A DNA stretch of 64,000 nt, taken from an uncultured archaeon. Its GTDB lineage: Archaea; Asgardarchaeota; Lokiarchaeia; Sigyniarchaeales; SOKP01. The notes under the pieces are model-generated. The model ran no database searches and was not told the origin of the DNA. It saw only the letters and a list, made by a program, of their open reading frames with translations. Position 1 is the first letter of the stretch. Each line of letters opens with the position of its first letter. The position numbers and the translations under genes are program-made. Shown piece by piece: positions 1 to 64,000 of this stretch. The stretch lies in the NCBI GenBank assembly GCA_964486045.1, contig CAZALK010000009.1, forward strand, positions 137,309 to 201,308, read 5' to 3'.

Positions 1-363
1 GAAAATGTCATAACTAGGAAGAATGCTGAAAATATTAACTGTAAAATTGTAGCTGAACTTGCTAATGGTCCAACTACTCCAGATGCTGATCAAAAACTTT
101 CTGAGAAGGGAATTCTCGTAATTCCTGATTTTTTATGTAATGCAGGAGGAGTTACTGTATCATATTTTGAGATGGTACAAGGCTATTATCGCTATTTTTG
201 GACAGAAGCAGAAGTTTTTGAAGCATTAGATAGAGTTATGACACGAGCTTATCGTTCTACTGTTGACGAAGCGGCAAAATTCGATACAAACAACAGAATG
301 GGCGCTTATATCATTTCTATAGAGAGAGTTTTAACGGCAATGCGACTTAGAGGATGGATTTAA
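1..363 (+). CDS. gdhA: Glutamate dehydrogenase, C-terminal part (5' end outside window)
   Basis: Frame 1 from base 1 reads ENVIT...KIVAELANGPTT...IPDFLCNAGGVTVSYFEMVQ, the Glu/Leu/Phe/Val dehydrogenase C-terminal motifs; it continues into ORF 172..363. Confidence 0.93.
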   Translation, partial: ENVITRKNAENINCKIVAELANGPTTPDADQKLSEKGILVIPDFLCNAGGVTVSYFEMVQGYYRYFWTEAEVFEALDRVMTRAYRSTVDEAAKFDTNNRMGAYIISIERVLTAMRLRGWI

Positions 364-429
364 CCCAAAAAACTTTATTTAACATTTCTTCAATTCACAT
401 ATCATTTCAATAATTCCTATAGTGATTTT

Positions 430-1746
430 CTATCCAAAAAATGGGACTAAGATCAATAAATACAATATCGCTATACCGATGTGAACAAAAGCAAATATAG
501 CTCCCATCTTTAACAACCGTTTGTAATTGAAATTTTCTACTCCTGAATCTCGTGCAATTTTTAGAGTCATCATATCGCAAGCTGCTCCTGAAGGCAAGAA
601 ATTTCCACCAAGATTGATACCGATTACAAGTGAAAAAAACAAGGGAATTGATGAGAAACCAAAACCACCGTTGGACACTGGTTCTATTAATAATCCAATT
701 ATCGGGATAAAAATTAACGCTGTTGGAGTATTTGCAACAACACCAGAGATAAAACTAATGATTATTAATATAAGAAAAGCTAAAACAAATGGATTTAAAG
801 CCTCAAACGGGATCAATTCAAAAAGCTCTCCAAATCCAGCTTCTATAAGGCAACCAACGACTACATATAGTGAAATGAAAAAGAACAGGATTTCCCATTC
901 AATATCTTTTAACATTTCACTCATAGATTTTTTTGTATAACTTTTATTAGCGAGAACCAATATTATCGCAGAAATTACCGCGGTTAAATATAGTAGTGGG
1001 AGAATACCAAACAGAATAATTGTTATTATTATAGCCGTTCCATTAAAATAAAACATCCTTTTATTTTTTACCATAGTATCAGTATCTATTAAATCTAGAA
1101 CATATTTTTTTTGTAACTCTTCTATTTTTGGCTCTTTACTTAAAACAAATTTATCTAAAAGAAAAATTGTGCCAAACAATAAAAGGAATGAAAATATCCA
1201 ATAAAACTGAATAAAATAAAGTGTGTTGAGCTCGGAAAATGCAGTAGAAATAATAATGTTTTCTCCACTTGAGAAAGGAGTTAATATTGAGCCAATATTA
1301 ATACAAATCGTCATTCCTAGAAGGTAAGTTCCAGCTTTTATTTTAAGAAAGTGGCAAAGTCGAATTACTATAGGTGCTAATATTAAAACCACAACTACAT
1401 CGCTTATAATTGAAGCTAGAAGAGTAGTAATTATACAGAGAAGCCAAAAAAATATTCTTTGGTTACCTTTTGATAATTTAAAAAGCTTTACAGCTATAAA
1501 TTCTAAAATATTCGAATCCTGAGCTATCTTTGTTATCAGGCTCATGCTTAATATTATAATAATTGCTTCCCATTCAATAAATCCAATAAAAGTATCAAAT
1601 CCTATCCCTATGACTGCACCAGTGATAGTTGCTGCAATAAAACAACATAAAAGTGAAATTGCTACAACATCTAAATTAGATTTCGAATAGCTTAGAATTA
1701 TTAATCCAAACAATATAAAAAGAATGATGAGAAGGATAATATTCAT
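430..1746 (-). CDS. ArsB/NhaD (SLC13/P-protein-like) ion transporter
   Basis: Many TM segments; motifs NIGSILTPFSSGENII, SGVVANTP and NLGGNFLPSGAAC typical of ArsB/NhaD/CitMHS permeases. Confidence 0.85.
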   Translation of the reverse strand: MNIILLIILFILFGLIILSYSKSNLDVVAISLLCCFIAATITGAVIGIGFDTFIGFIEWEAIIIILSMSLITKIAQDSNILEFIAVKLFKLSKGNQRIFFWLLCIITTLLASIISDVVVVLILAPIVIRLCHFLKIKAGTYLLGMTICINIGSILTPFSSGENIIISTAFSELNTLYFIQFYWIFSFLLLFGTIFLLDKFVLSKEPKIEELQKKYVLDLIDTDTMVKNKRMFYFNGTAIIITIILFGILPLLYLTAVISAIILVLANKSYTKKSMSEMLKDIEWEILFFFISLYVVVGCLIEAGFGELFELIPFEALNPFVLAFLILIIISFISGVVANTPTALIFIPIIGLLIEPVSNGGFGFSSIPLFFSLVIGINLGGNFLPSGAACDMMTLKIARDSGVENFNYKRLLKMGAIFAFVHIGIAILYLLILVPFFG

Positions 1747-1928
1747 AATTGTTTAAGATTGTTTTCATTTAATTAGATAATAATTCTAATAAATACATTT
1801 TAATAAATCTATTTAAACTTAACTAAATGAATTTTGAGGTTTGTATCGTTAAGTTTTAGTGCGAATTAATCGAGATCTTCTTTATTTTTATCAATTGAAA
1901 AAAACTAATTGAGAAATTTGATTTTAAA

Positions 1929-2783
1929 TTATTTAATTAGAAATAAGCGAAGGAAAAATAAAAACAAATTCAAATCGTTTAATAGAGAATAATTAGAGAG
2001 TAGGTAATCAAAAATGTTCTCTTCAATGAAAAATTTTAAACTTGTGAAATACCCTTCTTCAATCTTGAGGATTTCAACCATATTTTTAATCAAATTTATA
2101 AGTTCCTTTTCTACTACATGCATATCACAATTCATAGGATTTATGCTAATGATATCCATACCAATTTTTCTCTGAAATGTTACTTGACTCAATTCTGGAT
2201 TTTTTATAACGTTATCTAACTTTGAATAATTATCGAACATTTCTTCAATTTTATTATAAACTTCTTCTTTTATTTTATCAGATAAATGTACTTCAATTAC
2301 ATTAATAACTAAATTTAATGTCTGTTGAAAAATACCTAACATATCGAAAAATTCAGCAACAGTAGTTATTCTCTCAGCTTGTTTCCATTGTGTATAATAT
2401 TCGTCAATAATGCTCTCAAATGGCTTATAAATCTCCACATTCCCCGTCCATTTACCTTGCCAGCTGGTTTTTCTCTCAGCATATTTTTGAATAAATGTAT
2501 GTCTAATAACATCAAGCCTTGATCTTAACATATCACTCTTGACTTCTTTCGAATCAGCCCCAATGAAAAGGAGGTTTGTGTCCTTATCTTGTATATAAAC
2601 CCATCGAAGTCCACCCATCTCAATTGAATCAATTCCTTGCTTAAATTCCACTATTGTAAACTGGTTAAGTGCCGTTAAGAGTCCAGAAACAAGATCCTCA
2701 TTAACAGGAAAATCCATGTATGCCTTATATACCAGTGTAATCCCTGAGTCAGATTCCATGATCCATATATTAATCCTTAACAC
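1929..2783 (-). CDS. Longin-like domain protein (Asgard type)
   Basis: N-terminal IWIMESDSGITL...DLVSGLLTALNQF...IDSIEMG pattern of Asgard longin-like domains, then a helical C-terminus. Confidence 0.6.
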   Translation of the reverse strand: MLRINIWIMESDSGITLVYKAYMDFPVNEDLVSGLLTALNQFTIVEFKQGIDSIEMGGLRWVYIQDKDTNLLFIGADSKEVKSDMLRSRLDVIRHTFIQKYAERKTSWQGKWTGNVEIYKPFESIIDEYYTQWKQAERITTVAEFFDMLGIFQQTLNLVINVIEVHLSDKIKEEVYNKIEEMFDNYSKLDNVIKNPELSQVTFQRKIGMDIISINPMNCDMHVVEKELINLIKNMVEILKIEEGYFTSLKFFIEENIFDYLLSNYSLLNDLNLFLFFLRLFLIK

Positions 2784-2826
2784 CTCTTTAATTAATTTCC
2801 CTTTTATAATCTAACTACGAGTTAAA

Positions 2827-3318
2827 TTAAAATAGATCATTTAAAGAATTATTTTTAACCCAATGTTTTAATTTTCTTACCATTTCTGTTATTTTATTTC
2901 TTAAAGTAAGTTCTGAAGCATTTTTTCCAATCAAATTAAGAAAATCGCTATCCATTTTAAAACTGCTTACAAATACTCCAAATTTTGTTCGATTTGTTGA
3001 TAGTTCTTTTATTCTCAATCTTCCTTCAAGTTCTTTTACATCTTTATTATTCCGAACATTAATCTCAATCAATCGTCCCTTTCCATCTTCCTGTTCACCC
3101 TGATCTTGTAAAACTAGTTCACCTTCCATTTCGACGGGAATTTTCACAATCTCATCTATTACCTTAGTATATAAGACATTGGGAGAGATAAATTTTGCTT
3201 CCATTTTTTTAGCTGGATTCACTGTTTCCCAAAATTTTGCTGTGTAGAGTGCCTTTACTAGCAAATCTTTGTTACAATTTTCTAATTCTACAACTTTTGA
3301 AATTATGCTTGTAGTCAA
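2827..3318 (-). CDS. Hypothetical protein, possibly SRPBCC/CoxG-like fold
   Basis: 163-aa ORF; strand, short helix with W..P, several strands and a long C-terminal helix loosely resemble START/SRPBCC. Confidence 0.5.
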   Translation of the reverse strand: MTTSIISKVVELENCNKDLLVKALYTAKFWETVNPAKKMEAKFISPNVLYTKVIDEIVKIPVEMEGELVLQDQGEQEDGKGRLIEINVRNNKDVKELEGRLRIKELSTNRTKFGVFVSSFKMDSDFLNLIGKNASELTLRNKITEMVRKLKHWVKNNSLNDLF

Positions 3319-3508
3319 AGGAATCTAATAACATAATAATTATCTTAAGTATTAAAATACAGAAGGCTTATAATAGTTTATATCTTTACTATTTTTGAAT
3401 TTTAAACATTTTATACAAATAATCGTCTCTCTCAGACTTCCTCAATTTAATCATTTTTGATCATTACTTTTTTATTTTCATCATCGACGATTATTTGAAA
3501 ATAAATTA

Positions 3509-3712
3509 TTATGTAGACCTAAATAATTTACTTTGCTCAAGATTATTTTCTTCTTTACAATGAGGACAAACCCAAATGTTCTTATTTTTCTTAACGGAGT
3601 TAATGCAATCACTACAAATTGCGATGTCGCAAATACAATAATAGGTATCCTCCATTGAACTTTCACAGTTCTTACTACAAATATAGCATATAGGTGGGGG
3701 CTTTTCAGACAT
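3509..3712 (-). CDS. Small C4C4 RING-type zinc finger protein
   Basis: Cys spacing C-x2-C-x13-C-x-C-x4-C-x2-C-x12-C-x2-C. Confidence 0.75.
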   Translation of the reverse strand: MSEKPPPICYICSKNCESSMEDTYYCICDIAICSDCINSVKKNKNIWVCPHCKEENNLEQSKLFRST

Positions 3713-3802
3713 TATTCAAACCTAATTTATTTGGTGTATATTATACTTTTAATTTTAAGTAATATATTACTTTAATGCATAAATCGAAATTTATTGTGTA
3801 TC

Positions 3803-4000
3803 ATGGACAGGTCAAGATCGGGAATTCGGTTATTGGCACTATTTAGTGTTTTTTTTATCTATAAAGCTATCATGGGAATGATTGAAAATAATACCAACGA
3901 AGTTATTTTATGGTTTCTGATAACCGTAGTGTATATTATCTCTCTAATTATTTTGAATCTTGTTATTACCAGATGGAAGAAGGAAGCGAAAATGGAATAG
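3803..4000 (+). CDS. Small two-TM membrane protein
   Basis: ATG at 3803 (MDRSRSG...), two hydrophobic helices. Confidence 0.65.
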   Translation: MDRSRSGIRLLALFSVFFIYKAIMGMIENNTNEVILWFLITVVYIISLIILNLVITRWKKEAKME

Positions 4001-4018
4001 AAATAAAATAACTGATGT

Positions 4019-4285
4019 TTATTTTTTTTTCCTAAGGAAATCCGGAATTATCTCATCAAGTCCAAGACTTTTTAATACAGTATCTCTTACATTCATCTGA
4101 ATAGTTAAATCTGACATTGTTTTCATTGTATTATCTAAAGATCTGCTCATCTCTTTTATAGTTTCAGAAGTAATTTTTAAGGAATCTCTTATAGTAATAT
4201 TTGTTTCATGCAATTCTTTCGTTAAATTATCCACACTGTTCCTCAGTTCAGAGATTTCTTTTTTAAATTCTTTAAAACCCGCCAT
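4019..4285 (-). CDS. Coiled-coil hypothetical protein
   Basis: 88-aa ORF with a heptad pattern. Confidence 0.7.
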   Translation of the reverse strand: MAGFKEFKKEISELRNSVDNLTKELHETNITIRDSLKITSETIKEMSRSLDNTMKTMSDLTIQMNVRDTVLKSLGLDEIIPDFLRKKK

Positions 4286-4401
4286 TATGTTTAATCTGTG
4301 AATTATTACTTAAATAGTATACTTAAAGCTATTTAAAATTGTTAAATAAACGAGGCTTTCAGCTTATTTTTATACAATAAGAAAAAAAAATGTTATTAAT
4401 A

Positions 4402-5106
4402 TTAAAGGATATTAAATCCGAATATACTTACACCAAAAATCCATAAAGCGAATCCCTGAACCAAGCAGAATATCATGATTACAAAGGCAATAGGAGGCCA
4501 ACTGAGAAATTTAGATATAGCTTTTAAAACACCTATATAAAATTTAACTGATATCGCAACTATGACTGTTATTATGATAAATATTATCACTAATATCCAT
4601 TTTGGATTTATAACTCCTGCAATTAAATTTACAGCCCAATCTGGAACAATTAAAGATATTACAAAAGCTGTAGCTGTGCCTGCTAAAAGACCAATTATAC
4701 TAGCAAGAGGCAAATCAGAAATAGGCTTGAAAAACATTGCTGTTCCTATCACAATCAAGAATATACTTGTAAAGTGGTTAGCCTCTCCATCACCAGGAGG
4801 GTTTACCCCAGGGTTTAATCTTGCATAGTCAAAACTGGGAGAAATATCTAAAATTAAGCTTGTTACCCCGCTCCATACAACAAATATTCCTAGAATTAAT
4901 CCTAAATAAGATAACCCTCTAAGAAATTTAGTTACATTGAATTCCTCTTCTGCCTTTCTTTTCGTAAATGATCCTCTCCGTTTTCTTTCAAAACCCAACC
5001 AAGTAATAGCCATGAATCCTGAAAGAACCATCATTATAGCACCAGATTCGGCAACCCAATTAAAAAAACTTCCGATAATAGCCCAATAATCTATTTGTAA
5101 AATCAT
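4402..5106 (-). CDS. Multi-pass membrane protein, unknown function
   Basis: About 6 hydrophobic segments. Confidence 0.75.
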   Translation of the reverse strand: MILQIDYWAIIGSFFNWVAESGAIMMVLSGFMAITWLGFERKRRGSFTKRKAEEEFNVTKFLRGLSYLGLILGIFVVWSGVTSLILDISPSFDYARLNPGVNPPGDGEANHFTSIFLIVIGTAMFFKPISDLPLASIIGLLAGTATAFVISLIVPDWAVNLIAGVINPKWILVIIFIIITVIVAISVKFYIGVLKAISKFLSWPPIAFVIMIFCLVQGFALWIFGVSIFGFNIL

Positions 5107-5920
5107 ATTTTCCCAACAATTCTATGAAATTTTTAGATTTTAAATAAAAGTAGGATTATGGTTATAAAAATTTATTTATTATTATGAGATCACACGAATT
5201 TAGGGTAAGCTGAAATTTCTTTATATTTATTACCATAATCATAATATACTAGTTCTTTTTTCTATCATTTAATCAAATAACATTATTTTAAAAGATTCAA
5301 ATGTCTGAATGGAAATATAGAATTAATAACAATTCGGGATATAACGACTGTTATCGTTATGGATGAAACGTGGTAGATGACATCATAAATAGTATTAGAG
5401 CAATGAAATTAATGAAATTAAAACGACAACAAAAAAAATTAAAAAAAAAAAAATCTCAAAGATTAGATCGACAAATGATAGGGTTTAACCTTAAGAATTC
5501 CGCAAAGAATTCGAGATAATCATACGAATTAAAATTTACTCTACATTCATGTTCAATTAACAAAAAATAAGCTTTAATTATAAAAAGTTCAATTACTTGT
5601 GATGGTTTTTATCTTTTATAATAGCCACTCTTTTATCTGTTATTAACTACAGATAAATTAAGAAATTGAGAGGTATATTAAAATGGAAGATGAAGAAGAT
5701 TTTCTAAATTTAGATTTTGATGATAGTTGTTATACTACAACTTGATCACTGATTGGAATGTGGTATCGAAGAGCACAACAAATAAAAAAACGAGAAGAAA
5801 AACAGGCAAGAAAAAACCAAAAATAATTAAATCTCAAGAAATTAAATTGTAAAATGTTAGGATTTAATTTTAAGTTCTGCGAGAACAAGAGATTAGAAAA
5901 TTAATATTCTTTTCTTTAAT

Positions 5921-7291
5921 TTATTTTGTCCTATCTTGACCTTCTCCTATCTTTCTATAGATAAAACCTTTACTCTCTACCACTTCTTTACCAAAGATAT
6001 TACGACCATCGATTATAATTGGATTAATATTCATATTTTTTCTAAGTTCATCAAGGTTAGTGGAATAGTATTGTTTATGATTCGTAACAAATATTAAGGC
6101 ATCAGCGTTTTTACTTACCTTGTTAAAATCAGATGTTAATTCCGTTTCTTTATAATCTCTTTCTGTAACCCATGGATCATGTGCTATATATTCGATATTA
6201 TGGGAATGATAACGATTTTTTAAAAAGAGAATGATTTTTTCTGTTGGAGTATTTCTAGTATCATCGCAATCAGCTTTATACGCAACACCCATTAAAGCAA
6301 TTTTTAAATTGTCATATTTATCTGCCACTTTAAGTGCTTCTTCTAACAATTCAACCATATGTTCTGGCATGAAATCGTTAAGGTTTCTCGATTTTAATAA
6401 AATTTCGGAATTATATTTGTTTTCAGTATAAGTACGATGACCATATACAAGGAGATGTGGATCCTTTGTTAAACAATGTCCACCTACACCAGAACCAGGA
6501 TAAAGCATCATCCTATCATGCCTTTTATTTATTAACTCGACAATTTCAAAAATATTTCTATTAAAATCTTCAACAACCAAGGCCATCTCGTTGGCAAATG
6601 CGATATTAACATCCCTGTATGTGTTTTCTATACATTTTGTTAATTCTGCTGTTAAAGTGTCAGTTATTTGGAGCTCTTTTTTTACTACTTTGTTATATAA
6701 AAATAGGGCATTTTTATTTGCTATATCGCAGCCTCCTCCAATTACTCTCGGAAGATCTATTATATATTCGAGTAGTTTTCCTGGCATTACCCGTTCAAAC
6801 GAATAAACTAAGTAGAAATCTTCTCCTCTTTTCATTCCACTACGTTTTTCTAAGATTGGTGCGACTATATTATCTGTAGTTCCAGGGGCAACCGTTGATT
6901 CAATAATAACTGTGGCTCCTTTTTTCATGTGTGGTGCTACCAATTTTGATACATCTTTTAATGATTCGTAACGGGGTATCCTTTTTTCGTCAACTGGAGT
7001 CTGGACATCAATTAAAATAAAATCCGCGTCATCTACTACATCATATTTATCTGTAACGTTAAACTTTCCATTCTTTACCACACGAGTTATCAAATCATCT
7101 AAACCTGGCTCATCTCCTTCAAAAGGGTTTTTTCCACTATTTAACCATTCTATTTTCCAACCTGAACGCTTTGATTGTCTTTGGATACCAGTGACGTATA
7201 GATTCTCCACATCAGCAAGTAATACCGCCATTGGAATTCCAACGTAACCCATTCCAATAACAACTATTTTTACTGTCATTTTAGTTCTCAA
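5921..7291 (-). CDS. wecC: Nucleotide-sugar dehydrogenase (UDP-ManNAc/UDP-GlcNAc dehydrogenase, WecC-like)
   Basis: GMGYVG Rossmann motif, ESTVAPGTT, ERVMPG, ENTYRDVNIAFANE and catalytic GVGGHCL. Confidence 0.88.
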   Translation of the reverse strand: MRTKMTVKIVVIGMGYVGIPMAVLLADVENLYVTGIQRQSKRSGWKIEWLNSGKNPFEGDEPGLDDLITRVVKNGKFNVTDKYDVVDDADFILIDVQTPVDEKRIPRYESLKDVSKLVAPHMKKGATVIIESTVAPGTTDNIVAPILEKRSGMKRGEDFYLVYSFERVMPGKLLEYIIDLPRVIGGGCDIANKNALFLYNKVVKKELQITDTLTAELTKCIENTYRDVNIAFANEMALVVEDFNRNIFEIVELINKRHDRMMLYPGSGVGGHCLTKDPHLLVYGHRTYTENKYNSEILLKSRNLNDFMPEHMVELLEEALKVADKYDNLKIALMGVAYKADCDDTRNTPTEKIILFLKNRYHSHNIEYIAHDPWVTERDYKETELTSDFNKVSKNADALIFVTNHKQYYSTNLDELRKNMNINPIIIDGRNIFGKEVVESKGFIYRKIGEGQDRTK

Positions 7292-7548
7292 TAAATTTTA
7301 ATGAATTTTAATAAATGATGGTGATTACTTATTGAAATAATTCATGCTAGAAAAATATTAAGATAACATTAGGATTAAAAGAATAAATAAAATTTTAAAA
7401 GCTCTTTACATGAAAAAGTTTAACATCTCTTAAGAGATATATTAGACCACCATTTCAATGTTCTACATTCAGAAATCTTTGCGATAAAAATTATGGACCT
7501 AGAATAAATATTGGCTATTGTTATTTTTTTCTTTATTATTAAAAATCT

Positions 7549-7637
7549 TGTTAAAATATGTTCAAGAAATGCTTAAATAGCCTTCATTAGTAAAGACCAT
7601 CGGATCTTGGGTTTTAGCTGTTGATTTCTCTTTGAGT
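7549..7637. repeat. Left arm of long inverted repeat (copy of response-regulator 3' end and downstream DNA)
   Basis: 7557-7637 is the reverse complement of 8918-8998 at 80/81 nt; it extends to 7549-7637 vs 8918-9006 with 2 mismatches. Confidence 0.95.
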
Positions 7638-7671
7638 AATTGAACCTGAGAAATTTTCTTTTCTTTATTTA

Positions 7672-8838
7672 TTAAAAATCTTTTCTTTTTAGTGATAAGC
7701 TAACAATCCGTTTAGAAACTTTCTTAAAAAGGTTATCTCCTAAGAATAAGGCTTCAAGAAAATTTAAGTTTGAAAGACCTTCTGGTAGGCTCATTAATTT
7801 ATTACTATTAAGAGACAGATCTTTAAGAGATTTCAGTAGACAAATTGAATCAGGAAGACATCTTAACCGATTGTGAGAGAGGATTAATAATTCGAGATTT
7901 GTTAATTGCCCTAACTCTTTTGGAAGACATCTTAGTCGATTATTAGAAAGCTTTAATGATTTGAGATTTGTTAATTGCCCTAGCTCTTTTGGAAGGCAAC
8001 TCAATTTATTACCTCCAATCCAGAATTCTTCAAGATATTCTAACTGGCATATAGAATTAGGAAGGAATCTTAATTTATTAGAGCCAAGAAATAATTTTCT
8101 TAACAATTTAAGCTTGAAAATTTTGCTAGGAAGCTCCTTTATTTTATTACTATAGAGTATTAAAACTTGTAATGCATCAAACTTTAGAATCGCTTTTGGA
8201 AAATATTCAAGCTGATGCTCGTGAAGATCTATTTCTACTACTCTTTTATTGTCAATTCCTACTCTATAAAGCAATTCTTCCATTGTTAGATTGTATCCTA
8301 GAGCGTTTAACTGATCTAATAAATCCATTAGAAAGATAAAGTCCTTTTGAATGAGTATCAAATCCATAACTTCGTCAAAACTCAGGAATTTTAAAAATCC
8401 CTCAATCTCAAGAAATTTCATTGTCGCTTTATGCCCGCTTTTATATCTCTGGATAATTTCTGTTTTGAATACTTGTTTCGCCAACGGATCCCCTACCTCG
8501 CTTAATTTTTTCAATAACGGAAACGCAAGGTTGCTGTGTAAAAGACGCGTGTCATAATTATTCTCTGCCCAAACTTGCAAGTTGGAGCTGTGTGCCCAGA
8601 ATTGCACTCCAGGAGGTATTTCAAGCTCAATTGCGTGGTCATCATGTTCTAAAGAATTATCTAATTCTTCAGCCGCTTCATCAATCGAGTTAATTTCATC
8701 AAGTGAGGTAATTTGATCAACGGGAATATTTAACAGTAAAAATTTGCATTGAATAAATTGTTGCTTTTTTACATAAATAATCGTCTCATCGCTTTCAAGC
8801 TTAAGTGTGATGTAATCATTGACTCTAAATTCTTTCAT
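7672..8838 (-). CDS. Leucine-rich repeat protein with Lokiarchaeal-type N-terminal domain
   Basis: N-terminal EFRVNDYITLKL...FWAHSSNLQVWAENNYDTRLLHSNLAFPLLKKL followed by about 8 repeats of 23 aa (LxxLxLxxNxLxxLP). Confidence 0.92.
   Translation of the reverse strand: MKEFRVNDYITLKLESDETIIYVKKQQFIQCKFLLLNIPVDQITSLDEINSIDEAAEELDNSLEHDDHAIELEIPPGVQFWAHSSNLQVWAENNYDTRLLHSNLAFPLLKKLSEVGDPLAKQVFKTEIIQRYKSGHKATMKFLEIEGFLKFLSFDEVMDLILIQKDFIFLMDLLDQLNALGYNLTMEELLYRVGIDNKRVVEIDLHEHQLEYFPKAILKFDALQVLILYSNKIKELPSKIFKLKLLRKLFLGSNKLRFLPNSICQLEYLEEFWIGGNKLSCLPKELGQLTNLKSLKLSNNRLRCLPKELGQLTNLELLILSHNRLRCLPDSICLLKSLKDLSLNSNKLMSLPEGLSNLNFLEALFLGDNLFKKVSKRIVSLSLKRKDF
7894..7995. repeat. 69-bp-period tandem duplication inside the LRR gene
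   Basis: GAGATTTGTTAATTGCCCTA(A/G)CTCTTTTGGAAG at 7894 and 7963, one LRR unit apart (LPKELGQLTNL twice). Confidence 0.85.
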
Positions 8839-8917
8839 TTACTTCTTATTTAAAGAATATATCCCTAACTATTTAAATCAAGTCTCTCTCTAAATAAATA
8901 AAAAAAGATTGCTCATA

Positions 8918-9006
8918 ACTCAAAGAGAAATCAACAGCTAAAACCCAAAATCCGATGGTCTTTACTAATGAAGGCTATTTAAGCATTTCTTGAACATAAT
9001 TTAACA
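8918..9006. repeat. Right arm of long inverted repeat
   Basis: Reverse complement of 7549-7637; includes the last codons and stop of the response regulator. Confidence 0.95.
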
Positions 9007-9349
9007 GGTCTTTACCCGAAAAGGGTTTTGTAATGTACCCATCTGCACCTAATCTCTTGCCTTTTTGGATATCTTCAGCAAAACTCTTAACTGTGAAAAG
9101 TACAACTAAAATATGCTTGAAGCGTTCTTCCTCCTTTACTTGACGTAATACATCCATTCCTGACTTTCCCGGCATCATAACATCGAGGAGGATTAGGGCA
9201 ATACTCTTGTATTGTTCTTCTATAACTCTCATTGCATCTTTTGCATTAGCACTTGTAAGAGTTTTAAAGTCTCCTAAATTTAAGAACTTTTCTGTTAGAT
9301 TCAAAATGTCTGGTTCATCGTCGACCACGAGTACGACTTTACTCATCAT
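8975..9349 (-). CDS. Single-domain response regulator (CheY-like receiver)
   Basis: VLVVDDE, LLDVMMPG (phospho-Asp) and GADGYITKPF. Confidence 0.95.
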   Translation of the reverse strand: MMSKVVLVVDDEPDILNLTEKFLNLGDFKTLTSANAKDAMRVIEEQYKSIALILLDVMMPGKSGMDVLRQVKEEERFKHILVVLFTVKSFAEDIQKGKRLGADGYITKPFSGKDLLNYVQEMLK

Positions 9350-9510
9350 TTACTCACCAATATCTCATCGCTTTTCTTAATTAAAATTTTCTGAGTCATA
9401 ATCCTACTATTTTTTGTCTTGATTAAGTATAAATTAATTTACTATATTTAATTGAATTTAGTCATTTATTAATATTTAAATAACCGTTTTTTTTAGAATT
9501 GTGATCCCAA

Positions 9511-10167
9511 ATGGTAAGACACCGTTTACCTAGATTTCCATTTGATTATATTAATGACAAGGCTGATGAATATAATAATTCAAGATGGATGGAGCGTAAT
9601 CAAAAGAGAGCTACTATGTTAAGCATCCAATATCTTTTTGATGAAAAATTAGATAATAGTGAAGTGGATGGGATACAAATGGAAGATTCATCACTAATTT
9701 TAGAGTTAGGGTGTGGGACGGGTTTTTCTTCCGAGGTCTTAATTGAAAATGGTTTTATTGTAATAGGCGTAGATATTTTACCTGATATGTTATTAAAAGC
9801 AAGAGAAAAGAAGAAAGATATGAAATTTGAAAAATCATTATTATTAATTTTAGCTGATATTAATTATCTACCGATTAGAGCAAATGTTATTGATCATATC
9901 ATTTCGATCTCCTCCTATAACTTTATTATCCATGGAAATAAGAATTTTGGTGAAAAAATTAAGCTTCTCAATAATACAGCAAAATATTTAGGCAAAATTT
10001 TGAAGAAGGAGGGGAGAACAATCATTGAATTTTATCCTATAGATGATCAAGAATTAACTATTTTTAATAATTCATTTACTAAAAATGGGTTTGAAGGATT
10101 CATGGTGAAAAGCAACCCAAAACAAAAATCTGGTCAAACCTTTTTGCTATTAAAGAAAAGAGTATAA
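9511..10167 (+). CDS. Class I SAM methyltransferase, Bud23/WBSCR22-like
   Basis: LELGCGTGFS motif I, GVDILPDML, DHIISIS; N- and C-terminal segments resemble Bud23. Confidence 0.8.
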   Translation: MVRHRLPRFPFDYINDKADEYNNSRWMERNQKRATMLSIQYLFDEKLDNSEVDGIQMEDSSLILELGCGTGFSSEVLIENGFIVIGVDILPDMLLKAREKKKDMKFEKSLLLILADINYLPIRANVIDHIISISSYNFIIHGNKNFGEKIKLLNNTAKYLGKILKKEGRTIIEFYPIDDQELTIFNNSFTKNGFEGFMVKSNPKQKSGQTFLLLKKRV

Positions 10168-10169
10168 AA

Positions 10170-11312
10170 ATGGGAACCTGTAAGTTTTGTGGGGAAAAAG
10201 ATAGTGCAATATCTGAGATCCTTCAAGTGTGCAGAAAATGTGTTTTGGAAGGAGATTGGACCAAAGTAAAGCCACATATTTATACAGTTCATGAGCAAGT
10301 GAGAAAACTTGTAGAATTACCTAAAGAACCACCAAAAGCACAAAAACCGTATATAAAGTTAAAATGCAATTATTGTATAAATGAATGTTCCCTCTCTCAA
10401 AATGATGTAAGTTATTGTGGATTAAGGAATATCCACAGAGAGAAAACTGGTGATTTACCTTTTCCATCTAAATCTAAAGGATATATTCATGGTTATATTG
10501 ATCCAAATCCAACAAACTGTTGTAATGCCTGGTTTTGCCCAGCAGGGTCATCAGTTGGATTTCCGGAATATTCAGATTATGAAGACCCTGAGTTTGGGAC
10601 ATATAGTTATGCTGCATTTTTGTATGGTTGTACCTTTAATTGTTTATTCTGCCAGAATTCCTCTCATAAACATTTTTCAAAAAGAAATCTATTTAACGCT
10701 GAAATGCTCGCAAATCAGATTGTTAATAATAAGGATATCACATGCATCTGCTACTTTGGTGGTACCCCAGAAGCTCAGCTGCCTTTTTCAATTAATTTAT
10801 CTAACAAAATACTAGAAAAAATTAAACAAGAAAAGAAAAAACGTAAATTTCGAGTATGCTTCGAATGGAATGGTTCAGGAAACAGAAATTTAATTGAAAA
10901 ATGCATGCAAATTGCTATTAATTCAGGAGGAAATATTAAATTTGATTTAAAGACATTCCATGAAAAATTAAATCTTGCTTTATGTGGAGTAAGTAATAAA
11001 CGAACCCTTGATAATTTTAAATTTCTAGCTGAAAACTATTTTGGAACGAGAGGTCAAGATATGCCAGAGATGAGTGCTTGCACCCTATTAGTCCCGGGAT
11101 ATACTACCTATGAAGAAGTTGAGTTAATTGCGAAATTCATCAGTTCTATTAATAAAAATATTCCTTATAGCTTATTAATATTCCACGGAGATTATCAAAT
11201 GAGAGATTTAAGAGTTACAGCTCGAGAGCAGGCTTTAAAATGTTTGGAAGTTGCAAAAAAATATCTAAAAAGAGTAAATTTAGGAAATAAATTCTTATTG
11301 GGAATAGCTTAA
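10170..11312 (+). CDS. Radical SAM protein, PFL-activating-enzyme/AmmeMemoRadiSam-like
   Basis: GCTFNCLFCQN (CxxxCxxC), YFGGTP, FDLK, TLLVPGY and N-terminal Cys clusters. Confidence 0.88.
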   Translation: MGTCKFCGEKDSAISEILQVCRKCVLEGDWTKVKPHIYTVHEQVRKLVELPKEPPKAQKPYIKLKCNYCINECSLSQNDVSYCGLRNIHREKTGDLPFPSKSKGYIHGYIDPNPTNCCNAWFCPAGSSVGFPEYSDYEDPEFGTYSYAAFLYGCTFNCLFCQNSSHKHFSKRNLFNAEMLANQIVNNKDITCICYFGGTPEAQLPFSINLSNKILEKIKQEKKKRKFRVCFEWNGSGNRNLIEKCMQIAINSGGNIKFDLKTFHEKLNLALCGVSNKRTLDNFKFLAENYFGTRGQDMPEMSACTLLVPGYTTYEEVELIAKFISSINKNIPYSLLIFHGDYQMRDLRVTAREQALKCLEVAKKYLKRVNLGNKFLLGIA

Positions 11313-11413
11313 TATAATACATATACCCTTTAAAAACTCAGATTTCAAGAACTAAAATAATAAAATTTAATTTGAACTACTCTTTTTAGATAATAATATG
11401 ATTAAAAGATTTG

Positions 11414-11762
11414 GTGAGTAAAAAAATACAAAAAGCTAGAATAAGGCTTTCTTCTACTCAATTAGACGCACTTAAGTCGGTATGCGGACAAATTGAGTCT
11501 GTGTGCAAAACACTTTCAAACCTCTTGTTAGTGGTGCGACTCACAGGGTATTAGAAAGAACGGACCTATTCCTCTTCCCACAAAAAGATTACGTGTGCCA
11601 ATATTAAAAGCGCCCTCTGGACAAGGAACTGCTACCTGGGCAAAATTTGAGATGCGTATTCATAAACGTCTTTTTGAAATAATTGCTAATGAAAGAAGCA
11701 TGCATCTCATTATGAAGATTCAAATTCCCGAGTCAGTGCTTGTAGAAATTGAACTAATGTAA
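11414..11762 (+). CDS. rpsJ: 30S ribosomal protein uS10, interrupted by a 31-nt insertion (absent from ORF track)
   Basis: First frame: QKARIRLSSTQLDALKSVCGQIESVC; second frame: GIRKNGPIPLPTKRLRVP...GTATWAKFEMRIHKRL...VEIELM*. Removing 31 nt near 11506-11536 joins them into 105 aa. Confidence 0.93.
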
Positions 11763-11766
11763 ATGT

Positions 11767-12525
11767 TTATAAATCATCTATTTTAATCTGAACCGGATCT
11801 TTCGGTAATTTTGCTTTCTCATTAATTTCGATATTATCGACATAGTAAATAGTGCCAAGAACTTCCGTATTTTTACCAATTGTTACATCTCTGCCTTTAA
11901 TATCACCTTCAACATGCGCCCTCCCAATGTTTACAATGTTTTTAGCGAAAACACTCCCGTGGATTATATAATGTTGCTTTTTTCTTATAGTTTCTGAAGC
12001 TCCAATTAGGATATCTTCAGCAACGACATTTCCTTCTATATGTGTTTTCCCTTCTATTCTAATCTTTTTTTCAGAAGATAAGTTTCCGTTAACATTTGAA
12101 GAACCAGAAAAGGTTACACCTTGTTCTCCTCTCACAAAATGTCCTGCTTTGAAAGAACCAGATGCAATTAAAGAACCTTGGATATTAACAAGATTACCTA
12201 TTTGCGTTGAACCAGAAAAATCCGCATTTTCATCTCCATAAAGAAATCCAGCAATATTAAAAGAACCCGAGCTACTTACATCTCCATGCGCGTTTATATT
12301 ACCTGATCCTTTTAAAGATCCTGATGAAGTAAGCCCATTACATTCCAAATCCCCATTAATTCGACCTGAACCTGAAACTCGTATGGATTTATTTATTTTT
12401 CCACCCGAGATTTTTGCTGAGCCAGATACGCTTATATGTTCTTCATATTCTTTTAGGCTCCCTGAGCTACTGATTATTGCTCTTTTCTCATTTTGCTTTA
12501 CAGATTCACCCTCTTTTTTTTCCAT
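11767..12525 (-). CDS. Polymer-forming cytoskeletal (bactofilin-like) beta-helix protein
   Basis: Repeated (V/I)SGS-x-x-I-x-G-(N/D)-(L/V) units. Confidence 0.8.
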   Translation of the reverse strand: MEKKEGESVKQNEKRAIISSSGSLKEYEEHISVSGSAKISGGKINKSIRVSGSGRINGDLECNGLTSSGSLKGSGNINAHGDVSSSGSFNIAGFLYGDENADFSGSTQIGNLVNIQGSLIASGSFKAGHFVRGEQGVTFSGSSNVNGNLSSEKKIRIEGKTHIEGNVVAEDILIGASETIRKKQHYIIHGSVFAKNIVNIGRAHVEGDIKGRDVTIGKNTEVLGTIYYVDNIEINEKAKLPKDPVQIKIDDL

Positions 12526-12710
12526 TTTTAATCACAACTAATAGAATTGATATACAGTAATATAAAATCAAGTTTAATAAAACATTTACTTATTTCTTTA
12601 TTCTAGAAGAAAACTTGAGTTTAATTAATCAGATTTAAATCAATATATAATTATAATTCTATTAGTTAATTAGAAGCTTACTTAACAAAATAAAACGAGA
12701 ATGTATTGTA

Positions 12711-13436
12711 ATGGGAGATTTTCACACAAAAACGTTTTATGGGCAAAAATCAAGTTTATTAATTTCTAGCCCAGCAAAAATTACTCCTTACGTTTTCCTT
12801 AGTTGTATTAATAGGAAGGATGATGGGGCTTGGGAGAGGCCAGTTAAGGGGGAAGGGAAAACTGTTAAACTATCAATTGAAGAAATAATATGTATTTTAG
12901 AAGTTCTATATAGAAGAAGTGCAAATTGGAGAGGATTTCATGTATTTAAAGATCGCAAAACAGAGATTTATGCCGGATGGGAAGATAAAAGTCGTCAAGT
13001 ATTGCTGATAAAGATCGGGAATTATATGAAGAAACTCAGATTTCCTAATTTGAATTTTTTAACGTTACTGCTTGAGCATCTATTATCTGAGAAAATAGAG
13101 TTTGCTACGAGTGGGACATTCGAATCTGAGAGGAAGGAAAAACAAGAAGTTGATGAGGAATCTGAATACGGGGTTTTTGCAGAATATATTACGGCTAGAG
13201 ATGGTTTACATATTGTAGAAACTACTGAATATGATACTTCTATAGATACCTTCGATATAAATGCTAAAATAAAAGTTGATAGTCCTAAGGCTTTAATGAT
13301 TACGTTAGAATCTGGTGAGGAGTATTGGATACCTAAATCAACAGTACATTCAGTATATGATGTAAATAATAAAGAGATGTTTCAGAGGTTTGTAGTAGAT
13401 AAATGGATAATTGAAAAATATAAGATTTCAAAATAA
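12711..13436 (+). CDS. Hypothetical protein, possible Whirly/PC4-like ssDNA-binding domain plus small C-terminal beta domain
   Basis: YGQKSSL, WER...VKLSIEEI and GFH motifs; C-terminal SPKALMI...EYWIPKS. Confidence 0.55.
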   Translation: MGDFHTKTFYGQKSSLLISSPAKITPYVFLSCINRKDDGAWERPVKGEGKTVKLSIEEIICILEVLYRRSANWRGFHVFKDRKTEIYAGWEDKSRQVLLIKIGNYMKKLRFPNLNFLTLLLEHLLSEKIEFATSGTFESERKEKQEVDEESEYGVFAEYITARDGLHIVETTEYDTSIDTFDINAKIKVDSPKALMITLESGEEYWIPKSTVHSVYDVNNKEMFQRFVVDKWIIEKYKISK

Positions 13437-13517
13437 AGGATCTAGTAAAAACCATAATTTCAAGAAACGAAAAAAGATAATAACTAATTTTTACTTCTTT
13501 ATCTAATAATTCTCTGT

Positions 13518-14357
13518 TTGATTCAAATGGGATTCACTATTAATTTTTTGAAACAAATCACTTTAAATGTATTTGATGTAGTTTCTCCCCTTTTGGGGAC
13601 AAAAGAAGCTGCTATAAAATCTAAAAGAGGTGCTGGGGGAGATATATCAATGAATATTGATATTGTTGCTGAAAATGCTATAATTGAAACGTTAGAGGAA
13701 GCCAGTATTGATTTATTATTAATTAGTGAAGAAGTGGGGGAAAAATTTATAGGTGATAAAGAAAAAGCAAAGGAGAATCAATTAACTTTAATCGTGGATC
13801 CATTAGATGGGTCAAATAATGCGGTTAGAGGTGTACCCTACTGTTCTGTATCAATAGCATCAGCGATTGGTACAAAAATAAGTGATATCAGAAAAGCTAC
13901 TGTCCTTAATTTGAACACTAAAGATATTTATTGGGCAGAGAAAGGAAAGGGTGCTTTTCTTAATGATAAAAAAATCCAAGTCTCTAATTTAGATATTTCT
14001 CAAAAATGCTTTTTTGAACTCAACCTCCCTAAGGAAAATTTTATGAAAGTTTTTCAAGATCTAATGCCAATAATAAGAAAATTTTATCGAATGAGAATAT
14101 TGGGAAGCAGTGCACTAACTTTATGTCAAGTAGCAGGTGGTAATATGGAAGCCTTTATTAACATGAGGAATAGTAATAGGTTAGTTGATGTAGCAGCAGG
14201 ATTGTTGATTTTAAAGGAAGCCGGAGGAAAATTTTTTTCGTTAAACGGGACTGAGATTGATTTTCCATTATCAATAGATGTTAGATTTCCATTTGTAGCT
14301 TGTAATGCAAACTTAGAACCTTTCCTTAAAACAGAAATCCAAAATAAAATAAACTGA
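13518..14357 (+). CDS. Inositol monophosphatase / archaeal FBPase class IV
   Basis: ISEE, VDPLDGSNN, RILGSSAL and VDVAAG motifs. Confidence 0.93.
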   Translation: MIQMGFTINFLKQITLNVFDVVSPLLGTKEAAIKSKRGAGGDISMNIDIVAENAIIETLEEASIDLLLISEEVGEKFIGDKEKAKENQLTLIVDPLDGSNNAVRGVPYCSVSIASAIGTKISDIRKATVLNLNTKDIYWAEKGKGAFLNDKKIQVSNLDISQKCFFELNLPKENFMKVFQDLMPIIRKFYRMRILGSSALTLCQVAGGNMEAFINMRNSNRLVDVAAGLLILKEAGGKFFSLNGTEIDFPLSIDVRFPFVACNANLEPFLKTEIQNKIN

Positions 14358-14374
14358 AATGTAAGCCGAATATA

Positions 14375-15535
14375 ATGAATTCAAGAGAAAGGGTACGGAT
14401 TACATTAAACCATAAGGAACCCGATAGTGTTCCATTGGATTTAGGTGGAAACCAATCAGGAATTCATATAAAAGCATATAAAAGACTTATTGATTATCTT
14501 GGAATCGAAGATAAAGAAATTAAAACCTACGATTATATACAGCAACTTGCAACTCCATCTGAGATATTATTAGAACGTTTTAACATCGATACGAGGTATA
14601 TTCGACCTCTTGGTGGCATGGTTAAAATTGATGATTTCGAAGTAGAATATGAAGGAAATTATGTTGGTGTTTATGATCAATTTGGATGTTTTTGGGGAAA
14701 TAATGCTAATAAAGATTTAAAGAACATCTTGTATTACGATCCTGTTTTTCATCCCTTTGAGGATTTTAAGACAGTTCAAGATATTAAGGGATTTGATTGG
14801 CCTGATGGAACCGATAAATCCCCATTTGAAGGATTAAAAGAATATGCTAAAGGATTACACGACCGAACTAATTTTGCATTAGGATCTGCGCCAACAGGGT
14901 GCATTTACGAGTACACAACTTTTCTTTTTGGTTTCACTAGAGCTTTAAGATATCTAAAGAAAAAACCAGAATTAATAACTGCTGCAATGGAAGGACTTTT
15001 ACAATATTGGGTTGATTACAACATCACATTTTTGAATGAAGTTGGTCAATACTTAGATTTTCTGTGTATCAATGGAGATCTCGCAGAACAAGCTGGCCCT
15101 ATAATGGACTTGAGGACATATAAAGATTTGATAAAGCCCATTGAGAGGAAACTTTCTGAAAAAGTTCATTCTTTAGCAAACCTAAAGATAAATTATCATT
15201 GTTGTGGTTCAATCCCACAATTTATCCCCCATTTTGCAGAAATTAAATATAACGCAGTTAATCCCGTTCAAATTTCGGCATATGATATGGAGCCTTGTAG
15301 CCTAAAAAAACGTTTTGGGAAAAAAATTGCTTTTTGGGGTGGTATGTGTAACTCACAAGCTACGCTACCTTTTGGTAATCCTAAACAAATAAGAAAAGAA
15401 GTTAAAAGAAATTTTTGGTGCTTGAAACCTGGTGGTGGTTTTGTAGCAGCAAATATTCATAATATCACAGCAGAAGTTCCCCCTCAAAATATAGTAGCTA
15501 TGTTTGACGCTGCAAATGAATTTAGAAATTACTAA
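14375..15535 (+). CDS. Uroporphyrinogen decarboxylase / MtaA-CmuA family protein
   Basis: MNSRERV...HKEPDSVPLD, HCCG, NPVQ and GGFVAANIHNI. Confidence 0.88.
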   Translation: MNSRERVRITLNHKEPDSVPLDLGGNQSGIHIKAYKRLIDYLGIEDKEIKTYDYIQQLATPSEILLERFNIDTRYIRPLGGMVKIDDFEVEYEGNYVGVYDQFGCFWGNNANKDLKNILYYDPVFHPFEDFKTVQDIKGFDWPDGTDKSPFEGLKEYAKGLHDRTNFALGSAPTGCIYEYTTFLFGFTRALRYLKKKPELITAAMEGLLQYWVDYNITFLNEVGQYLDFLCINGDLAEQAGPIMDLRTYKDLIKPIERKLSEKVHSLANLKINYHCCGSIPQFIPHFAEIKYNAVNPVQISAYDMEPCSLKKRFGKKIAFWGGMCNSQATLPFGNPKQIRKEVKRNFWCLKPGGGFVAANIHNITAEVPPQNIVAMFDAANEFRNY

Positions 15536-15538
15536 AAT

Positions 15539-16615
15539 TTAAGCAGGTACGTTGATTGGATAATTACCATATTTTCTCCGAATGTTTTGCATCGATTCAA
15601 ATCGATCTACTGTAACTGCGGGATTAATACTATGCCCCGAACCAAAAATATAGCCCCCATTTGGTCCTAACTCGCGAATTAGCCTTTTTGCATTAGCTTC
15701 GATTTCAGAAATCTTTCCCATTGCTAATAATACAGGGCTTAAATTACCAGAAAATGTTATTTGATCACCATATTTTTGATGTAACTTAAAAATATCATAT
15801 TCTGGATTTGCGGTCATCGGTTCAATTGGATTTATTATATCGACCCCACATTTTATAATATCTTCAAAAATATCTAATAGATCGCCATCAGAGTGTAACA
15901 TTATCTTACAATTTCTTTTATGGGCAACCTCACAAATTTGTTTTAACCACGAAAAGACGTATTTTCTGTAATTTTGAGGGCTCATAAATAACCCATTCTT
16001 AAACCCATAGTCATCCCATAATAGAATTATCTGAGCATCATTATCCGCTAAAATTTTAACAAGTTCTACAGTGAATTTTCCCCTATCGTCAAAAACTTTC
16101 TTTGCTTGTTTTGGTTTTTTCATTATTCTTGAGAAAGTCTCAATTCCAAATCCCTCCCAAGTACATTCCATCATTGCTCCTGTAGCTGGAATAGAAAAAA
16201 CTTCATTATTTAATTCTTCCTGAGTTTTTCTACCTAACTTAAATTGTTCAATTCTTGTATTTAAATAAGGATCTGGTTGTTCCCAACTCTCATATTCTTC
16301 AAAGGATTGAAATTCTCCTCCATGATATCCTGATAATGTTGTTCCATCTTTGTATGATTCAAACTTCATTATTCTTCCATATTCATCTACATATCCTCCT
16401 TTGAAAAATTTCCGTGGGAAGAGACTTACATAACTTAAAACTAAGTCTATACCGACTCTCCTAAAAAAATCATAAATTATTTTGTAACCACGACCAACAC
16501 TCTCCATACGATAATATTTCAAAATTGTATCGTTTGTAAAAGCGCTTTCAAACGCAGGAATTCTATCTGGTTCTTCATGATTTATGACTTTTAATATTCT
16601 TTCTGGTGCTCTCAT
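15539..16615 (-). CDS. Uroporphyrinogen decarboxylase / MtaA-CmuA family protein
   Basis: HEEPDRIP, DDYG, HSDG, NPIEP and GGYIFGSGHSI. Confidence 0.88.
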   Translation of the reverse strand: MRAPERILKVINHEEPDRIPAFESAFTNDTILKYYRMESVGRGYKIIYDFFRRVGIDLVLSYVSLFPRKFFKGGYVDEYGRIMKFESYKDGTTLSGYHGGEFQSFEEYESWEQPDPYLNTRIEQFKLGRKTQEELNNEVFSIPATGAMMECTWEGFGIETFSRIMKKPKQAKKVFDDRGKFTVELVKILADNDAQIILLWDDYGFKNGLFMSPQNYRKYVFSWLKQICEVAHKRNCKIMLHSDGDLLDIFEDIIKCGVDIINPIEPMTANPEYDIFKLHQKYGDQITFSGNLSPVLLAMGKISEIEANAKRLIRELGPNGGYIFGSGHSINPAVTVDRFESMQNIRRKYGNYPINVPA

Positions 16616-16709
16616 TATCCCCTAATTCTTAAGAAGTAATTAGAATTAATATAATTAATAACATAGTTCTTGCTAAATAAATTATTCTTTAAAGAAGGGA
16701 TATTGATAA

Positions 16710-17306
16710 TTGACAAATTTTAAACGGTTGAATCGGGAGTTTTTCAGTAGAAATACCATAACAGTGGCAAAGGAGTTATTAGGGAAGTATTTAATAAGAG
16801 AAACAGATAAAGGTACCATGGTAGGAGAAATTATAGAAGTTGAAGCATATCTCGGAACTGAGGATAAAGCTTGTCATTCTTATAATTATAAAAAAACCGA
16901 AAGAATAAAGATTATGTATGAAAAACCCGGAACTTTTTATGTTTATTTAATATATGGTATGTATCATTGTTTAAACGTTATCACTGAACCTGAAGCAATA
17001 CCTTGCGCGGTGTTAATCAGACAATTATACCCAATTGATGGGATTGAACTAATAGTCGAAAATCGGAAGATTAGGAAGAGTAAAAAACCTAAAAATTTAA
17101 CCAATGGTCCAGGAAAATTATGTATGGCTTTTAATATTACTAAAGATGAATTCAATGGAAATGATTCGGTTGCAAATGACTCAAAATTATTTTTTGCCCA
17201 TACTGAGAAACAATTTGATAAAACTTTTATCTCTCTTAAAAGAATCGGGGTTGAATATGCCGAGGAAGATAAAGACAAGCTACTCCGGTTTAAATTAACT
17301 AAATAA
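16710..17306 (+). CDS. mpg: DNA-3-methyladenine glycosylase (MPG/AAG family)
   Basis: VAKELLGK, EVEAYLG...DKACHS, YVYLIYGMYHCLN, AVLIR, GPGKL and RIGV. Confidence 0.95.
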   Translation: MTNFKRLNREFFSRNTITVAKELLGKYLIRETDKGTMVGEIIEVEAYLGTEDKACHSYNYKKTERIKIMYEKPGTFYVYLIYGMYHCLNVITEPEAIPCAVLIRQLYPIDGIELIVENRKIRKSKKPKNLTNGPGKLCMAFNITKDEFNGNDSVANDSKLFFAHTEKQFDKTFISLKRIGVEYAEEDKDKLLRFKLTK

Positions 17307-17495
17307 CACGGATATATATCAAAAAAATAGTGTCTTTTATTTGAATTCAATGAGGAGTTTTCTATTTTTTTCTATTACAAATTTGACATTAATGGATACA
17401 TTTAAATATTAGAATTCTTCAAATATACATTGTAGAAAGGGATATTGGTTGTAGGTTTATTATACATTTATTATAAAATTTAGTAAGGTGATTCT

Positions 17496-17948
17496 ATCGT
17501 AAAAGATGCCTTGAAGTTTTTTCAAGCATATATTAAAGAAATGATTGATATTGGTGGAAATAATTTACCAAAAGCAATTTCTACTAAATCTGGTGCAAAA
17601 TTAGGTAAAATATATAAAGGAAAAAGTTTAGTTTCAGATATTGAAAGTGCTCTGAAACAAATTTATATTGCTTTGAAAGCAAAACCAATTGTAAAAAAGC
17701 TAAACGATAATCACTATGAAGTAATAGTTAAATACTCTAAAGGATTCTGCTTAATAGGAGGATCTAATAATTCCTCGCGATCGCATGTTTTTCAAGAAAA
17801 TATATGTATCCCTTATACAAAGGGATTCTTAAATGAACTTTTCCCACAATACAAGTTTGAAGAGGATATCATTAACTGTATCCCGTTAAATGGACAAAAA
17901 ACATGCCATTATAAGCTAAAAGTTTCAAACAGACGAAACTTCGTATAA
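17496..17948 (+). CDS. V4R / methanogen-output-domain-like small sensor protein (tandem paralog 1)
   Basis: Paralog of 18082 (KDALKFFQAYI..MID.GG.NLPK, C.IGG, ICIPY, KTCHY). ORF-track start is TTG 17511; homology suggests ATC 17496. Confidence 0.7.
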   Translation: MVKDALKFFQAYIKEMIDIGGNNLPKAISTKSGAKLGKIYKGKSLVSDIESALKQIYIALKAKPIVKKLNDNHYEVIVKYSKGFCLIGGSNNSSRSHVFQENICIPYTKGFLNELFPQYKFEEDIINCIPLNGQKTCHYKLKVSNRRNFV

Positions 17949-18081
17949 TACTTATTTTTTAAATCTTGGTTGGACAACTCTAATTAATAATAAAAGAATA
18001 TAAAATATTAAATACTTTTAATCCGAGATTTATATAATTCTTTTTTAAGGTTATCACAACATAGTAGGTCTTAATAGTATC

Positions 18082-18534
18082 ATGTCAAAAAATAAAGATG
18101 CTCTGAAGTTTTTTCAGGCATATATTAACGAGATGATTGATGTGGGGGGTCCTAATCTTCCTAAATCAATATCTGTCAGCTTAGGTGCGAAGTTAGGCAA
18201 ATTATTAAGAGAACGCGGAGTTTCTGGTGTTGAAAATAGTTTAAGGAAAATACATAAGGTTTTAAAGGCTAAAACTAAAATCGTAGCAAATGATAATAGT
18301 GCGTTAGATATCTATCTAAGATATTCAAAACGATTTTGCCCTATAGGGGGGAAAATCAATCCTGAACGGGCAAGAGTAATCCAAGATACAATTTGTATCC
18401 CGTATATATCATCTATTTTGAATTCTCTACATCCAGATTTAAAATTTTTCCCCGTAATAAAAGAATGCATTCTCAATTCTAATGAAAAAACTTGCCATTA
18501 TGAATTAAGAATGGAGGATAAAAAAGGGAAGTAA
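18082..18534 (+). CDS. V4R / methanogen-output-domain-like small sensor protein (tandem paralog 2)
   Basis: CPIGG, ICIPY, ECI and TCHY Cys pattern. Confidence 0.72.
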   Translation: MSKNKDALKFFQAYINEMIDVGGPNLPKSISVSLGAKLGKLLRERGVSGVENSLRKIHKVLKAKTKIVANDNSALDIYLRYSKRFCPIGGKINPERARVIQDTICIPYISSILNSLHPDLKFFPVIKECILNSNEKTCHYELRMEDKKGK

Positions 18535-18552
18535 ACTTTATGTAATAAAAAA

Positions 18553-18852
18553 CCCAAGCCTCGAATCCTCAATTCTAGTGCTATAGCCGATAGTCATGCC
18601 TCTCCACACCCTTACTATAAAGCGTAAATACCTATAGTTACGGTTGTTCCATCCCTGGCCTAGCCGGTTTTCTAATTACAAGCTTATATCTTTCCTTCAA
18701 AAGACACTGCTCTGATACCTACCATTATAGGGAATGCTTCGCCGAGAACATAACGCTGGATAACAATAATCATGAAGCCTTGACCTGGGCAATTTCCGCT
18801 GTGAGGATTTTACGGTCCGTCCAGCAATGGGACTTCAGACCACCCCAAAAGG
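18553..18852 (-). ncRNA. ffs: Archaeal SRP RNA (7S RNA)
   Basis: GC-richer ~300-nt non-coding island. The minus strand has the helix-8 signature AACCGGCTAGG-CCA-GGGA-TGG-AACAACC (18641-18668) and a 5' Alu-like pair of hairpins with complementary GCTG/CAGC. Ends are approximate. Confidence 0.85.
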
Positions 18853-18953
18853 TCCATATTATTAAAATGAACCTACAGTTAAAAATTTATTGTCCTAAGA
18901 AACATAAGTTAATTATTGCTGAAATCACTGCGAATATTTGATGTTTATATTCT

Positions 18954-19112
18954 TTATTTTAAAACAATTTCTTTATTTAATTTTCGTCTTAGAATTGAAA
19001 TAAATTCTTTTGTATCTGGAAAAATGTAAACAACTTCTTCCCCATCATCTTCAATAATAATTTCTCTTGAAAAAGTTCCGTTAACTTTAACCTTTAAATC
19101 GTTCAAAATCAT
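18954..19112 (-). CDS. Small hypothetical protein (52 aa, below ORF-track cutoff)
   Basis: MILNDLKVKVNGTFSREIIIEDDGEEVVYIFPDTKEFISILRRKLNKEIVLK* fills an otherwise empty gap. Confidence 0.4.
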   Translation of the reverse strand: MILNDLKVKVNGTFSREIIIEDDGEEVVYIFPDTKEFISILRRKLNKEIVLK

Positions 19113-19226
19113 AAATGAAATATATGAAGCCTAAGTTCAAAAATTCTTATAACATGGCGATGATATCATAATCTGTAATCTCATAAGAAGAAAAAGTAAA
19201 AAAATTGAATAAGTTCTCACTTATTT

Positions 19227-20084
19227 TTAGTTTAATAAAAGCTGATCTAGATAAGTTCTTATCTGAGTTTCTGAGGTGCTTCCATTTTTAATAATTTTAC
19301 TGAAATACCCATTTAAATGCATTTTTATTTCAGTATTAAGATCTCGAATATCAATGTAGTTATATCTACTTTTAAGCTTTTTACTATCAATTAAAGGTTT
19401 TATGTGTTTCTCCACTAAATTTAAGATAAAACCAACTACAGCTCTATTCACTTTATTTTCATCATTCCTAGATAATTCATAATCACTGTGAATTGCCATA
19501 TCTCGAATTTCATTCAATTCTAAAAGAATTTTCTCCATACCAACCGATAGCTCAAGAGCTTTTATTTTATTTTCAAGATCCTTATTATTCTCAGCTGAAA
19601 ACTGAGAGTTGCAATAATTCTCTAAATTTGCATAAAACCGTACTAAGAGTTTAAAAGCATCTTTAATTTCGTACATATTTTCAAAAGCTGCTAAATCTAA
19701 ATCTTTCAATGAGGTATCGATTTCCACCTTAATTTTTTCCACAGCCATTGCTAAATATTGTGAATAATCTTCAAATGGAAATCCAAAATAATAATTATTA
19801 TATTTTTCTGTAATTTCCTTAACCTCTGGCCTTTGAGCTTGAATTTTTTCTTTCTTTACAATTTCCTTAACAAACTTTAAAACATAATTACATTTAGGAC
19901 AGTATGTAATCCACGAGCTTAAAATAACTTCTATAGGCTTAACACCTCTTGAGCTAATATAACCATTAAATCCTGATAAATTTTTTCCATCCGAAGTCGA
20001 AAATATTGATTCTTCTGGATAAAACGTTCTTGGAATGAATTTACTATTACACACTGGGCATTTTAATTTATCTTTTTGTTTCAT
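19227..20084 (-). CDS. Zn-ribbon protein with putative HEPN-like domain
   Basis: CPVC...CPKC ribbon; helical domain with ELNEIRDMAIH (R-x4-H). Confidence 0.6.
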   Translation of the reverse strand: MKQKDKLKCPVCNSKFIPRTFYPEESIFSTSDGKNLSGFNGYISSRGVKPIEVILSSWITYCPKCNYVLKFVKEIVKKEKIQAQRPEVKEITEKYNNYYFGFPFEDYSQYLAMAVEKIKVEIDTSLKDLDLAAFENMYEIKDAFKLLVRFYANLENYCNSQFSAENNKDLENKIKALELSVGMEKILLELNEIRDMAIHSDYELSRNDENKVNRAVVGFILNLVEKHIKPLIDSKKLKSRYNYIDIRDLNTEIKMHLNGYFSKIIKNGSTSETQIRTYLDQLLLN

Positions 20085-20137
20085 AACTCAATGATCAACG
20101 TATTTTAATTTATCTTTTTGTTTCATGACTCAATAAT
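20060..20137. repeat. 42-bp-period tandem duplication of the gene start
   Basis: ATTTTAATTTATCTTTTTGTTTCAT(A/G)ACTCAAT(G/A)AT at 20060 and 20102. Confidence 0.9.
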
Positions 20138-20340
20138 ACCTTAAATGCAAGTATAATTCCTAATATATATACGGAAATAATATATAGAACATACTATATT
20201 TTTAGATAGATATAGTTTTAGCATAAAGGATTATTTATCGGATACCAATAATTATATTTTAATCTAAAAAGCTTAATATTTGTGTTATTTTAATAGTAAG
20301 TTCGTTTGTATTTCTTAATTATAGATGTGTAGGATAAAAT

Positions 20341-21444
20341 ATGTCAGAAAAAATCGTATATGTTGATGCAAAAACTCTTGAAAATTTCATGAGAGATGTT
20401 TTCATTGGACTTGAGGTGCCATACGAAGATGCAAAAATAATAGCTGAAGTTCTAATAACTTCTGATTTACGCGGAATTGATTCTCATGGTATTCAGCGAT
20501 GTAAAATGTACTATGACAGGATTAAGGCTGGTATTTATGAAGTAATTACGAAGATTGATATTATTAAAGAGGGGCCGACTACAGCTATATTGGATGGAAA
20601 CTGCGGAATGGGGCACGTTATTGCCTATAAAGCAATGAAACTAGCAATAGATAAAGCAAAAAAATATGGTCTTGGAGCTGTAGCTGTACGTAACGGTTCT
20701 CATTTTGGTATTGCAGGGTACTATTCCTTAATGGCAATTAAAGAGGGTATGATTGGTTTAGCTGTAACAAATGCACGACCTTCTATTCCTCCAACTTTTG
20801 GTGTAGAGCCAATGTTAGGTACCAATCCATTGACAATCGGGGCTCCTACAGACGAGATGTTTCCATTCCTATTAGATGCAGCAACTTCAATCATTCAACG
20901 AGGTAAAGTTGAAGTATATGAAAGAATTAATAAAAATCTCCCCAAAAACACTGTTATTGACGAGAAAGGTGAATTCCTTACAGATGCGGGGAAAGTGTTA
21001 CAAAAAATGGGTGAAAAAAAAGCTGCTTTGCTACCTTTAGGGGGAAAAGGGGAAGATACTGCAGGGTATAAAGGTTATGGGTATGCGACCGTTGTCGAAT
21101 TATTATCTGCTGCTTTACAAAATGGAATTTTTTTGAGAGACACTATTGGTATTGTTGAGAATGGTCAAAAAAGGTTAAAAGTTGGACATTTCTTTTTAGC
21201 AATTAATATTGAAAGCTTCAACGGGCTTGATTCATTTAAGAAAACCGCAGGAAGCATTATGAAAGATTTAAGAGAATCTCCAAAGGAACCAGGAGCAAAG
21301 AAAATATATACAGCAGGAGAAAAGGAGTATATGATAGAAGAAGAAAGGAAAAAAACCGGGATCCCACTTAATAAGAGTTTGCAACAAGATATAAAAACAA
21401 TGAAAGAAGAACTCGGGTTAGATAATTATACTTTTAACTTTTAA
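20341..21444 (+). CDS. Ldh_2 family oxidoreductase (malate/L-lactate/sulfolactate dehydrogenase-like)
   Basis: DLRGIDSHG, HFGIAGYY, GTNPL, GYKGYG and GHFFLAI. Confidence 0.92.
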   Translation: MSEKIVYVDAKTLENFMRDVFIGLEVPYEDAKIIAEVLITSDLRGIDSHGIQRCKMYYDRIKAGIYEVITKIDIIKEGPTTAILDGNCGMGHVIAYKAMKLAIDKAKKYGLGAVAVRNGSHFGIAGYYSLMAIKEGMIGLAVTNARPSIPPTFGVEPMLGTNPLTIGAPTDEMFPFLLDAATSIIQRGKVEVYERINKNLPKNTVIDEKGEFLTDAGKVLQKMGEKKAALLPLGGKGEDTAGYKGYGYATVVELLSAALQNGIFLRDTIGIVENGQKRLKVGHFFLAINIESFNGLDSFKKTAGSIMKDLRESPKEPGAKKIYTAGEKEYMIEEERKKTGIPLNKSLQQDIKTMKEELGLDNYTFNF

Positions 21445-21449
21445 TTGTA

Positions 21450-22889
21450 TTAAAAAATAATCCCTTGAGTTTGTCCCTCAATTGGTTCAGAATGAAGAAA
21501 TATTGTTTCTAGATTATCTATGCCTAATTCTTCTCTAATAATTTTCTCTAATTCAGAGATATAACTATGAATTTGTAATATATTTAATGACCCATCAAAA
21601 AAAACGTGCATCTCTAATATGCAATAGTCCATTGTAGCCCAAAATTCTAACCCATGATAACCCTTTACTTGCGAATGTTTTTTTAGCACTTCTTCAATTA
21701 TCTCTCCTATTTGTTTTATCATTTCTGGTCCCACATCTGCACATTTAATTTGATTTGAGGACATTGGTTCACCATGTCTTTGACCTTCAATATGAGTAAT
21801 AACTCGTGATATATATGGTGCTTGTTTCTTTAATTCACTTTCAAAATGAGATGTTATCTCATGCGCCTTTGTGAGTGAAAGTGAATCATTCATTACAACA
21901 ATTAAGGAAATAAAATGTTCATCCTCAAGTCTGAAAACATTTAGATCTTTAAAATTAATAATATCTGGGTACTCTGATTTCATTGAATAAATTAAATTAA
22001 TCAATCCCTCTCCTATTGATTTCTCGCTAGCCAAAGGATTCATCTCGACTATACATTCAACATTATAAAAAGGAAAGAGTTTATTACTTGAATTACGAAT
22101 CGATTTTATTATTTCATTTGCATGTACAATAGAGATATGGTCTTCTACTGATAGATTAACTTCTAAAAATAAAGTTTTACCGGTTACTCGCACTTTCAAA
22201 TTATGGACACCAACTACATGTTCAAGGGCAAATATATCCGTCCTTAATTTTTCAATTATTATTACACTTACCGGATTTGTATCTGTTAAATCCTTTACAC
22301 CACCTTTTGCAAGCTTAAACGCGCCGATAATGATCCATATTGAAAGAATAACACTAAATATTGGATCTAGAAATAATATATTAAAATAAGAGAAGATGAA
22401 ACTAAAAATGACAATTACAGCTCGCATGGAATCTTGAAACAAATTTAATCCTTGAATCTCCATAGTAAGACTTTTCTGTTCCCTTCCTTCTGAAATTAAT
22501 AATCGTGAAAATACTAAGTTCACTATAAATGAAATTACTAGAATTATTATCCCAACTTCGGGATTAAATACTTCCAACCTATTTGAAAGGACTACTTGAA
22601 TGGCGTTGTATATCAATAAACCATATATATTAATTAGAATTACACCTTGAATCAATCCAGAAATAGAATCTATTTTGCTGTGACCATACATATGTTCATA
22701 ATCAGCTGGTTTCTGGCTTGTATACAAGGAATATAGAGTGAGAGAAACAAATAAAATATCTGTAAATGTGTCTACAGTTTCAGATAAGAAGCTTAAACTA
22801 CCTGTTAATAAAACCCCAATAAGTTTTATAGTTGACTGAAATAAAACAACAACAAGAGTAAAAAGTCCAAATTTTAATTTAGAATTCAT
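21450..22889 (-). CDS. Cation diffusion facilitator with three C-terminal ZT-dimer-like domains
   Basis: KPADYEHMYGHSK TM core, then three repeats of the V/L...S..AHE/IHS...HxE(P) cytoplasmic domain. Confidence 0.88.
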   Translation of the reverse strand: MNSKLKFGLFTLVVVLFQSTIKLIGVLLTGSLSFLSETVDTFTDILFVSLTLYSLYTSQKPADYEHMYGHSKIDSISGLIQGVILINIYGLLIYNAIQVVLSNRLEVFNPEVGIIILVISFIVNLVFSRLLISEGREQKSLTMEIQGLNLFQDSMRAVIVIFSFIFSYFNILFLDPIFSVILSIWIIIGAFKLAKGGVKDLTDTNPVSVIIIEKLRTDIFALEHVVGVHNLKVRVTGKTLFLEVNLSVEDHISIVHANEIIKSIRNSSNKLFPFYNVECIVEMNPLASEKSIGEGLINLIYSMKSEYPDIINFKDLNVFRLEDEHFISLIVVMNDSLSLTKAHEITSHFESELKKQAPYISRVITHIEGQRHGEPMSSNQIKCADVGPEMIKQIGEIIEEVLKKHSQVKGYHGLEFWATMDYCILEMHVFFDGSLNILQIHSYISELEKIIREELGIDNLETIFLHSEPIEGQTQGIIF

Positions 22890-22901
22890 CTCTAGAATAA
22901 C

Positions 22902-23414
22902 TTAATTTTTTTCTGGTTTATATTTTTTTAAATTTGGAAAGAATAAATTCACTTTTTTTTTATAATGGGTATATTCTTCACCAAATTTATGTAATAAATA
23001 TTTTTCTTCTTTTCTGATAAAAATTCTAACGATTATGTAATATATCGGAAGAAGTAGAAATATAAGCCAACTATCGAAAAAACAAAAAATACCAGGAAGT
23101 ATAGCTAAGCCCCAAATTGCGTACATTGGATGCCTTACATGTGCATAGGTTTTTGAGGTTATTAATTCAGATGCATTGTAAGCGGGTTTAAGTATTTTCT
23201 CAGAGCGAATAAATATAAAAACACCTAATATTATTAGAATGGATCCAATAAATACCATCCAATAATATTCAATGGGATTCTGAAAAATTGGGCGATATAC
23301 TGAATTTATTACTCCAAATAAAATTAGAAATGGGCTCAAAGTCGTCAATATTTTAGGACCAACACCTAATAACGGAAAATTCTCTTTACCTTTGTCTTTA
23401 TCTTGGTTACTCAA
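22902..23414 (-). CDS. Isoprenylcysteine carboxylmethyltransferase/PEMT family membrane protein
   Basis: LIT...YAHVRHPMY and EEKYL...FGEEY..YKKKV. Confidence 0.9.
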   Translation of the reverse strand: MSNQDKDKGKENFPLLGVGPKILTTLSPFLILFGVINSVYRPIFQNPIEYYWMVFIGSILIILGVFIFIRSEKILKPAYNASELITSKTYAHVRHPMYAIWGLAILPGIFCFFDSWLIFLLLPIYYIIVRIFIRKEEKYLLHKFGEEYTHYKKKVNLFFPNLKKYKPEKN

Positions 23415-23721
23415 AATTTCTTCAAAACTTTTTTAATCTTATTAAAGGAGTCAAATTAATGAAAATTCCTAATTATATGAATTTAATACGGCATCAAATA
23501 TTAAATATTGAGAGAATTACAGAATTATTTGGCTGAAATATGGTTTTAAACGGAGATTTGTCATGAGATACTATTTTTTTTTTCACACCCTTTTACACTA
23601 CTAAAAACTTCAGAAATTAGCTTATACAACAAAGTCATAACCTTTATCCTACCTTTTAATATATGAATGATTTAATTAATAAATATATAAATGTTTACAT
23701 ATAGATAACCGATAATTAGAT

Positions 23722-25272
23722 TTGGTGAAAAGCTTAATAAAAGCAAATGATAATCAATTACTAAGAAATGATAGTTCAGGATTTCTAAAAAGAGTTTCTG
23801 ATACGAAAGCCAAGACTAAAACTATAAAATTAGATCTAATAATCTGGAATATTATCAACAAATTTAATTTTACAAAATTTTTTCATCTTTTTATTAAAAA
23901 TTGTCCTTCTTGTGGGAGAATATTTTCTGAAATTTTTATTGATTATTATATAAGTAAAGAGATTAAATGTAAAAAGTGTAAATACAAGACGATATTTTCT
24001 ACACTCCTGATTTCCTTCGTTCTAAATGCTGTCAGCAGAAGTTTAAATATCCCAAAAAAAAGATTTCCTGAGATATTGAGAGAAAATAAGCCTTTAAAGA
24101 GATTAGCTTTATCGTATATTGAAGGAATTGGAAAATTTGGAATGAAAATCCCCACGGTACCTATTGGTCCTCCTGTTGTTTTTTGGTCAGTTACCCATCG
24201 CTGTAATTTAAATTGTACTCATTGCTATGTCGATCAAGATGTCAGCGAAATGCCCTATAATGAAGCTTGCAATGTAATTGACCAGTTGTCAGAAGCGAAA
24301 AATTTTATTCTCATATTTTTTGGTGGAGAAGCACTTCTTCGAAATGATATTTTTGATCTTATGAGATACGCCACAGAAAAAAATATCAATGTCGCTCTTG
24401 CATCTAATGGAACTTTAATAAATGCTGAAAAAGCCAAAAAACTGAAAGAAATTGGTGTTGGATATGTTCAAGTAAGTATTGATGGTTTAAAAGACATTCA
24501 TGAGCAAATTCGGGGGAAGGATACATATGAAAAAGCAATTTCTGCTATTAAACATTGTTTAAATGAAGGTCTATATACATGCATAGGAACAACTATTACT
24601 AAATTGAATGTTCATCAATTTTATGAACTTGTTGATTTAGCAAAATCTCTAAAAGTTCAAAAATTTGAAATTGTAGATTTTGTACCATCAGGTAAAGCAT
24701 CGCTTCAAGCCCATATAACCTTAGACCCCCTTCAAATAGAAAGGTTTAGCGTTATTGTATGTGATACATGGCAAAAACTTATTGAAGAAGGGTATCCATT
24801 GACTCTCTCATACAAAAATCCCATTTTCGGTAGAGTCTTGGCACAACGGTTTCCAAAAGTGATGATTGCACCATTTTTTAAAAGTGTCTTTTCACAAGAG
24901 GCATTATCTTATTTTAATTTCTCTGAGAGACTTCAGAGTGGTGTATTTAGTAAACAAAGCCCTTTCTCTCCTTTTATTACAGGGTGTGAATGCGGTGTTT
25001 TTACAGTGCATATTAAATCCAATGGAGAAGTTACCCCTTGTCCTCTTAACCAGGCATCTTTGGGTAATGTTAAAAACCAACATATTCAAAAAATTTGGTT
25101 AGAATCTCCTATTTTAAATCAGTATCGTGGTTTGGAATTTGAGGGTCAATGTGGTAAATGTAATTACAAAAGTATATGTGGAGGGTGTAGAGCAAAAGCA
25201 TTCAATTCAACAGGGAGTTCTGTAACAACGGATCCGACATGTATGCTAGAAATAAGAAATATAAAAATCTAG
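23722..25272 (+). CDS. Radical SAM/SPASM domain protein
   Basis: CNLNCTHC, FFGGEALLR, VSIDG; SPASM CECG...PCP...CGKCNYKSICGGCRA...DPTC. Confidence 0.92.
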   Translation: MVKSLIKANDNQLLRNDSSGFLKRVSDTKAKTKTIKLDLIIWNIINKFNFTKFFHLFIKNCPSCGRIFSEIFIDYYISKEIKCKKCKYKTIFSTLLISFVLNAVSRSLNIPKKRFPEILRENKPLKRLALSYIEGIGKFGMKIPTVPIGPPVVFWSVTHRCNLNCTHCYVDQDVSEMPYNEACNVIDQLSEAKNFILIFFGGEALLRNDIFDLMRYATEKNINVALASNGTLINAEKAKKLKEIGVGYVQVSIDGLKDIHEQIRGKDTYEKAISAIKHCLNEGLYTCIGTTITKLNVHQFYELVDLAKSLKVQKFEIVDFVPSGKASLQAHITLDPLQIERFSVIVCDTWQKLIEEGYPLTLSYKNPIFGRVLAQRFPKVMIAPFFKSVFSQEALSYFNFSERLQSGVFSKQSPFSPFITGCECGVFTVHIKSNGEVTPCPLNQASLGNVKNQHIQKIWLESPILNQYRGLEFEGQCGKCNYKSICGGCRAKAFNSTGSSVTTDPTCMLEIRNIKI

Positions 25273-25321
25273 AACGCTAATTTATTATTCGGATTTATTT
25301 TATCTACAATTAATTATTATT

Positions 25322-27313
25322 TTGAAAATATCAATAAAATCATGTGTTGGTCTCTCAAAATTGAGGAATTTAGAGGAGATAAATCCTAAGGCATTTATAC
25401 AACTAAAAAGTGCTATTTATAAGACATTGGAGACATATTCCAATGTACATAGAGGAACAGGTCATAATTCAATAATAACTACTGCATTGTTTGATCAAGC
25501 ACGAGAAATTATACTTGAACATTTAAGGTTGGATAAAAAAAAATTCGCAGTAGTTTTTTGCAACCCCCGAAGATTGAGAATGTTTCAATTACAATTAAAG
25601 TTATCAAATTATCATGTCATTTCAAGTAAAGAGTATGGATTACCTTTAGGCATAAGAGCTTTAATAGCTAAGAAAAAAAACTTACGTAAATGTTCTATGA
25701 TATTTACAGGAGGCGGAATAATTAAACAGGTGACTTCTAATTCAGTTGTATGGGAAGAAATTCCAGAGAGATTTGAGGCTGGTACACCTAGTATTGTTAA
25801 TGTAATAACTCTTGCAATAGTTATTAAATTAACTGCAAAATTCGGTAAATTCATTAAAAAAAATAAACTAATTCATCCTCTTTCCATGCAAGAATTAATT
25901 TATCAAGATCAAATATTCGAATACAGTGGAAAAAAATTACTAGCTAAACTTAGGGATTTATTAATTGGTCGAGATATTGTAGTTCCTACAATAAATGGTT
26001 TAGAATCGTTTACTAATTTAGATAATGCTGCTAGTACTCCCACATTTATACCAATTTGGGATACATATTGGAAAACATTACAACAACCAGAACAAAATTC
26101 TAAACAAATTATTCATGAAGCTAAAAACATAATCTCTAATTTTTTAGACGCCCCTTTGAAGAAATATGATATAATTTTTACTTCAAATACGACTGAGGCT
26201 ATAAACATTGTCGCCCAAAGTTTAATTAGATTGTCTCGAGAAAAAATAGAACCTGTAATTGTAAATACTGTATTAGAACACCATTCTAATGAGCTCCCCT
26301 TCCGCTTTATTCCTAATTCATCATTAATTAGAACAGCAATCGATGATAAAGGGTTTGTAGATTTGAATGAATTGGAATCTGTTCTCTCAGAATATAATCA
26401 GGATCATAAACACGGGAATAAACGGATCCTTATCGTTGCTGTGAGTGGCATATCTAATGTTCTTGGAACTTATACTGATCTTTTCGCAATTAGCAAAATT
26501 ACTCATAAGTATGGTGCGAATCTACTTGTTGATGGGGCACAGATAGTTGCACATCATAAAATTGAATTAGAAAAACTTGATATTGACTATTTTGCTTTTT
26601 CAGGACATAAAAATTATGCCCCTTTTGGAAGTGGGGCTCTGATAGCTAAAAAAAATCATTTAAAATTCGAAACTAAAGAATTAAGTGAAATTAGAGAATC
26701 TAATGAAGAAAATGTATGCGGGATTGCAACAATGGGAAAGGCAATCTTGCTCTTAGAAAAGATTGGTATTGAAATTATCGAAGACCATGAAAAACAATTA
26801 ACGCAACTTACTTTAAACAGATTAAACAAAATAAAAGATGTGGAAGTTTTTGGAGTTATTGACCCTAATTCAAGCAACTTTAGTAATCGGGGGAGCATTA
26901 TCTCTTTTAGTTTGAAAACAATTCCACATAATCTAGCGGCTAAAGAACTTGCCGAATATGGGGGAATCGGTATACGCAATGGTTGTTTCTGTGCTCATAT
27001 GTTAATTCAACAAATACTTAAAGTTCAACAAATTAGAATTCTAGGATCAGAGATGACTTCAATAATAATGCCAGGAAAAACGAGAATGTTACTTCCTGGA
27101 TTATTAAGAGTAAGTTTTGGTATTGAAAATGATGAAAGGGATGTAGATATTTTATTAAAGACAATTGATACCATAATGAAAAAACCACGATCACAGATAA
27201 ATAAGCTTCTTAGCTACATCTATAATGGAACGGTTTTTGTCCCTAAAACTAAAACTGGGGAAAAAATAAAAGGATTTGTTAAGCTTATTATTAAAAAAGT
27301 TTATTCAAACTAA
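25322..27313 (+). CDS. Class V PLP enzyme (SufS/cysteine desulfurase-like) with a partial N-terminal duplicate domain
   Basis: LDNAASTP, FTSNTTEAIN, EHHSNELP, DGAQ, FSGHK and RNGCFCA; an extra N-terminal ~200 aa carries YSNVHRG and RFEAGTP. Confidence 0.88.
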   Translation: MKISIKSCVGLSKLRNLEEINPKAFIQLKSAIYKTLETYSNVHRGTGHNSIITTALFDQAREIILEHLRLDKKKFAVVFCNPRRLRMFQLQLKLSNYHVISSKEYGLPLGIRALIAKKKNLRKCSMIFTGGGIIKQVTSNSVVWEEIPERFEAGTPSIVNVITLAIVIKLTAKFGKFIKKNKLIHPLSMQELIYQDQIFEYSGKKLLAKLRDLLIGRDIVVPTINGLESFTNLDNAASTPTFIPIWDTYWKTLQQPEQNSKQIIHEAKNIISNFLDAPLKKYDIIFTSNTTEAINIVAQSLIRLSREKIEPVIVNTVLEHHSNELPFRFIPNSSLIRTAIDDKGFVDLNELESVLSEYNQDHKHGNKRILIVAVSGISNVLGTYTDLFAISKITHKYGANLLVDGAQIVAHHKIELEKLDIDYFAFSGHKNYAPFGSGALIAKKNHLKFETKELSEIRESNEENVCGIATMGKAILLLEKIGIEIIEDHEKQLTQLTLNRLNKIKDVEVFGVIDPNSSNFSNRGSIISFSLKTIPHNLAAKELAEYGGIGIRNGCFCAHMLIQQILKVQQIRILGSEMTSIIMPGKTRMLLPGLLRVSFGIENDERDVDILLKTIDTIMKKPRSQINKLLSYIYNGTVFVPKTKTGEKIKGFVKLIIKKVYSN

Positions 27314-27338
27314 AAATATTAATGGATTTAACCAAATT

Positions 27339-28211
27339 TTATGTAAACTCCCCACTTGCTATAATAAAAGCTTTTCCACCAACTGAAACACTGATTTTAC
27401 CTTCAATCTCCTCTGCTTTTAATAATAATAAGCTAGGTCTACCAACTTCATATCCCTGTTCCACTCTAACATCGATACTGTTTTTACCAAAATATTGACG
27501 ATTTACCAAATATGCTGCCAAACAACCATTACCTGAACCAGTCGCAGGATCCTCAAATCCAGGAACTTCTGTAAAAACACGAACACTCAAATGATTTCCT
27601 TTGTTACGGGCTTCAGGACAGAATATTAATATTGATTTAGCACTTGTATTTTCTACTAAATCAAAAAATCTTTCTCGTCCGACTCGAGCTCTTTTTAAAG
27701 CATCTAGATTCTTTAACGGGACAATTATGTGAGGAAGACCTGTTGAAACTTCTTGAATTGGAAACCTAATATCAATATCTTCCTCCTTTAAGTATAATGT
27801 TTTTGCAATTAATTCAGGATCAAAGAATTTCCCAAATGCAGGAATATTCTGTTCCATCCATATTTCTTCGGTATCCCCAGATTTATATTTAAATAGAATA
27901 GGTATTTGTCCAATTTTAAGATTTAAGGACAGAGTTTTGACATTAGATTTTATAATTTCTTTTTGAAAAACATAAGCAGTTCCTATAGTTGGGTGACCTG
28001 CAAAAGGCAATTCTACGTCAGGTGTAAAAATACGAATGTTAAAATCTTTAATAGATGTAATAAATGTAGTTTCAGAAAAATTCATTTCTCTTGCTATTTT
28101 TTGCATTTCGGTATCGGAAAAAATATCTTCTGCTAAAAAAACAGCAAGTTGATTCCCTTCATACTTTTTTTCAGCAAACACATCAACGATATAAAATTTA
28201 CATTTCGGCAA
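27339..28211 (-). CDS. PhzF family (DAP-epimerase-like) protein
   Basis: VDVF...GNQLAV, MNFSETTF, RIFTP..ELPFAGHPT and EDPATGS. Confidence 0.95.
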   Translation of the reverse strand: MPKCKFYIVDVFAEKKYEGNQLAVFLAEDIFSDTEMQKIAREMNFSETTFITSIKDFNIRIFTPDVELPFAGHPTIGTAYVFQKEIIKSNVKTLSLNLKIGQIPILFKYKSGDTEEIWMEQNIPAFGKFFDPELIAKTLYLKEEDIDIRFPIQEVSTGLPHIIVPLKNLDALKRARVGRERFFDLVENTSAKSILIFCPEARNKGNHLSVRVFTEVPGFEDPATGSGNGCLAAYLVNRQYFGKNSIDVRVEQGYEVGRPSLLLLKAEEIEGKISVSVGGKAFIIASGEFT

Positions 28212-28305
28212 ATTTAATCCCTCTTTCTTGTTAAAGCTTAAGGTATAAGATAAATAGTAGTGTTATAAAGATAAATGTTTTTTATTTCTTTTTAACCTTA
28301 ATTTT

Positions 28306-29172
28306 CTATCTTTTTACTGGGGAAGCATAGCAATAATCACAATTATGTCTACATCGAAATATTCCTGTATAACCCCCTATATCTTTGGATTTAAAACATC
28401 CACAATCTGTTCTCTGTCCAGTGTCCTTTATTTTTGGAATCTTCTCGTTAATTAATTTTTCAATTTTAAATGCATCAATACAGTGAGCCTGCTCTATTCC
28501 TTCGATCTCTAATAAATCAGGTTGACAACAAGCTTTCATTTGTAAATTAAATTCAAGGCATATTTTCATTAGGATTTCTAAAATCTCCCTCTTCTTCTCT
28601 AATGCTGGATCAATGGGGATATAACCTCTAGCATTCATCCTATTATTCACCTTGGAATATATAGTTGCAAATGAGAAAATGATTTCTGTTATTCCTTTAT
28701 TGGCTACCTTTTCAATGATACTTTTAAACTTATCCAAATTATTTTTTATTTGATTTGAATCTTGAACTTTGTAAAATATTATAGGATCAAATCTGTAATT
28801 GACAGCGGATAAACTAAATTCTTTAATAAGCCATTCTAATTGTTCAAATCGTTTGCCTAATGAAATTTTGAGATTTTTTTCTAATTGTGATGGAGAATTA
28901 ATTGTAAATTGAAAAGAGTGTCCTTTAAACGACTTGAAAAGATTTCTATTATTCTTATATACCCTAATCCATTCTTCGAAATTTTTGCTCCACCATACAA
29001 TACATTTTACATCTTTCGGGTTTAATGAAACTCGAGTCACCTGTTTACGATTAAAAGGATTAGCTACATCAACATAACCCTCCTCTATTCTTTTTAGAAC
29101 CCAATCCATTAAAAAGGCTGGTATGTCTGTTCTACGTGAACATGAAATTATTGGAGATTTAATAAGATTCAT
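28306..29172 (-). CDS. DUF1848 family protein
   Basis: IIS.SRRTDIPAF, RFDPI, HCID, GQR..CGC..S.DIG.Y and C.H.C.YCYA. Confidence 0.92.
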   Translation of the reverse strand: MNLIKSPIISCSRRTDIPAFLMDWVLKRIEEGYVDVANPFNRKQVTRVSLNPKDVKCIVWWSKNFEEWIRVYKNNRNLFKSFKGHSFQFTINSPSQLEKNLKISLGKRFEQLEWLIKEFSLSAVNYRFDPIIFYKVQDSNQIKNNLDKFKSIIEKVANKGITEIIFSFATIYSKVNNRMNARGYIPIDPALEKKREILEILMKICLEFNLQMKACCQPDLLEIEGIEQAHCIDAFKIEKLINEKIPKIKDTGQRTDCGCFKSKDIGGYTGIFRCRHNCDYCYASPVKR

Positions 29173-29226
29173 TAAGTTTATGGATAGTTTTAATAATTAT
29201 TTCAATGATTCTTAAAATTTATAGAT

Positions 29227-30096
29227 TTAAATTAAAACTCCTAATAGATAAGAAATTGATCCAAACTGCATTATGAAAAACACCCAGCCTCTCAATTTTA
29301 TGATATTAACGCGATTTTGGTTTTTTAAGAGAGATCTTGAGAGTATAATATAAAAAATGACTGGTATTAGTATAAGCATTAAGAACATAAAATCTAAATA
29401 CAAGCGTGGATCAATATTTAGAAAAAAAGGTAACGGATCTAAAATAACTATAACAATGTAGAACAGAGTAGAAATTTGTGCCGCTTTTTTAGTACCGAAT
29501 CTCGTAGAAATTGTGTTTATGCCTTGTTCGTTATCACCTTTTACGTCAGCTATATCAAACATAATTTCAGTTGCAAATCCTACAATGAATCCCATAATTG
29601 CATAGTATATTATTAAGGGTTCAAGATATGAATCTATAATAAGCGATCCTAAGAAAATCGTACTTAAATATGAGAAAGCAATTAAAAAATTTTTAACGTA
29701 CAATTTTTTCTTTAAACCCATACTATATACATAAAATATGGGTAAACTAATAAATACGAGAATCATTGCTATAAAGTTTAAGAAAAAGCTAAGAAAAATG
29801 ACTATAAGAAATGATGATATCGCTGTAATTAAAGCTGTTTTTCTCGATATTAACTTAGTAACTAAAGGACGATCACTCCTATTATTAGCTTTATCAACCT
29901 CAAAATCATAATAATCATTAATAGCGAATGCTCCTGATGCAGAAATTAAAACAATAAAAAAGGCAAATAAGTATTCAACTTGAAAACCTACCAGGTCTCC
30001 AGCAAGAAATCCTGAAATAATCAATCCGATACACCCAAATAATGATACTCCAAATCTTGTTAGTTTCAGAAAGCCAGCAATTTTATGTTTAAACAT
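29227..30096 (-). CDS. UbiA prenyltransferase, DGGGP-synthase-like
   Basis: NDYYDFEVDKAN...RPL and DIADVKGD...G..T motifs. Confidence 0.88.
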   Translation of the reverse strand: MFKHKIAGFLKLTRFGVSLFGCIGLIISGFLAGDLVGFQVEYLFAFFIVLISASGAFAINDYYDFEVDKANNRSDRPLVTKLISRKTALITAISSFLIVIFLSFFLNFIAMILVFISLPIFYVYSMGLKKKLYVKNFLIAFSYLSTIFLGSLIIDSYLEPLIIYYAIMGFIVGFATEIMFDIADVKGDNEQGINTISTRFGTKKAAQISTLFYIVIVILDPLPFFLNIDPRLYLDFMFLMLILIPVIFYIILSRSLLKNQNRVNIIKLRGWVFFIMQFGSISYLLGVLI

Positions 30097-30225
30097 GATC
30101 TGTTAAAAAAAATTCTGAATAATAATCAATATTAAATCTAAAATTCGAAATAAATCTACCCTATATTTTTTATAAAACTTCTTTCTAAATCATCTTTTTT
30201 AAAGCTTGAAATATTTTAAATTATT

Positions 30226-31248
30226 ATGATTCCTTCGATAGAATGGACTTCTGATAATAAAGTCAAGATGATTGATCAGACTCTTTTACCTCACAGCCTT
30301 GAATTCTTAAAGTTTGACGATTACAGGGATGTTGCCATATCAATAAAAGTAATGAATATCCGGGGTGCTCCTGCAATAGGTGTTGCAGCTGCGATGGGTG
30401 TTGCTTTAGCGACAATTGAATTTAAAGACTTAGCAAGGGATCGCTTTCTTGAAAAAATGAGGGAAGCCGCTGATATAATTAGTAGTACAAGACCAACAGC
30501 ATCAAATTTATTTTGGGCAGTAGATAGAATTTGGAAAATAATAAGTGAATATCCAGACAATCCGAATGGGATATCTGAACTTGTTATCGAAGAAGCAAAA
30601 CTAATGGCTCAAGAAGATATCACTGTCAATAAAAGTATAGGAAAAAATGGGGCAGAATTGTTGAATGATGGCGATGTCGTGCTTACACATTGTAATGCAG
30701 GTTCTCTTGCAACAGTTCAGTATGGCACAGCATTAGCACCTGTTAGGGCTGCCATAGAACAAAGAAAGAAAATAAGCGTTATCGCAGATGAAACAAGACC
30801 CCGACTACAAGGAGCAAGACTAACTGCTTATGAGCTACATTATGATAAAATACCAGTCAGTGTAATTACCGATACTTCTTCAGGATTATTAATGAGATTA
30901 GGGAAAGTTAATAAAGTTATCGTAGGAACTGACCGAGTAACCTCGGATGCTGTATTTAATAAAATAGGAACTTATTTAGTAGCTTTAGCAGCAAAAGATA
31001 ATAACATTCCTTTCTATGTTGCTGCCCCCACTTCTACTTTGTCTCTTCATGAGACTATTAAAGATGTGACAATTGAACAACGGGATAGTAGTGAAGTAAG
31101 CAATGTGTTAGGCAAAGTTCAAATTGTTCCGGATGGTGTTGAATGCTTGAATTATGCATTTGACTTTACACCATTCAGATTGGTTACCGGTGTTATTACT
31201 GAAGATGGTGTCTTTACTCATGAGGAGCTTCTTAAAAAATACAAATAA
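30226..31248 (+). CDS. mtnA: S-methyl-5-thioribose-1-phosphate isomerase (aIF-2B family)
   Basis: IDQTLLP, IRGAPAIG, RPTA.NL, LTHCNAGSLAT, DETRP.LQGARLT and NKIGT. Confidence 0.93.
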   Translation: MIPSIEWTSDNKVKMIDQTLLPHSLEFLKFDDYRDVAISIKVMNIRGAPAIGVAAAMGVALATIEFKDLARDRFLEKMREAADIISSTRPTASNLFWAVDRIWKIISEYPDNPNGISELVIEEAKLMAQEDITVNKSIGKNGAELLNDGDVVLTHCNAGSLATVQYGTALAPVRAAIEQRKKISVIADETRPRLQGARLTAYELHYDKIPVSVITDTSSGLLMRLGKVNKVIVGTDRVTSDAVFNKIGTYLVALAAKDNNIPFYVAAPTSTLSLHETIKDVTIEQRDSSEVSNVLGKVQIVPDGVECLNYAFDFTPFRLVTGVITEDGVFTHEELLKKYK

Positions 31249-31274
31249 AGTAATGGGACTAATACTTTGAATTT

Positions 31275-32261
31275 TTACTTGTCTACGTCTTTTAATATCA
31301 TCTTTAATTGAACCAGATCTTTTGCCACACTCAATCGAGTTCTTATATCTGTAGATTTTTCAATACTTTTTGTCAACCAAATAGCATTTCTCTTCAATTC
31401 AACAAATTTATATTTTTCATTCCCAAAAGAATATGAAATGTCATCAATAAAATTATCAATGACATTCTCATAAATTTTAAAATTCTTCCTTAAAAGATCT
31501 CCATTATTCCAAAAAAAAACTTCCTTCCCCTTTGTTAAATATTCATCAATTTGATGAAAAATCATTGGATTCCCCATTGATTCTCTTCCTATCATTAAAG
31601 CATCAACTTTAGTGTAATCAATAAACTGTTTAGCAGTTTGAGGATTTGAAATATCACCATTTCCTACTAATGGAATTGTTAACAATTCTTTCAATTTTTT
31701 TACAGTATTCAGGTCCAGAGATCCTTCAAGAAAATTGCTTTTCACAGTTCTCGCATGGATAATTAAGAAGTCTATACCGGAATCGTTTACAATCTTTGAA
31801 AAAATATCAATGTTCATTGGTTGTGCGTAACCCGTTCTCACTTTTAGCGAAATTGGTCTAGAGGAATTGTTAACGGCAACCTGAAGTAATTCTTTTAATC
31901 GTTCTAAATCTTTCAACAAATAACCACCCTCACCTGCATTAATAGCTCTACGTGATGGACAACCTGCATTAAGATCTAAGACATCATATTTATAGCTTTC
32001 AAGAAAATCAATAGATGTTTTAAGAGCATTCAAATCAGATCCTATAAGTTGTATGCTTATAGGATGTTCTTCTTCTATTTTACGCAATTCATGTTCATTT
32101 AATTTTGAGTTTTTAGTAAAACTCTTAGTATAGATCATTGGCACACTAACTAATCCAATTTTTTGAAATTTTCTACAGAATCTTCTATAGGGGGCTGTGG
32201 TGACTCTTTGCATTGGTGCTAAAATATACCTGTTTGCAAGATTAAGAGTTCCTAATTTCAT
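31275..32261 (-). CDS. dus: tRNA-dihydrouridine synthase family
   Basis: LAPM, DLNAGCP, SLKVRTG, IHART, NGDI and MIGR. Confidence 0.92.
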   Translation of the reverse strand: MKLGTLNLANRYILAPMQRVTTAPYRRFCRKFQKIGLVSVPMIYTKSFTKNSKLNEHELRKIEEEHPISIQLIGSDLNALKTSIDFLESYKYDVLDLNAGCPSRRAINAGEGGYLLKDLERLKELLQVAVNNSSRPISLKVRTGYAQPMNIDIFSKIVNDSGIDFLIIHARTVKSNFLEGSLDLNTVKKLKELLTIPLVGNGDISNPQTAKQFIDYTKVDALMIGRESMGNPMIFHQIDEYLTKGKEVFFWNNGDLLRKNFKIYENVIDNFIDDISYSFGNEKYKFVELKRNAIWLTKSIEKSTDIRTRLSVAKDLVQLKMILKDVDK

Positions 32262-32369
32262 TGGTTTGAATTTAATGCTTTAGTTTTATTTCTAAATTAT
32301 TATCATGAAATTTTTTTATGGATTCAAGATTACTTAATTTAAAAACACCTTGATATATTAATTTGTAAA

Positions 32370-32867
32370 ATGTCAGATTATATTAAAAAATTTGAATTTA
32401 AAGAAAATCATAATGAAATTACTTATATCGAAGAACCCCCAATCGAACTCAATGAAGATTTTGTATTCTATCATAACAAAAGTAAAGTAAGAAAGGAATT
32501 AAACTCGCTTCAATATCTTTTTAAGTCTTTTACGAAAAATCCTCTTTTAGCTCTTGGAATTCAGGATTCCTTCCTGAAAAAAGAATATACTGATAAGTAC
32601 TTTATCATATTGTTTACTACTTCTGAACATGTCAAAAATACGAACGGGATCATAGCTGAATATATTGACATTGAAATTAATCAGGGGTGTTTTTATCTAG
32701 TAACAACCTCAGATTATATGTTACTTTTAACTGAAGACATGGACGGATTAAAATCAGGCGCAAATATAATGGAAGAGATTTTAAATCAAGTTTTAGATGA
32801 TTACTTCACTAAAAAGCAGTTTAATGATTTTATTAAAATCCGGCAGTTTAGAATAAACAAATGTTAA
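32370..32867 (+). CDS. Hypothetical protein, possibly stand-alone GH20 N-terminal zincin-like domain
   Basis: C-terminal QGCFYLVT...LLL...DGLKSG..I.Q pattern resembles the GH20 domain-2 fold. Confidence 0.5.
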   Translation: MSDYIKKFEFKENHNEITYIEEPPIELNEDFVFYHNKSKVRKELNSLQYLFKSFTKNPLLALGIQDSFLKKEYTDKYFIILFTTSEHVKNTNGIIAEYIDIEINQGCFYLVTTSDYMLLLTEDMDGLKSGANIMEEILNQVLDDYFTKKQFNDFIKIRQFRINKC

Positions 32868-32891
32868 ATATTTTAGATAAAGAATATTAAA

Positions 32892-34613
32892 TTAACTAGT
32901 AAACTTCCAAGGTTTTTGTTTCTTAAGTTTATAGGCTTTCTCTGCATACTCCATGCACATTCTGTGCGTATTAAAATAAGCCGCGAGTGATATTGCATTC
33001 TTTTGCTTAAAGATCCATTCATCGTGGTTCATGTAGGTTGGGATAACTTCATTCTCTAAAATATTATATAATGCGGTGGAATCGATATCCCAATTATTTG
33101 AAACACCCGGATCATCTGGATTTGAATCATCAGGGCCAATCGCCCATCCTGCGTTAGGTTGTCTTTTAATACCTTCAAGCCACCAACCATCTTGAACCGA
33201 TAAATTTAACACTCCATTTAAGGCTGCCTTCATCCCACTTGTACCACTTGCTTCTCGGTATCTTTCAGGAGTATTTAACCAAACGTCGACTCCAGATACA
33301 AGCATGTGAGAGAGATCCATATTATAATTTTCCATCATCACAACCTTTACTCCATAGTTATCATAAAGATATTCACCTTTTTCATGAATTTCCTTGATGT
33401 AATTTTTACCCATTGTATCTTTAGGGTGAGCCTTACCAGCAAAAATGAATTGGAGATGACCTTTAGCTATTTTACCCAATCTATCTATGTCGTGAAATAT
33501 TAAGACTGCACGCTTGTAAGTTGCAAAACGCCTACCAAATCCAATCGTTATAAGTTCTTCATCCAGTAAGTTCCATGAATGTCCTTTTTGATAACTTATC
33601 AAATTAAATTTATTTTTAATATGAGCGTCGTACAAATCAAGGTCATCAATTTCTAGAGCATTCTCAAGAACCGATGGATTCGCTCTCCAATTTGGCCATT
33701 TTCGACCAAATATTTTTCTGAAGGGTTTTGATACCCAGAAGGGTAAGTGGATTCCGTTTGTTATATGATCAATTTCATATTGAGGGAACATTTTTCTCGA
33801 AATATCTCCATGCTTTTTTGCAACACCATTTCTATATCTAGAAAGCGCCATTCCTAAAAATGTCATATTAAATTCTCCATTATCATCAGCAAGTTTTCTA
33901 ACTTCTGGAGGCATTCTATCTTCGAAAACTTTATTAACTAAATCTTGTTTAAAACGATCATGACCTGCAGGAACAGGAGTATGAGTTGTAAACGCTACTT
34001 TTTCTTTTACTTTTTCAATGTCACCATTCATCATGTTGTATAATTCAACCATTGCGAAGGATCCGTGACCTTCATTAAGATGATATGTTTCAATATTGTT
34101 AAATCCCAAGAATTTTAAAAGTCTTACCCCTCCTATACCTAGTATCATTTCTTGTACAATTCTGTTCCATCGGGAAGTAGAATCATAAAGAGAACCAGTC
34201 ATATTCTTCATCCAATCTTCATTTCCTTCAATATCCGTAGTTAAAAGGTATATAGGGAGAATATGCCCAGATTGACCGATTACATTATACTGCCATGCTG
34301 ATATTTTTATATCCTTGTTTTCTATTTTCATAGTTATAGGATGTGAAACCCTATCAAATTCATAAAAGAAGTTCCATTCAATTTCACGCTCTTTTTGTTC
34401 ACCAAACTCATTAAAAAACTGATAAAAGTAACCCGAACTGTAGCATAAACAAATTCCAACCATTGGTAATTCTAAATCTGCTGCAGATCTTATAGTGTCT
34501 CCAGATAGCACTCCTAAACCTCCACTATATGTTGGAATATTGCTATCGACTCCAATTTCCATGGAGATATAAGCGACTGTGGTGTTATTTTTTAGATCTT
34601 TGTCCACATCCAT
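32892..34613 (-). CDS. glgP: Alpha-glucan (glycogen/maltodextrin) phosphorylase
   Basis: YSGGLGVL.GD, HLNEGH, FTTHTPVPAGHD, RRFATYKR and EASGTSGMK. Confidence 0.96.
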   Translation of the reverse strand: MDVDKDLKNNTTVAYISMEIGVDSNIPTYSGGLGVLSGDTIRSAADLELPMVGICLCYSSGYFYQFFNEFGEQKEREIEWNFFYEFDRVSHPITMKIENKDIKISAWQYNVIGQSGHILPIYLLTTDIEGNEDWMKNMTGSLYDSTSRWNRIVQEMILGIGGVRLLKFLGFNNIETYHLNEGHGSFAMVELYNMMNGDIEKVKEKVAFTTHTPVPAGHDRFKQDLVNKVFEDRMPPEVRKLADDNGEFNMTFLGMALSRYRNGVAKKHGDISRKMFPQYEIDHITNGIHLPFWVSKPFRKIFGRKWPNWRANPSVLENALEIDDLDLYDAHIKNKFNLISYQKGHSWNLLDEELITIGFGRRFATYKRAVLIFHDIDRLGKIAKGHLQFIFAGKAHPKDTMGKNYIKEIHEKGEYLYDNYGVKVVMMENYNMDLSHMLVSGVDVWLNTPERYREASGTSGMKAALNGVLNLSVQDGWWLEGIKRQPNAGWAIGPDDSNPDDPGVSNNWDIDSTALYNILENEVIPTYMNHDEWIFKQKNAISLAAYFNTHRMCMEYAEKAYKLKKQKPWKFTS

Positions 34614-34769
34614 ATTTTTTCACAATCTTAAAGTTTTAAATTTAATCTATACAAATCAATCCAGAATTTTATATATTAGTGTTAAAAACCATAATTTAAA
34701 ATCTTATCTTATTAAAAACTGACATATGATAATGAACATAAACAAAAAAAAGGTTTATAAATAAGATAT

Positions 34770-35654
34770 TCATTTCATTTTAGCTATATCTTCATTCATT
34801 CGTCGCCTAAGTGCTTCAAAGTCTTCAATACCTAATCTTTTTCCCATTTCCTCTGAATTTGTTTGATTTTCAAAAAAATCTCTCCCCCCTATCAACCCTC
34901 CATCAACTACTAATGGGTGTCCACTAACAAAAGCAGAATCATCACTCGCTAACCATAGTACTGCTTTTGCGATATCTTCTGGAAGACCAGCACGTTTTAT
35001 TGGTTGCAGTCCAGCAAGATACATTTTCATACCTTCTTTAAATCTTTCAGCCTTATCCTGTTCAAAACCGAGACTTTTTCCAAAGATAGCTGTGGCTATT
35101 CCCCCAGGACAAATACAATTAACACGAATGTTAAATTCTCCTAATTCCATAGCTACTGTTCGAGTTAAATGAATAATTGCAGCTTTAGCGGAACTATATA
35201 CATGTCCTGCTAGACCAGTCCGAAGACCTGCTGTGCTCGCAGTGCTAATAATGCTTCCCGAACCTTGTTCTTTCATAATCGGAGCTGCATGCTTCATCCC
35301 AAGAAAGACACTGCGAAACATTATTTCCATTGTGACATCGAAGCCATCAGTGGGAATCTCATCAATAGGTCCACCAACGCCAGGAAATCCCGCATTGTTA
35401 AAAATACAGTCCAAACGCCCAAATCTCTCAACAGCAAGGTCGATAAGAGCCTTGATCTCAGATTCATTTCGAACATCTGTGTGAAGATATATAGAATTAG
35501 GCCCAAGTTCTTCAGCGAGAGCTTCTCCTAAATTATCTTGAATATCTCCGAAAGCAACTCGCGCTCCCTCCTCAACAAATAGGCGAACAGAGGCATTTCC
35601 TATACCACTAGAGCCACCGGTAATTACGACAACTTTCCCATCAAGCCTACTCAA
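34770..35654 (-). CDS. Short-chain dehydrogenase/reductase
   Basis: TGGSSGIG, NNAG, YSSAK and IRVNCICPG. Confidence 0.95.
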   Translation of the reverse strand: MSRLDGKVVVITGGSSGIGNASVRLFVEEGARVAFGDIQDNLGEALAEELGPNSIYLHTDVRNESEIKALIDLAVERFGRLDCIFNNAGFPGVGGPIDEIPTDGFDVTMEIMFRSVFLGMKHAAPIMKEQGSGSIISTASTAGLRTGLAGHVYSSAKAAIIHLTRTVAMELGEFNIRVNCICPGGIATAIFGKSLGFEQDKAERFKEGMKMYLAGLQPIKRAGLPEDIAKAVLWLASDDSAFVSGHPLVVDGGLIGGRDFFENQTNSEEMGKRLGIEDFEALRRRMNEDIAKMK

Positions 35655-35785
35655 ATTTTTCCATCTCTTTTTCAGTTATACATTTTAGAATTTACTTTTA
35701 ATTTATTTAATATCATTTGAATTTACAAATTATTATAGATTTACTTTGTAAACAGATTTAAAAAAGAAAAGAGTAAAAATAGAAA

Positions 35786-36439
35786 TTATACTTTTAGCGA
35801 CTTATCACTTAGGATTTCAACTTTTATGTTAGGATCCTTTTTATTCAGTAGTTCTTTAAATTCATTCATATCCTTTCCCCAATTATGCATAGGGACTGCG
35901 ATTTCAGGCTTAATGTCAACAGCACAATCGGTAGCCTCATCAAAATCCATCGTATACGTACCTCCACAGGGGAGTAATGCTACAGTAATGTTCTTGTCTG
36001 CCAAATCCTTCATTTCAGGGATTCTTTCAGTATCACCTGCATGATAAACACTTTTACCCCCTGACCTTACAATTGTACCAGCCCACCCACTTGATTTAGG
36101 GTGGTTTGATTTTTTTACATTATACGAAGGTATAAGTTCGATTGAAAGATCCTTATAATCAAAAGAATCACCTAATCTAATCCCTTGACCATCAAATTTT
36201 TTCAAATTGCTTGAAATACTCTCGGGGCCTAATACAACAGTATCGTCTTTCATTAATTTCTTTATACTTCCAGAATCAAAATGGTCAGGATGAGAATGAG
36301 ATGAAACTATGATATCTGCTTTCTCTTCACCATCTTTTATCTGGTAGGGATCTAAATAAATAACTCTTCCACTACCGGTTTTAACTCTAAAAGCTGCATG
36401 TCCTAACCACTCAATTTGAAGTTGATAATCATCTCCCAT
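35786..36439 (-). CDS. MBL-fold metallo-hydrolase
   Basis: WLGHAAF, SHSHPDH, YHAGDT and PMHNW. Confidence 0.93.
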   Translation of the reverse strand: MGDDYQLQIEWLGHAAFRVKTGSGRVIYLDPYQIKDGEEKADIIVSSHSHPDHFDSGSIKKLMKDDTVVLGPESISSNLKKFDGQGIRLGDSFDYKDLSIELIPSYNVKKSNHPKSSGWAGTIVRSGGKSVYHAGDTERIPEMKDLADKNITVALLPCGGTYTMDFDEATDCAVDIKPEIAVPMHNWGKDMNEFKELLNKKDPNIKVEILSDKSLKV

Positions 36440-36564
36440 TTAATTCACCTCTTAAATATTTTACAGATCAATTTATAATTTATTATTATGATTTAATCCT
36501 TTAAATTACTAACGTAAAAAGAATAAAACAAAATGAATTACTGTACAATCTTATTTAAGAGAAA

Positions 36565-36945
36565 CTACTCTTCTTCTTCAAACTGCCATTCAGGGTTTTC
36601 GAGCGGAATTTTCTTGGAAATCCCGTAATTATCATCTTTTGAGATATCTAACTCTTTTGCTCTTTCAAGGAATAATCTATTTACAAAATTGGGGACTTCA
36701 TTTATGAATGGTGGTTTAGGTATAAGATTAAGAGAAGGATGAGTAATATTCAATTTTTTTACGGTTATTTCTTTTGAGAATATATCTTTAAGTCGATTGT
36801 CTTTTTTGAAAATAGGGCTTTCGATCTTGAAAGCGGGTGACTTCAAGCTCTTAATGGAATTAATTGGTAAAGTAGATTTTACAATTCGGCAAGTTGGACA
36901 ATTATTTTCATCTAAACCATGTACACAAGTCATTTTTCTAAACAC
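36565..36945 (-). CDS. Hypothetical protein with N-terminal CxH...CxxC Zn motif
   Basis: CVHGLDENNCPTC; the likely start is the internal ATG (MTC). Confidence 0.65.
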   Translation of the reverse strand: MFRKMTCVHGLDENNCPTCRIVKSTLPINSIKSLKSPAFKIESPIFKKDNRLKDIFSKEITVKKLNITHPSLNLIPKPPFINEVPNFVNRLFLERAKELDISKDDNYGISKKIPLENPEWQFEEEE

Positions 36946-37160
36946 TCTTAGTTTTTTTGAATTCTTAGTATTTCGAATTAATTGTATCTTTTAATTTTTT
37001 TCATTATAATTTCTTAGCAATCGAACCTTCTCAGATCAGAAATCTAGTTTCATGAAATTCCAAATTCGATATTATTTTTTATAAACTTTATAAATTTAAG
37101 CTAACTTTAATTAATATTTAACCAACAAATTTACAAAATGTAATCTAATTGATATAAATC

Positions 37161-38945
37161 ATGAAAAGTGTAATTAAGATGGCAGAATGGCAAGTTGACG
37201 AAGATAAAGCTTGGTTTAAGAAATGGTGGCCCAAAGATACTCCAAAAAACCATAAGTTTGAAAAAATCTCATTAGGAGAGTTTTTTGATAGACAAAGAAA
37301 GAAGTATGCTAATGATAATATGATGTGGTTTCTAGAATCATGGATGACATATGAGGAAGCAGGGCAAGCCATTGATTCTTTAGCGACCGCACTCCATAAT
37401 CTAGGAATAAAGAAAGGAGATGTTATTGCGTTTTTGATGCCAAATAGTTTTCAATACGTGATATCCTTTTATGCAACTCTTAAAATAGGTGCAATAGCTA
37501 CGGGAGTTAATCCAACTTACAAATCATTAGAGGTATTACATCACCTTAAATTAACTGGTGCTAAAGTACTAATAGCACTAGACGCATTGTTTGAAGAATT
37601 AGTCCATCCAATTATTAGCAAAACAAATATAGAGATGGTAATTTATACAAATATTGCTGATTTAGCATCAGGGATCCCCGGATTCAAGAAAGTATTAGGA
37701 AAGTTGATTGGAAAGATACCCAAAGGGAAAGTTGATTTTCCAAGCGCGATTAAGTTCTCAGATCTCCTTTTAACAGAACCAGATCTTCCAAAAGTAGATT
37801 TTGATCCATTTGAACACACTGCGACATATATAATGACTGGTGGAACAACTGGAGTGCCCAAAGCTACAATATTGACACATTTTAACTTAGTTTCGAATTC
37901 AACTCAGGCTATGTTATGGGTTGGGGGAGAAGACCCAGGTGTGGGGGTTATTGGAGCATTACCTTTATTTCATTCGTTTGCTATGACAGCGGTTATGAAT
38001 GTGGCAATAACTTTGGGTGGGTGGATGATGTTGTTTCCAAGGCCACCTCCAACTGAAGAGTTTTTAAAAGAAATCACCCATATTCCGGCTCCTAATGGAT
38101 TATTTTATGCTGGTGCAGAAATACTCTTTAAAAGAATTGCCGATTTCCCTCATTTAGAAAAGTTTCCAGAATTAATGGGTAGATTGAAGCTTTCAATTTC
38201 AGGAGCAGGACCTTTACACGCTCCCGTTCGAGATTCTTTTGAAAAAAATACTGGTGGTCGCATAGTTGAAGGATATGGACTTTCAGAAGCAAGTCCTGTT
38301 GTAAGCGGGGGAAATTTATTTGGTGAAAGTCCTGTGGGTACAATTGGAATGCCCTTTCCGGGTACTGATTGGGGGATTTTCGATGTGGATGACTTTTCGA
38401 AAGGACCAATAGCAGATGGATCTAAAGATTCAAAATATGGTGAAGACAACACAGGTGAGTTGTGTGTGTGCGGACCTCAAGTAATGAAAGGTTATTTAGG
38501 TCAGCCAGAAGAGACAGAAGATACTCTAAAAGCATGGGATGATCGAACTTGGTTACTTACGGGAGATATTGGATTTATGAATAAAGATGGAACTGTAGCT
38601 CTTAGAGATAGAAAGAAGCAATTAATTAAGGTTGCAGGTCATTCTGTCTATCCCGCAGAAGTTGAGACTATGCTTATGAGCAATGATGCTGTATCAGAAG
38701 CAGCAGTTGCAGGTTTACCCGACCCAAAAGGAAAAGTTGGAGAAATAACGAAAGCGTGGGTTGCTCTAAATCCGGAGTATGAAGGTAAAATAACTGAAGA
38801 AGAACTAATAAAATGGACAGAGAAAAACATGACAAAGTGGAAATGTCCTGCCATGATAGAATTCATTGACGAAGTCCCAAAAAATATACTCGGAAAAATT
38901 CAACGTCGAGTTCTACAGGAAGCAGATCCATTATATAAGAAATAA
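37161..38945 (+). CDS. fadD: Long-chain fatty-acid--CoA ligase (AMP-binding)
   Basis: TGGTTGVPK, EGYGLSE, GPQVMKGY, TGDIG and GKIQRR. Confidence 0.93.
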   Translation: MKSVIKMAEWQVDEDKAWFKKWWPKDTPKNHKFEKISLGEFFDRQRKKYANDNMMWFLESWMTYEEAGQAIDSLATALHNLGIKKGDVIAFLMPNSFQYVISFYATLKIGAIATGVNPTYKSLEVLHHLKLTGAKVLIALDALFEELVHPIISKTNIEMVIYTNIADLASGIPGFKKVLGKLIGKIPKGKVDFPSAIKFSDLLLTEPDLPKVDFDPFEHTATYIMTGGTTGVPKATILTHFNLVSNSTQAMLWVGGEDPGVGVIGALPLFHSFAMTAVMNVAITLGGWMMLFPRPPPTEEFLKEITHIPAPNGLFYAGAEILFKRIADFPHLEKFPELMGRLKLSISGAGPLHAPVRDSFEKNTGGRIVEGYGLSEASPVVSGGNLFGESPVGTIGMPFPGTDWGIFDVDDFSKGPIADGSKDSKYGEDNTGELCVCGPQVMKGYLGQPEETEDTLKAWDDRTWLLTGDIGFMNKDGTVALRDRKKQLIKVAGHSVYPAEVETMLMSNDAVSEAAVAGLPDPKGKVGEITKAWVALNPEYEGKITEEELIKWTEKNMTKWKCPAMIEFIDEVPKNILGKIQRRVLQEADPLYKK

Positions 38946-39095
38946 CCTATTTTTTTAATCTTTTTTTACTGTATACTGAATTTCTTAGAAGTTAAGTGGT
39001 TTATATAATTCCTTTGATCATTATTTGGAGACAATCAAAAATTTTTTTACTTAAATTTAATTAAATTAACCAAAGAATACTAAAATTCATCAATT

Positions 39096-40238
39096 ATGAC
39101 AAAAGGAATTATAATTTCTGGAGGGTGGGGCACCCGCTTACGACCTTTAACATGTACACTCCCCAAATCCTTAATTCCAGTAGTGAATAAACCGGTGTTA
39201 GAGCGTCAGATATTATTACTGAAATCTGCTGGAATAACTGATATTATTTTAGCTGTAAGTGTGATGGCTGATGTATTAAAGAATTATTTCAAAGATGGTA
39301 AGGATTTAGGAGTAAAAATTCGATATACTGATGAAAGACACCCAATGGGGACCGCTGGCGCGATTAAATTAGCTGAGAATTACTTAAGTGACGACAATTT
39401 CTTTATGTTGAACGGAGATGTTATCTTAAACTTTGATTTTAGACACCTGATTAAGGACCATAAAAAGTATAAGGGATTAGGTTTAATTGGTGGTAAAATA
39501 GTTGAAGACCCATCCAGATATGGGGTTTTAATCATTGAAGAGAAAACAAATAAAATCTTAAAATTTCTTGAAAAGGATGAGTATACAACTCCCGAAGGTA
39601 ATTATAGTTCAATACCAGTAAACGCTGGTGTATATCTCTTAGAACCCGAAATTTTCAATTACATTGAACTGGGGAAAAAAATATCAATTGAAAGAGAAAT
39701 TTTTCCTAAACTGGCATCTGAGGGACAATTATATTACTCTCTTATACCCGGAATATGGAAAGACATTGGAAATCCTGAAGAACTATTAGAGGGAAATATT
39801 CAACTAATGCAGGATATTTTGAAAGGTATTGATGAACTACCTAAAAACCTAATTGACGATAATTTTGATATTGAAGGTAAAGCTCTAATTTATCCTCCTG
39901 TGACTATCGGGAAGAACGTTACAATACGAAGTAATTGTGAAATAGGTCCAAATGTTATTGTCGGAAATAATGTATATATCGGTGAAAACACAAAAATAAA
40001 AGAAACATTGATCTATAATGAAACTTACATTTCTAAAAACGTAAATATTGACAAGGCTATTATATCTGATAATTGCTTTATTCATAACGGAGTAATTCTT
40101 AAGGGAAAAGATAAAAACCTAGTCATATTAGCCTCCTACGTGGAAGTACTTGAAAATGTTGATCTAAATGCACCTTCAAATAATTCTTTAACAGTATGTC
40201 ATCATGAAACTGTGAGAAAAGATTTTGAGGTCAGTTAA
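39096..40238 (+). CDS. NDP-sugar pyrophosphorylase (mannose-1-P guanylyltransferase-like)
   Basis: GGWGTRLRPLT..PK, GTAG, NGD and WKDIG, with a C-terminal hexapeptide beta-helix. Confidence 0.92.
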   Translation: MTKGIIISGGWGTRLRPLTCTLPKSLIPVVNKPVLERQILLLKSAGITDIILAVSVMADVLKNYFKDGKDLGVKIRYTDERHPMGTAGAIKLAENYLSDDNFFMLNGDVILNFDFRHLIKDHKKYKGLGLIGGKIVEDPSRYGVLIIEEKTNKILKFLEKDEYTTPEGNYSSIPVNAGVYLLEPEIFNYIELGKKISIEREIFPKLASEGQLYYSLIPGIWKDIGNPEELLEGNIQLMQDILKGIDELPKNLIDDNFDIEGKALIYPPVTIGKNVTIRSNCEIGPNVIVGNNVYIGENTKIKETLIYNETYISKNVNIDKAIISDNCFIHNGVILKGKDKNLVILASYVEVLENVDLNAPSNNSLTVCHHETVRKDFEVS

Positions 40239-41602
40239 ATTTCAGCACGGAGTTTTATAATCTTTTTCTTCAATTTCTTTATTCGAGAATCAGATATATT
40301 AAAGATAAGGAAACTTTCTAATATTTTTAGAGCCTTTTGATAATTATTAATACTGTTTAAATAATCTGAGTTCTTTTCAGCGTTTTCCCCTGCTTTAAGA
40401 ACAAATTCTAATTCTAACTGCTTCTCTTTATTTTCAAGGTCTAATAACTGTTGTGAGATTTTGCTGATATCATCTTTAAAGTTAAATTCTCTGGCTAAAT
40501 AAAGAGCTTTTTTATATTCTTTTGCTGCTATCTGGTATGCTAGAGTCTTCTCCGCATTTTTACCATTTTTAATGGCCTTTCTAATCAGATGCTTTGCTGA
40601 ATTCTGACTTATTTCCCCTGTTTGAAGGTCTTCGATTTGTGAATTATCGGTAATTATGGAAGAAATTGATTTATATTTAGTCATTTTTTCTGATATTGCT
40701 TCCTGCTTCAATTCAATATCATTGGCTACAGTTTCCAGATTTGTTGAAATAATAATTCCATTTTCTATAAGCTGATATATTTCATAAAGAATTATGTTCG
40801 CATCGAGATTCACTATTTTCTTGACTCTTTTTAATAAATTGTTAATAAACAAAAACTGTTTGGAAACAAGAAGTTCTTTTGCTAAATTTACTATTGCTTT
40901 TTGAATTTGGTTTTCATTAATTTTTTCAATATTGTTCGGAGGTATACTGTGTACTAGAGACATAGGGAATACTAACGTAATTTTTAATGCATCTACTAAG
41001 TATTCAATCATATTGTCAGCATTAAAAGATCCAGATTTCTTAAAATTTGTAATTTGTTTATTAAAAATTTCTTCATATTCCTGTAGAAATTGAAGCACAT
41101 CAGTTCGCATATTATTAGAAGCTTGTTGATCGAGAATCAAACAAAGTCTAATAAAATTTCCATCTTTAAGTAATATATTGAAATTTTGATATTGGAATTC
41201 ATAAAATTGACGGTTCTTCGCATACCTTGAGCCATTAAGTGAAACTTTCTCCGATTCTGAAAAAGTAATGTTTGCTTGAATGAATCCACTTAATAAATCT
41301 GCATCTACCTCCGCACCTAAAACAGAGTAATTTAGTAATTGTAAACCTGAGTCTTTATCGATTAATAGAATGTGTCTTATATTCAAAACATCTAAAAATT
41401 TCTGCCATATTAATTCTCTTTCTACTTGAAGGTGTTTTTCATAGGAGTCTAACTCAAAAACCTTAAAATTTGAATCAATCTCAAAACCTAGTTCTTTAAT
41501 CTTCTTTTTAAGGCATGACATACAATATTTAGGGTACTTTTGGCACTTAGATTTACTCGTTCCACAATTAAATCCCAAGCGATTAAGTTCAAAATAAACC
41601 AT
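40235..41602 (-). CDS. Longin-like domain protein with N-terminal Cys motif and C-terminal TPR/MIT-like helices
   Basis: ILLIDKDSGLQLL...DADLLSGFIQA longin-like segment; repeated A...Y.KAL helices. Confidence 0.62.
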   Translation of the reverse strand: MVYFELNRLGFNCGTSKSKCQKYPKYCMSCLKKKIKELGFEIDSNFKVFELDSYEKHLQVERELIWQKFLDVLNIRHILLIDKDSGLQLLNYSVLGAEVDADLLSGFIQANITFSESEKVSLNGSRYAKNRQFYEFQYQNFNILLKDGNFIRLCLILDQQASNNMRTDVLQFLQEYEEIFNKQITNFKKSGSFNADNMIEYLVDALKITLVFPMSLVHSIPPNNIEKINENQIQKAIVNLAKELLVSKQFLFINNLLKRVKKIVNLDANIILYEIYQLIENGIIISTNLETVANDIELKQEAISEKMTKYKSISSIITDNSQIEDLQTGEISQNSAKHLIRKAIKNGKNAEKTLAYQIAAKEYKKALYLAREFNFKDDISKISQQLLDLENKEKQLELEFVLKAGENAEKNSDYLNSINNYQKALKILESFLIFNISDSRIKKLKKKIIKLRAEI

Positions 41603-41800
41603 AAAAACCCCAAAAAGATTAGAAGTTGACTAATTCCTATATTTTCCTTATAAGGATTTAAGTAGATTTTGACCATTTAAAATTGAGTATTTAAAGTATG
41701 AGTACTCTTTGATAACACGAAATATTTATAATATCAATTTACAATTTATAAACTACGAACATATGGGATTAAATATACTTATGTCCGAAGGATGAATTAA

Positions 41801-43267
41801 TTGAAAGATGTAATTATTAACGATCAATGGATTTTAAATCGAGTCTCTTCTCAGAGTAATAGTTTTAGCTCTTGGATTAAAAATATTTTAAAAAGTGTAG
41901 ATAAATTTCTTGGTGAAGCCCCACCTGAAGTTCTTAGTGAACTTAAAAAAAAAAAGGACTTTACTTCTTTAAAGGATTTAGATATGAATTTGTCAAAAGC
42001 AGAGAAAGCACTGACAAATTCTGGACTTTTCGGAAAAAAGGCTTTTGGTTTTGGGATGAAAATTCTTAATTCGATAAAAAAGCCCATTCAAAAAGATCTT
42101 AAGGATGTGTTTCAAGATTTAGACTTTGATTTTGATTTTTTAACCGGGAAACGAAAAAACTTATCTTCTACTCTTTATGATGTCTCTAAGGAACGAGGCA
42201 TCGATTCAGAGGGACTATTATATCTCATTCAAGCATTACCTGATCTTGAGACATTTCTATACAGTACAAGTGTGAAAAATTTTTACCGAGATCACACTGA
42301 ACATGCACTTCGTGTGGCTGTATTAGGAGATTTCATTTTAGAACAAGATCTTGGAAATGGATCTTTAGAAGGGATTATTTCTGAATTAACAGGAATAGAT
42401 AAGAAATTATTAAAAGAAAAATTCTGGTGGATCGTTGGCCTGCTTCATGATATTGGGTACCCGTTAGGAAAAATGACAACAGCTGTGAACTATTCATTAG
42501 TTAATCAGTTATTAAAATGCTATCCAACTTTAGATTTGGAATTTACTCCCTTCGAAATTAATTTAGCTTGGAAGGGGAGTCAAAAAGAATATTTAGAAAT
42601 CATTGAAGAAGGTCTTTCAAAAGAAGCTAAGGAGTTAATAAGACAAGGAGCAGGATATTACAACCAAGAGATCTCAAAACATGATTTACAATTATTTCTA
42701 AAGAAACCAGAGGGACATCCAGAATATAAATTTAATAGTTCTATCAAATTGGATCATGGAGTGATTTCTGCACTTTCTCTTTTGAGAGGATTGGGAACTC
42801 CTGAAGAAATAACAAGCAATGATAAGTATGAGAGTTATATTATTGCAGCAAAATCTATTGCGTTACATAATTTTAAAACTAAACTCAAAGATTATGTTTT
42901 TGATACACAACCCTTAGCTTTTTTCTTAATGTTTATTGATGATATGCAAGAATGGGGAAGACCTATCCCTATTCAAATACGAGACATGTATTTTACTACT
43001 GAATTGAAAAAAGTAAACTTATTAGAGGAAATTTCCTTAAACTTAGATGAATTTACTTGGTTAATGCAATTTAAAAATCAACAAGCTAAAAAGCTTATGA
43101 AGTTTGATTTTAAACTTTTTTCAAATGAAAAGAAAAAAAATTTTGGAAGGTTAAGTAGTGGAATAAATTTCCCAAAAACAACAATTAATCTTCAGGATAT
43201 AAAAATATCAAATCAAAAAAGTAAAAATAAGGAAGAAATTTTAGCTTATGACACAATTACAATATGA
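41801..43267 (+). CDS. HD-domain metal-dependent phosphohydrolase
   Basis: RDHTEHALRV, LLHDIGYP, DHG, IALHN and DDMQEWGR. Confidence 0.85.
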   Translation: MKDVIINDQWILNRVSSQSNSFSSWIKNILKSVDKFLGEAPPEVLSELKKKKDFTSLKDLDMNLSKAEKALTNSGLFGKKAFGFGMKILNSIKKPIQKDLKDVFQDLDFDFDFLTGKRKNLSSTLYDVSKERGIDSEGLLYLIQALPDLETFLYSTSVKNFYRDHTEHALRVAVLGDFILEQDLGNGSLEGIISELTGIDKKLLKEKFWWIVGLLHDIGYPLGKMTTAVNYSLVNQLLKCYPTLDLEFTPFEINLAWKGSQKEYLEIIEEGLSKEAKELIRQGAGYYNQEISKHDLQLFLKKPEGHPEYKFNSSIKLDHGVISALSLLRGLGTPEEITSNDKYESYIIAAKSIALHNFKTKLKDYVFDTQPLAFFLMFIDDMQEWGRPIPIQIRDMYFTTELKKVNLLEEISLNLDEFTWLMQFKNQQAKKLMKFDFKLFSNEKKKNFGRLSSGINFPKTTINLQDIKISNQKSKNKEEILAYDTITI

Positions 43268-43277
43268 TAGGTTATAA

Positions 43278-43562
43278 ATCATAGAGGAACTTAAAGATAA
43301 GGGTCATAAAATTTATCATGCTATTTTTGAAAATAAAAAATCTGTTGAAATTGACGAAATCGAGTATCCGATAAAAAAATTCTCAAGGGGCATCAAATAT
43401 GTAGACCTGTTTGGATATAGATATATTGAACAGAATCGGAATAAGAAATCTGAATGGGGCAAAAAAGCACGAGAAGGCCATAAAATCATGTGGATAATAA
43501 AAGGAAGAAAGTATATGGTAAGAATTATGGATGGGGAATATATCGATTTAAAAAAAGGTTAA
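43278..43562 (+). CDS. Conserved-looking 94-aa protein lacking an ATG/GTG/TTG start (absent from ORF track)
   Basis: Open frame IIEELKDKGHK...YIEQNRNKKSEWGKKAREGHKIMWII...DGEYIDLKKG* directly after the HD gene; the only plausible starts are ATC/ATA. Confidence 0.7.
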   Translation: MIEELKDKGHKIYHAIFENKKSVEIDEIEYPIKKFSRGIKYVDLFGYRYIEQNRNKKSEWGKKAREGHKIMWIIKGRKYMVRIMDGEYIDLKKG

Positions 43563-43880
43563 AAAAAATTATATAATTAATTATTTATCGTTTTCTTCTC
43601 TTAATACTCACTTCTAATAATTTTATAAAGTTTTCTGTGGTGTCAAGTATTTAATTTCAAAAATTGGAACCCATTTAATTTTTAATTATTCTTCTACACC
43701 TTTTTAATATGAGAAAAAAAATAGAAGAGGATTTAATTATAATAAGAAATCCGTTTCTTGCATTTAAGCATGAAAAAAATTAGTTATATTTACGCTTATT
43801 TTTTCCATTTCTTTTTTTTTTTATCGTATTTTTTTTATTATGAATATGATTTATATTAGTTAGAGAAGAATTATACTACT

Positions 43881-44603
43881 TTGAAATTAATTATGGAATC
43901 AAAAAAAGATATCAAAATTAAACCTAAATCTTCAAATATAACAAAAATTATTTTCCAAGATGCCTGTAATACCGAGGACTTCAATGCAAAATCTGGTGCC
44001 TCTCTTTCAAAAGAGGAAAATTCTATTAGACATTACATCTTAGCTCAAACACCGATTTTGGGAAGAATTCCTGCAATAAATGAGATACAAGGAAATTTTC
44101 GGTATATTCGTGAGGATGAATTTAGGAAGATAATAAATCGATTAGATGAAGTTGATGCTATCCATCTAAATGAGACTAAAACGTTGATTGAAGCGGCTTA
44201 CCCATTTTCTGGCCCTAAAACAAATCATGTAATTAAATTCAAAAAAGATTCATTTAAGAGAATTTATGCAATGTGTGCTATAGATGCCTTAGGTATACCC
44301 TTTATGGTAAAGAGTGATATTGACATCCACTCAAAATGTTTTCACTGTAATGATGAGATTAATATTGAAATAATAAATTATGAAATTACTTCGGTGATGC
44401 CAAGAGATCTTGTAGTATGGGGACACATGGACTACTCATGTTGTGCAGCAACTTCATTATGCAATAATATCAATTTTTTTTCATCTAAACAACATTTCGA
44501 GGAGTGGGAGAAAAGGGTAGGCAAAAAGAAAGGATATATTTTAAAAATTCAAGAAGCTTTTTATTTAGGAAAACTATTTTTTGAAAAACGGTTAAGCACT
44601 TGA
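43881..44603 (+). CDS. Alkylmercury lyase (MerB)-like protein
   Basis: AYPFS, YAMCAIDALGI, S.CFHC and CCAATSLCNNINFF. Confidence 0.8.
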   Translation: MKLIMESKKDIKIKPKSSNITKIIFQDACNTEDFNAKSGASLSKEENSIRHYILAQTPILGRIPAINEIQGNFRYIREDEFRKIINRLDEVDAIHLNETKTLIEAAYPFSGPKTNHVIKFKKDSFKRIYAMCAIDALGIPFMVKSDIDIHSKCFHCNDEINIEIINYEITSVMPRDLVVWGHMDYSCCAATSLCNNINFFSSKQHFEEWEKRVGKKKGYILKIQEAFYLGKLFFEKRLST

Positions 44604-44606
44604 TAT

Positions 44607-45211
44607 CTACAATCTTTTTTCATTTGAATTTTCTAGAATTAATTCCAGATATGATTTCTTAATTGAATTTTCTTTATTAAAGCCAAATATGCCTAAAAAT
44701 TCAAATAATATTTCACGAGATTCTTCTATTTCTCCCTTCGAATCTGATAAATATTCAACTTCAACGAAATATTGTCTTAAAGCGGGTAAAAAGTCAATAA
44801 GCGCCTCAATTTTGTAATTTTTGTATTGAAATTGGAAAAGATCTCTATCTTTTTTTACAGTTAAGACTTCTTGAAAACCCAATATCTCGAATATTTCTTT
44901 CATTTTATCAATATTCTCAATTTTAATTTCAATCTCTTCACGACTTTTCGTTATTGTGTCAAATTTTTTTCCTTTAATGTCAAAAAATAATCCGTTTTAA
45001 CATCTTCTTTGATAATATTTTTATCAAATTTGGTAGATTTTCTGAGTCTTAAAGCTTCATCGGTCTGTTTGAAATCTCTTAAGACTTTTGGCATATTATA
45101 GTATGTATCTTCATGAGTCAAGGAAAATTTATAGGAACCTTGATTTGACTCAAACTTTTTTCTCATTAATATCGGATCAGAAATTTTTATCTTAATTTCT
45201 ACTTCAATCAT
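44607..45211 (-). pseudogene. cyaB: CYTH/class IV adenylate cyclase (CyaB-like), split by a 1-nt frameshift
   Basis: EVEIK, DTYY and DEALRLR in 44951..45211; the -1 frame resumes KGKKFDTITKSREEIE...V.K.R...FVEVE...SYLEL. One base is missing near 44975 (expected T-Y/F-K-G). Confidence 0.8.
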
Positions 45212-45296
45212 TAACTAATTCTACTTTCCTCTGATAACAGTTATAATCTATTATTTTTTATTAAGTATTAATAGTTGTAAATAAAGCTGATATTTT

Positions 45297-46265
45297 ATCT
45301 CTCAAAATCAAAATCTAGCTCAAAATCTTGCGCAGGAATATGGGTATTTACCCTATATGATTGAAAAGTATTTAAAGTTCTTAGGGATAGATGATACCAT
45401 TAAGTTACTAGTAGCAAATGAAAAACCATTAACTCCTTCCATTAGAGTAAATACTCTTAAAATTAAAACCAGTGAATTGCAAAAACGCCTAGAACAAAAA
45501 GGATTTGAATTAGAGTCGATTAATTGGGTTTCTTATGCATTCAAAATCCTAAAAAAAACTTACAATATCGGATCTCTTCATGAATACTTACAAGGTTATT
45601 TCTATCTGCAAAATGTTGCTTCTATGCTTCCACCAATTATTCTTAACCCTAAATCAAATGATGTTGTAATCGATATGTGTGCGGCCCCAGGAGGAAAAGC
45701 TACCCATTTATCTCAACTAATGAACAACAAAGGAAATTTAATTTTGATTGAAAGAAATAAAAATAGGATTCCTGCTTTGGAAGTTAATCTGCGTAGAATG
45801 GGGGTTACAAATTCAACTGTACTAAATTATGATGCTATAAATCTATCAAATTTAAAGATAAAAGCAGACAAAATTTTATTAGATGCTCCATGCACTGGTG
45901 AAGGTTTGATTAGACAAGATGTTAGTAGGAAAAAAAGCAAGAAATTGAGTGATATTGAAAAAATGTCTTCGATTCAAAAGAAGTTGCTGAAATCAGGTCT
46001 AAATGCTTTAAAACCGAAAGGCGAACTACTTTATAGCACATGTTCTATTGCTCCTGAAGAAAACGAGTTTGTCATTCATGAGGTGTTAGAAGAACGAACC
46101 GATGTTGAAATTAGCAAAATATCCGAGTCTTATGGTTTGGAAGGGCTAACGGAAGTATATGGAAAATCGCTTAGAGCCAATTTAAAATATGCTCATAGAT
46201 TCTATCCACAAATTCATGACACAATTGGATTCTTTATTTGCTTTATTAGAAAATTGAATAAGTAA
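45297..46265 (+). CDS. NOL1/NOP2/Sun family RNA m5C methyltransferase
   Basis: IRVNTLK, DMCAAPGGKAT, ILLDAPCTGEG and YSTCSIAPEENE. ORF-track start is 45357, but conserved LAQEYGYLPY lies upstream. Confidence 0.92.
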   Translation: MSQNQNLAQNLAQEYGYLPYMIEKYLKFLGIDDTIKLLVANEKPLTPSIRVNTLKIKTSELQKRLEQKGFELESINWVSYAFKILKKTYNIGSLHEYLQGYFYLQNVASMLPPIILNPKSNDVVIDMCAAPGGKATHLSQLMNNKGNLILIERNKNRIPALEVNLRRMGVTNSTVLNYDAINLSNLKIKADKILLDAPCTGEGLIRQDVSRKKSKKLSDIEKMSSIQKKLLKSGLNALKPKGELLYSTCSIAPEENEFVIHEVLEERTDVEISKISESYGLEGLTEVYGKSLRANLKYAHRFYPQIHDTIGFFICFIRKLNK

Positions 46266-46293
46266 ACTCTATTTAGGAGAATTTTTTTATTAA

Positions 46294-46923
46294 CTATTGA
46301 GCTTTTCTTAAATATTTGCCTTTATCACTTATATTTATGGCGATATTATCTTTGGGTTTTAAAGTATGGATTATTTTTTCATCACATTGCGACTGACAAA
46401 TCCCTACTATTTCATTAAAATTATTTAGTACTAGCAGAATATCTCTTTTCTTTAAATTTTGAGGAACCTTAACAATCATATTCCTTGAAATATTATTTCC
46501 ATACAGAAATGATTTTTCCCCCTTATTATTGAGAAATAGTTGTTGAAATTCAGGAAATATCTTTTTCTCATGTAAAAATTCAGCTCCTTCTAGACTTAAA
46601 TAAAATTTCACTTTCTTGATAAAGCCAAAATATAGCCCTACTGAATGGATTATGTTTTTATCGTTTATTAGCTCCACGATTCCTTTTTGTCCTTTTTCTA
46701 TTAGAAAAATCAATGGATAGTTATTCTTGGAATCGTTTTCTTTAAATGAAATATATAAGAAATATTGAAGATCATATAGCATTTGTAAGATTTTACTAGA
46801 AATGGTTGATTGCGATTGAAGTATAATTTTTTTTTCAAAAGAATTAATCTCTCTGAAATTTTCTAAATCATTCATTTTTAATTGAAATGGAAAGAAATAA
46901 GAATTTTTATAATTATTAGTCAT
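46294..46923 (-). CDS. NIP7-like PUA-domain ribosome biogenesis protein
   Basis: SVGLYFG, LSLEGA, GEKSFLYGN and C-terminal DKGKYLR. Confidence 0.8.
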   Translation of the reverse strand: MTNNYKNSYFFPFQLKMNDLENFREINSFEKKIILQSQSTISSKILQMLYDLQYFLYISFKENDSKNNYPLIFLIEKGQKGIVELINDKNIIHSVGLYFGFIKKVKFYLSLEGAEFLHEKKIFPEFQQLFLNNKGEKSFLYGNNISRNMIVKVPQNLKKRDILLVLNNFNEIVGICQSQCDEKIIHTLKPKDNIAINISDKGKYLRKAQ

Positions 46924-46954
46924 TAAAGGTATTAAAAAATAGTGCTATCTAAAA

Positions 46955-47668
46955 ATGGGCATTCGAAAAATAGAAGATGAAATTGATTTAAAAGAGGCCA
47001 TGAAAAAGAAGGCTGCTGAATTGCAAATGAAGGAAATGCAAGCAAAAGCTTCTGTTGAAAAATTTACTAAAGATCGATTACGAGAGCTTGCGAAGAAACA
47101 TGGGGTTCTATTAGCTTTAACCCCTGAATTAAGAGAAGAAGTAAAAGAATTACAAAAAAAATACAATATTCCCTCTTCTAAAATAATAACTGAACAGATT
47201 ACGGAGCATGATGTTCTAAAAAAATTTTCTAAAATTGATCACCAAAAGCTAGGAATGCTGGCATACCAAAGAGTATTGATGAGCAAAGAAGAGACTGGAG
47301 GAATTGTACCATTGTCTGAGGTATTTGAACTAGTTAATACTGGTATTTTAAAAGGGAATGTTCAAATTAAGGATGTCAAAAAAGCACTAAAGATATTAAA
47401 GAAAACAAGAGTTATTGACGACCTTACAGAATTGGATTCCGGCGTTATAATGGTTCGTTTTTTCCCTATTCAATATACGGGAGATGAGACCAAAGTTGTT
47501 GAATTAGCTAAAGAAAAGGGATTCCTTACCATGGAAAATGTATGTATTAAGTTGAGCTGGTCCCAAAATCGCGCCTTTCGAGCTTTAGAATCCCTTGAAA
47601 AAAGTGGAATAGCAAAATTTAGAGAAAATATCTTAACAGGGAAGCAATGGTTTTTCCCATCAATTTAG
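46955..47668 (+). CDS. ESCRT-II Vps22/Vps36-like (EAP30 domain) protein
   Basis: ETGGIVPLSEV...DVKKALKIL and tandem winged helices ending LSWSQNRAFRALESLEKSG...WFFP; adjacent to Vps4. Confidence 0.82.
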   Translation: MGIRKIEDEIDLKEAMKKKAAELQMKEMQAKASVEKFTKDRLRELAKKHGVLLALTPELREEVKELQKKYNIPSSKIITEQITEHDVLKKFSKIDHQKLGMLAYQRVLMSKEETGGIVPLSEVFELVNTGILKGNVQIKDVKKALKILKKTRVIDDLTELDSGVIMVRFFPIQYTGDETKVVELAKEKGFLTMENVCIKLSWSQNRAFRALESLEKSGIAKFRENILTGKQWFFPSI

Positions 47669-47678
47669 AATGAAATAT

Positions 47679-48617
47679 TTACTCCAATATAATTTTCAAG
47701 GCTAATTGTCCATTGTCTAATTTAAGGACCTTAGCTCTACGATTTTTTGCCAAAATTTTAAAAATTGTTTCTAAATCCTCTAAAGGGAGATTAGAAAAAT
47801 CCTCATCTTTAGCTTCTCTAAGTTCAAAAATCATGACAGGTTCTATTTTCCCATTATCATAAGCCCATCTATATATCTCATCTGACCATACTTCAAGGGT
47901 TTTCCAATATACTCTTAATTTATCTTTCTTTTTAGAGAGCCATTTGGCTTGTTTTTGATCAATTAGCTCTTCTGCTATTTCAATTATATATTGTTCTCTA
48001 TTAGTAAAATCAGAAAAAGGCTTATGAGAATTTAATTCTCTAATATATATAATATGGAGAACTGCAAATCGAGCATAATCAAAAAGAATTTTTGCCCATT
48101 CTGTTTTCCAAGAAGTATAATCACTTTTATGTTTATTCCTATCAGGCATAGCATACATAAATTTTTTACGTTCTTCTTGTAACCAGGGGTAAGCAGTTAA
48201 CAATTCCTCATAAGATGTTAATTTCTTTTGAATTAAACCTTTTTCTCCTATAATTTCTTTCTCAAGCTCTTGAAGTTCTGCTTCTATTTGCTCTGCGTGC
48301 GCTTTATAAATTTTACTATCAATGTCTCCTACTTGAGAATTCAAAATATTTTCAAGTTTGTCAAATTCTTCTTCAATATGGCTTAAGTCAGCTATTTTTA
48401 AGTCTTCTTCATTAATTATGTGCTTTTGGGCAGCTTCTTTTTCTAATTGTTCTTTTTCCTTCTTAATTTCTCTTAATCTTGAAAGTTCTTTCTTTAATGC
48501 TTCTAATTCCTTTTCAGCTTTTTCTTTGGTTTCTTTAGGTTTTTCTTCTGATCTCTCTCTTTGTCGCTCCATCTTTCTCTTTTCTCTTTCTGTTATTCTC
48601 CGAACTCTTGTGCCCAT
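47679..48617 (-). CDS. ESCRT-II Vps25-like protein with long N-terminal coiled coil
   Basis: VYWKTLEVWSDEIYRWA...FEL...F..LP...L..L resembles the Vps25 winged helix; co-oriented with and overlapping vps4. Confidence 0.8.
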   Translation of the reverse strand: MGTRVRRITEREKRKMERQRERSEEKPKETKEKAEKELEALKKELSRLREIKKEKEQLEKEAAQKHIINEEDLKIADLSHIEEEFDKLENILNSQVGDIDSKIYKAHAEQIEAELQELEKEIIGEKGLIQKKLTSYEELLTAYPWLQEERKKFMYAMPDRNKHKSDYTSWKTEWAKILFDYARFAVLHIIYIRELNSHKPFSDFTNREQYIIEIAEELIDQKQAKWLSKKKDKLRVYWKTLEVWSDEIYRWAYDNGKIEPVMIFELREAKDEDFSNLPLEDLETIFKILAKNRRAKVLKLDNGQLALKIILE

Positions 48618-49801
48618 TCATTATATTGCTTCATTAGCGCTTTATTCGTCATTGGTTTGACTTTTTTAAGTGTGGTTTTGAAATCATTTAAAGTAATATC
48701 TCTTACTTTTACTTCCTGCTCAGAATTCTCTAAAAGCCCACCCATGTCTAATTCGCGAATAGGCAACATGATGACTTCACGACAAACATTTGCTATATCT
48801 CTTCCAGAATATCCATCGGATCTGACGGCTAATTCAATAAAGTCTTCATCTGTTAGATCAGTATTTATCCCTTCAGTGTGAATCTTAAAAATTCCTGTTC
48901 TTGCCTTTATATCTGGAAGAGGAACATGGACTCTTTTTTCAAATCTGCTTAGCATTGCATTATCGATGTCCCAGGGACGATTTGTTGCACCTAAAACCAA
49001 TAATGGCTTACCGTGAGTAGATTTTAATCCTTGAATCTCACTTAAAAGTTGAGTTTTTACTCTTCTCTCACCTCCGCTTTCAGAACCTTCTCCCCTTCTT
49101 GTTGCTACTGAATCTATTTCATCCATGAATATAAGACTCGGTGCTTTTAATCGTGCAATTTTAAATAGTGCACTGATCAATTTCTCGCTTTCTCCTAACC
49201 ATTTACTTAACAAATCAGCAGAAGAAGCACTAAAAAAAGTAGCTTGACATTCAGTTGCAGCTGCTTTTGCTAATAATGTCTTACCACATCCAGGAGGACC
49301 GAAAAGTAGTATTCCTGACCAGGGTCTTCTGGCACCCGTGAATAATTCTGGTTTTGCGATTGGTAAAACTATAGCTTCTCTTAGAGCTTGCTTAACATTT
49401 CCTAATCCTGCAATATCTTCCCAATTTACCTTAGGTGATTCCGTTACTATCGTCCCGGATATCATATCAATAAGTTCTTGTTCCTCTGAAGAAACACCAC
49501 TAGTTTCAGAGGAAGAATCATTGCCTCCTCTAGCAGTATCAATTGGCTGTCCCCTCCTCGCTCTTGGTCCACCAAGGTGAGATTTCAGTGCTTTTGCTCG
49601 TTCAACATATTCTTCGATATTTTTTTGACACAACATTCTCATTTGGGGATTCTTATTAAACTTAATAAATTGCATGAGAATTTCTGCTGCTCGTTGGTAC
49701 TGATTGATTGCTTGCCTGTATTTCCCTTCATTATCTAAAGCAACTGCTTCCTTTGCGGTTGTAACAGCGTACTGATAAAGCTTACTATCAACACTAGACA
49801 T
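48593..49801 (-). CDS. vps4: Vps4 AAA+ ATPase (MIT + AAA)
   Basis: N-terminal MIT (AKEAVALD...AINQYQRA), GPPGCGKT, SKWLGESEK, FMDEID, GATNRPW and C-terminal WAQEFG. Confidence 0.95.
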   Translation of the reverse strand: MSSVDSKLYQYAVTTAKEAVALDNEGKYRQAINQYQRAAEILMQFIKFNKNPQMRMLCQKNIEEYVERAKALKSHLGGPRARRGQPIDTARGGNDSSSETSGVSSEEQELIDMISGTIVTESPKVNWEDIAGLGNVKQALREAIVLPIAKPELFTGARRPWSGILLFGPPGCGKTLLAKAAATECQATFFSASSADLLSKWLGESEKLISALFKIARLKAPSLIFMDEIDSVATRRGEGSESGGERRVKTQLLSEIQGLKSTHGKPLLVLGATNRPWDIDNAMLSRFEKRVHVPLPDIKARTGIFKIHTEGINTDLTDEDFIELAVRSDGYSGRDIANVCREVIMLPIRELDMGGLLENSEQEVKVRDITLNDFKTTLKKVKPMTNKALMKQYNEWAQEFGE

Positions 49802-50004
49802 GCCAAATTTAACCTTTAAGAATTAATTATCTATCTTATAAAATTTTTAATATATATAGCTAATGTAAATAAACATTCTGTATAATTAATATTTGTATCT
49901 GTATATATCAAATTTACTCTTTAAACAAACGAGAATAAAGATTGGTCTCCAAAAAATTAAATACTCATCATAGCATTTATATATTATATAATAACCAATA
50001 ATTT

Positions 50005-50643
50005 TTGATAAATATGGGTTTTCTTAAGGATATCTCAAAATGGCTCTCTGGTGGTGGAAAGAAAACTGATTCAGTTCGTTCTGCTTCAATTAAATTAAAA
50101 GTTTTTAATAAAAGATTGATGCGACAGGTGAAAAAATTAGAAATTAGTGGAAAAATCGCAAGAGATAAGGCTGTGAACCTGCGGAGACAAGGTGATATGG
50201 ATAGTTCTAAGTTCCACGCTCGTAATTTTTTACAAATACGGAAGCAAAGCAGAGCAGTGGAGATGTTCCGCACTAATTTAGAAGGATTACAATTTAAATT
50301 AGACCAAGCAAATGCAGTTAAAGATGTTTCCCAAATCATGACGGGAATTGCCCAATCTCTCTCAGTTTTAAAAAATCAGTTCTCTATTCCTCAAATCCAA
50401 GAAGTCATGAGTCAGATCGACATTGATATGGAAGATTTTGCCGTTACCGCTGATATCGCTACAGAGGGCATGGAAAATATCACTATTGATACTGCTGTTA
50501 CTGATACGGATGTTACCGATGTTTTAGGAGAAATAGATGCAGAAATCCAGGTAGAGATGGGTGCTGCTTTGCCCAGTGCTGCATCTGATGAAAAGATTGC
50601 TGAATTAGAGAAAGAGTTGAATCGACTTAAATCGGATGAATAA
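50005..50643 (+). CDS. ESCRT-III (Snf7 family), Vps2/24/46-like
   Basis: Basic N-terminal hairpin, acidic C-half and terminal MIM1-like ELEKELNRLK; the likely start is ATG 50014. Confidence 0.88.
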   Translation: MINMGFLKDISKWLSGGGKKTDSVRSASIKLKVFNKRLMRQVKKLEISGKIARDKAVNLRRQGDMDSSKFHARNFLQIRKQSRAVEMFRTNLEGLQFKLDQANAVKDVSQIMTGIAQSLSVLKNQFSIPQIQEVMSQIDIDMEDFAVTADIATEGMENITIDTAVTDTDVTDVLGEIDAEIQVEMGAALPSAASDEKIAELEKELNRLKSDE

Positions 50644-50739
50644 AATTAATTATCCCTAAAGAACCACTCTTAGCAAAATTATTAAAAGACTTCTTTCTAT
50701 TTTTAAAGTATTCTATAAATCAAAAATTACATTTTTCAA

Positions 50740-51765
50740 GTGAATGTTTTGAGTTTTCCAGAATTAATCACGATTGGGAGTAACACTTTAGATATTTTAA
50801 TTCAGATTGATGATATATTACGCTTTGAATTGTTTGATAAAGATATAATAAAAAAATATACCGCTATTGAATATTCTCGAAAATTAAACGTTAAAGATGT
50901 AAGATTTGTTCCTGGTGGATCAGGAGCAAATATTGCAGCTAATTGTTCGATGTTGGGATTAAGTAGCACATATATTGGTGTTATGGGCAATGACTTTTCC
51001 GCGGGTATATGTTTAACAGATCTTGAAAAACGAGGTGTAGATCTATCCCAGGTTATTCAAACCGATGAAGATTGTACAGCCATCTCAATAATATTAAGGA
51101 CTCAATGGGGTAAAGATAGAAGTATTCTTGCTTACAAAGGGGCAAATAACTTGCTAAAACCATCAGATGTGAAAGAAGAATTATTTAAGAATATTAAAGC
51201 GTTCGCTTGGACATCTTTGACTACTGATGAGAGTTGTAAAGCTATTGAGAAAGCAATTAATCTAACAAAAGCTAACAACGGAATTATTTTCGCCGCACCC
51301 AGTATGTCAATAATAAAAAATGCAACAGAATGGGCAAAAATTCTAATTTCTAAGTCTGATGTGGTTTCATTGAATTTAGAAGAAGCCCAAGAATTTACAG
51401 GAGAAAATAAGAAAACTCTAATGATTAAAAATTTCTTAGATATGGGTGTGAAACTAATCTCTATTACTGATGGTCCTAATGGTTCAATCATTTCAGATGG
51501 TCATACAATAATAAATAGTGGAGTTTATAGTGCAGGAAAGGAAGTGCAGGATACAACTGGGGCTGGAGATGCTTTTTTAACGGGAATATTAATATCTCAT
51601 CTAAATAACTTCTCAATTGAAAAAACATCAAAGTATGCTACCGCGATGTCTTACTTAGAATGTAGAGAAATTGGGGTTCGTGAGGGGTTACCAACCAGTC
51701 TTGGAGAATTGGAGGGCTTTATTGCTAATAATTCCATAAAGCAAGTTATATCGGAAATTATATAA
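50740..51765 (+). CDS. PfkB family carbohydrate kinase
   Basis: GGSGANIA...LG, ITDGPNG and DTTGAGDAF. Confidence 0.94.
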   Translation: MNVLSFPELITIGSNTLDILIQIDDILRFELFDKDIIKKYTAIEYSRKLNVKDVRFVPGGSGANIAANCSMLGLSSTYIGVMGNDFSAGICLTDLEKRGVDLSQVIQTDEDCTAISIILRTQWGKDRSILAYKGANNLLKPSDVKEELFKNIKAFAWTSLTTDESCKAIEKAINLTKANNGIIFAAPSMSIIKNATEWAKILISKSDVVSLNLEEAQEFTGENKKTLMIKNFLDMGVKLISITDGPNGSIISDGHTIINSGVYSAGKEVQDTTGAGDAFLTGILISHLNNFSIEKTSKYATAMSYLECREIGVREGLPTSLGELEGFIANNSIKQVISEII

Positions 51766-51832
51766 TAATTGGTGTACTACTTCTAAAAGCAATAGGTTTT
51801 AATTTTTTAAATTATTATTATTATCAATTTAT

Positions 51833-51934
51833 GCGCTCTTAGTATAGTGGTTATTATGCTGGCTTGCCAAGTCAGCGGCCCGGGTTCAATTCTTGGAATC
51901 AATTAGATTCCTCGTGGATATCCCGGAGGGCGCA
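51833..51934 (+). tRNA. tRNA-Gly(GCC) with 30-nt intron in the T-loop (59/60)
   Basis: Acceptor GCGCTCT/AGGGCGC, anticodon arm CTGGC-TTGCCAA-GTCAG, T-stem CCGGG/CCCGG; intron 51891-51920 with TTCA/TGGA central helix and 3-nt bulges. Confidence 0.93.
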
Positions 51935-52074
51935 TTTAAATTTACGTTTAATCAATTCCCGGAGTATAATCTATTCTATAAAATCCTTTTTTTGATATAA
52001 TCATATCGAGTTAATAAATCACTTTAATAAAGCTAAAGTTCAATTAAAAATAATTATTTTTTTTAGTGAATTGC

Positions 52075-52221
52075 ATGGAAGAGATAAAAATACTCTATCA
52101 AAGATTAAATTATGCTTCCGATGGGGAGCGAGAAAAAATCTGGAAACTCATTATTGAAAAAAATCAAACTCTTTTTGAAAAAAGACGGGAAGAATTAAAC
52201 AAAATATTAAAAAAAAAATAG
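52075..52221 (+). CDS. Small helical hypothetical protein (48 aa)
   Basis: MEEIKILYQRLNYASDGEREKIWKLIIEKNQTLFEKRREELNKILKKK*. Confidence 0.45.
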   Translation: MEEIKILYQRLNYASDGEREKIWKLIIEKNQTLFEKRREELNKILKKK

Positions 52222-52323
52222 GAAGTAATATTGGCACCTATATAAAAACTCGTGAAAGAGGTGTTTCACGATCACCCCTATCACGCAGAAGATATCGAAC
52301 CAACAGGTTAGTTCATTTAATAT

Positions 52324-52551
52324 TTATTCTTTTTTTTTATTTAAATCTTTGTCTTTATGGGCATAATGATGCCAAATCAAGGCTACTACGAAACCAATTG
52401 GTATAACAACAAGAATCCATACAAGCCATAATGCAAATCCTACGGAAACTGTTGCAATAGCAACTATAATGAGGAAGAATATAATGAATGTTGTTCCAAA
52501 GGATATAGCAATACTTCTTTTTGTAAGTTCTTCTTCTCTTTTTTCTTCCAT
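52324..52551 (-). CDS. Small two-TM membrane protein
   Basis: Hydrophobic hairpin with charged termini. Confidence 0.65.
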   Translation of the reverse strand: MEEKREEELTKRSIAISFGTTFIIFFLIIVAIATVSVGFALWLVWILVVIPIGFVVALIWHHYAHKDKDLNKKKE

Positions 52552-52726
52552 AGTATAATTTTAGGTATTTGGAAATATAAATAATATGTATTTACATAAA
52601 TACGTACGTATGTATCGTTTTGAGGAAGTAGTATAACCAAAATTTATAGATATTATATTAATCAGTAAATAATAAGTCCTATAAGATGTATATTTGATGC
52701 ATCATTAAAGCTCTAAGAGGAGGGTA

Positions 52727-53509
52727 TTACACTATATATATATCTATTAAAGCTACGTCACCGTTAAAGTCAACTCCTCCGTATCTAGCTTCATATTTAT
52801 CCAAGAACCCATACGGGAAGTCTGGGAAATGGGCATCCCCAAGAGCGATAATATTAGTGAAAACAGCACCACCATATACAACAAACATACATTTGTAGTT
52901 CTGATCCACATACCAGGGAGTATCACTATTTTTCTCCCTTTCCATCTCAACCCATTCAGGGGTGATCCAATCACAATCATCATCCGGATGTAAACTTGTA
53001 AACCTCGTATTTAATTTAATTTCTAAATCTTGCAGATTTTCCCATTCTTCGTGAAACGCAGTATTTCTTGCGGGTGTTGATGCATGTATGATGTGTCTAT
53101 ACTGAGATGCAGCGACCATTGGTCTACTTGCTTTGTAGAACTCGTATAATGCCAAATGTTTAAATACCCATCCTCCCTCATCGTAAATGAGGATGTCTGC
53201 TTCTCTTGATGCGACTTTACCAGCGGATAATACTGAGATGTTAATATCTGGGCTTCCATACACTTCTACCTTGTTTAAGTTGTTTATTTGTACCTTCTTT
53301 ATAAAAGGGTTCATAGTAAACCACTGGGATGCTTGTCCTAACTGGTCTGCATGTGGAGATCGCCATATAACCAGCTTGTCTATTAGCGAGAAGAATACTC
53401 CCAGGACCGTAAGTCCCCTTGACTTCCATCCCCTTCTGCTGTAGTTCCATGCGGTTTCTAATACCTCTTTTGTAGTATCTATTATGGGATTACTTATCGA
53501 CATCTCCAT
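52727..53509 (-). pseudogene. Truncated terminase large subunit-like ATPase
   Basis: Walker A-like SRRGWKS, Walker B ADILIYDE and coupling motif HASTP; the ORF ends just after GGVDF, the first strand of the expected RNase H-like nuclease domain. Confidence 0.65.
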
Positions 53510-53992
53510 ATCTTTCCTTTTCCATACAGTATAGAGTCTATACCTTTCGGGAGCAAAGGTCTTGATAAACCCTAGATAATACCTGAATGCCGATATAGAG
53601 CTAAAAATGAAATGAATGGCAAAGATTTTGAAGCTATGAATAGTGTGAGATACCAAGATGATAGTGGTGAGTGGCGTACCTTCCGAGTGATTAAAGTTCT
53701 AGATTAATATCTATATTTGGTCTATGATATGAGTCGGGATAAAACGGTTCGATATATTGCGTGGAGTATGATGAGGTGCTGAAAGAGATGTATGAAAAGT
53801 TTGGCATTCCGTTTAGGATCATCGAAGTTCTCGAATTGGAAGATGAGAGCTAAGATATCCTCCAAAGGGGTAAGTAGATACTCATAAGAGGTGTTTCACG
53901 AAAAATTTCCTAAAAAGACCAAGGATAAATAACAAAATATTTTAATCATCAGAATATTCTTTTAAAATAATCAAAAACTAACTAAAAAAGTA

Positions 53993-54451
53993 GTGGATGT
54001 TAAAGTGAACATACTTATAGTATATGATACTCTACATGGAAACACTAAAAAAGTAGCAGAACTAATTGGAGAAGGTTTAAAAACAGTTGAGGGAAACACG
54101 GTTTCAGTTGAAAATGTGAAAGAAATTGATATAGAAAAAAGTGAAACTTTTGATGCGATACTCATCGGTTCCCCAAACCACGCTAAAAGCCATACTAAAA
54201 TGGTAAAACAGTTTATCGAGAATCTTCCCAATGCTTCATTGAAAGGAGATTCTTTTGCAGTGTTCGATACGTATATGGGAACAGATTTTGAAATAACTGC
54301 AAAAAAAATGGAAGAGCAAATTACTGGAGTTATGCCAAATATGAAAAAATTGACTTCTGGGTTATCTATAAAAGTTGGTGGAATGAAAGGACCAATTGTG
54401 GATGAGGATCTTCCCAAATGTAAAGAGTTTGGAATAAAATTAGCAAAATAA
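53993..54451 (+). CDS. Flavodoxin-family protein
   Basis: YDTLHGNTKKVAE, LIGSPNH, AVFDTY and CKEFG. Confidence 0.9.
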   Translation: MDVKVNILIVYDTLHGNTKKVAELIGEGLKTVEGNTVSVENVKEIDIEKSETFDAILIGSPNHAKSHTKMVKQFIENLPNASLKGDSFAVFDTYMGTDFEITAKKMEEQITGVMPNMKKLTSGLSIKVGGMKGPIVDEDLPKCKEFGIKLAK

Positions 54452-54480
54452 ATTTAAATATCTTTTTTTTTTACTCAGAA

Positions 54481-55329
54481 TTAAAGAGTTCCTAGAAAAT
54501 TAGAAACTCCAGTAATCTTCGGGACTGCTACCTTGAAATAATTTTTAACTATTTCGAGCAAAAATATTAAATAATCCTTTTGTATTCGTTCACCCTGCCT
54601 TTCAGTGATATGCTTCATAAGTATTTTTGCTGTAAACGTCTGTTTTTGGTATCCAGTTAAAAATTCAGTCAGAGCTTTTGAATATTCAAATGCCTTCTGA
54701 ATTTCATTTCTTACAATAATTAAACCTGTAGTGTGATCATATTCCGCAAAAAATTTCTTAGCTATACTTCTTTCAACGCTTAGTTTTTTAGAATTAATAA
54801 TTTTATAAGCATCGTGAAAAATATCATTATTTTTAAAAATTAAACAATCATCATATTCTTCATATTTCTTTCTATAATTTGTTTCTGAAATGAAATTTAA
54901 ATCAATTTTGAATAAATCCCGAGTTGTATATTTGAAGAAATTTACCACATGATTATAGAGAAACTGATCCTCTGATATTAAAATTATTTTTTCTCCTAAG
55001 AATATGGCTCTAAAAATAAAAGCCATTAATTTTTCTGAAATATTTAACTTAACTAGATCAAATTTAATCGATTCAGTTTCAGGAAGGGTTTTATCATCTT
55101 CATTTTGAGCCATTTCAGTATCAAATGCTTCAATCTTAAAATCTGCTATAAGGCAATCCCTGACAATTAAATTCTTATCTACATAAGCTATAAATGAGTG
55201 ATCGCAAATCATTCCAGGGGAAATATTAATAGCCAGTAGCCCTTTTTTAGCATTTTTAGCCATGTTATCCAAAATCTCTATATTATCCCATTTTGCACAA
55301 ACTGGGCATCGAATTTCAAGTTTAGCCAT
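54481..55329 (-). CDS. Lokiarchaeal-type hypothetical protein with N-terminal CPxC...CxH Zn domain
   Basis: CPVC...GLLAINI...CDHSFIAYVDKN. Confidence 0.7.
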   Translation of the reverse strand: MAKLEIRCPVCAKWDNIEILDNMAKNAKKGLLAINISPGMICDHSFIAYVDKNLIVRDCLIADFKIEAFDTEMAQNEDDKTLPETESIKFDLVKLNISEKLMAFIFRAIFLGEKIILISEDQFLYNHVVNFFKYTTRDLFKIDLNFISETNYRKKYEEYDDCLIFKNNDIFHDAYKIINSKKLSVERSIAKKFFAEYDHTTGLIIVRNEIQKAFEYSKALTEFLTGYQKQTFTAKILMKHITERQGERIQKDYLIFLLEIVKNYFKVAVPKITGVSNFLGTL

Positions 55330-55475
55330 TTTATTTCAAAGGAATTTGATTAGAGTTATACTATAGCAAGTAAATAGAATTCTTATTTTACGGTCTCTCT
55401 TTCTTGTATATTAAATGAAGTAATATCAATTTAAAAATTTGCTAATAGTGATCCTACACATTTTTTTCGGACAAT

Positions 55476-55955
55476 CTAATACCTTTGAACTTTACCATAA
55501 ATTTTTTCTACAAAACTAGCTATTAGTAAGCATATCACAGCACTTAAATTTTCTGCAATAATAAACGAGAAAGTATTATCCAGAAATATAATACAAATAA
55601 AGAACGTTATAAAAAAAAATGAAGTGAAGACAACGAATACAATTAAAAGAGGCTTAGTTATTGGAAAATTTAGAAATTTTTCTAATTTTGTAGCGTTAAT
55701 CATTGATTTACGAAATTGGCTTCTTAATTTTTCTCTCCTTTCTATTTGAGCATAACTCTCAAAAATAATCAGTGTAGCAAAAAAAATTGCTATAGTTATC
55801 CCGATGGGAATTAAAATAACAACAAAGTAGTTTCCAATCTCTAAAAAGTATTGTCCTATAAATATGAAAAATAGTTGAATTAACCCACTCATTCCTAGTA
55901 ATAATATACCGATTCCAAAATACTCCTTTGATTTCCAACGAACTCTAATGGGCAT
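55476..55955 (-). CDS. Four-TM membrane protein
   Basis: Start reassigned to ATG 55955 (MPIRVRWK); the longer ORF-track start lies inside tRNA-Val. Confidence 0.75.
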   Translation of the reverse strand: MPIRVRWKSKEYFGIGILLLGMSGLIQLFFIFIGQYFLEIGNYFVVILIPIGITIAIFFATLIIFESYAQIERREKLRSQFRKSMINATKLEKFLNFPITKPLLIVFVVFTSFFFITFFICIIFLDNTFSFIIAENLSAVICLLIASFVEKIYGKVQRY

Positions 55956-55979
55956 TTTTGTTCTATCTTTTCTATTTGA

Positions 55980-56056
55980 TGGTGGGCCCGGCGCAATTTG
56001 AATGCGCGACCTTCTGCACGTCAAGCAGACGTCATACCAGGCTAGACCACGGGCCC
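55980..56056 (-). tRNA. tRNA-Val(GAC), CCA encoded
   Basis: GGGCCCG/CGGGCCC acceptor, TCTGC-TTGACGT-GCAGA anticodon arm, GCGCA-TTCAAAT-TGCGC T-arm and ACCA end. Confidence 0.95.
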
Positions 56057-56209
56057 ATTTTCAAAATATAATGAAACTTAATTGTATTAATCTATTGTAT
56101 TAAAAAATAAATATTTTATTAAAATTGCAAAATTCTTTTACCTTGAGCTTATGGTTACATTTATGAAATGAAGATTAAATAAAAAAAAAGGAATATAATG
56201 ATTACCCTT

Positions 56210-57445
56210 TTATGCTTTTTTTTCTCTTAAAGCTTTAATCATTGGTAAGTCTTTTCCTGAAAGAATCTCTAGCATAGCGCCTCCCGCTGTAGAAATAAAA
56301 GAAATCCCATCAGCTTTTCCTGACATTGCTGCTGCTGCGCCCATTTCTCCACCCCCAATAATTGTTAAAGCGTTATTTTTCTTTGTAGCTTGTACCATTA
56401 TTTCAACCATATCATTTGTGGCTTTTCTGAATACTTCCATCTCAAATATCCCAGGAGGACCATTTGCAATAATGGTTTTACATTTCATTATAATTTCTCT
56501 AAATTTTTCTACTGTTTTTGGACCAATATCTCCAGTGGTTGTGTTATATGTCCCAGCTTCATCAACTCCTATTGTTTTTCTATTACCGTTATCATCTATA
56601 ATTAAATCATCGGGGAGTATTATTCTATTTTTGTATTTTTCATAAGTTTTTAATATCATTTCTTTATTTGCATCCAGGTCTTCAGCTATAATTTTATGAT
56701 TTGATTCTCCCATATTTTTACCTAAAGCCTCAAAAACTAAAATTGCTGTTAATCCTGAGCATAAAGCATAATCTAATTTCTCATTATCAAAGTTATATTT
56801 CATAGCTTTAAACTTGTCGATTGCTTTTGCTCCTCCTATTAACATAGCCATAGGTTTTTCTGGATTTTCCATAATTTTCTTTAGTGCATTTAATTCCTTG
56901 TCGGTAATTGGCCCTGCCATCATTTTTGGCCATCCTACGATAGAAGCATGAGCACGGTGAGCTGCTCCAAAAGCGTCAACTATGACATAATCAACTAAAG
57001 GAAAAAGTACTCTCACTAATTCAGTATTTTCTGCTTCAGAAAAATCTTTATATTCCTTCATTTCCCCTTCAAATTTTCTAACATTATTAAGAACTAGGAC
57101 ATCTCCTTCTTTAAGATCGTTTATTGCTTGAACTGCTTGCTCTCCAAAAATATCTTTTACAAACTTTACAGGACGTCCAAGGTATTTTTCAATCTCTTTT
57201 GCATGGATATCTAGATCCGTAAAATCATCTCTGCCAGGCCGAGATTGATGTGCAAGAATAATTACTGCGCTTTTTTTAAAATATTTATCCAAGGCTGGAA
57301 CAAGAGCGCGAATCCGAGGAGAATCTCTGATCTTCATTTTATCTACATCAATGTTGGAGTTTATATCAACCCGCATTAAGATTTTTTTACTTATTAAATT
57401 CACATCCTTAAATGATGCATAATCAATTTTCATATATTGTTTCAC
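56210..57445 (-). CDS. pgk: Phosphoglycerate kinase
   Basis: RVDINS, LAHQSRPG, DAFGAAHRAHAS, GGAK, DIGP, NGPPGIFE and STAGGA. Confidence 0.97.
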   Translation of the reverse strand: MKQYMKIDYASFKDVNLISKKILMRVDINSNIDVDKMKIRDSPRIRALVPALDKYFKKSAVIILAHQSRPGRDDFTDLDIHAKEIEKYLGRPVKFVKDIFGEQAVQAINDLKEGDVLVLNNVRKFEGEMKEYKDFSEAENTELVRVLFPLVDYVIVDAFGAAHRAHASIVGWPKMMAGPITDKELNALKKIMENPEKPMAMLIGGAKAIDKFKAMKYNFDNEKLDYALCSGLTAILVFEALGKNMGESNHKIIAEDLDANKEMILKTYEKYKNRIILPDDLIIDDNGNRKTIGVDEAGTYNTTTGDIGPKTVEKFREIIMKCKTIIANGPPGIFEMEVFRKATNDMVEIMVQATKKNNALTIIGGGEMGAAAAMSGKADGISFISTAGGAMLEILSGKDLPMIKALREKKA

Positions 57446-57593
57446 TTCAGATTAGGATTTAAAATTGAAATAGTAGTAATTTATAATTATTTTGAATGGT
57501 TATTATCTTTTTTTAAAAATTAGAAAAATACAAAATGAGTGAACCCTTATTCATTTTAAACATATCTCATTTTGTTTTCTTAGGTAATGTGTT

Positions 57594-58373
57594 ATGAGTG
57601 AAATTAAAGATATTCTAACAAAATTGTTAGAAAAAAAAGTGTCTTTAGAAGAAGCGGAACGTTTATTAAGAGCAAATCAAGTTGAAGAAGTTGGAGATCT
57701 AGCTAAATTGGACATTTTTCGTAGAACAAGGACAGGAATGCCAGAAGTCATTTTTGCCCAAAATAAAACACCTCAAATGGTAATAGAAATTACCATCAAA
57801 TTTTTAGAAAGTAAAAAATTCGCAATTATCTCTCGGTATAATGAAGATCAGAAGAATCTCATCCTTGAATCATTTGAGACATCCCATGAGTATGATCTTA
57901 ATGTTAACAAACTTGGGAAAATAATTGTTTTAAAAGAAAAATCGTATAATTTTCCAAAAAAAAAGGGACTAGTGGGAGTTATAACTGCTGGCAGTTCAGA
58001 TATATCTGTAGCAGTAGAAGCAAAGATTATTGCCGAAGCTATGGGCTGTAAAGTCATTACATCTTACGATGTGGGCATAGCAGGAATACATCGACTTTTC
58101 ACACCCCTAAGCGAAATGATTAAAAATGGTGTTCATATAATAATAGTTTGTGCAGGGATGGAAGGAACTTTACCTGGAGTCGTAGCTGCTCTTGTGGATG
58201 TTCCAGTTATTGGAGTTCCAATATCGAGTGGATATGGTATGGGGGAGAAAGGAAAGGGTGCTCTCGTTACGATGTTACAATCATGTTCCCCGGGACTACT
58301 AGTTGTAAATATCGATAATGGTTTTGGTGCTGGAGCCTCAGCAGCGATTATTGCGAATAAAATCGCGGAATAG
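57594..58373 (+). CDS. larB: Nickel-pincer cofactor biosynthesis protein LarB
   Basis: R..RTGMPEVIF, TAGSSD, DVGIAGIHRL, AGMEGTLP, VPISSGYG and VNIDNGFGA. Confidence 0.94.
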   Translation: MSEIKDILTKLLEKKVSLEEAERLLRANQVEEVGDLAKLDIFRRTRTGMPEVIFAQNKTPQMVIEITIKFLESKKFAIISRYNEDQKNLILESFETSHEYDLNVNKLGKIIVLKEKSYNFPKKKGLVGVITAGSSDISVAVEAKIIAEAMGCKVITSYDVGIAGIHRLFTPLSEMIKNGVHIIIVCAGMEGTLPGVVAALVDVPVIGVPISSGYGMGEKGKGALVTMLQSCSPGLLVVNIDNGFGAGASAAIIANKIAE

Positions 58374-58634
58374 ATTTCTTTTGTGTTTTAAGGTGTAAAA
58401 GTGATGATTTTTTTTAAATAAATACATCTTTAATTAAATTACTAGTCATTTGTTGGATTTTTTTACTTCAAGTCAAGGGTAATATTACTCAAAATCTTAT
58501 CCGGTTTCGATAATATCCTTCATATAGTTTAAGATGGATAAGTATAAATATGTAAATTAATATAGTTATAATTGAACTTATTTTTATAAATAAAAACTAA
58601 AATCTAAACACTAAGAACAAGTAGTTGAGACCCA

Positions 58635-59177
58635 ATGGTCGCAATTATAGAAAATATTGAATTTATTGAGAAATCTAAAAAGTGTTTTGAAGATCGAGAC
58701 ATCCCCAACACCTTAGATAACTTCGAAAAAGCAATAAACCACATCGATCGAACAAATTTAACTAATAAATCAGATTATGTTCAATTTTTGCAGTCTGTTT
58801 TGAGATACTGCCAAGAGAATGACTTACATGAGCAAGAGGCATTAGTATTAAGAACATTAGGAAGAACATACTCTATTTTTAAGCAACATGTTGAAAGTAT
58901 GAAATGCCATTATCAATCTCTTAAGATTCAAAAAAAACTTGGTAAAAAGGTAGAGACTGCTGAAGGTTTAGTGTTTTTGGCCGAAGACCTTGAAGTTTCT
59001 GGCAATTACGATAAAAGTGTTGAAGCATTTGAAGAGGCGTCAGAAGTTTTCAGAGATTTAGGAAAATTAAAGAAAATCAAGGAAATTACAAAAGAAATAA
59101 ATAGAATAAAAGAATTTTCTAAAGAAATGGTTGAAGACGAGTATATGTTAAATAAGTTTCATGTAGATAATTATTAA
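58635..59177 (+). CDS. Tetratricopeptide repeat protein
   Basis: EALVLRTLGRTY...SLKI and LAEDL...G.Y..S...FEEA repeats. Confidence 0.8.
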   Translation: MVAIIENIEFIEKSKKCFEDRDIPNTLDNFEKAINHIDRTNLTNKSDYVQFLQSVLRYCQENDLHEQEALVLRTLGRTYSIFKQHVESMKCHYQSLKIQKKLGKKVETAEGLVFLAEDLEVSGNYDKSVEAFEEASEVFRDLGKLKKIKEITKEINRIKEFSKEMVEDEYMLNKFHVDNY

Positions 59178-59237
59178 ATCAGATCCACAAAAAGCTTATT
59201 TACAAAACCAATTTTTTTTCTTTATTATTTTAAATTG

Positions 59238-60536
59238 CTATTTTTTTTGATTATATTTATGAAAAAGTTGTTCTAAGTGTGCTTGAGCAACAAATTCAAC
59301 ATTTTTAAACGGTATTCCTAAATTTTCACTTATTTTTTTAATATCCTCGAATTCTGGTTTGATATTAACTATTTCCTTACCTCTATCTGAAGAAATGAAT
59401 GAGATCTTAAAATTTACTTCAAATATCTTCCCTTCAATTTCAATTCTTCGTTTTTCCAGAATTCTGTCAACACAAACGCGATTAATCGAGTTTGTTCTTA
59501 CACCTAAAGTTCCTAATTCGTGAATAATTTTTAAAATTAATTTAGTTGCATATTCGGGATAACATAGAATCTGGATAATATGACTTGGGCGATTTTTCTT
59601 TGTGATACTTGGAATTATCTGGATATCCAAAATATCTTCATTTTTTACACTGTCTATGAAATTTCCAAGAATTTCTCCTGATATATCATCAACATCAGTC
59701 TCTAAAATAGATACTTTCTGGGTATATTTCTCCAACGAATCGATTTTTTTTGAAATATCAAATCCTTTATGTTCCCCATAAAATGTTCGCATTATGTTTA
59801 AAAATTCTTTAAATTTCTTTTGTCCAGTACTATAAATCGACTTTTTAATCTTCAGATCAGGTAAATATTGACAAAATTCAGGATTTAAGCTAGTCAATAG
59901 TGCAGCTCCTGTTGGGGTTACTAACTCAGAATCAACAGGACCTCCAAATGTGACTAAATTTGATTTTTCTAAAATTTTTAGCGTTGCTGGAGCGGGAACA
60001 GCTAATAATCCATGTGCAGTTTGCACCTTACCCCCACCTAAAGGTAGTTTGCTACAATATACTTTAATCTCCTCTTCAAAACATCTTATTTGATCCAAAG
60101 CAGCAGTAACCCCTAAAATATCTATTAAAGTATCAACAGAACTAAGTTCATGAAGATGGATATTCTCTACTAAATCACCATGTACTTCCACTTCTGCATT
60201 AATAAGCTTCTCTAAAACTTGATTAGCATAATTTTTCGCCAATTTAGTAAATTTTTTTTCATTCAAATATTTATTCATAGAATCCCTGAGTGTTTTTGGT
60301 GACCGGTGGTTTTTGGTTTCTTTAATTTCGAGTTTTAATTGATTTAATTGGATTCCTGATCTAGAAATTTTTATCAATTCAACGGTTAATTTTGAAATAC
60401 CTGGTAAATACTCTTTTAACTCATTAAGTTCATCAAGAATTTTGTTAGTCTCTTCTGGAACTAATCCTAAAAGAGAAGCAAGAAACATATCTCCAGATAT
60501 TCCAGAATTATTCAGATCTAGGTACATTATTCTCAT
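59238..60536 (-). CDS. larC: Nickel-pincer cofactor biosynthesis protein LarC
   Basis: SGISGDMFL, AEVEVHG, IHLHEL...D...DI, HGLLAVPAPAT, ELVTPTGAA, ETDVDD and KPEFED. Confidence 0.95.
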   Translation of the reverse strand: MRIMYLDLNNSGISGDMFLASLLGLVPEETNKILDELNELKEYLPGISKLTVELIKISRSGIQLNQLKLEIKETKNHRSPKTLRDSMNKYLNEKKFTKLAKNYANQVLEKLINAEVEVHGDLVENIHLHELSSVDTLIDILGVTAALDQIRCFEEEIKVYCSKLPLGGGKVQTAHGLLAVPAPATLKILEKSNLVTFGGPVDSELVTPTGAALLTSLNPEFCQYLPDLKIKKSIYSTGQKKFKEFLNIMRTFYGEHKGFDISKKIDSLEKYTQKVSILETDVDDISGEILGNFIDSVKNEDILDIQIIPSITKKNRPSHIIQILCYPEYATKLILKIIHELGTLGVRTNSINRVCVDRILEKRRIEIEGKIFEVNFKISFISSDRGKEIVNIKPEFEDIKKISENLGIPFKNVEFVAQAHLEQLFHKYNQKK

Positions 60537-60681
60537 AATAATCTGCTATTATAATTAGTATAAAATTCAATAATTGAAGGGATAATAATTTTATATTTAT
60601 ATCATTTTTCAAGTAGATTAAAAAGATAAACTTACTTCATTTTCCTCATAACAAATAACCAAATGAAATTCATAATTTTAA

Positions 60682-61439
60682 ATGTTTTGCCCTACATGTG
60701 GTTCAAATATTTCTAATGAGGCCAAATTTTGCCCTAACTGTTGAGAAAACTTAGAAAAAGCAAGGGTTCTTCTTATTGAGCCTCCTATTATTTCAGAATC
60801 AGACATAGAGCTTTCTCTTGAAGGTGATGGTGAAGTTTTAAATGTACTCCTAAACAAGGTTAATAAATTCTATATTATAGTAAAAAATAAAAGCTCAAAC
60901 CCTATTTATGATTTAAGAATTAAACTTTCTGGTCCATCTCAAGTCGATATATTAACAAATTTAATAATTTTTCAGGTCATCGGAGCGAAGAGTACCAATA
61001 GAGCTCCTATTAGTATATTACCCAAAGAATCTAAATTTTTTACATTATCTGCTAAATTACAATCTAAGGATGGTCATTCAATGACATCAATAATTGAAAT
61101 TGAAAGTTTACTTACATTCCCAGTAAAGCTTCCCACTGAGATTTCAACTAGTATTGAGAGAGAAAAATACCTGTACGACCAATGCAAAAATCCCCCTCAC
61201 TTATACAAAGACCGTTAGGAGGAATAAATCAAGCTGTAGCTGTTCTTGTCATTTTTGCTCTTTTTGGCTTAATTTTAATGATTTCTGGTGTTGCATCGTT
61301 TTTCGGGGGTGGTTTACCACCCACTACAGGAGTAACTTTCCTTGTAATTGGGTTTATATTTATTAGTGTTGGAACTAAAGGCAAATGTTTATGGTTACCC
61401 TGCGCTTGTGCCTGTGACGATTGTAATTGTGATTGTTAG
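60682..61439 (+). pseudogene. Zinc-ribbon + beta-rich domain + TM + Cys-rich tail gene, broken by a TGA and a frameshift
   Basis: MFCPTCGSNISNEAKFCPNC-TGA(60742)-ENL... stays open for about 150 more codons, then shifts frame near 61160 into ORF 61182..61439 (two TMs and CACACDDCNCDC). Confidence 0.7.
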
Positions 61440-61509
61440 AAAAAAGATTTGAAGAATCTCTCATTTAGATTGAAGCCGAATTACTAATTATAGTAAGAAA
61501 AAATAGAAA

Positions 61510-61983
61510 TTGGATAAAAGAATGTATGATCAAAACGATGATCCTCAAAAAGGTAATAGAGTAATAATCCCCTGGTTAACACATCATGATCCAAAGCGAA
61601 ATGATTTTAATAATCATGTAATTTATATATTTAAATATGCAGTATGTTTAGGATGTTCTGCATTTATATTGGGTACTATTCTTGCTTTAATATTAGGAAA
61701 TTTATTTTACAGTTATATTATCAATTCCTTCGGCTTAGGTGTAATTCTCTCAATCTTCTTTATTTGCTGGATCCCCTCCATCTTCCAGTATTCAGTTCAG
61801 ATAATGAGAAAAAAACCGATTAGAAATCGAACGATAAAATTTACTATTCGTTTCCTTTATCCAATTGGTAGTATAATTCTAATTTTTAAGTCCCCCTTAT
61901 TAGGCTTTGGGTTAGCCATTCCTGCGGGGTATTTTATTCTCTACATCAGAAAGTTAAAAGATAAAACTTTAACGATAAAATAG
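61510..61983 (+). CDS. Membrane protein with His/Cys motif (DUF2085-like)
   Basis: LTHH...H......VCLGC followed by TM helices. Confidence 0.65.
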   Translation: MDKRMYDQNDDPQKGNRVIIPWLTHHDPKRNDFNNHVIYIFKYAVCLGCSAFILGTILALILGNLFYSYIINSFGLGVILSIFFICWIPSIFQYSVQIMRKKPIRNRTIKFTIRFLYPIGSIILIFKSPLLGFGLAIPAGYFILYIRKLKDKTLTIK

Positions 61984-62154
61984 AGAAATAGTTAGTTTAA
62001 CAAACTCATGTTTAAATGACAATTATTCTACCTTTTTTCAGAATTGGTATAAAACTCATTAAGCAAGTAATAACAATTTTATAGTTATATTATCTTTTTA
62101 ATAATATTAAGATTTAATAAAAATAATTTAGAATTTCAATTTTAGGGCACAATT

Positions 62155-62310
62155 ATGAGTGAACTTCAAACTCTAAGAGGCTATTTGAACCAATTGCCAG
62201 CAACGTTCCTTAAATTATTTAATGTTGAGCCTCCGCTTAATGTGATTCCTGAACCTATTCAACCAATTTTGGATTTATATCAAGATATTGAACGTATTTT
62301 CCTGGTGGTT
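62155..62310 (+). pseudogene. 5' fragment of probable alkaline-phosphatase-superfamily (type I phosphodiesterase) gene, truncated
   Basis: LNQLPATFLKLF...ERIFLVV resembles the N-terminus preceding the catalytic D-x-x-G; the similarity stops abruptly at 62310. Confidence 0.45.
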
Positions 62311-63092
62311 TCTTTCTTTTTAATATCTTTTTCTGTCGCCAAAAGGCTATTAATTGCCTTCCGTCTCATTTCATGATAGTACTTATTATCTCCTAACGAT
62401 TTGGCTGCATGGGCTGATTCTATCATTAGACACCACTCTTCTGGGAACTGCATTAATGCCTTATCAGATAAATCAATTATTCTCTCAAAAAGGCCTAATT
62501 GTTTATAGCAACTAATTAAGAGAATATAATTACCATAGAATCGAGGATCCAGGGCAATTGAAAGCTCAAAAGATTTTTTAGCATCATCGATATCGCCTTT
62601 TCTGAAAAATGCATATCCCAAAAAGCTCCATATCTCAGCGTATGAACTATCAAATGCTAATGATTCTGAAAACATTTCACAAGCATCTGGAATATTTCCC
62701 ATACTTAAACTGATAAACCCAAAATATACGCTAGAAAACCACTCGTCATTAATAGCCGGATTTTCTATCTTAAGCTGTTCACAAATCTCGAAAAGATTCT
62801 GATAGATAATAAACTCATATCTTGAAGGTTCTTTGTGAAATTCATGAGGAACATGAATGATCTTTCGCCCTATAGGATAATACCGATAGGCGAATACAAT
62901 CCATGTATTTAAGAATTCAGATACATCATTATCCCTTTTTAACTTTAAAATCAATTTAGCATAGTCAAGCGATAAATTAAACCGAAAATACGAGTCTTCC
63001 TCTTTGTTAAAATCATCTTTATTTAATCCCTTAATAAGATCAAGATAGATATCTGTTGTTTTTGACTTCTTCATGATTAATGTTTTTCTCAT
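62280..63092 (-). CDS. Tetratricopeptide repeat protein
   Basis: AEIWSFLGYAFFRKGDIDDAKKSFELSIALDP is a canonical TPR. Confidence 0.82.
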   Translation of the reverse strand: MRKTLIMKKSKTTDIYLDLIKGLNKDDFNKEEDSYFRFNLSLDYAKLILKLKRDNDVSEFLNTWIVFAYRYYPIGRKIIHVPHEFHKEPSRYEFIIYQNLFEICEQLKIENPAINDEWFSSVYFGFISLSMGNIPDACEMFSESLAFDSSYAEIWSFLGYAFFRKGDIDDAKKSFELSIALDPRFYGNYILLISCYKQLGLFERIIDLSDKALMQFPEEWCLMIESAHAAKSLGDNKYYHEMRRKAINSLLATEKDIKKKETTRKIRSIS

Positions 63093-63147
63093 ATGGTTTA
63101 AGTAAGGTTAACTGTTCAATACTGCTTTTTGATTTTTATTAAATATT

Positions 63148-63900
63148 TTAACTATAATATTTCTCAACTGTGATAACCTCAAATTGAATCATTATACTAG
63201 TATTAAAGAAGACATAATCGTTCTGACCGTAAGAGAGCGCGGGAGCTCCGGTGTTATCATCAATGCCATCTAAATTCTCATCAACACACCTATCTAACCA
63301 TATTTTTTCACTTTCAAATCCTTCGAATTTTCCTAATAAGTTGTTATAAAGACCCAAGATTAAACCTTGGGGGTGGTCTACTCTTGAAATTGCGGTTACC
63401 CATAAAACATTATCAGACATAAGACTGCCTTCGCTATATATCCCGACCTCCTCAGCAATCCACTCTACATAACGAATCTTAACACTATCATTTATCCCAA
63501 CTTGCTTCGGTCGTGAGTCTATTTTTGCCTTAGAAATGAAAATAAAAATTCCTCCCAATACAAGTGAAACAATAATAAGAGAAACTTGCCAAATTTTTAC
63601 TTTACGGAAGACTACAAACCTTGATTTTCGGCCAATCTTTTGAGGTGGTCGGATTGTTTTTACTTTCTTAGGATCAAACGGCTCAACCATTGGAAACCGG
63701 ATATATCCTTTACCTTCTTTAACAGAGCGATAGGTTATTAAAATCTTCTTATCAGCCTTTAATTCTGAAAGTAAGGCATCAATCGACCCTGAACTGACTT
63801 GCAAAGACTCTTCAAGCCTTCTTACAGGAACTATCGGCTTCTTGCCCCCAAAAAACTGCTGAATATGTTGATATAAGCCCTCTCAGGTTATTTGTGCCAT
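63148..63900 (-). pseudogene. Single-TM protein with probable N-terminal wHTH; in-frame TGA at codon 6
   Basis: ATG 63900 gives MAQIT-TGA-EGLYQHIQQFF...VRRLEESLQVS..., continuous with ORF 63148..63804; a TM segment precedes a C-terminal extracellular domain. Confidence 0.55.
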
Positions 63901-64000
63901 CTTTCTAATTTTTCTTACTTATCATTTATACGCATTTGAATATTTAAATTACTTTTCTGACGTTTGACTATTCATTATCATTTTTTTTTTTTTTTTTTTT

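Follow-up and report, generated by a model that had tools for sequence, protein, structure and literature searches.

A bulge-helix-bulge fold at a 31-nt insert suggests mRNA splicing of the single-copy uS10 gene in an Asgard archaeon

In eukaryotes, the XBP1 (26 nt) and HAC1 mRNAs are spliced by IRE1 and RtcB. The intron that we propose here for the gene of ribosomal protein uS10 (rpsJ) in an Asgard archaeon resembles these two in being a short, frame-changing mRNA intron that would be removed without a spliceosome and closed by RtcB-type ligation, whereas XBP1 and HAC1 differ in their endonuclease, IRE1, in their twin 7-nt loops and in forming a regulated stress switch, uS10 giving no sign of regulation. 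Among archaeal systems, the cbf5 pre-mRNA of Crenarchaeota contains a bulge-helix-bulge (BHB) intron (Watanabe 2002; Yoshinari 2006; Yokobori 2009, PMC2738675). Like the uS10 intron, it is short, lies inside a coding sequence and is patchily distributed among relatives, indicating gain and loss; it is removed by a broad-specificity hetero-oligomeric splicing endonuclease, and an enzyme of the same type is proposed for uS10. Unlike cbf5, uS10 is an essential ribosomal protein, its lineage is Asgard and not TACK, its 31-nt intron shifts the reading frame, and it is accompanied in the genome by introns in adk (adenylate kinase), rpoA' (RNA polymerase A') and PurM-like genes. A second archaeal mRNA, HVO_1309 of Haloferax volcanii, carries in its 5' UTR a BHB that is processed by EndA in vivo and in vitro (PMC7714728). 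Both this mRNA and that of uS10 hold a BHB, the HVO_1309 intron being located in the leader, where the frame is independent of splicing. Furthermore, Asgard tRNA genes are heavily interrupted, and non-canonical introns have been reported from archaeal pre-tRNAs (bioRxiv 10.64898/2026.10.13.758758; PMC5829648). Pre-tRNA introns share with that of uS10 the hBHBh' geometry, the cut rule, the enzymes, a size of tens of nucleotides and the contribution of half of the motif by exon sequence; unlike in a pre-tRNA, a ribosome reaching the uS10 intron first would make a 46-aa fragment. In the literature searched, BHB introns are not described from Asgard coding genes, the mRNA cases being the cbf5 coding sequence in Crenarchaeota and the Haloferax 5' UTR. 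In its mechanism the uS10 intron would belong with that of cbf5; its novelty lies in the gene that hosts it, in its lineage, in a length that shifts the frame and in the other core-gene introns alongside it.

The window analysed is a 64,000-nt stretch of contig CAZALK010000009.1 from a metagenome-assembled genome (MAG; GCA_964486045.1, Lokiarchaeia) that is 99% complete with 7.8% contamination. Inspection of its open reading frames places the N-terminal part of uS10 in a frame that runs from TTG 11411 or GTG 11414 to TAG 11552-54, and the C-terminal part in a frame shifted by +1 that opens at 11532 and stops at TAA 11760-62, the two overlapping by 20 nt (11532-11551). The PF00338 match in the window is limited to the second part (exon 2 in Table 1). 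By PF00338 profile search, uS10 is single-copy in the 5.18-Mb genome, which contains no second credible copy, the next match having an E value of 0.15 and an internal stop. With the sole uS10 gene interrupted by a candidate 31-nt intron, the uS10 protein would be possible only if the mRNA is spliced. Read unspliced, the mRNA runs to the stop at TAG 11552-54 and gives a 46-aa peptide; a protein search with this N-terminal frame returned as its sole match an intact uS10 fragment of a relative.

Uninterrupted uS10 genes are the rule in the order. A uS10 match was obtained in 129 of its 154 genomes, and in 128 of these it covers profile positions 1-98 in one piece, the present genome being the only one with a split gene. 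DNA alignment with 19 uS10 genes of the same genus leaves one gap of exactly 31 nt. At the break site, the closest uS10 proteins (94-96% identical) have QIESVCKSQGIRKNG, which gives ...TGY AAA^TCA CAR... as the ancestral junction (the caret marks the junction here and below). In five genomes of the genus no uS10 was found by the family model or by a relative's protein; the gene is missing from these assemblies, with the possible exception of G012 (99% complete), whose searched sequence was short of 341 bases, roughly what a uS10 gene with its intron would occupy. A sequence-only reading of the window had anticipated much of this. It had described the halves of uS10 as intact and in different frames, uS10 as normally single-copy, the insert as 31 nt long and the protein as regaining its 105 aa on removal of the insert, and all of these points held (the normal length being recovered by a cut at 11510-11540); the sequence features that it had pointed out, namely GTGC copies at 11503-06 and 11534-37, complementarity between TGAGTC (11494-99) and GACTCA (11538-43) and a CACT/AGTG helix within the insert, are likewise present. 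As a separate observation, the uS10 gene of G096, one of the 128 genomes with a one-piece match and a member of another genus of the same family, has a different, in-frame insert of 30 nt with three stops between ...TWAK and YEMRIH.

The unconstrained minimum free energy (MFE) structure of positions 11490-11555 (66 nt, -15.4 kcal/mol) is a BHB fold, with pair probabilities of 0.82-0.92 in this context. It has the hBHBh' layout known from introns of archaea (PMC5829648; bioRxiv 10.64898/2026.10.13.758758), having a 4-bp central helix, 3-nt bulges on opposite strands and both outer and inner helices (Table 1). A departure from the strict motif is G11534, which stays unpaired where the inner helix meets the central one and makes the 5' bulge formally a 3x1 internal loop. 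A cut after the second nucleotide of each bulge excises 11510-11540, exactly 31 nt, and joins AAA to TCA. The predicted product, QIESVCK^SQGIRKNG, is letter-for-letter that of the closest intron-less relatives, and the predicted junction of the spliced mRNA is ...GTGTGCAAA^TCACAGGGT.... Over both strands of the whole genome, a motif of this quality has a background frequency of 3.9e-6 per position at L=31, and a lenient version one of 5.3e-5; with several registers allowed, chance occurrence of the uS10 motif is unlikely. Moreover, on the antisense strand A.C mismatches would replace the G.U pairs 11498/11547 and 11504/11538, and the fold is therefore specific to the sense strand. In contexts of 101-251 nt, an upstream hairpin (11480-89/11497-506) is more stable than the BHB-constrained fold by 4-6 kcal/mol, and the BHB pair probability is at most 0.013.

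Table 1. Positions of the uS10 exons, of the candidate intron and its fold, and of further candidate introns. L039 is the copy in a sister species.
Feature	Position	Strand	Evidence or description
uS10 exon 1, codons 1-32 to ...QIESVCK	11414..11509	+	Colinear with residues 1-32 of relatives' intact uS10; start GTG 11414 or TTG 11411
Candidate 31-nt BHB intron	11510..11540	+	Single 31-nt gap in alignment with 19 relatives; cut rule for BHBs applied to fold; L039 intron identical at 28/31 nt
uS10 exon 2, SQGIRKNGPIPLP...EIELM + TAA	11541..11762	+	PF00338 positions 22-98, 68.5 bits
Outer exon helix h, 5' strand UCUGUG	11498..11503	+	Pairs with 11542-11547; 6/6 pairs identical in window and L039
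Outer exon helix h, 3' strand CACAGG	11542..11547	+	Pairs with 11498-11503
Central helix H, 5' strand UGCA (exon 1)	11504..11507	+	4 bp with 11535-11538
Central helix H, 3' strand UGCG (intron 3' end)	11535..11538	+	Pairs with 11504-11507
5' bulge AAA	11508..11510	+	Predicted cut after 11509 by published BHB rule (PMC5829648; bioRxiv 10.64898/2026.10.13.758758)
3' bulge ACU (L039: AAU)	11539..11541	+	Predicted cut after 11540
Inner intron hairpin h'	11511..11533	+	CACU 11511-14 / AGUG 11530-33, plus CAA 11517-19 / UUG 11525-27
adk insert	G000:C5 reverse-complement coordinates 21245-21273	-	CUGG-AAA ... CCAG-AAA textbook BHB core, 9-bp inner hairpin, loose outer helix
RNA polymerase A' intron, 30 nt at CxGHFGH^IELA	G000:C13:44101-44130 (L044:402-431); also L048, L050, L062, L069		GGAC/GUCU, 9-bp hairpin
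G096 uS10 insert	L077:367-396 (G096:C135)	-	9-10-bp inner hairpin, relaxed central helix only

The insert is also real as DNA. A Logan contig from run X1 spans it at 261x with 0 differences over 1501 nt, and one from run X2 does so at 83x with 2 differences over ~1.5 kb. The two runs are two samples of one study, and the Logan contigs were assembled independently from the raw data; the insert is found in three independent assemblies of the two samples. The assembly chimera that the sequence-only reading had set as a check is countered by both runs, as well as by a JGI contig carrying the insert. In low-depth contigs of related organisms from two other studies the insert is absent, and the proteins read ESVCKSQG and ESVCKNQG. 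Further copies of the intron were not found in its own genome: the nearest approach, 16 nt matching exactly at C9:42535-42550, sits within an ordinary open frame and is therefore due to chance, and one scan of the genome contigs with the 23-nt intron core gave 0 matches. Derivation of the intron 3' end from a partial tandem duplication of the exon was considered and dropped, the resemblance being explained by the self-complementary central helix UGCA.

The JGI carrier, metagenome contig Ga0114920_10014133 (L039), was found by a pattern search of JGI contigs. Its flanks are 83% identical to the present genome and at most 77% identical to every other species representative of the genus, which identifies it as an unsampled sister species. 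Its insert has the same site and the same length of 31 nt. The uS10 exons of L039 are intact and display 18 synonymous versus 6 non-synonymous codon differences in 106 codons, with 19% third-position divergence, implying that the interrupted uS10 has been kept under purifying selection. An inactivating insertion in a sole essential gene would not outlast such divergence, and the insert must therefore be neutralised during expression. As to the intron itself, T to A at 11535 abolishes the terminal A-U pair of the central helix (A.A), G to A at 11538 turns the U.G pair 11504/11538 into U-A, and C to A at 11540 lies inside the 3' bulge. RNAalifold applied to both copies retains the outer helix, three central pairs, the 3' bulge and the inner hairpin. 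Covariation between the two copies thus comprises one one-sided pair-keeping change (U.G to U-A) and one broken pair, with no double compensatory change. As modelled, the L039 motif is of the relaxed hBH type with 3 of 4 central pairs; relaxed motifs of this type are reported to be cut by broad-specificity EndA (PMC5829648). The BHB cut rule leads to VCK^SQG in both species.

These data bear directly on the possibility that uS10 is broken and not rescued, either through a recent inactivating insertion in an organism that relies on another copy or strain, or as a consensus artefact. A MAG with 7.8% contamination leaves room for such a reading, the contigs are compatible with an intron-less allele present at low frequency in these samples, and no RNA run holding this sequence is listed among the public runs. 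We nevertheless regard a broken gene as very unlikely: the 99%-complete genome has no second uS10, the insert recurs in two samples at 261x and 83x, the second species retains it after ~19% third-position divergence with intact exons and synonymous changes far outnumbering non-synonymous ones, and a random insertion would not yield a BHB from which cutting recreates the ancestral codons.

Among the genes of the genome are those for two EndA paralogues of ~200 aa (C7:36595-36819 and C10:137165-137410) and a full-length RtcB (C1:512216-513523). The first paralogue has as its best match chain 3p1z_B, which we take to be the splicing endonuclease of Aeropyrum pernix, and has retained Tyr, His and Lys at their positions, while the second has its best match in the M. 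jannaschii enzyme and has no His; judged by their sequences, the two would fit a catalytic and a structural subunit. Asgard EndA has been described as an (alpha-beta)2 type with an L1 loop conferring broad specificity (PMC5829648). ARAGORN predicted 31 tRNAs in the genome, 20 of them with putative introns; many are mis-modelled, and the prediction was not used as evidence. In the proposed pathway, nucleotides 11498-11507 of exon 1 in the pre-mRNA would pair with the intron 3' end and the start of exon 2. The resulting fold would consist of an outer 6-bp helix, a 4-bp central helix, two opposite 3-nt bulges and a closing intron hairpin, and a two-subunit EndA would cut each bulge between its second and third nucleotides (after 11509 and 11540). 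RtcB would then ligate the exons to ...GUG UGC AAA^UCA CAG GGU..., and the spliced mRNA would encode a normal 105-aa uS10. Of this pathway, the data establish a real insert that occurs in two species, a motif and a register that fit, exact restoration of the junction and the presence of genes for the enzymes, whereas the steps from cleavage and ligation to translation of the joined mRNA are inferred. In our judgement, the 31-nt insert is probably a BHB mRNA intron spliced by EndA and RtcB. Removal from the RNA by some other enzyme, for example another structure-specific RNase together with a ligase, would sit well with a motif that deviates by 1 nt and is relaxed in L039, the cut sites being predicted ones; it appears just as improbable as a broken gene, since the geometry fits the EndA rule to the nucleotide and the genome encodes both EndA and RtcB; for a self-splicing intron, 31 nt would be far too short.

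Two explanations would act during translation. A programmed +1 frameshift in the overlap 11532-11551 would produce uS10 with a ~10-aa insertion (KTLSNLLLVV...), and the 20-nt overlap of the frames and the required +1 shift agree with it. No recognisable slippery or hungry-codon site is common to both copies within 11532-11554, however, and half of the overlap differs between them; at 3 positions near its end, the peptide that would be inserted is not the same in the two species (VVRL vs VEQI), despite purifying selection on the exons. Moreover, the insertion would hit the end of helix 1, a segment of invariant length in 128/128 uninterrupted uS10 genes of the order. Frameshifting is slightly less credible still than a broken gene.

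Programmed translational bypassing, for which T4 gene 60 and the byps elements of Magnusiomyces are precedents, would have the ribosome take off at TGC 11504-06, skip 31 nt and land at TGC 11535-37. It had been put forward by the sequence-only reading as an alternative, and the window does contain two matching TGC codons at a spacing of 31 nt and a hairpin immediately before them. We know of no description of bypassing in archaea. In the sister species the landing codon is AGC instead of TGC, the codon after take-off is AAA and not a stop, and the product would read VCDSQG, whereas the residue preceding the SQG-type motif is K, N, S, A, R, H or Q in 31 relatives and D in none of them (0/31). 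A single BHB-register rule, on the other hand, accounts for both copies. Bypassing is the least probable of the readings considered here.

The same comparison settles the register of the motif. The sequence-only reading had favoured a TGAGTC/GACTCA stem with cuts after 11505 and 11536, and had noted that a strict BHB's central helix of 4 bp is absent. That register was rejected, as it lacks a central helix, has not been kept in L039 and yields VCDSQG, while the closest relatives read VCKSQG. The central helix had been missed because the wrong register was used: in the correct one, 4 nt to the right, UGCA 11504-07 pairs with UGCG 11535-38, the intron is 11510-11540 and the product reads VCK^SQG. 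The spliced RNA had also been likened to an anticodon loop; the positions of its stem read AGAGTC and AAATCA in L039, and with neither this stem nor the TGC pair conserved there, neither an anticodon-loop mimic nor bypassing has a basis. Of the suggested non-canonical EndA splicing, an mRNA intron of the tRNA endonuclease is supported, and the motif has turned out to be near-canonical hBHBh'.

A BHB intron in uS10 would not stand alone in this genome. In adk, a 29-nt insert falls inside the Walker A loop, GPPGAGK^GT, and two PurM-like genes contain BHB inserts of 30 nt. Of 30 species examined, 3 (G000, G017, G045) have the RNA polymerase A' intron and 25 lack it; in G063 and G043 the site holds 65 nt, which looks like two adjacent introns. 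In the central helix of the 30-nt intron, an A-to-G change in the exon is compensated by a U-to-C change in the intron (A-U to G-C). Ribosomal protein uL11 has a 28-nt break between GPTGIN and IKDVV (G000:C5:238664-238691); the frame break and the continuity of the motifs are real, and the local MFE structure of the insert shows no clear BHB. The scan for other frame-breaking inserts that the sequence-only reading had proposed gave candidates in adk, RNA polymerase A' and PurM-like genes, while homology-free enrichment across the genome was not significant. Long ORFs were 'rescued' by 75 strict hBHBh' matches when the true cut was applied and by 69-93 with decoy cuts, and over 6,563 ORF junctions the best BHB score was no better for frame-restoring lengths than for other lengths. 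Such homology-free tests say little either way, being swamped by gene boundaries and spurious ORFs, and, as the enrichment is not significant, we make no claim on the number of such introns.

The distribution of the uS10 intron among close relatives points in turn to gain and loss. Over 11721-12102, an intron-less organism in run X3 is 90.8% identical to this genome, versus 80.4% for L039. A relative seemingly closer than L039 and lacking the intron requires either precise loss or transfer. The X3 contigs have a depth of 4x and may derive from one or several organisms. Compared with the window over 11498-11550, X3 has 7 synonymous differences within 18 nt around the junction and ~5% difference elsewhere, which may reflect replacement by a foreign intron-less allele or a weaker constraint on the half of the BHB that the exons supply. 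Overall, we lean somewhat towards the view that endonuclease-spliced mini-introns of 28-35 nt are a regular component of coding genes in this genus, including genes at the core of translation and transcription (uS10, RNA polymerase A' and adenylate kinase), and that they are gained and lost between close species.

On the proposed reading, an essential single-copy uS10 of an Asgard archaeon would depend on intron removal, as would other core genes of the genome. If this is confirmed by RNA, gene callers systematically mis-annotate such genomes and score uS10 as missing or truncated, affecting completeness estimates and marker-gene phylogenies. Furthermore, mRNA splicing by the tRNA machinery would then be a routine expression step in the closest prokaryotic relatives of eukaryotes, and intron presence or absence among near-identical lineages would provide a natural system for the study of gain and loss. 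Should mini-introns prove regular in the genus, many mRNAs would need to be spliced before translation or in competition with it; a conflict of this kind has been suggested to have driven the origin of the nucleus, and prokaryotes would then provide a precedent for it.

In many archaea the uS10 gene lies beside that for EF-1alpha; the present uS10 does not adjoin an EF-1alpha gene. The gene upstream of it (10095-11312) has the appearance of a radical-SAM-like enzyme with a Cys-rich N-terminus. The convergent neighbour on the minus strand (11767-12531) encodes a protein of 254 aa with repeated ...SGS...G... units and looks bactofilin-like or polymer-forming.
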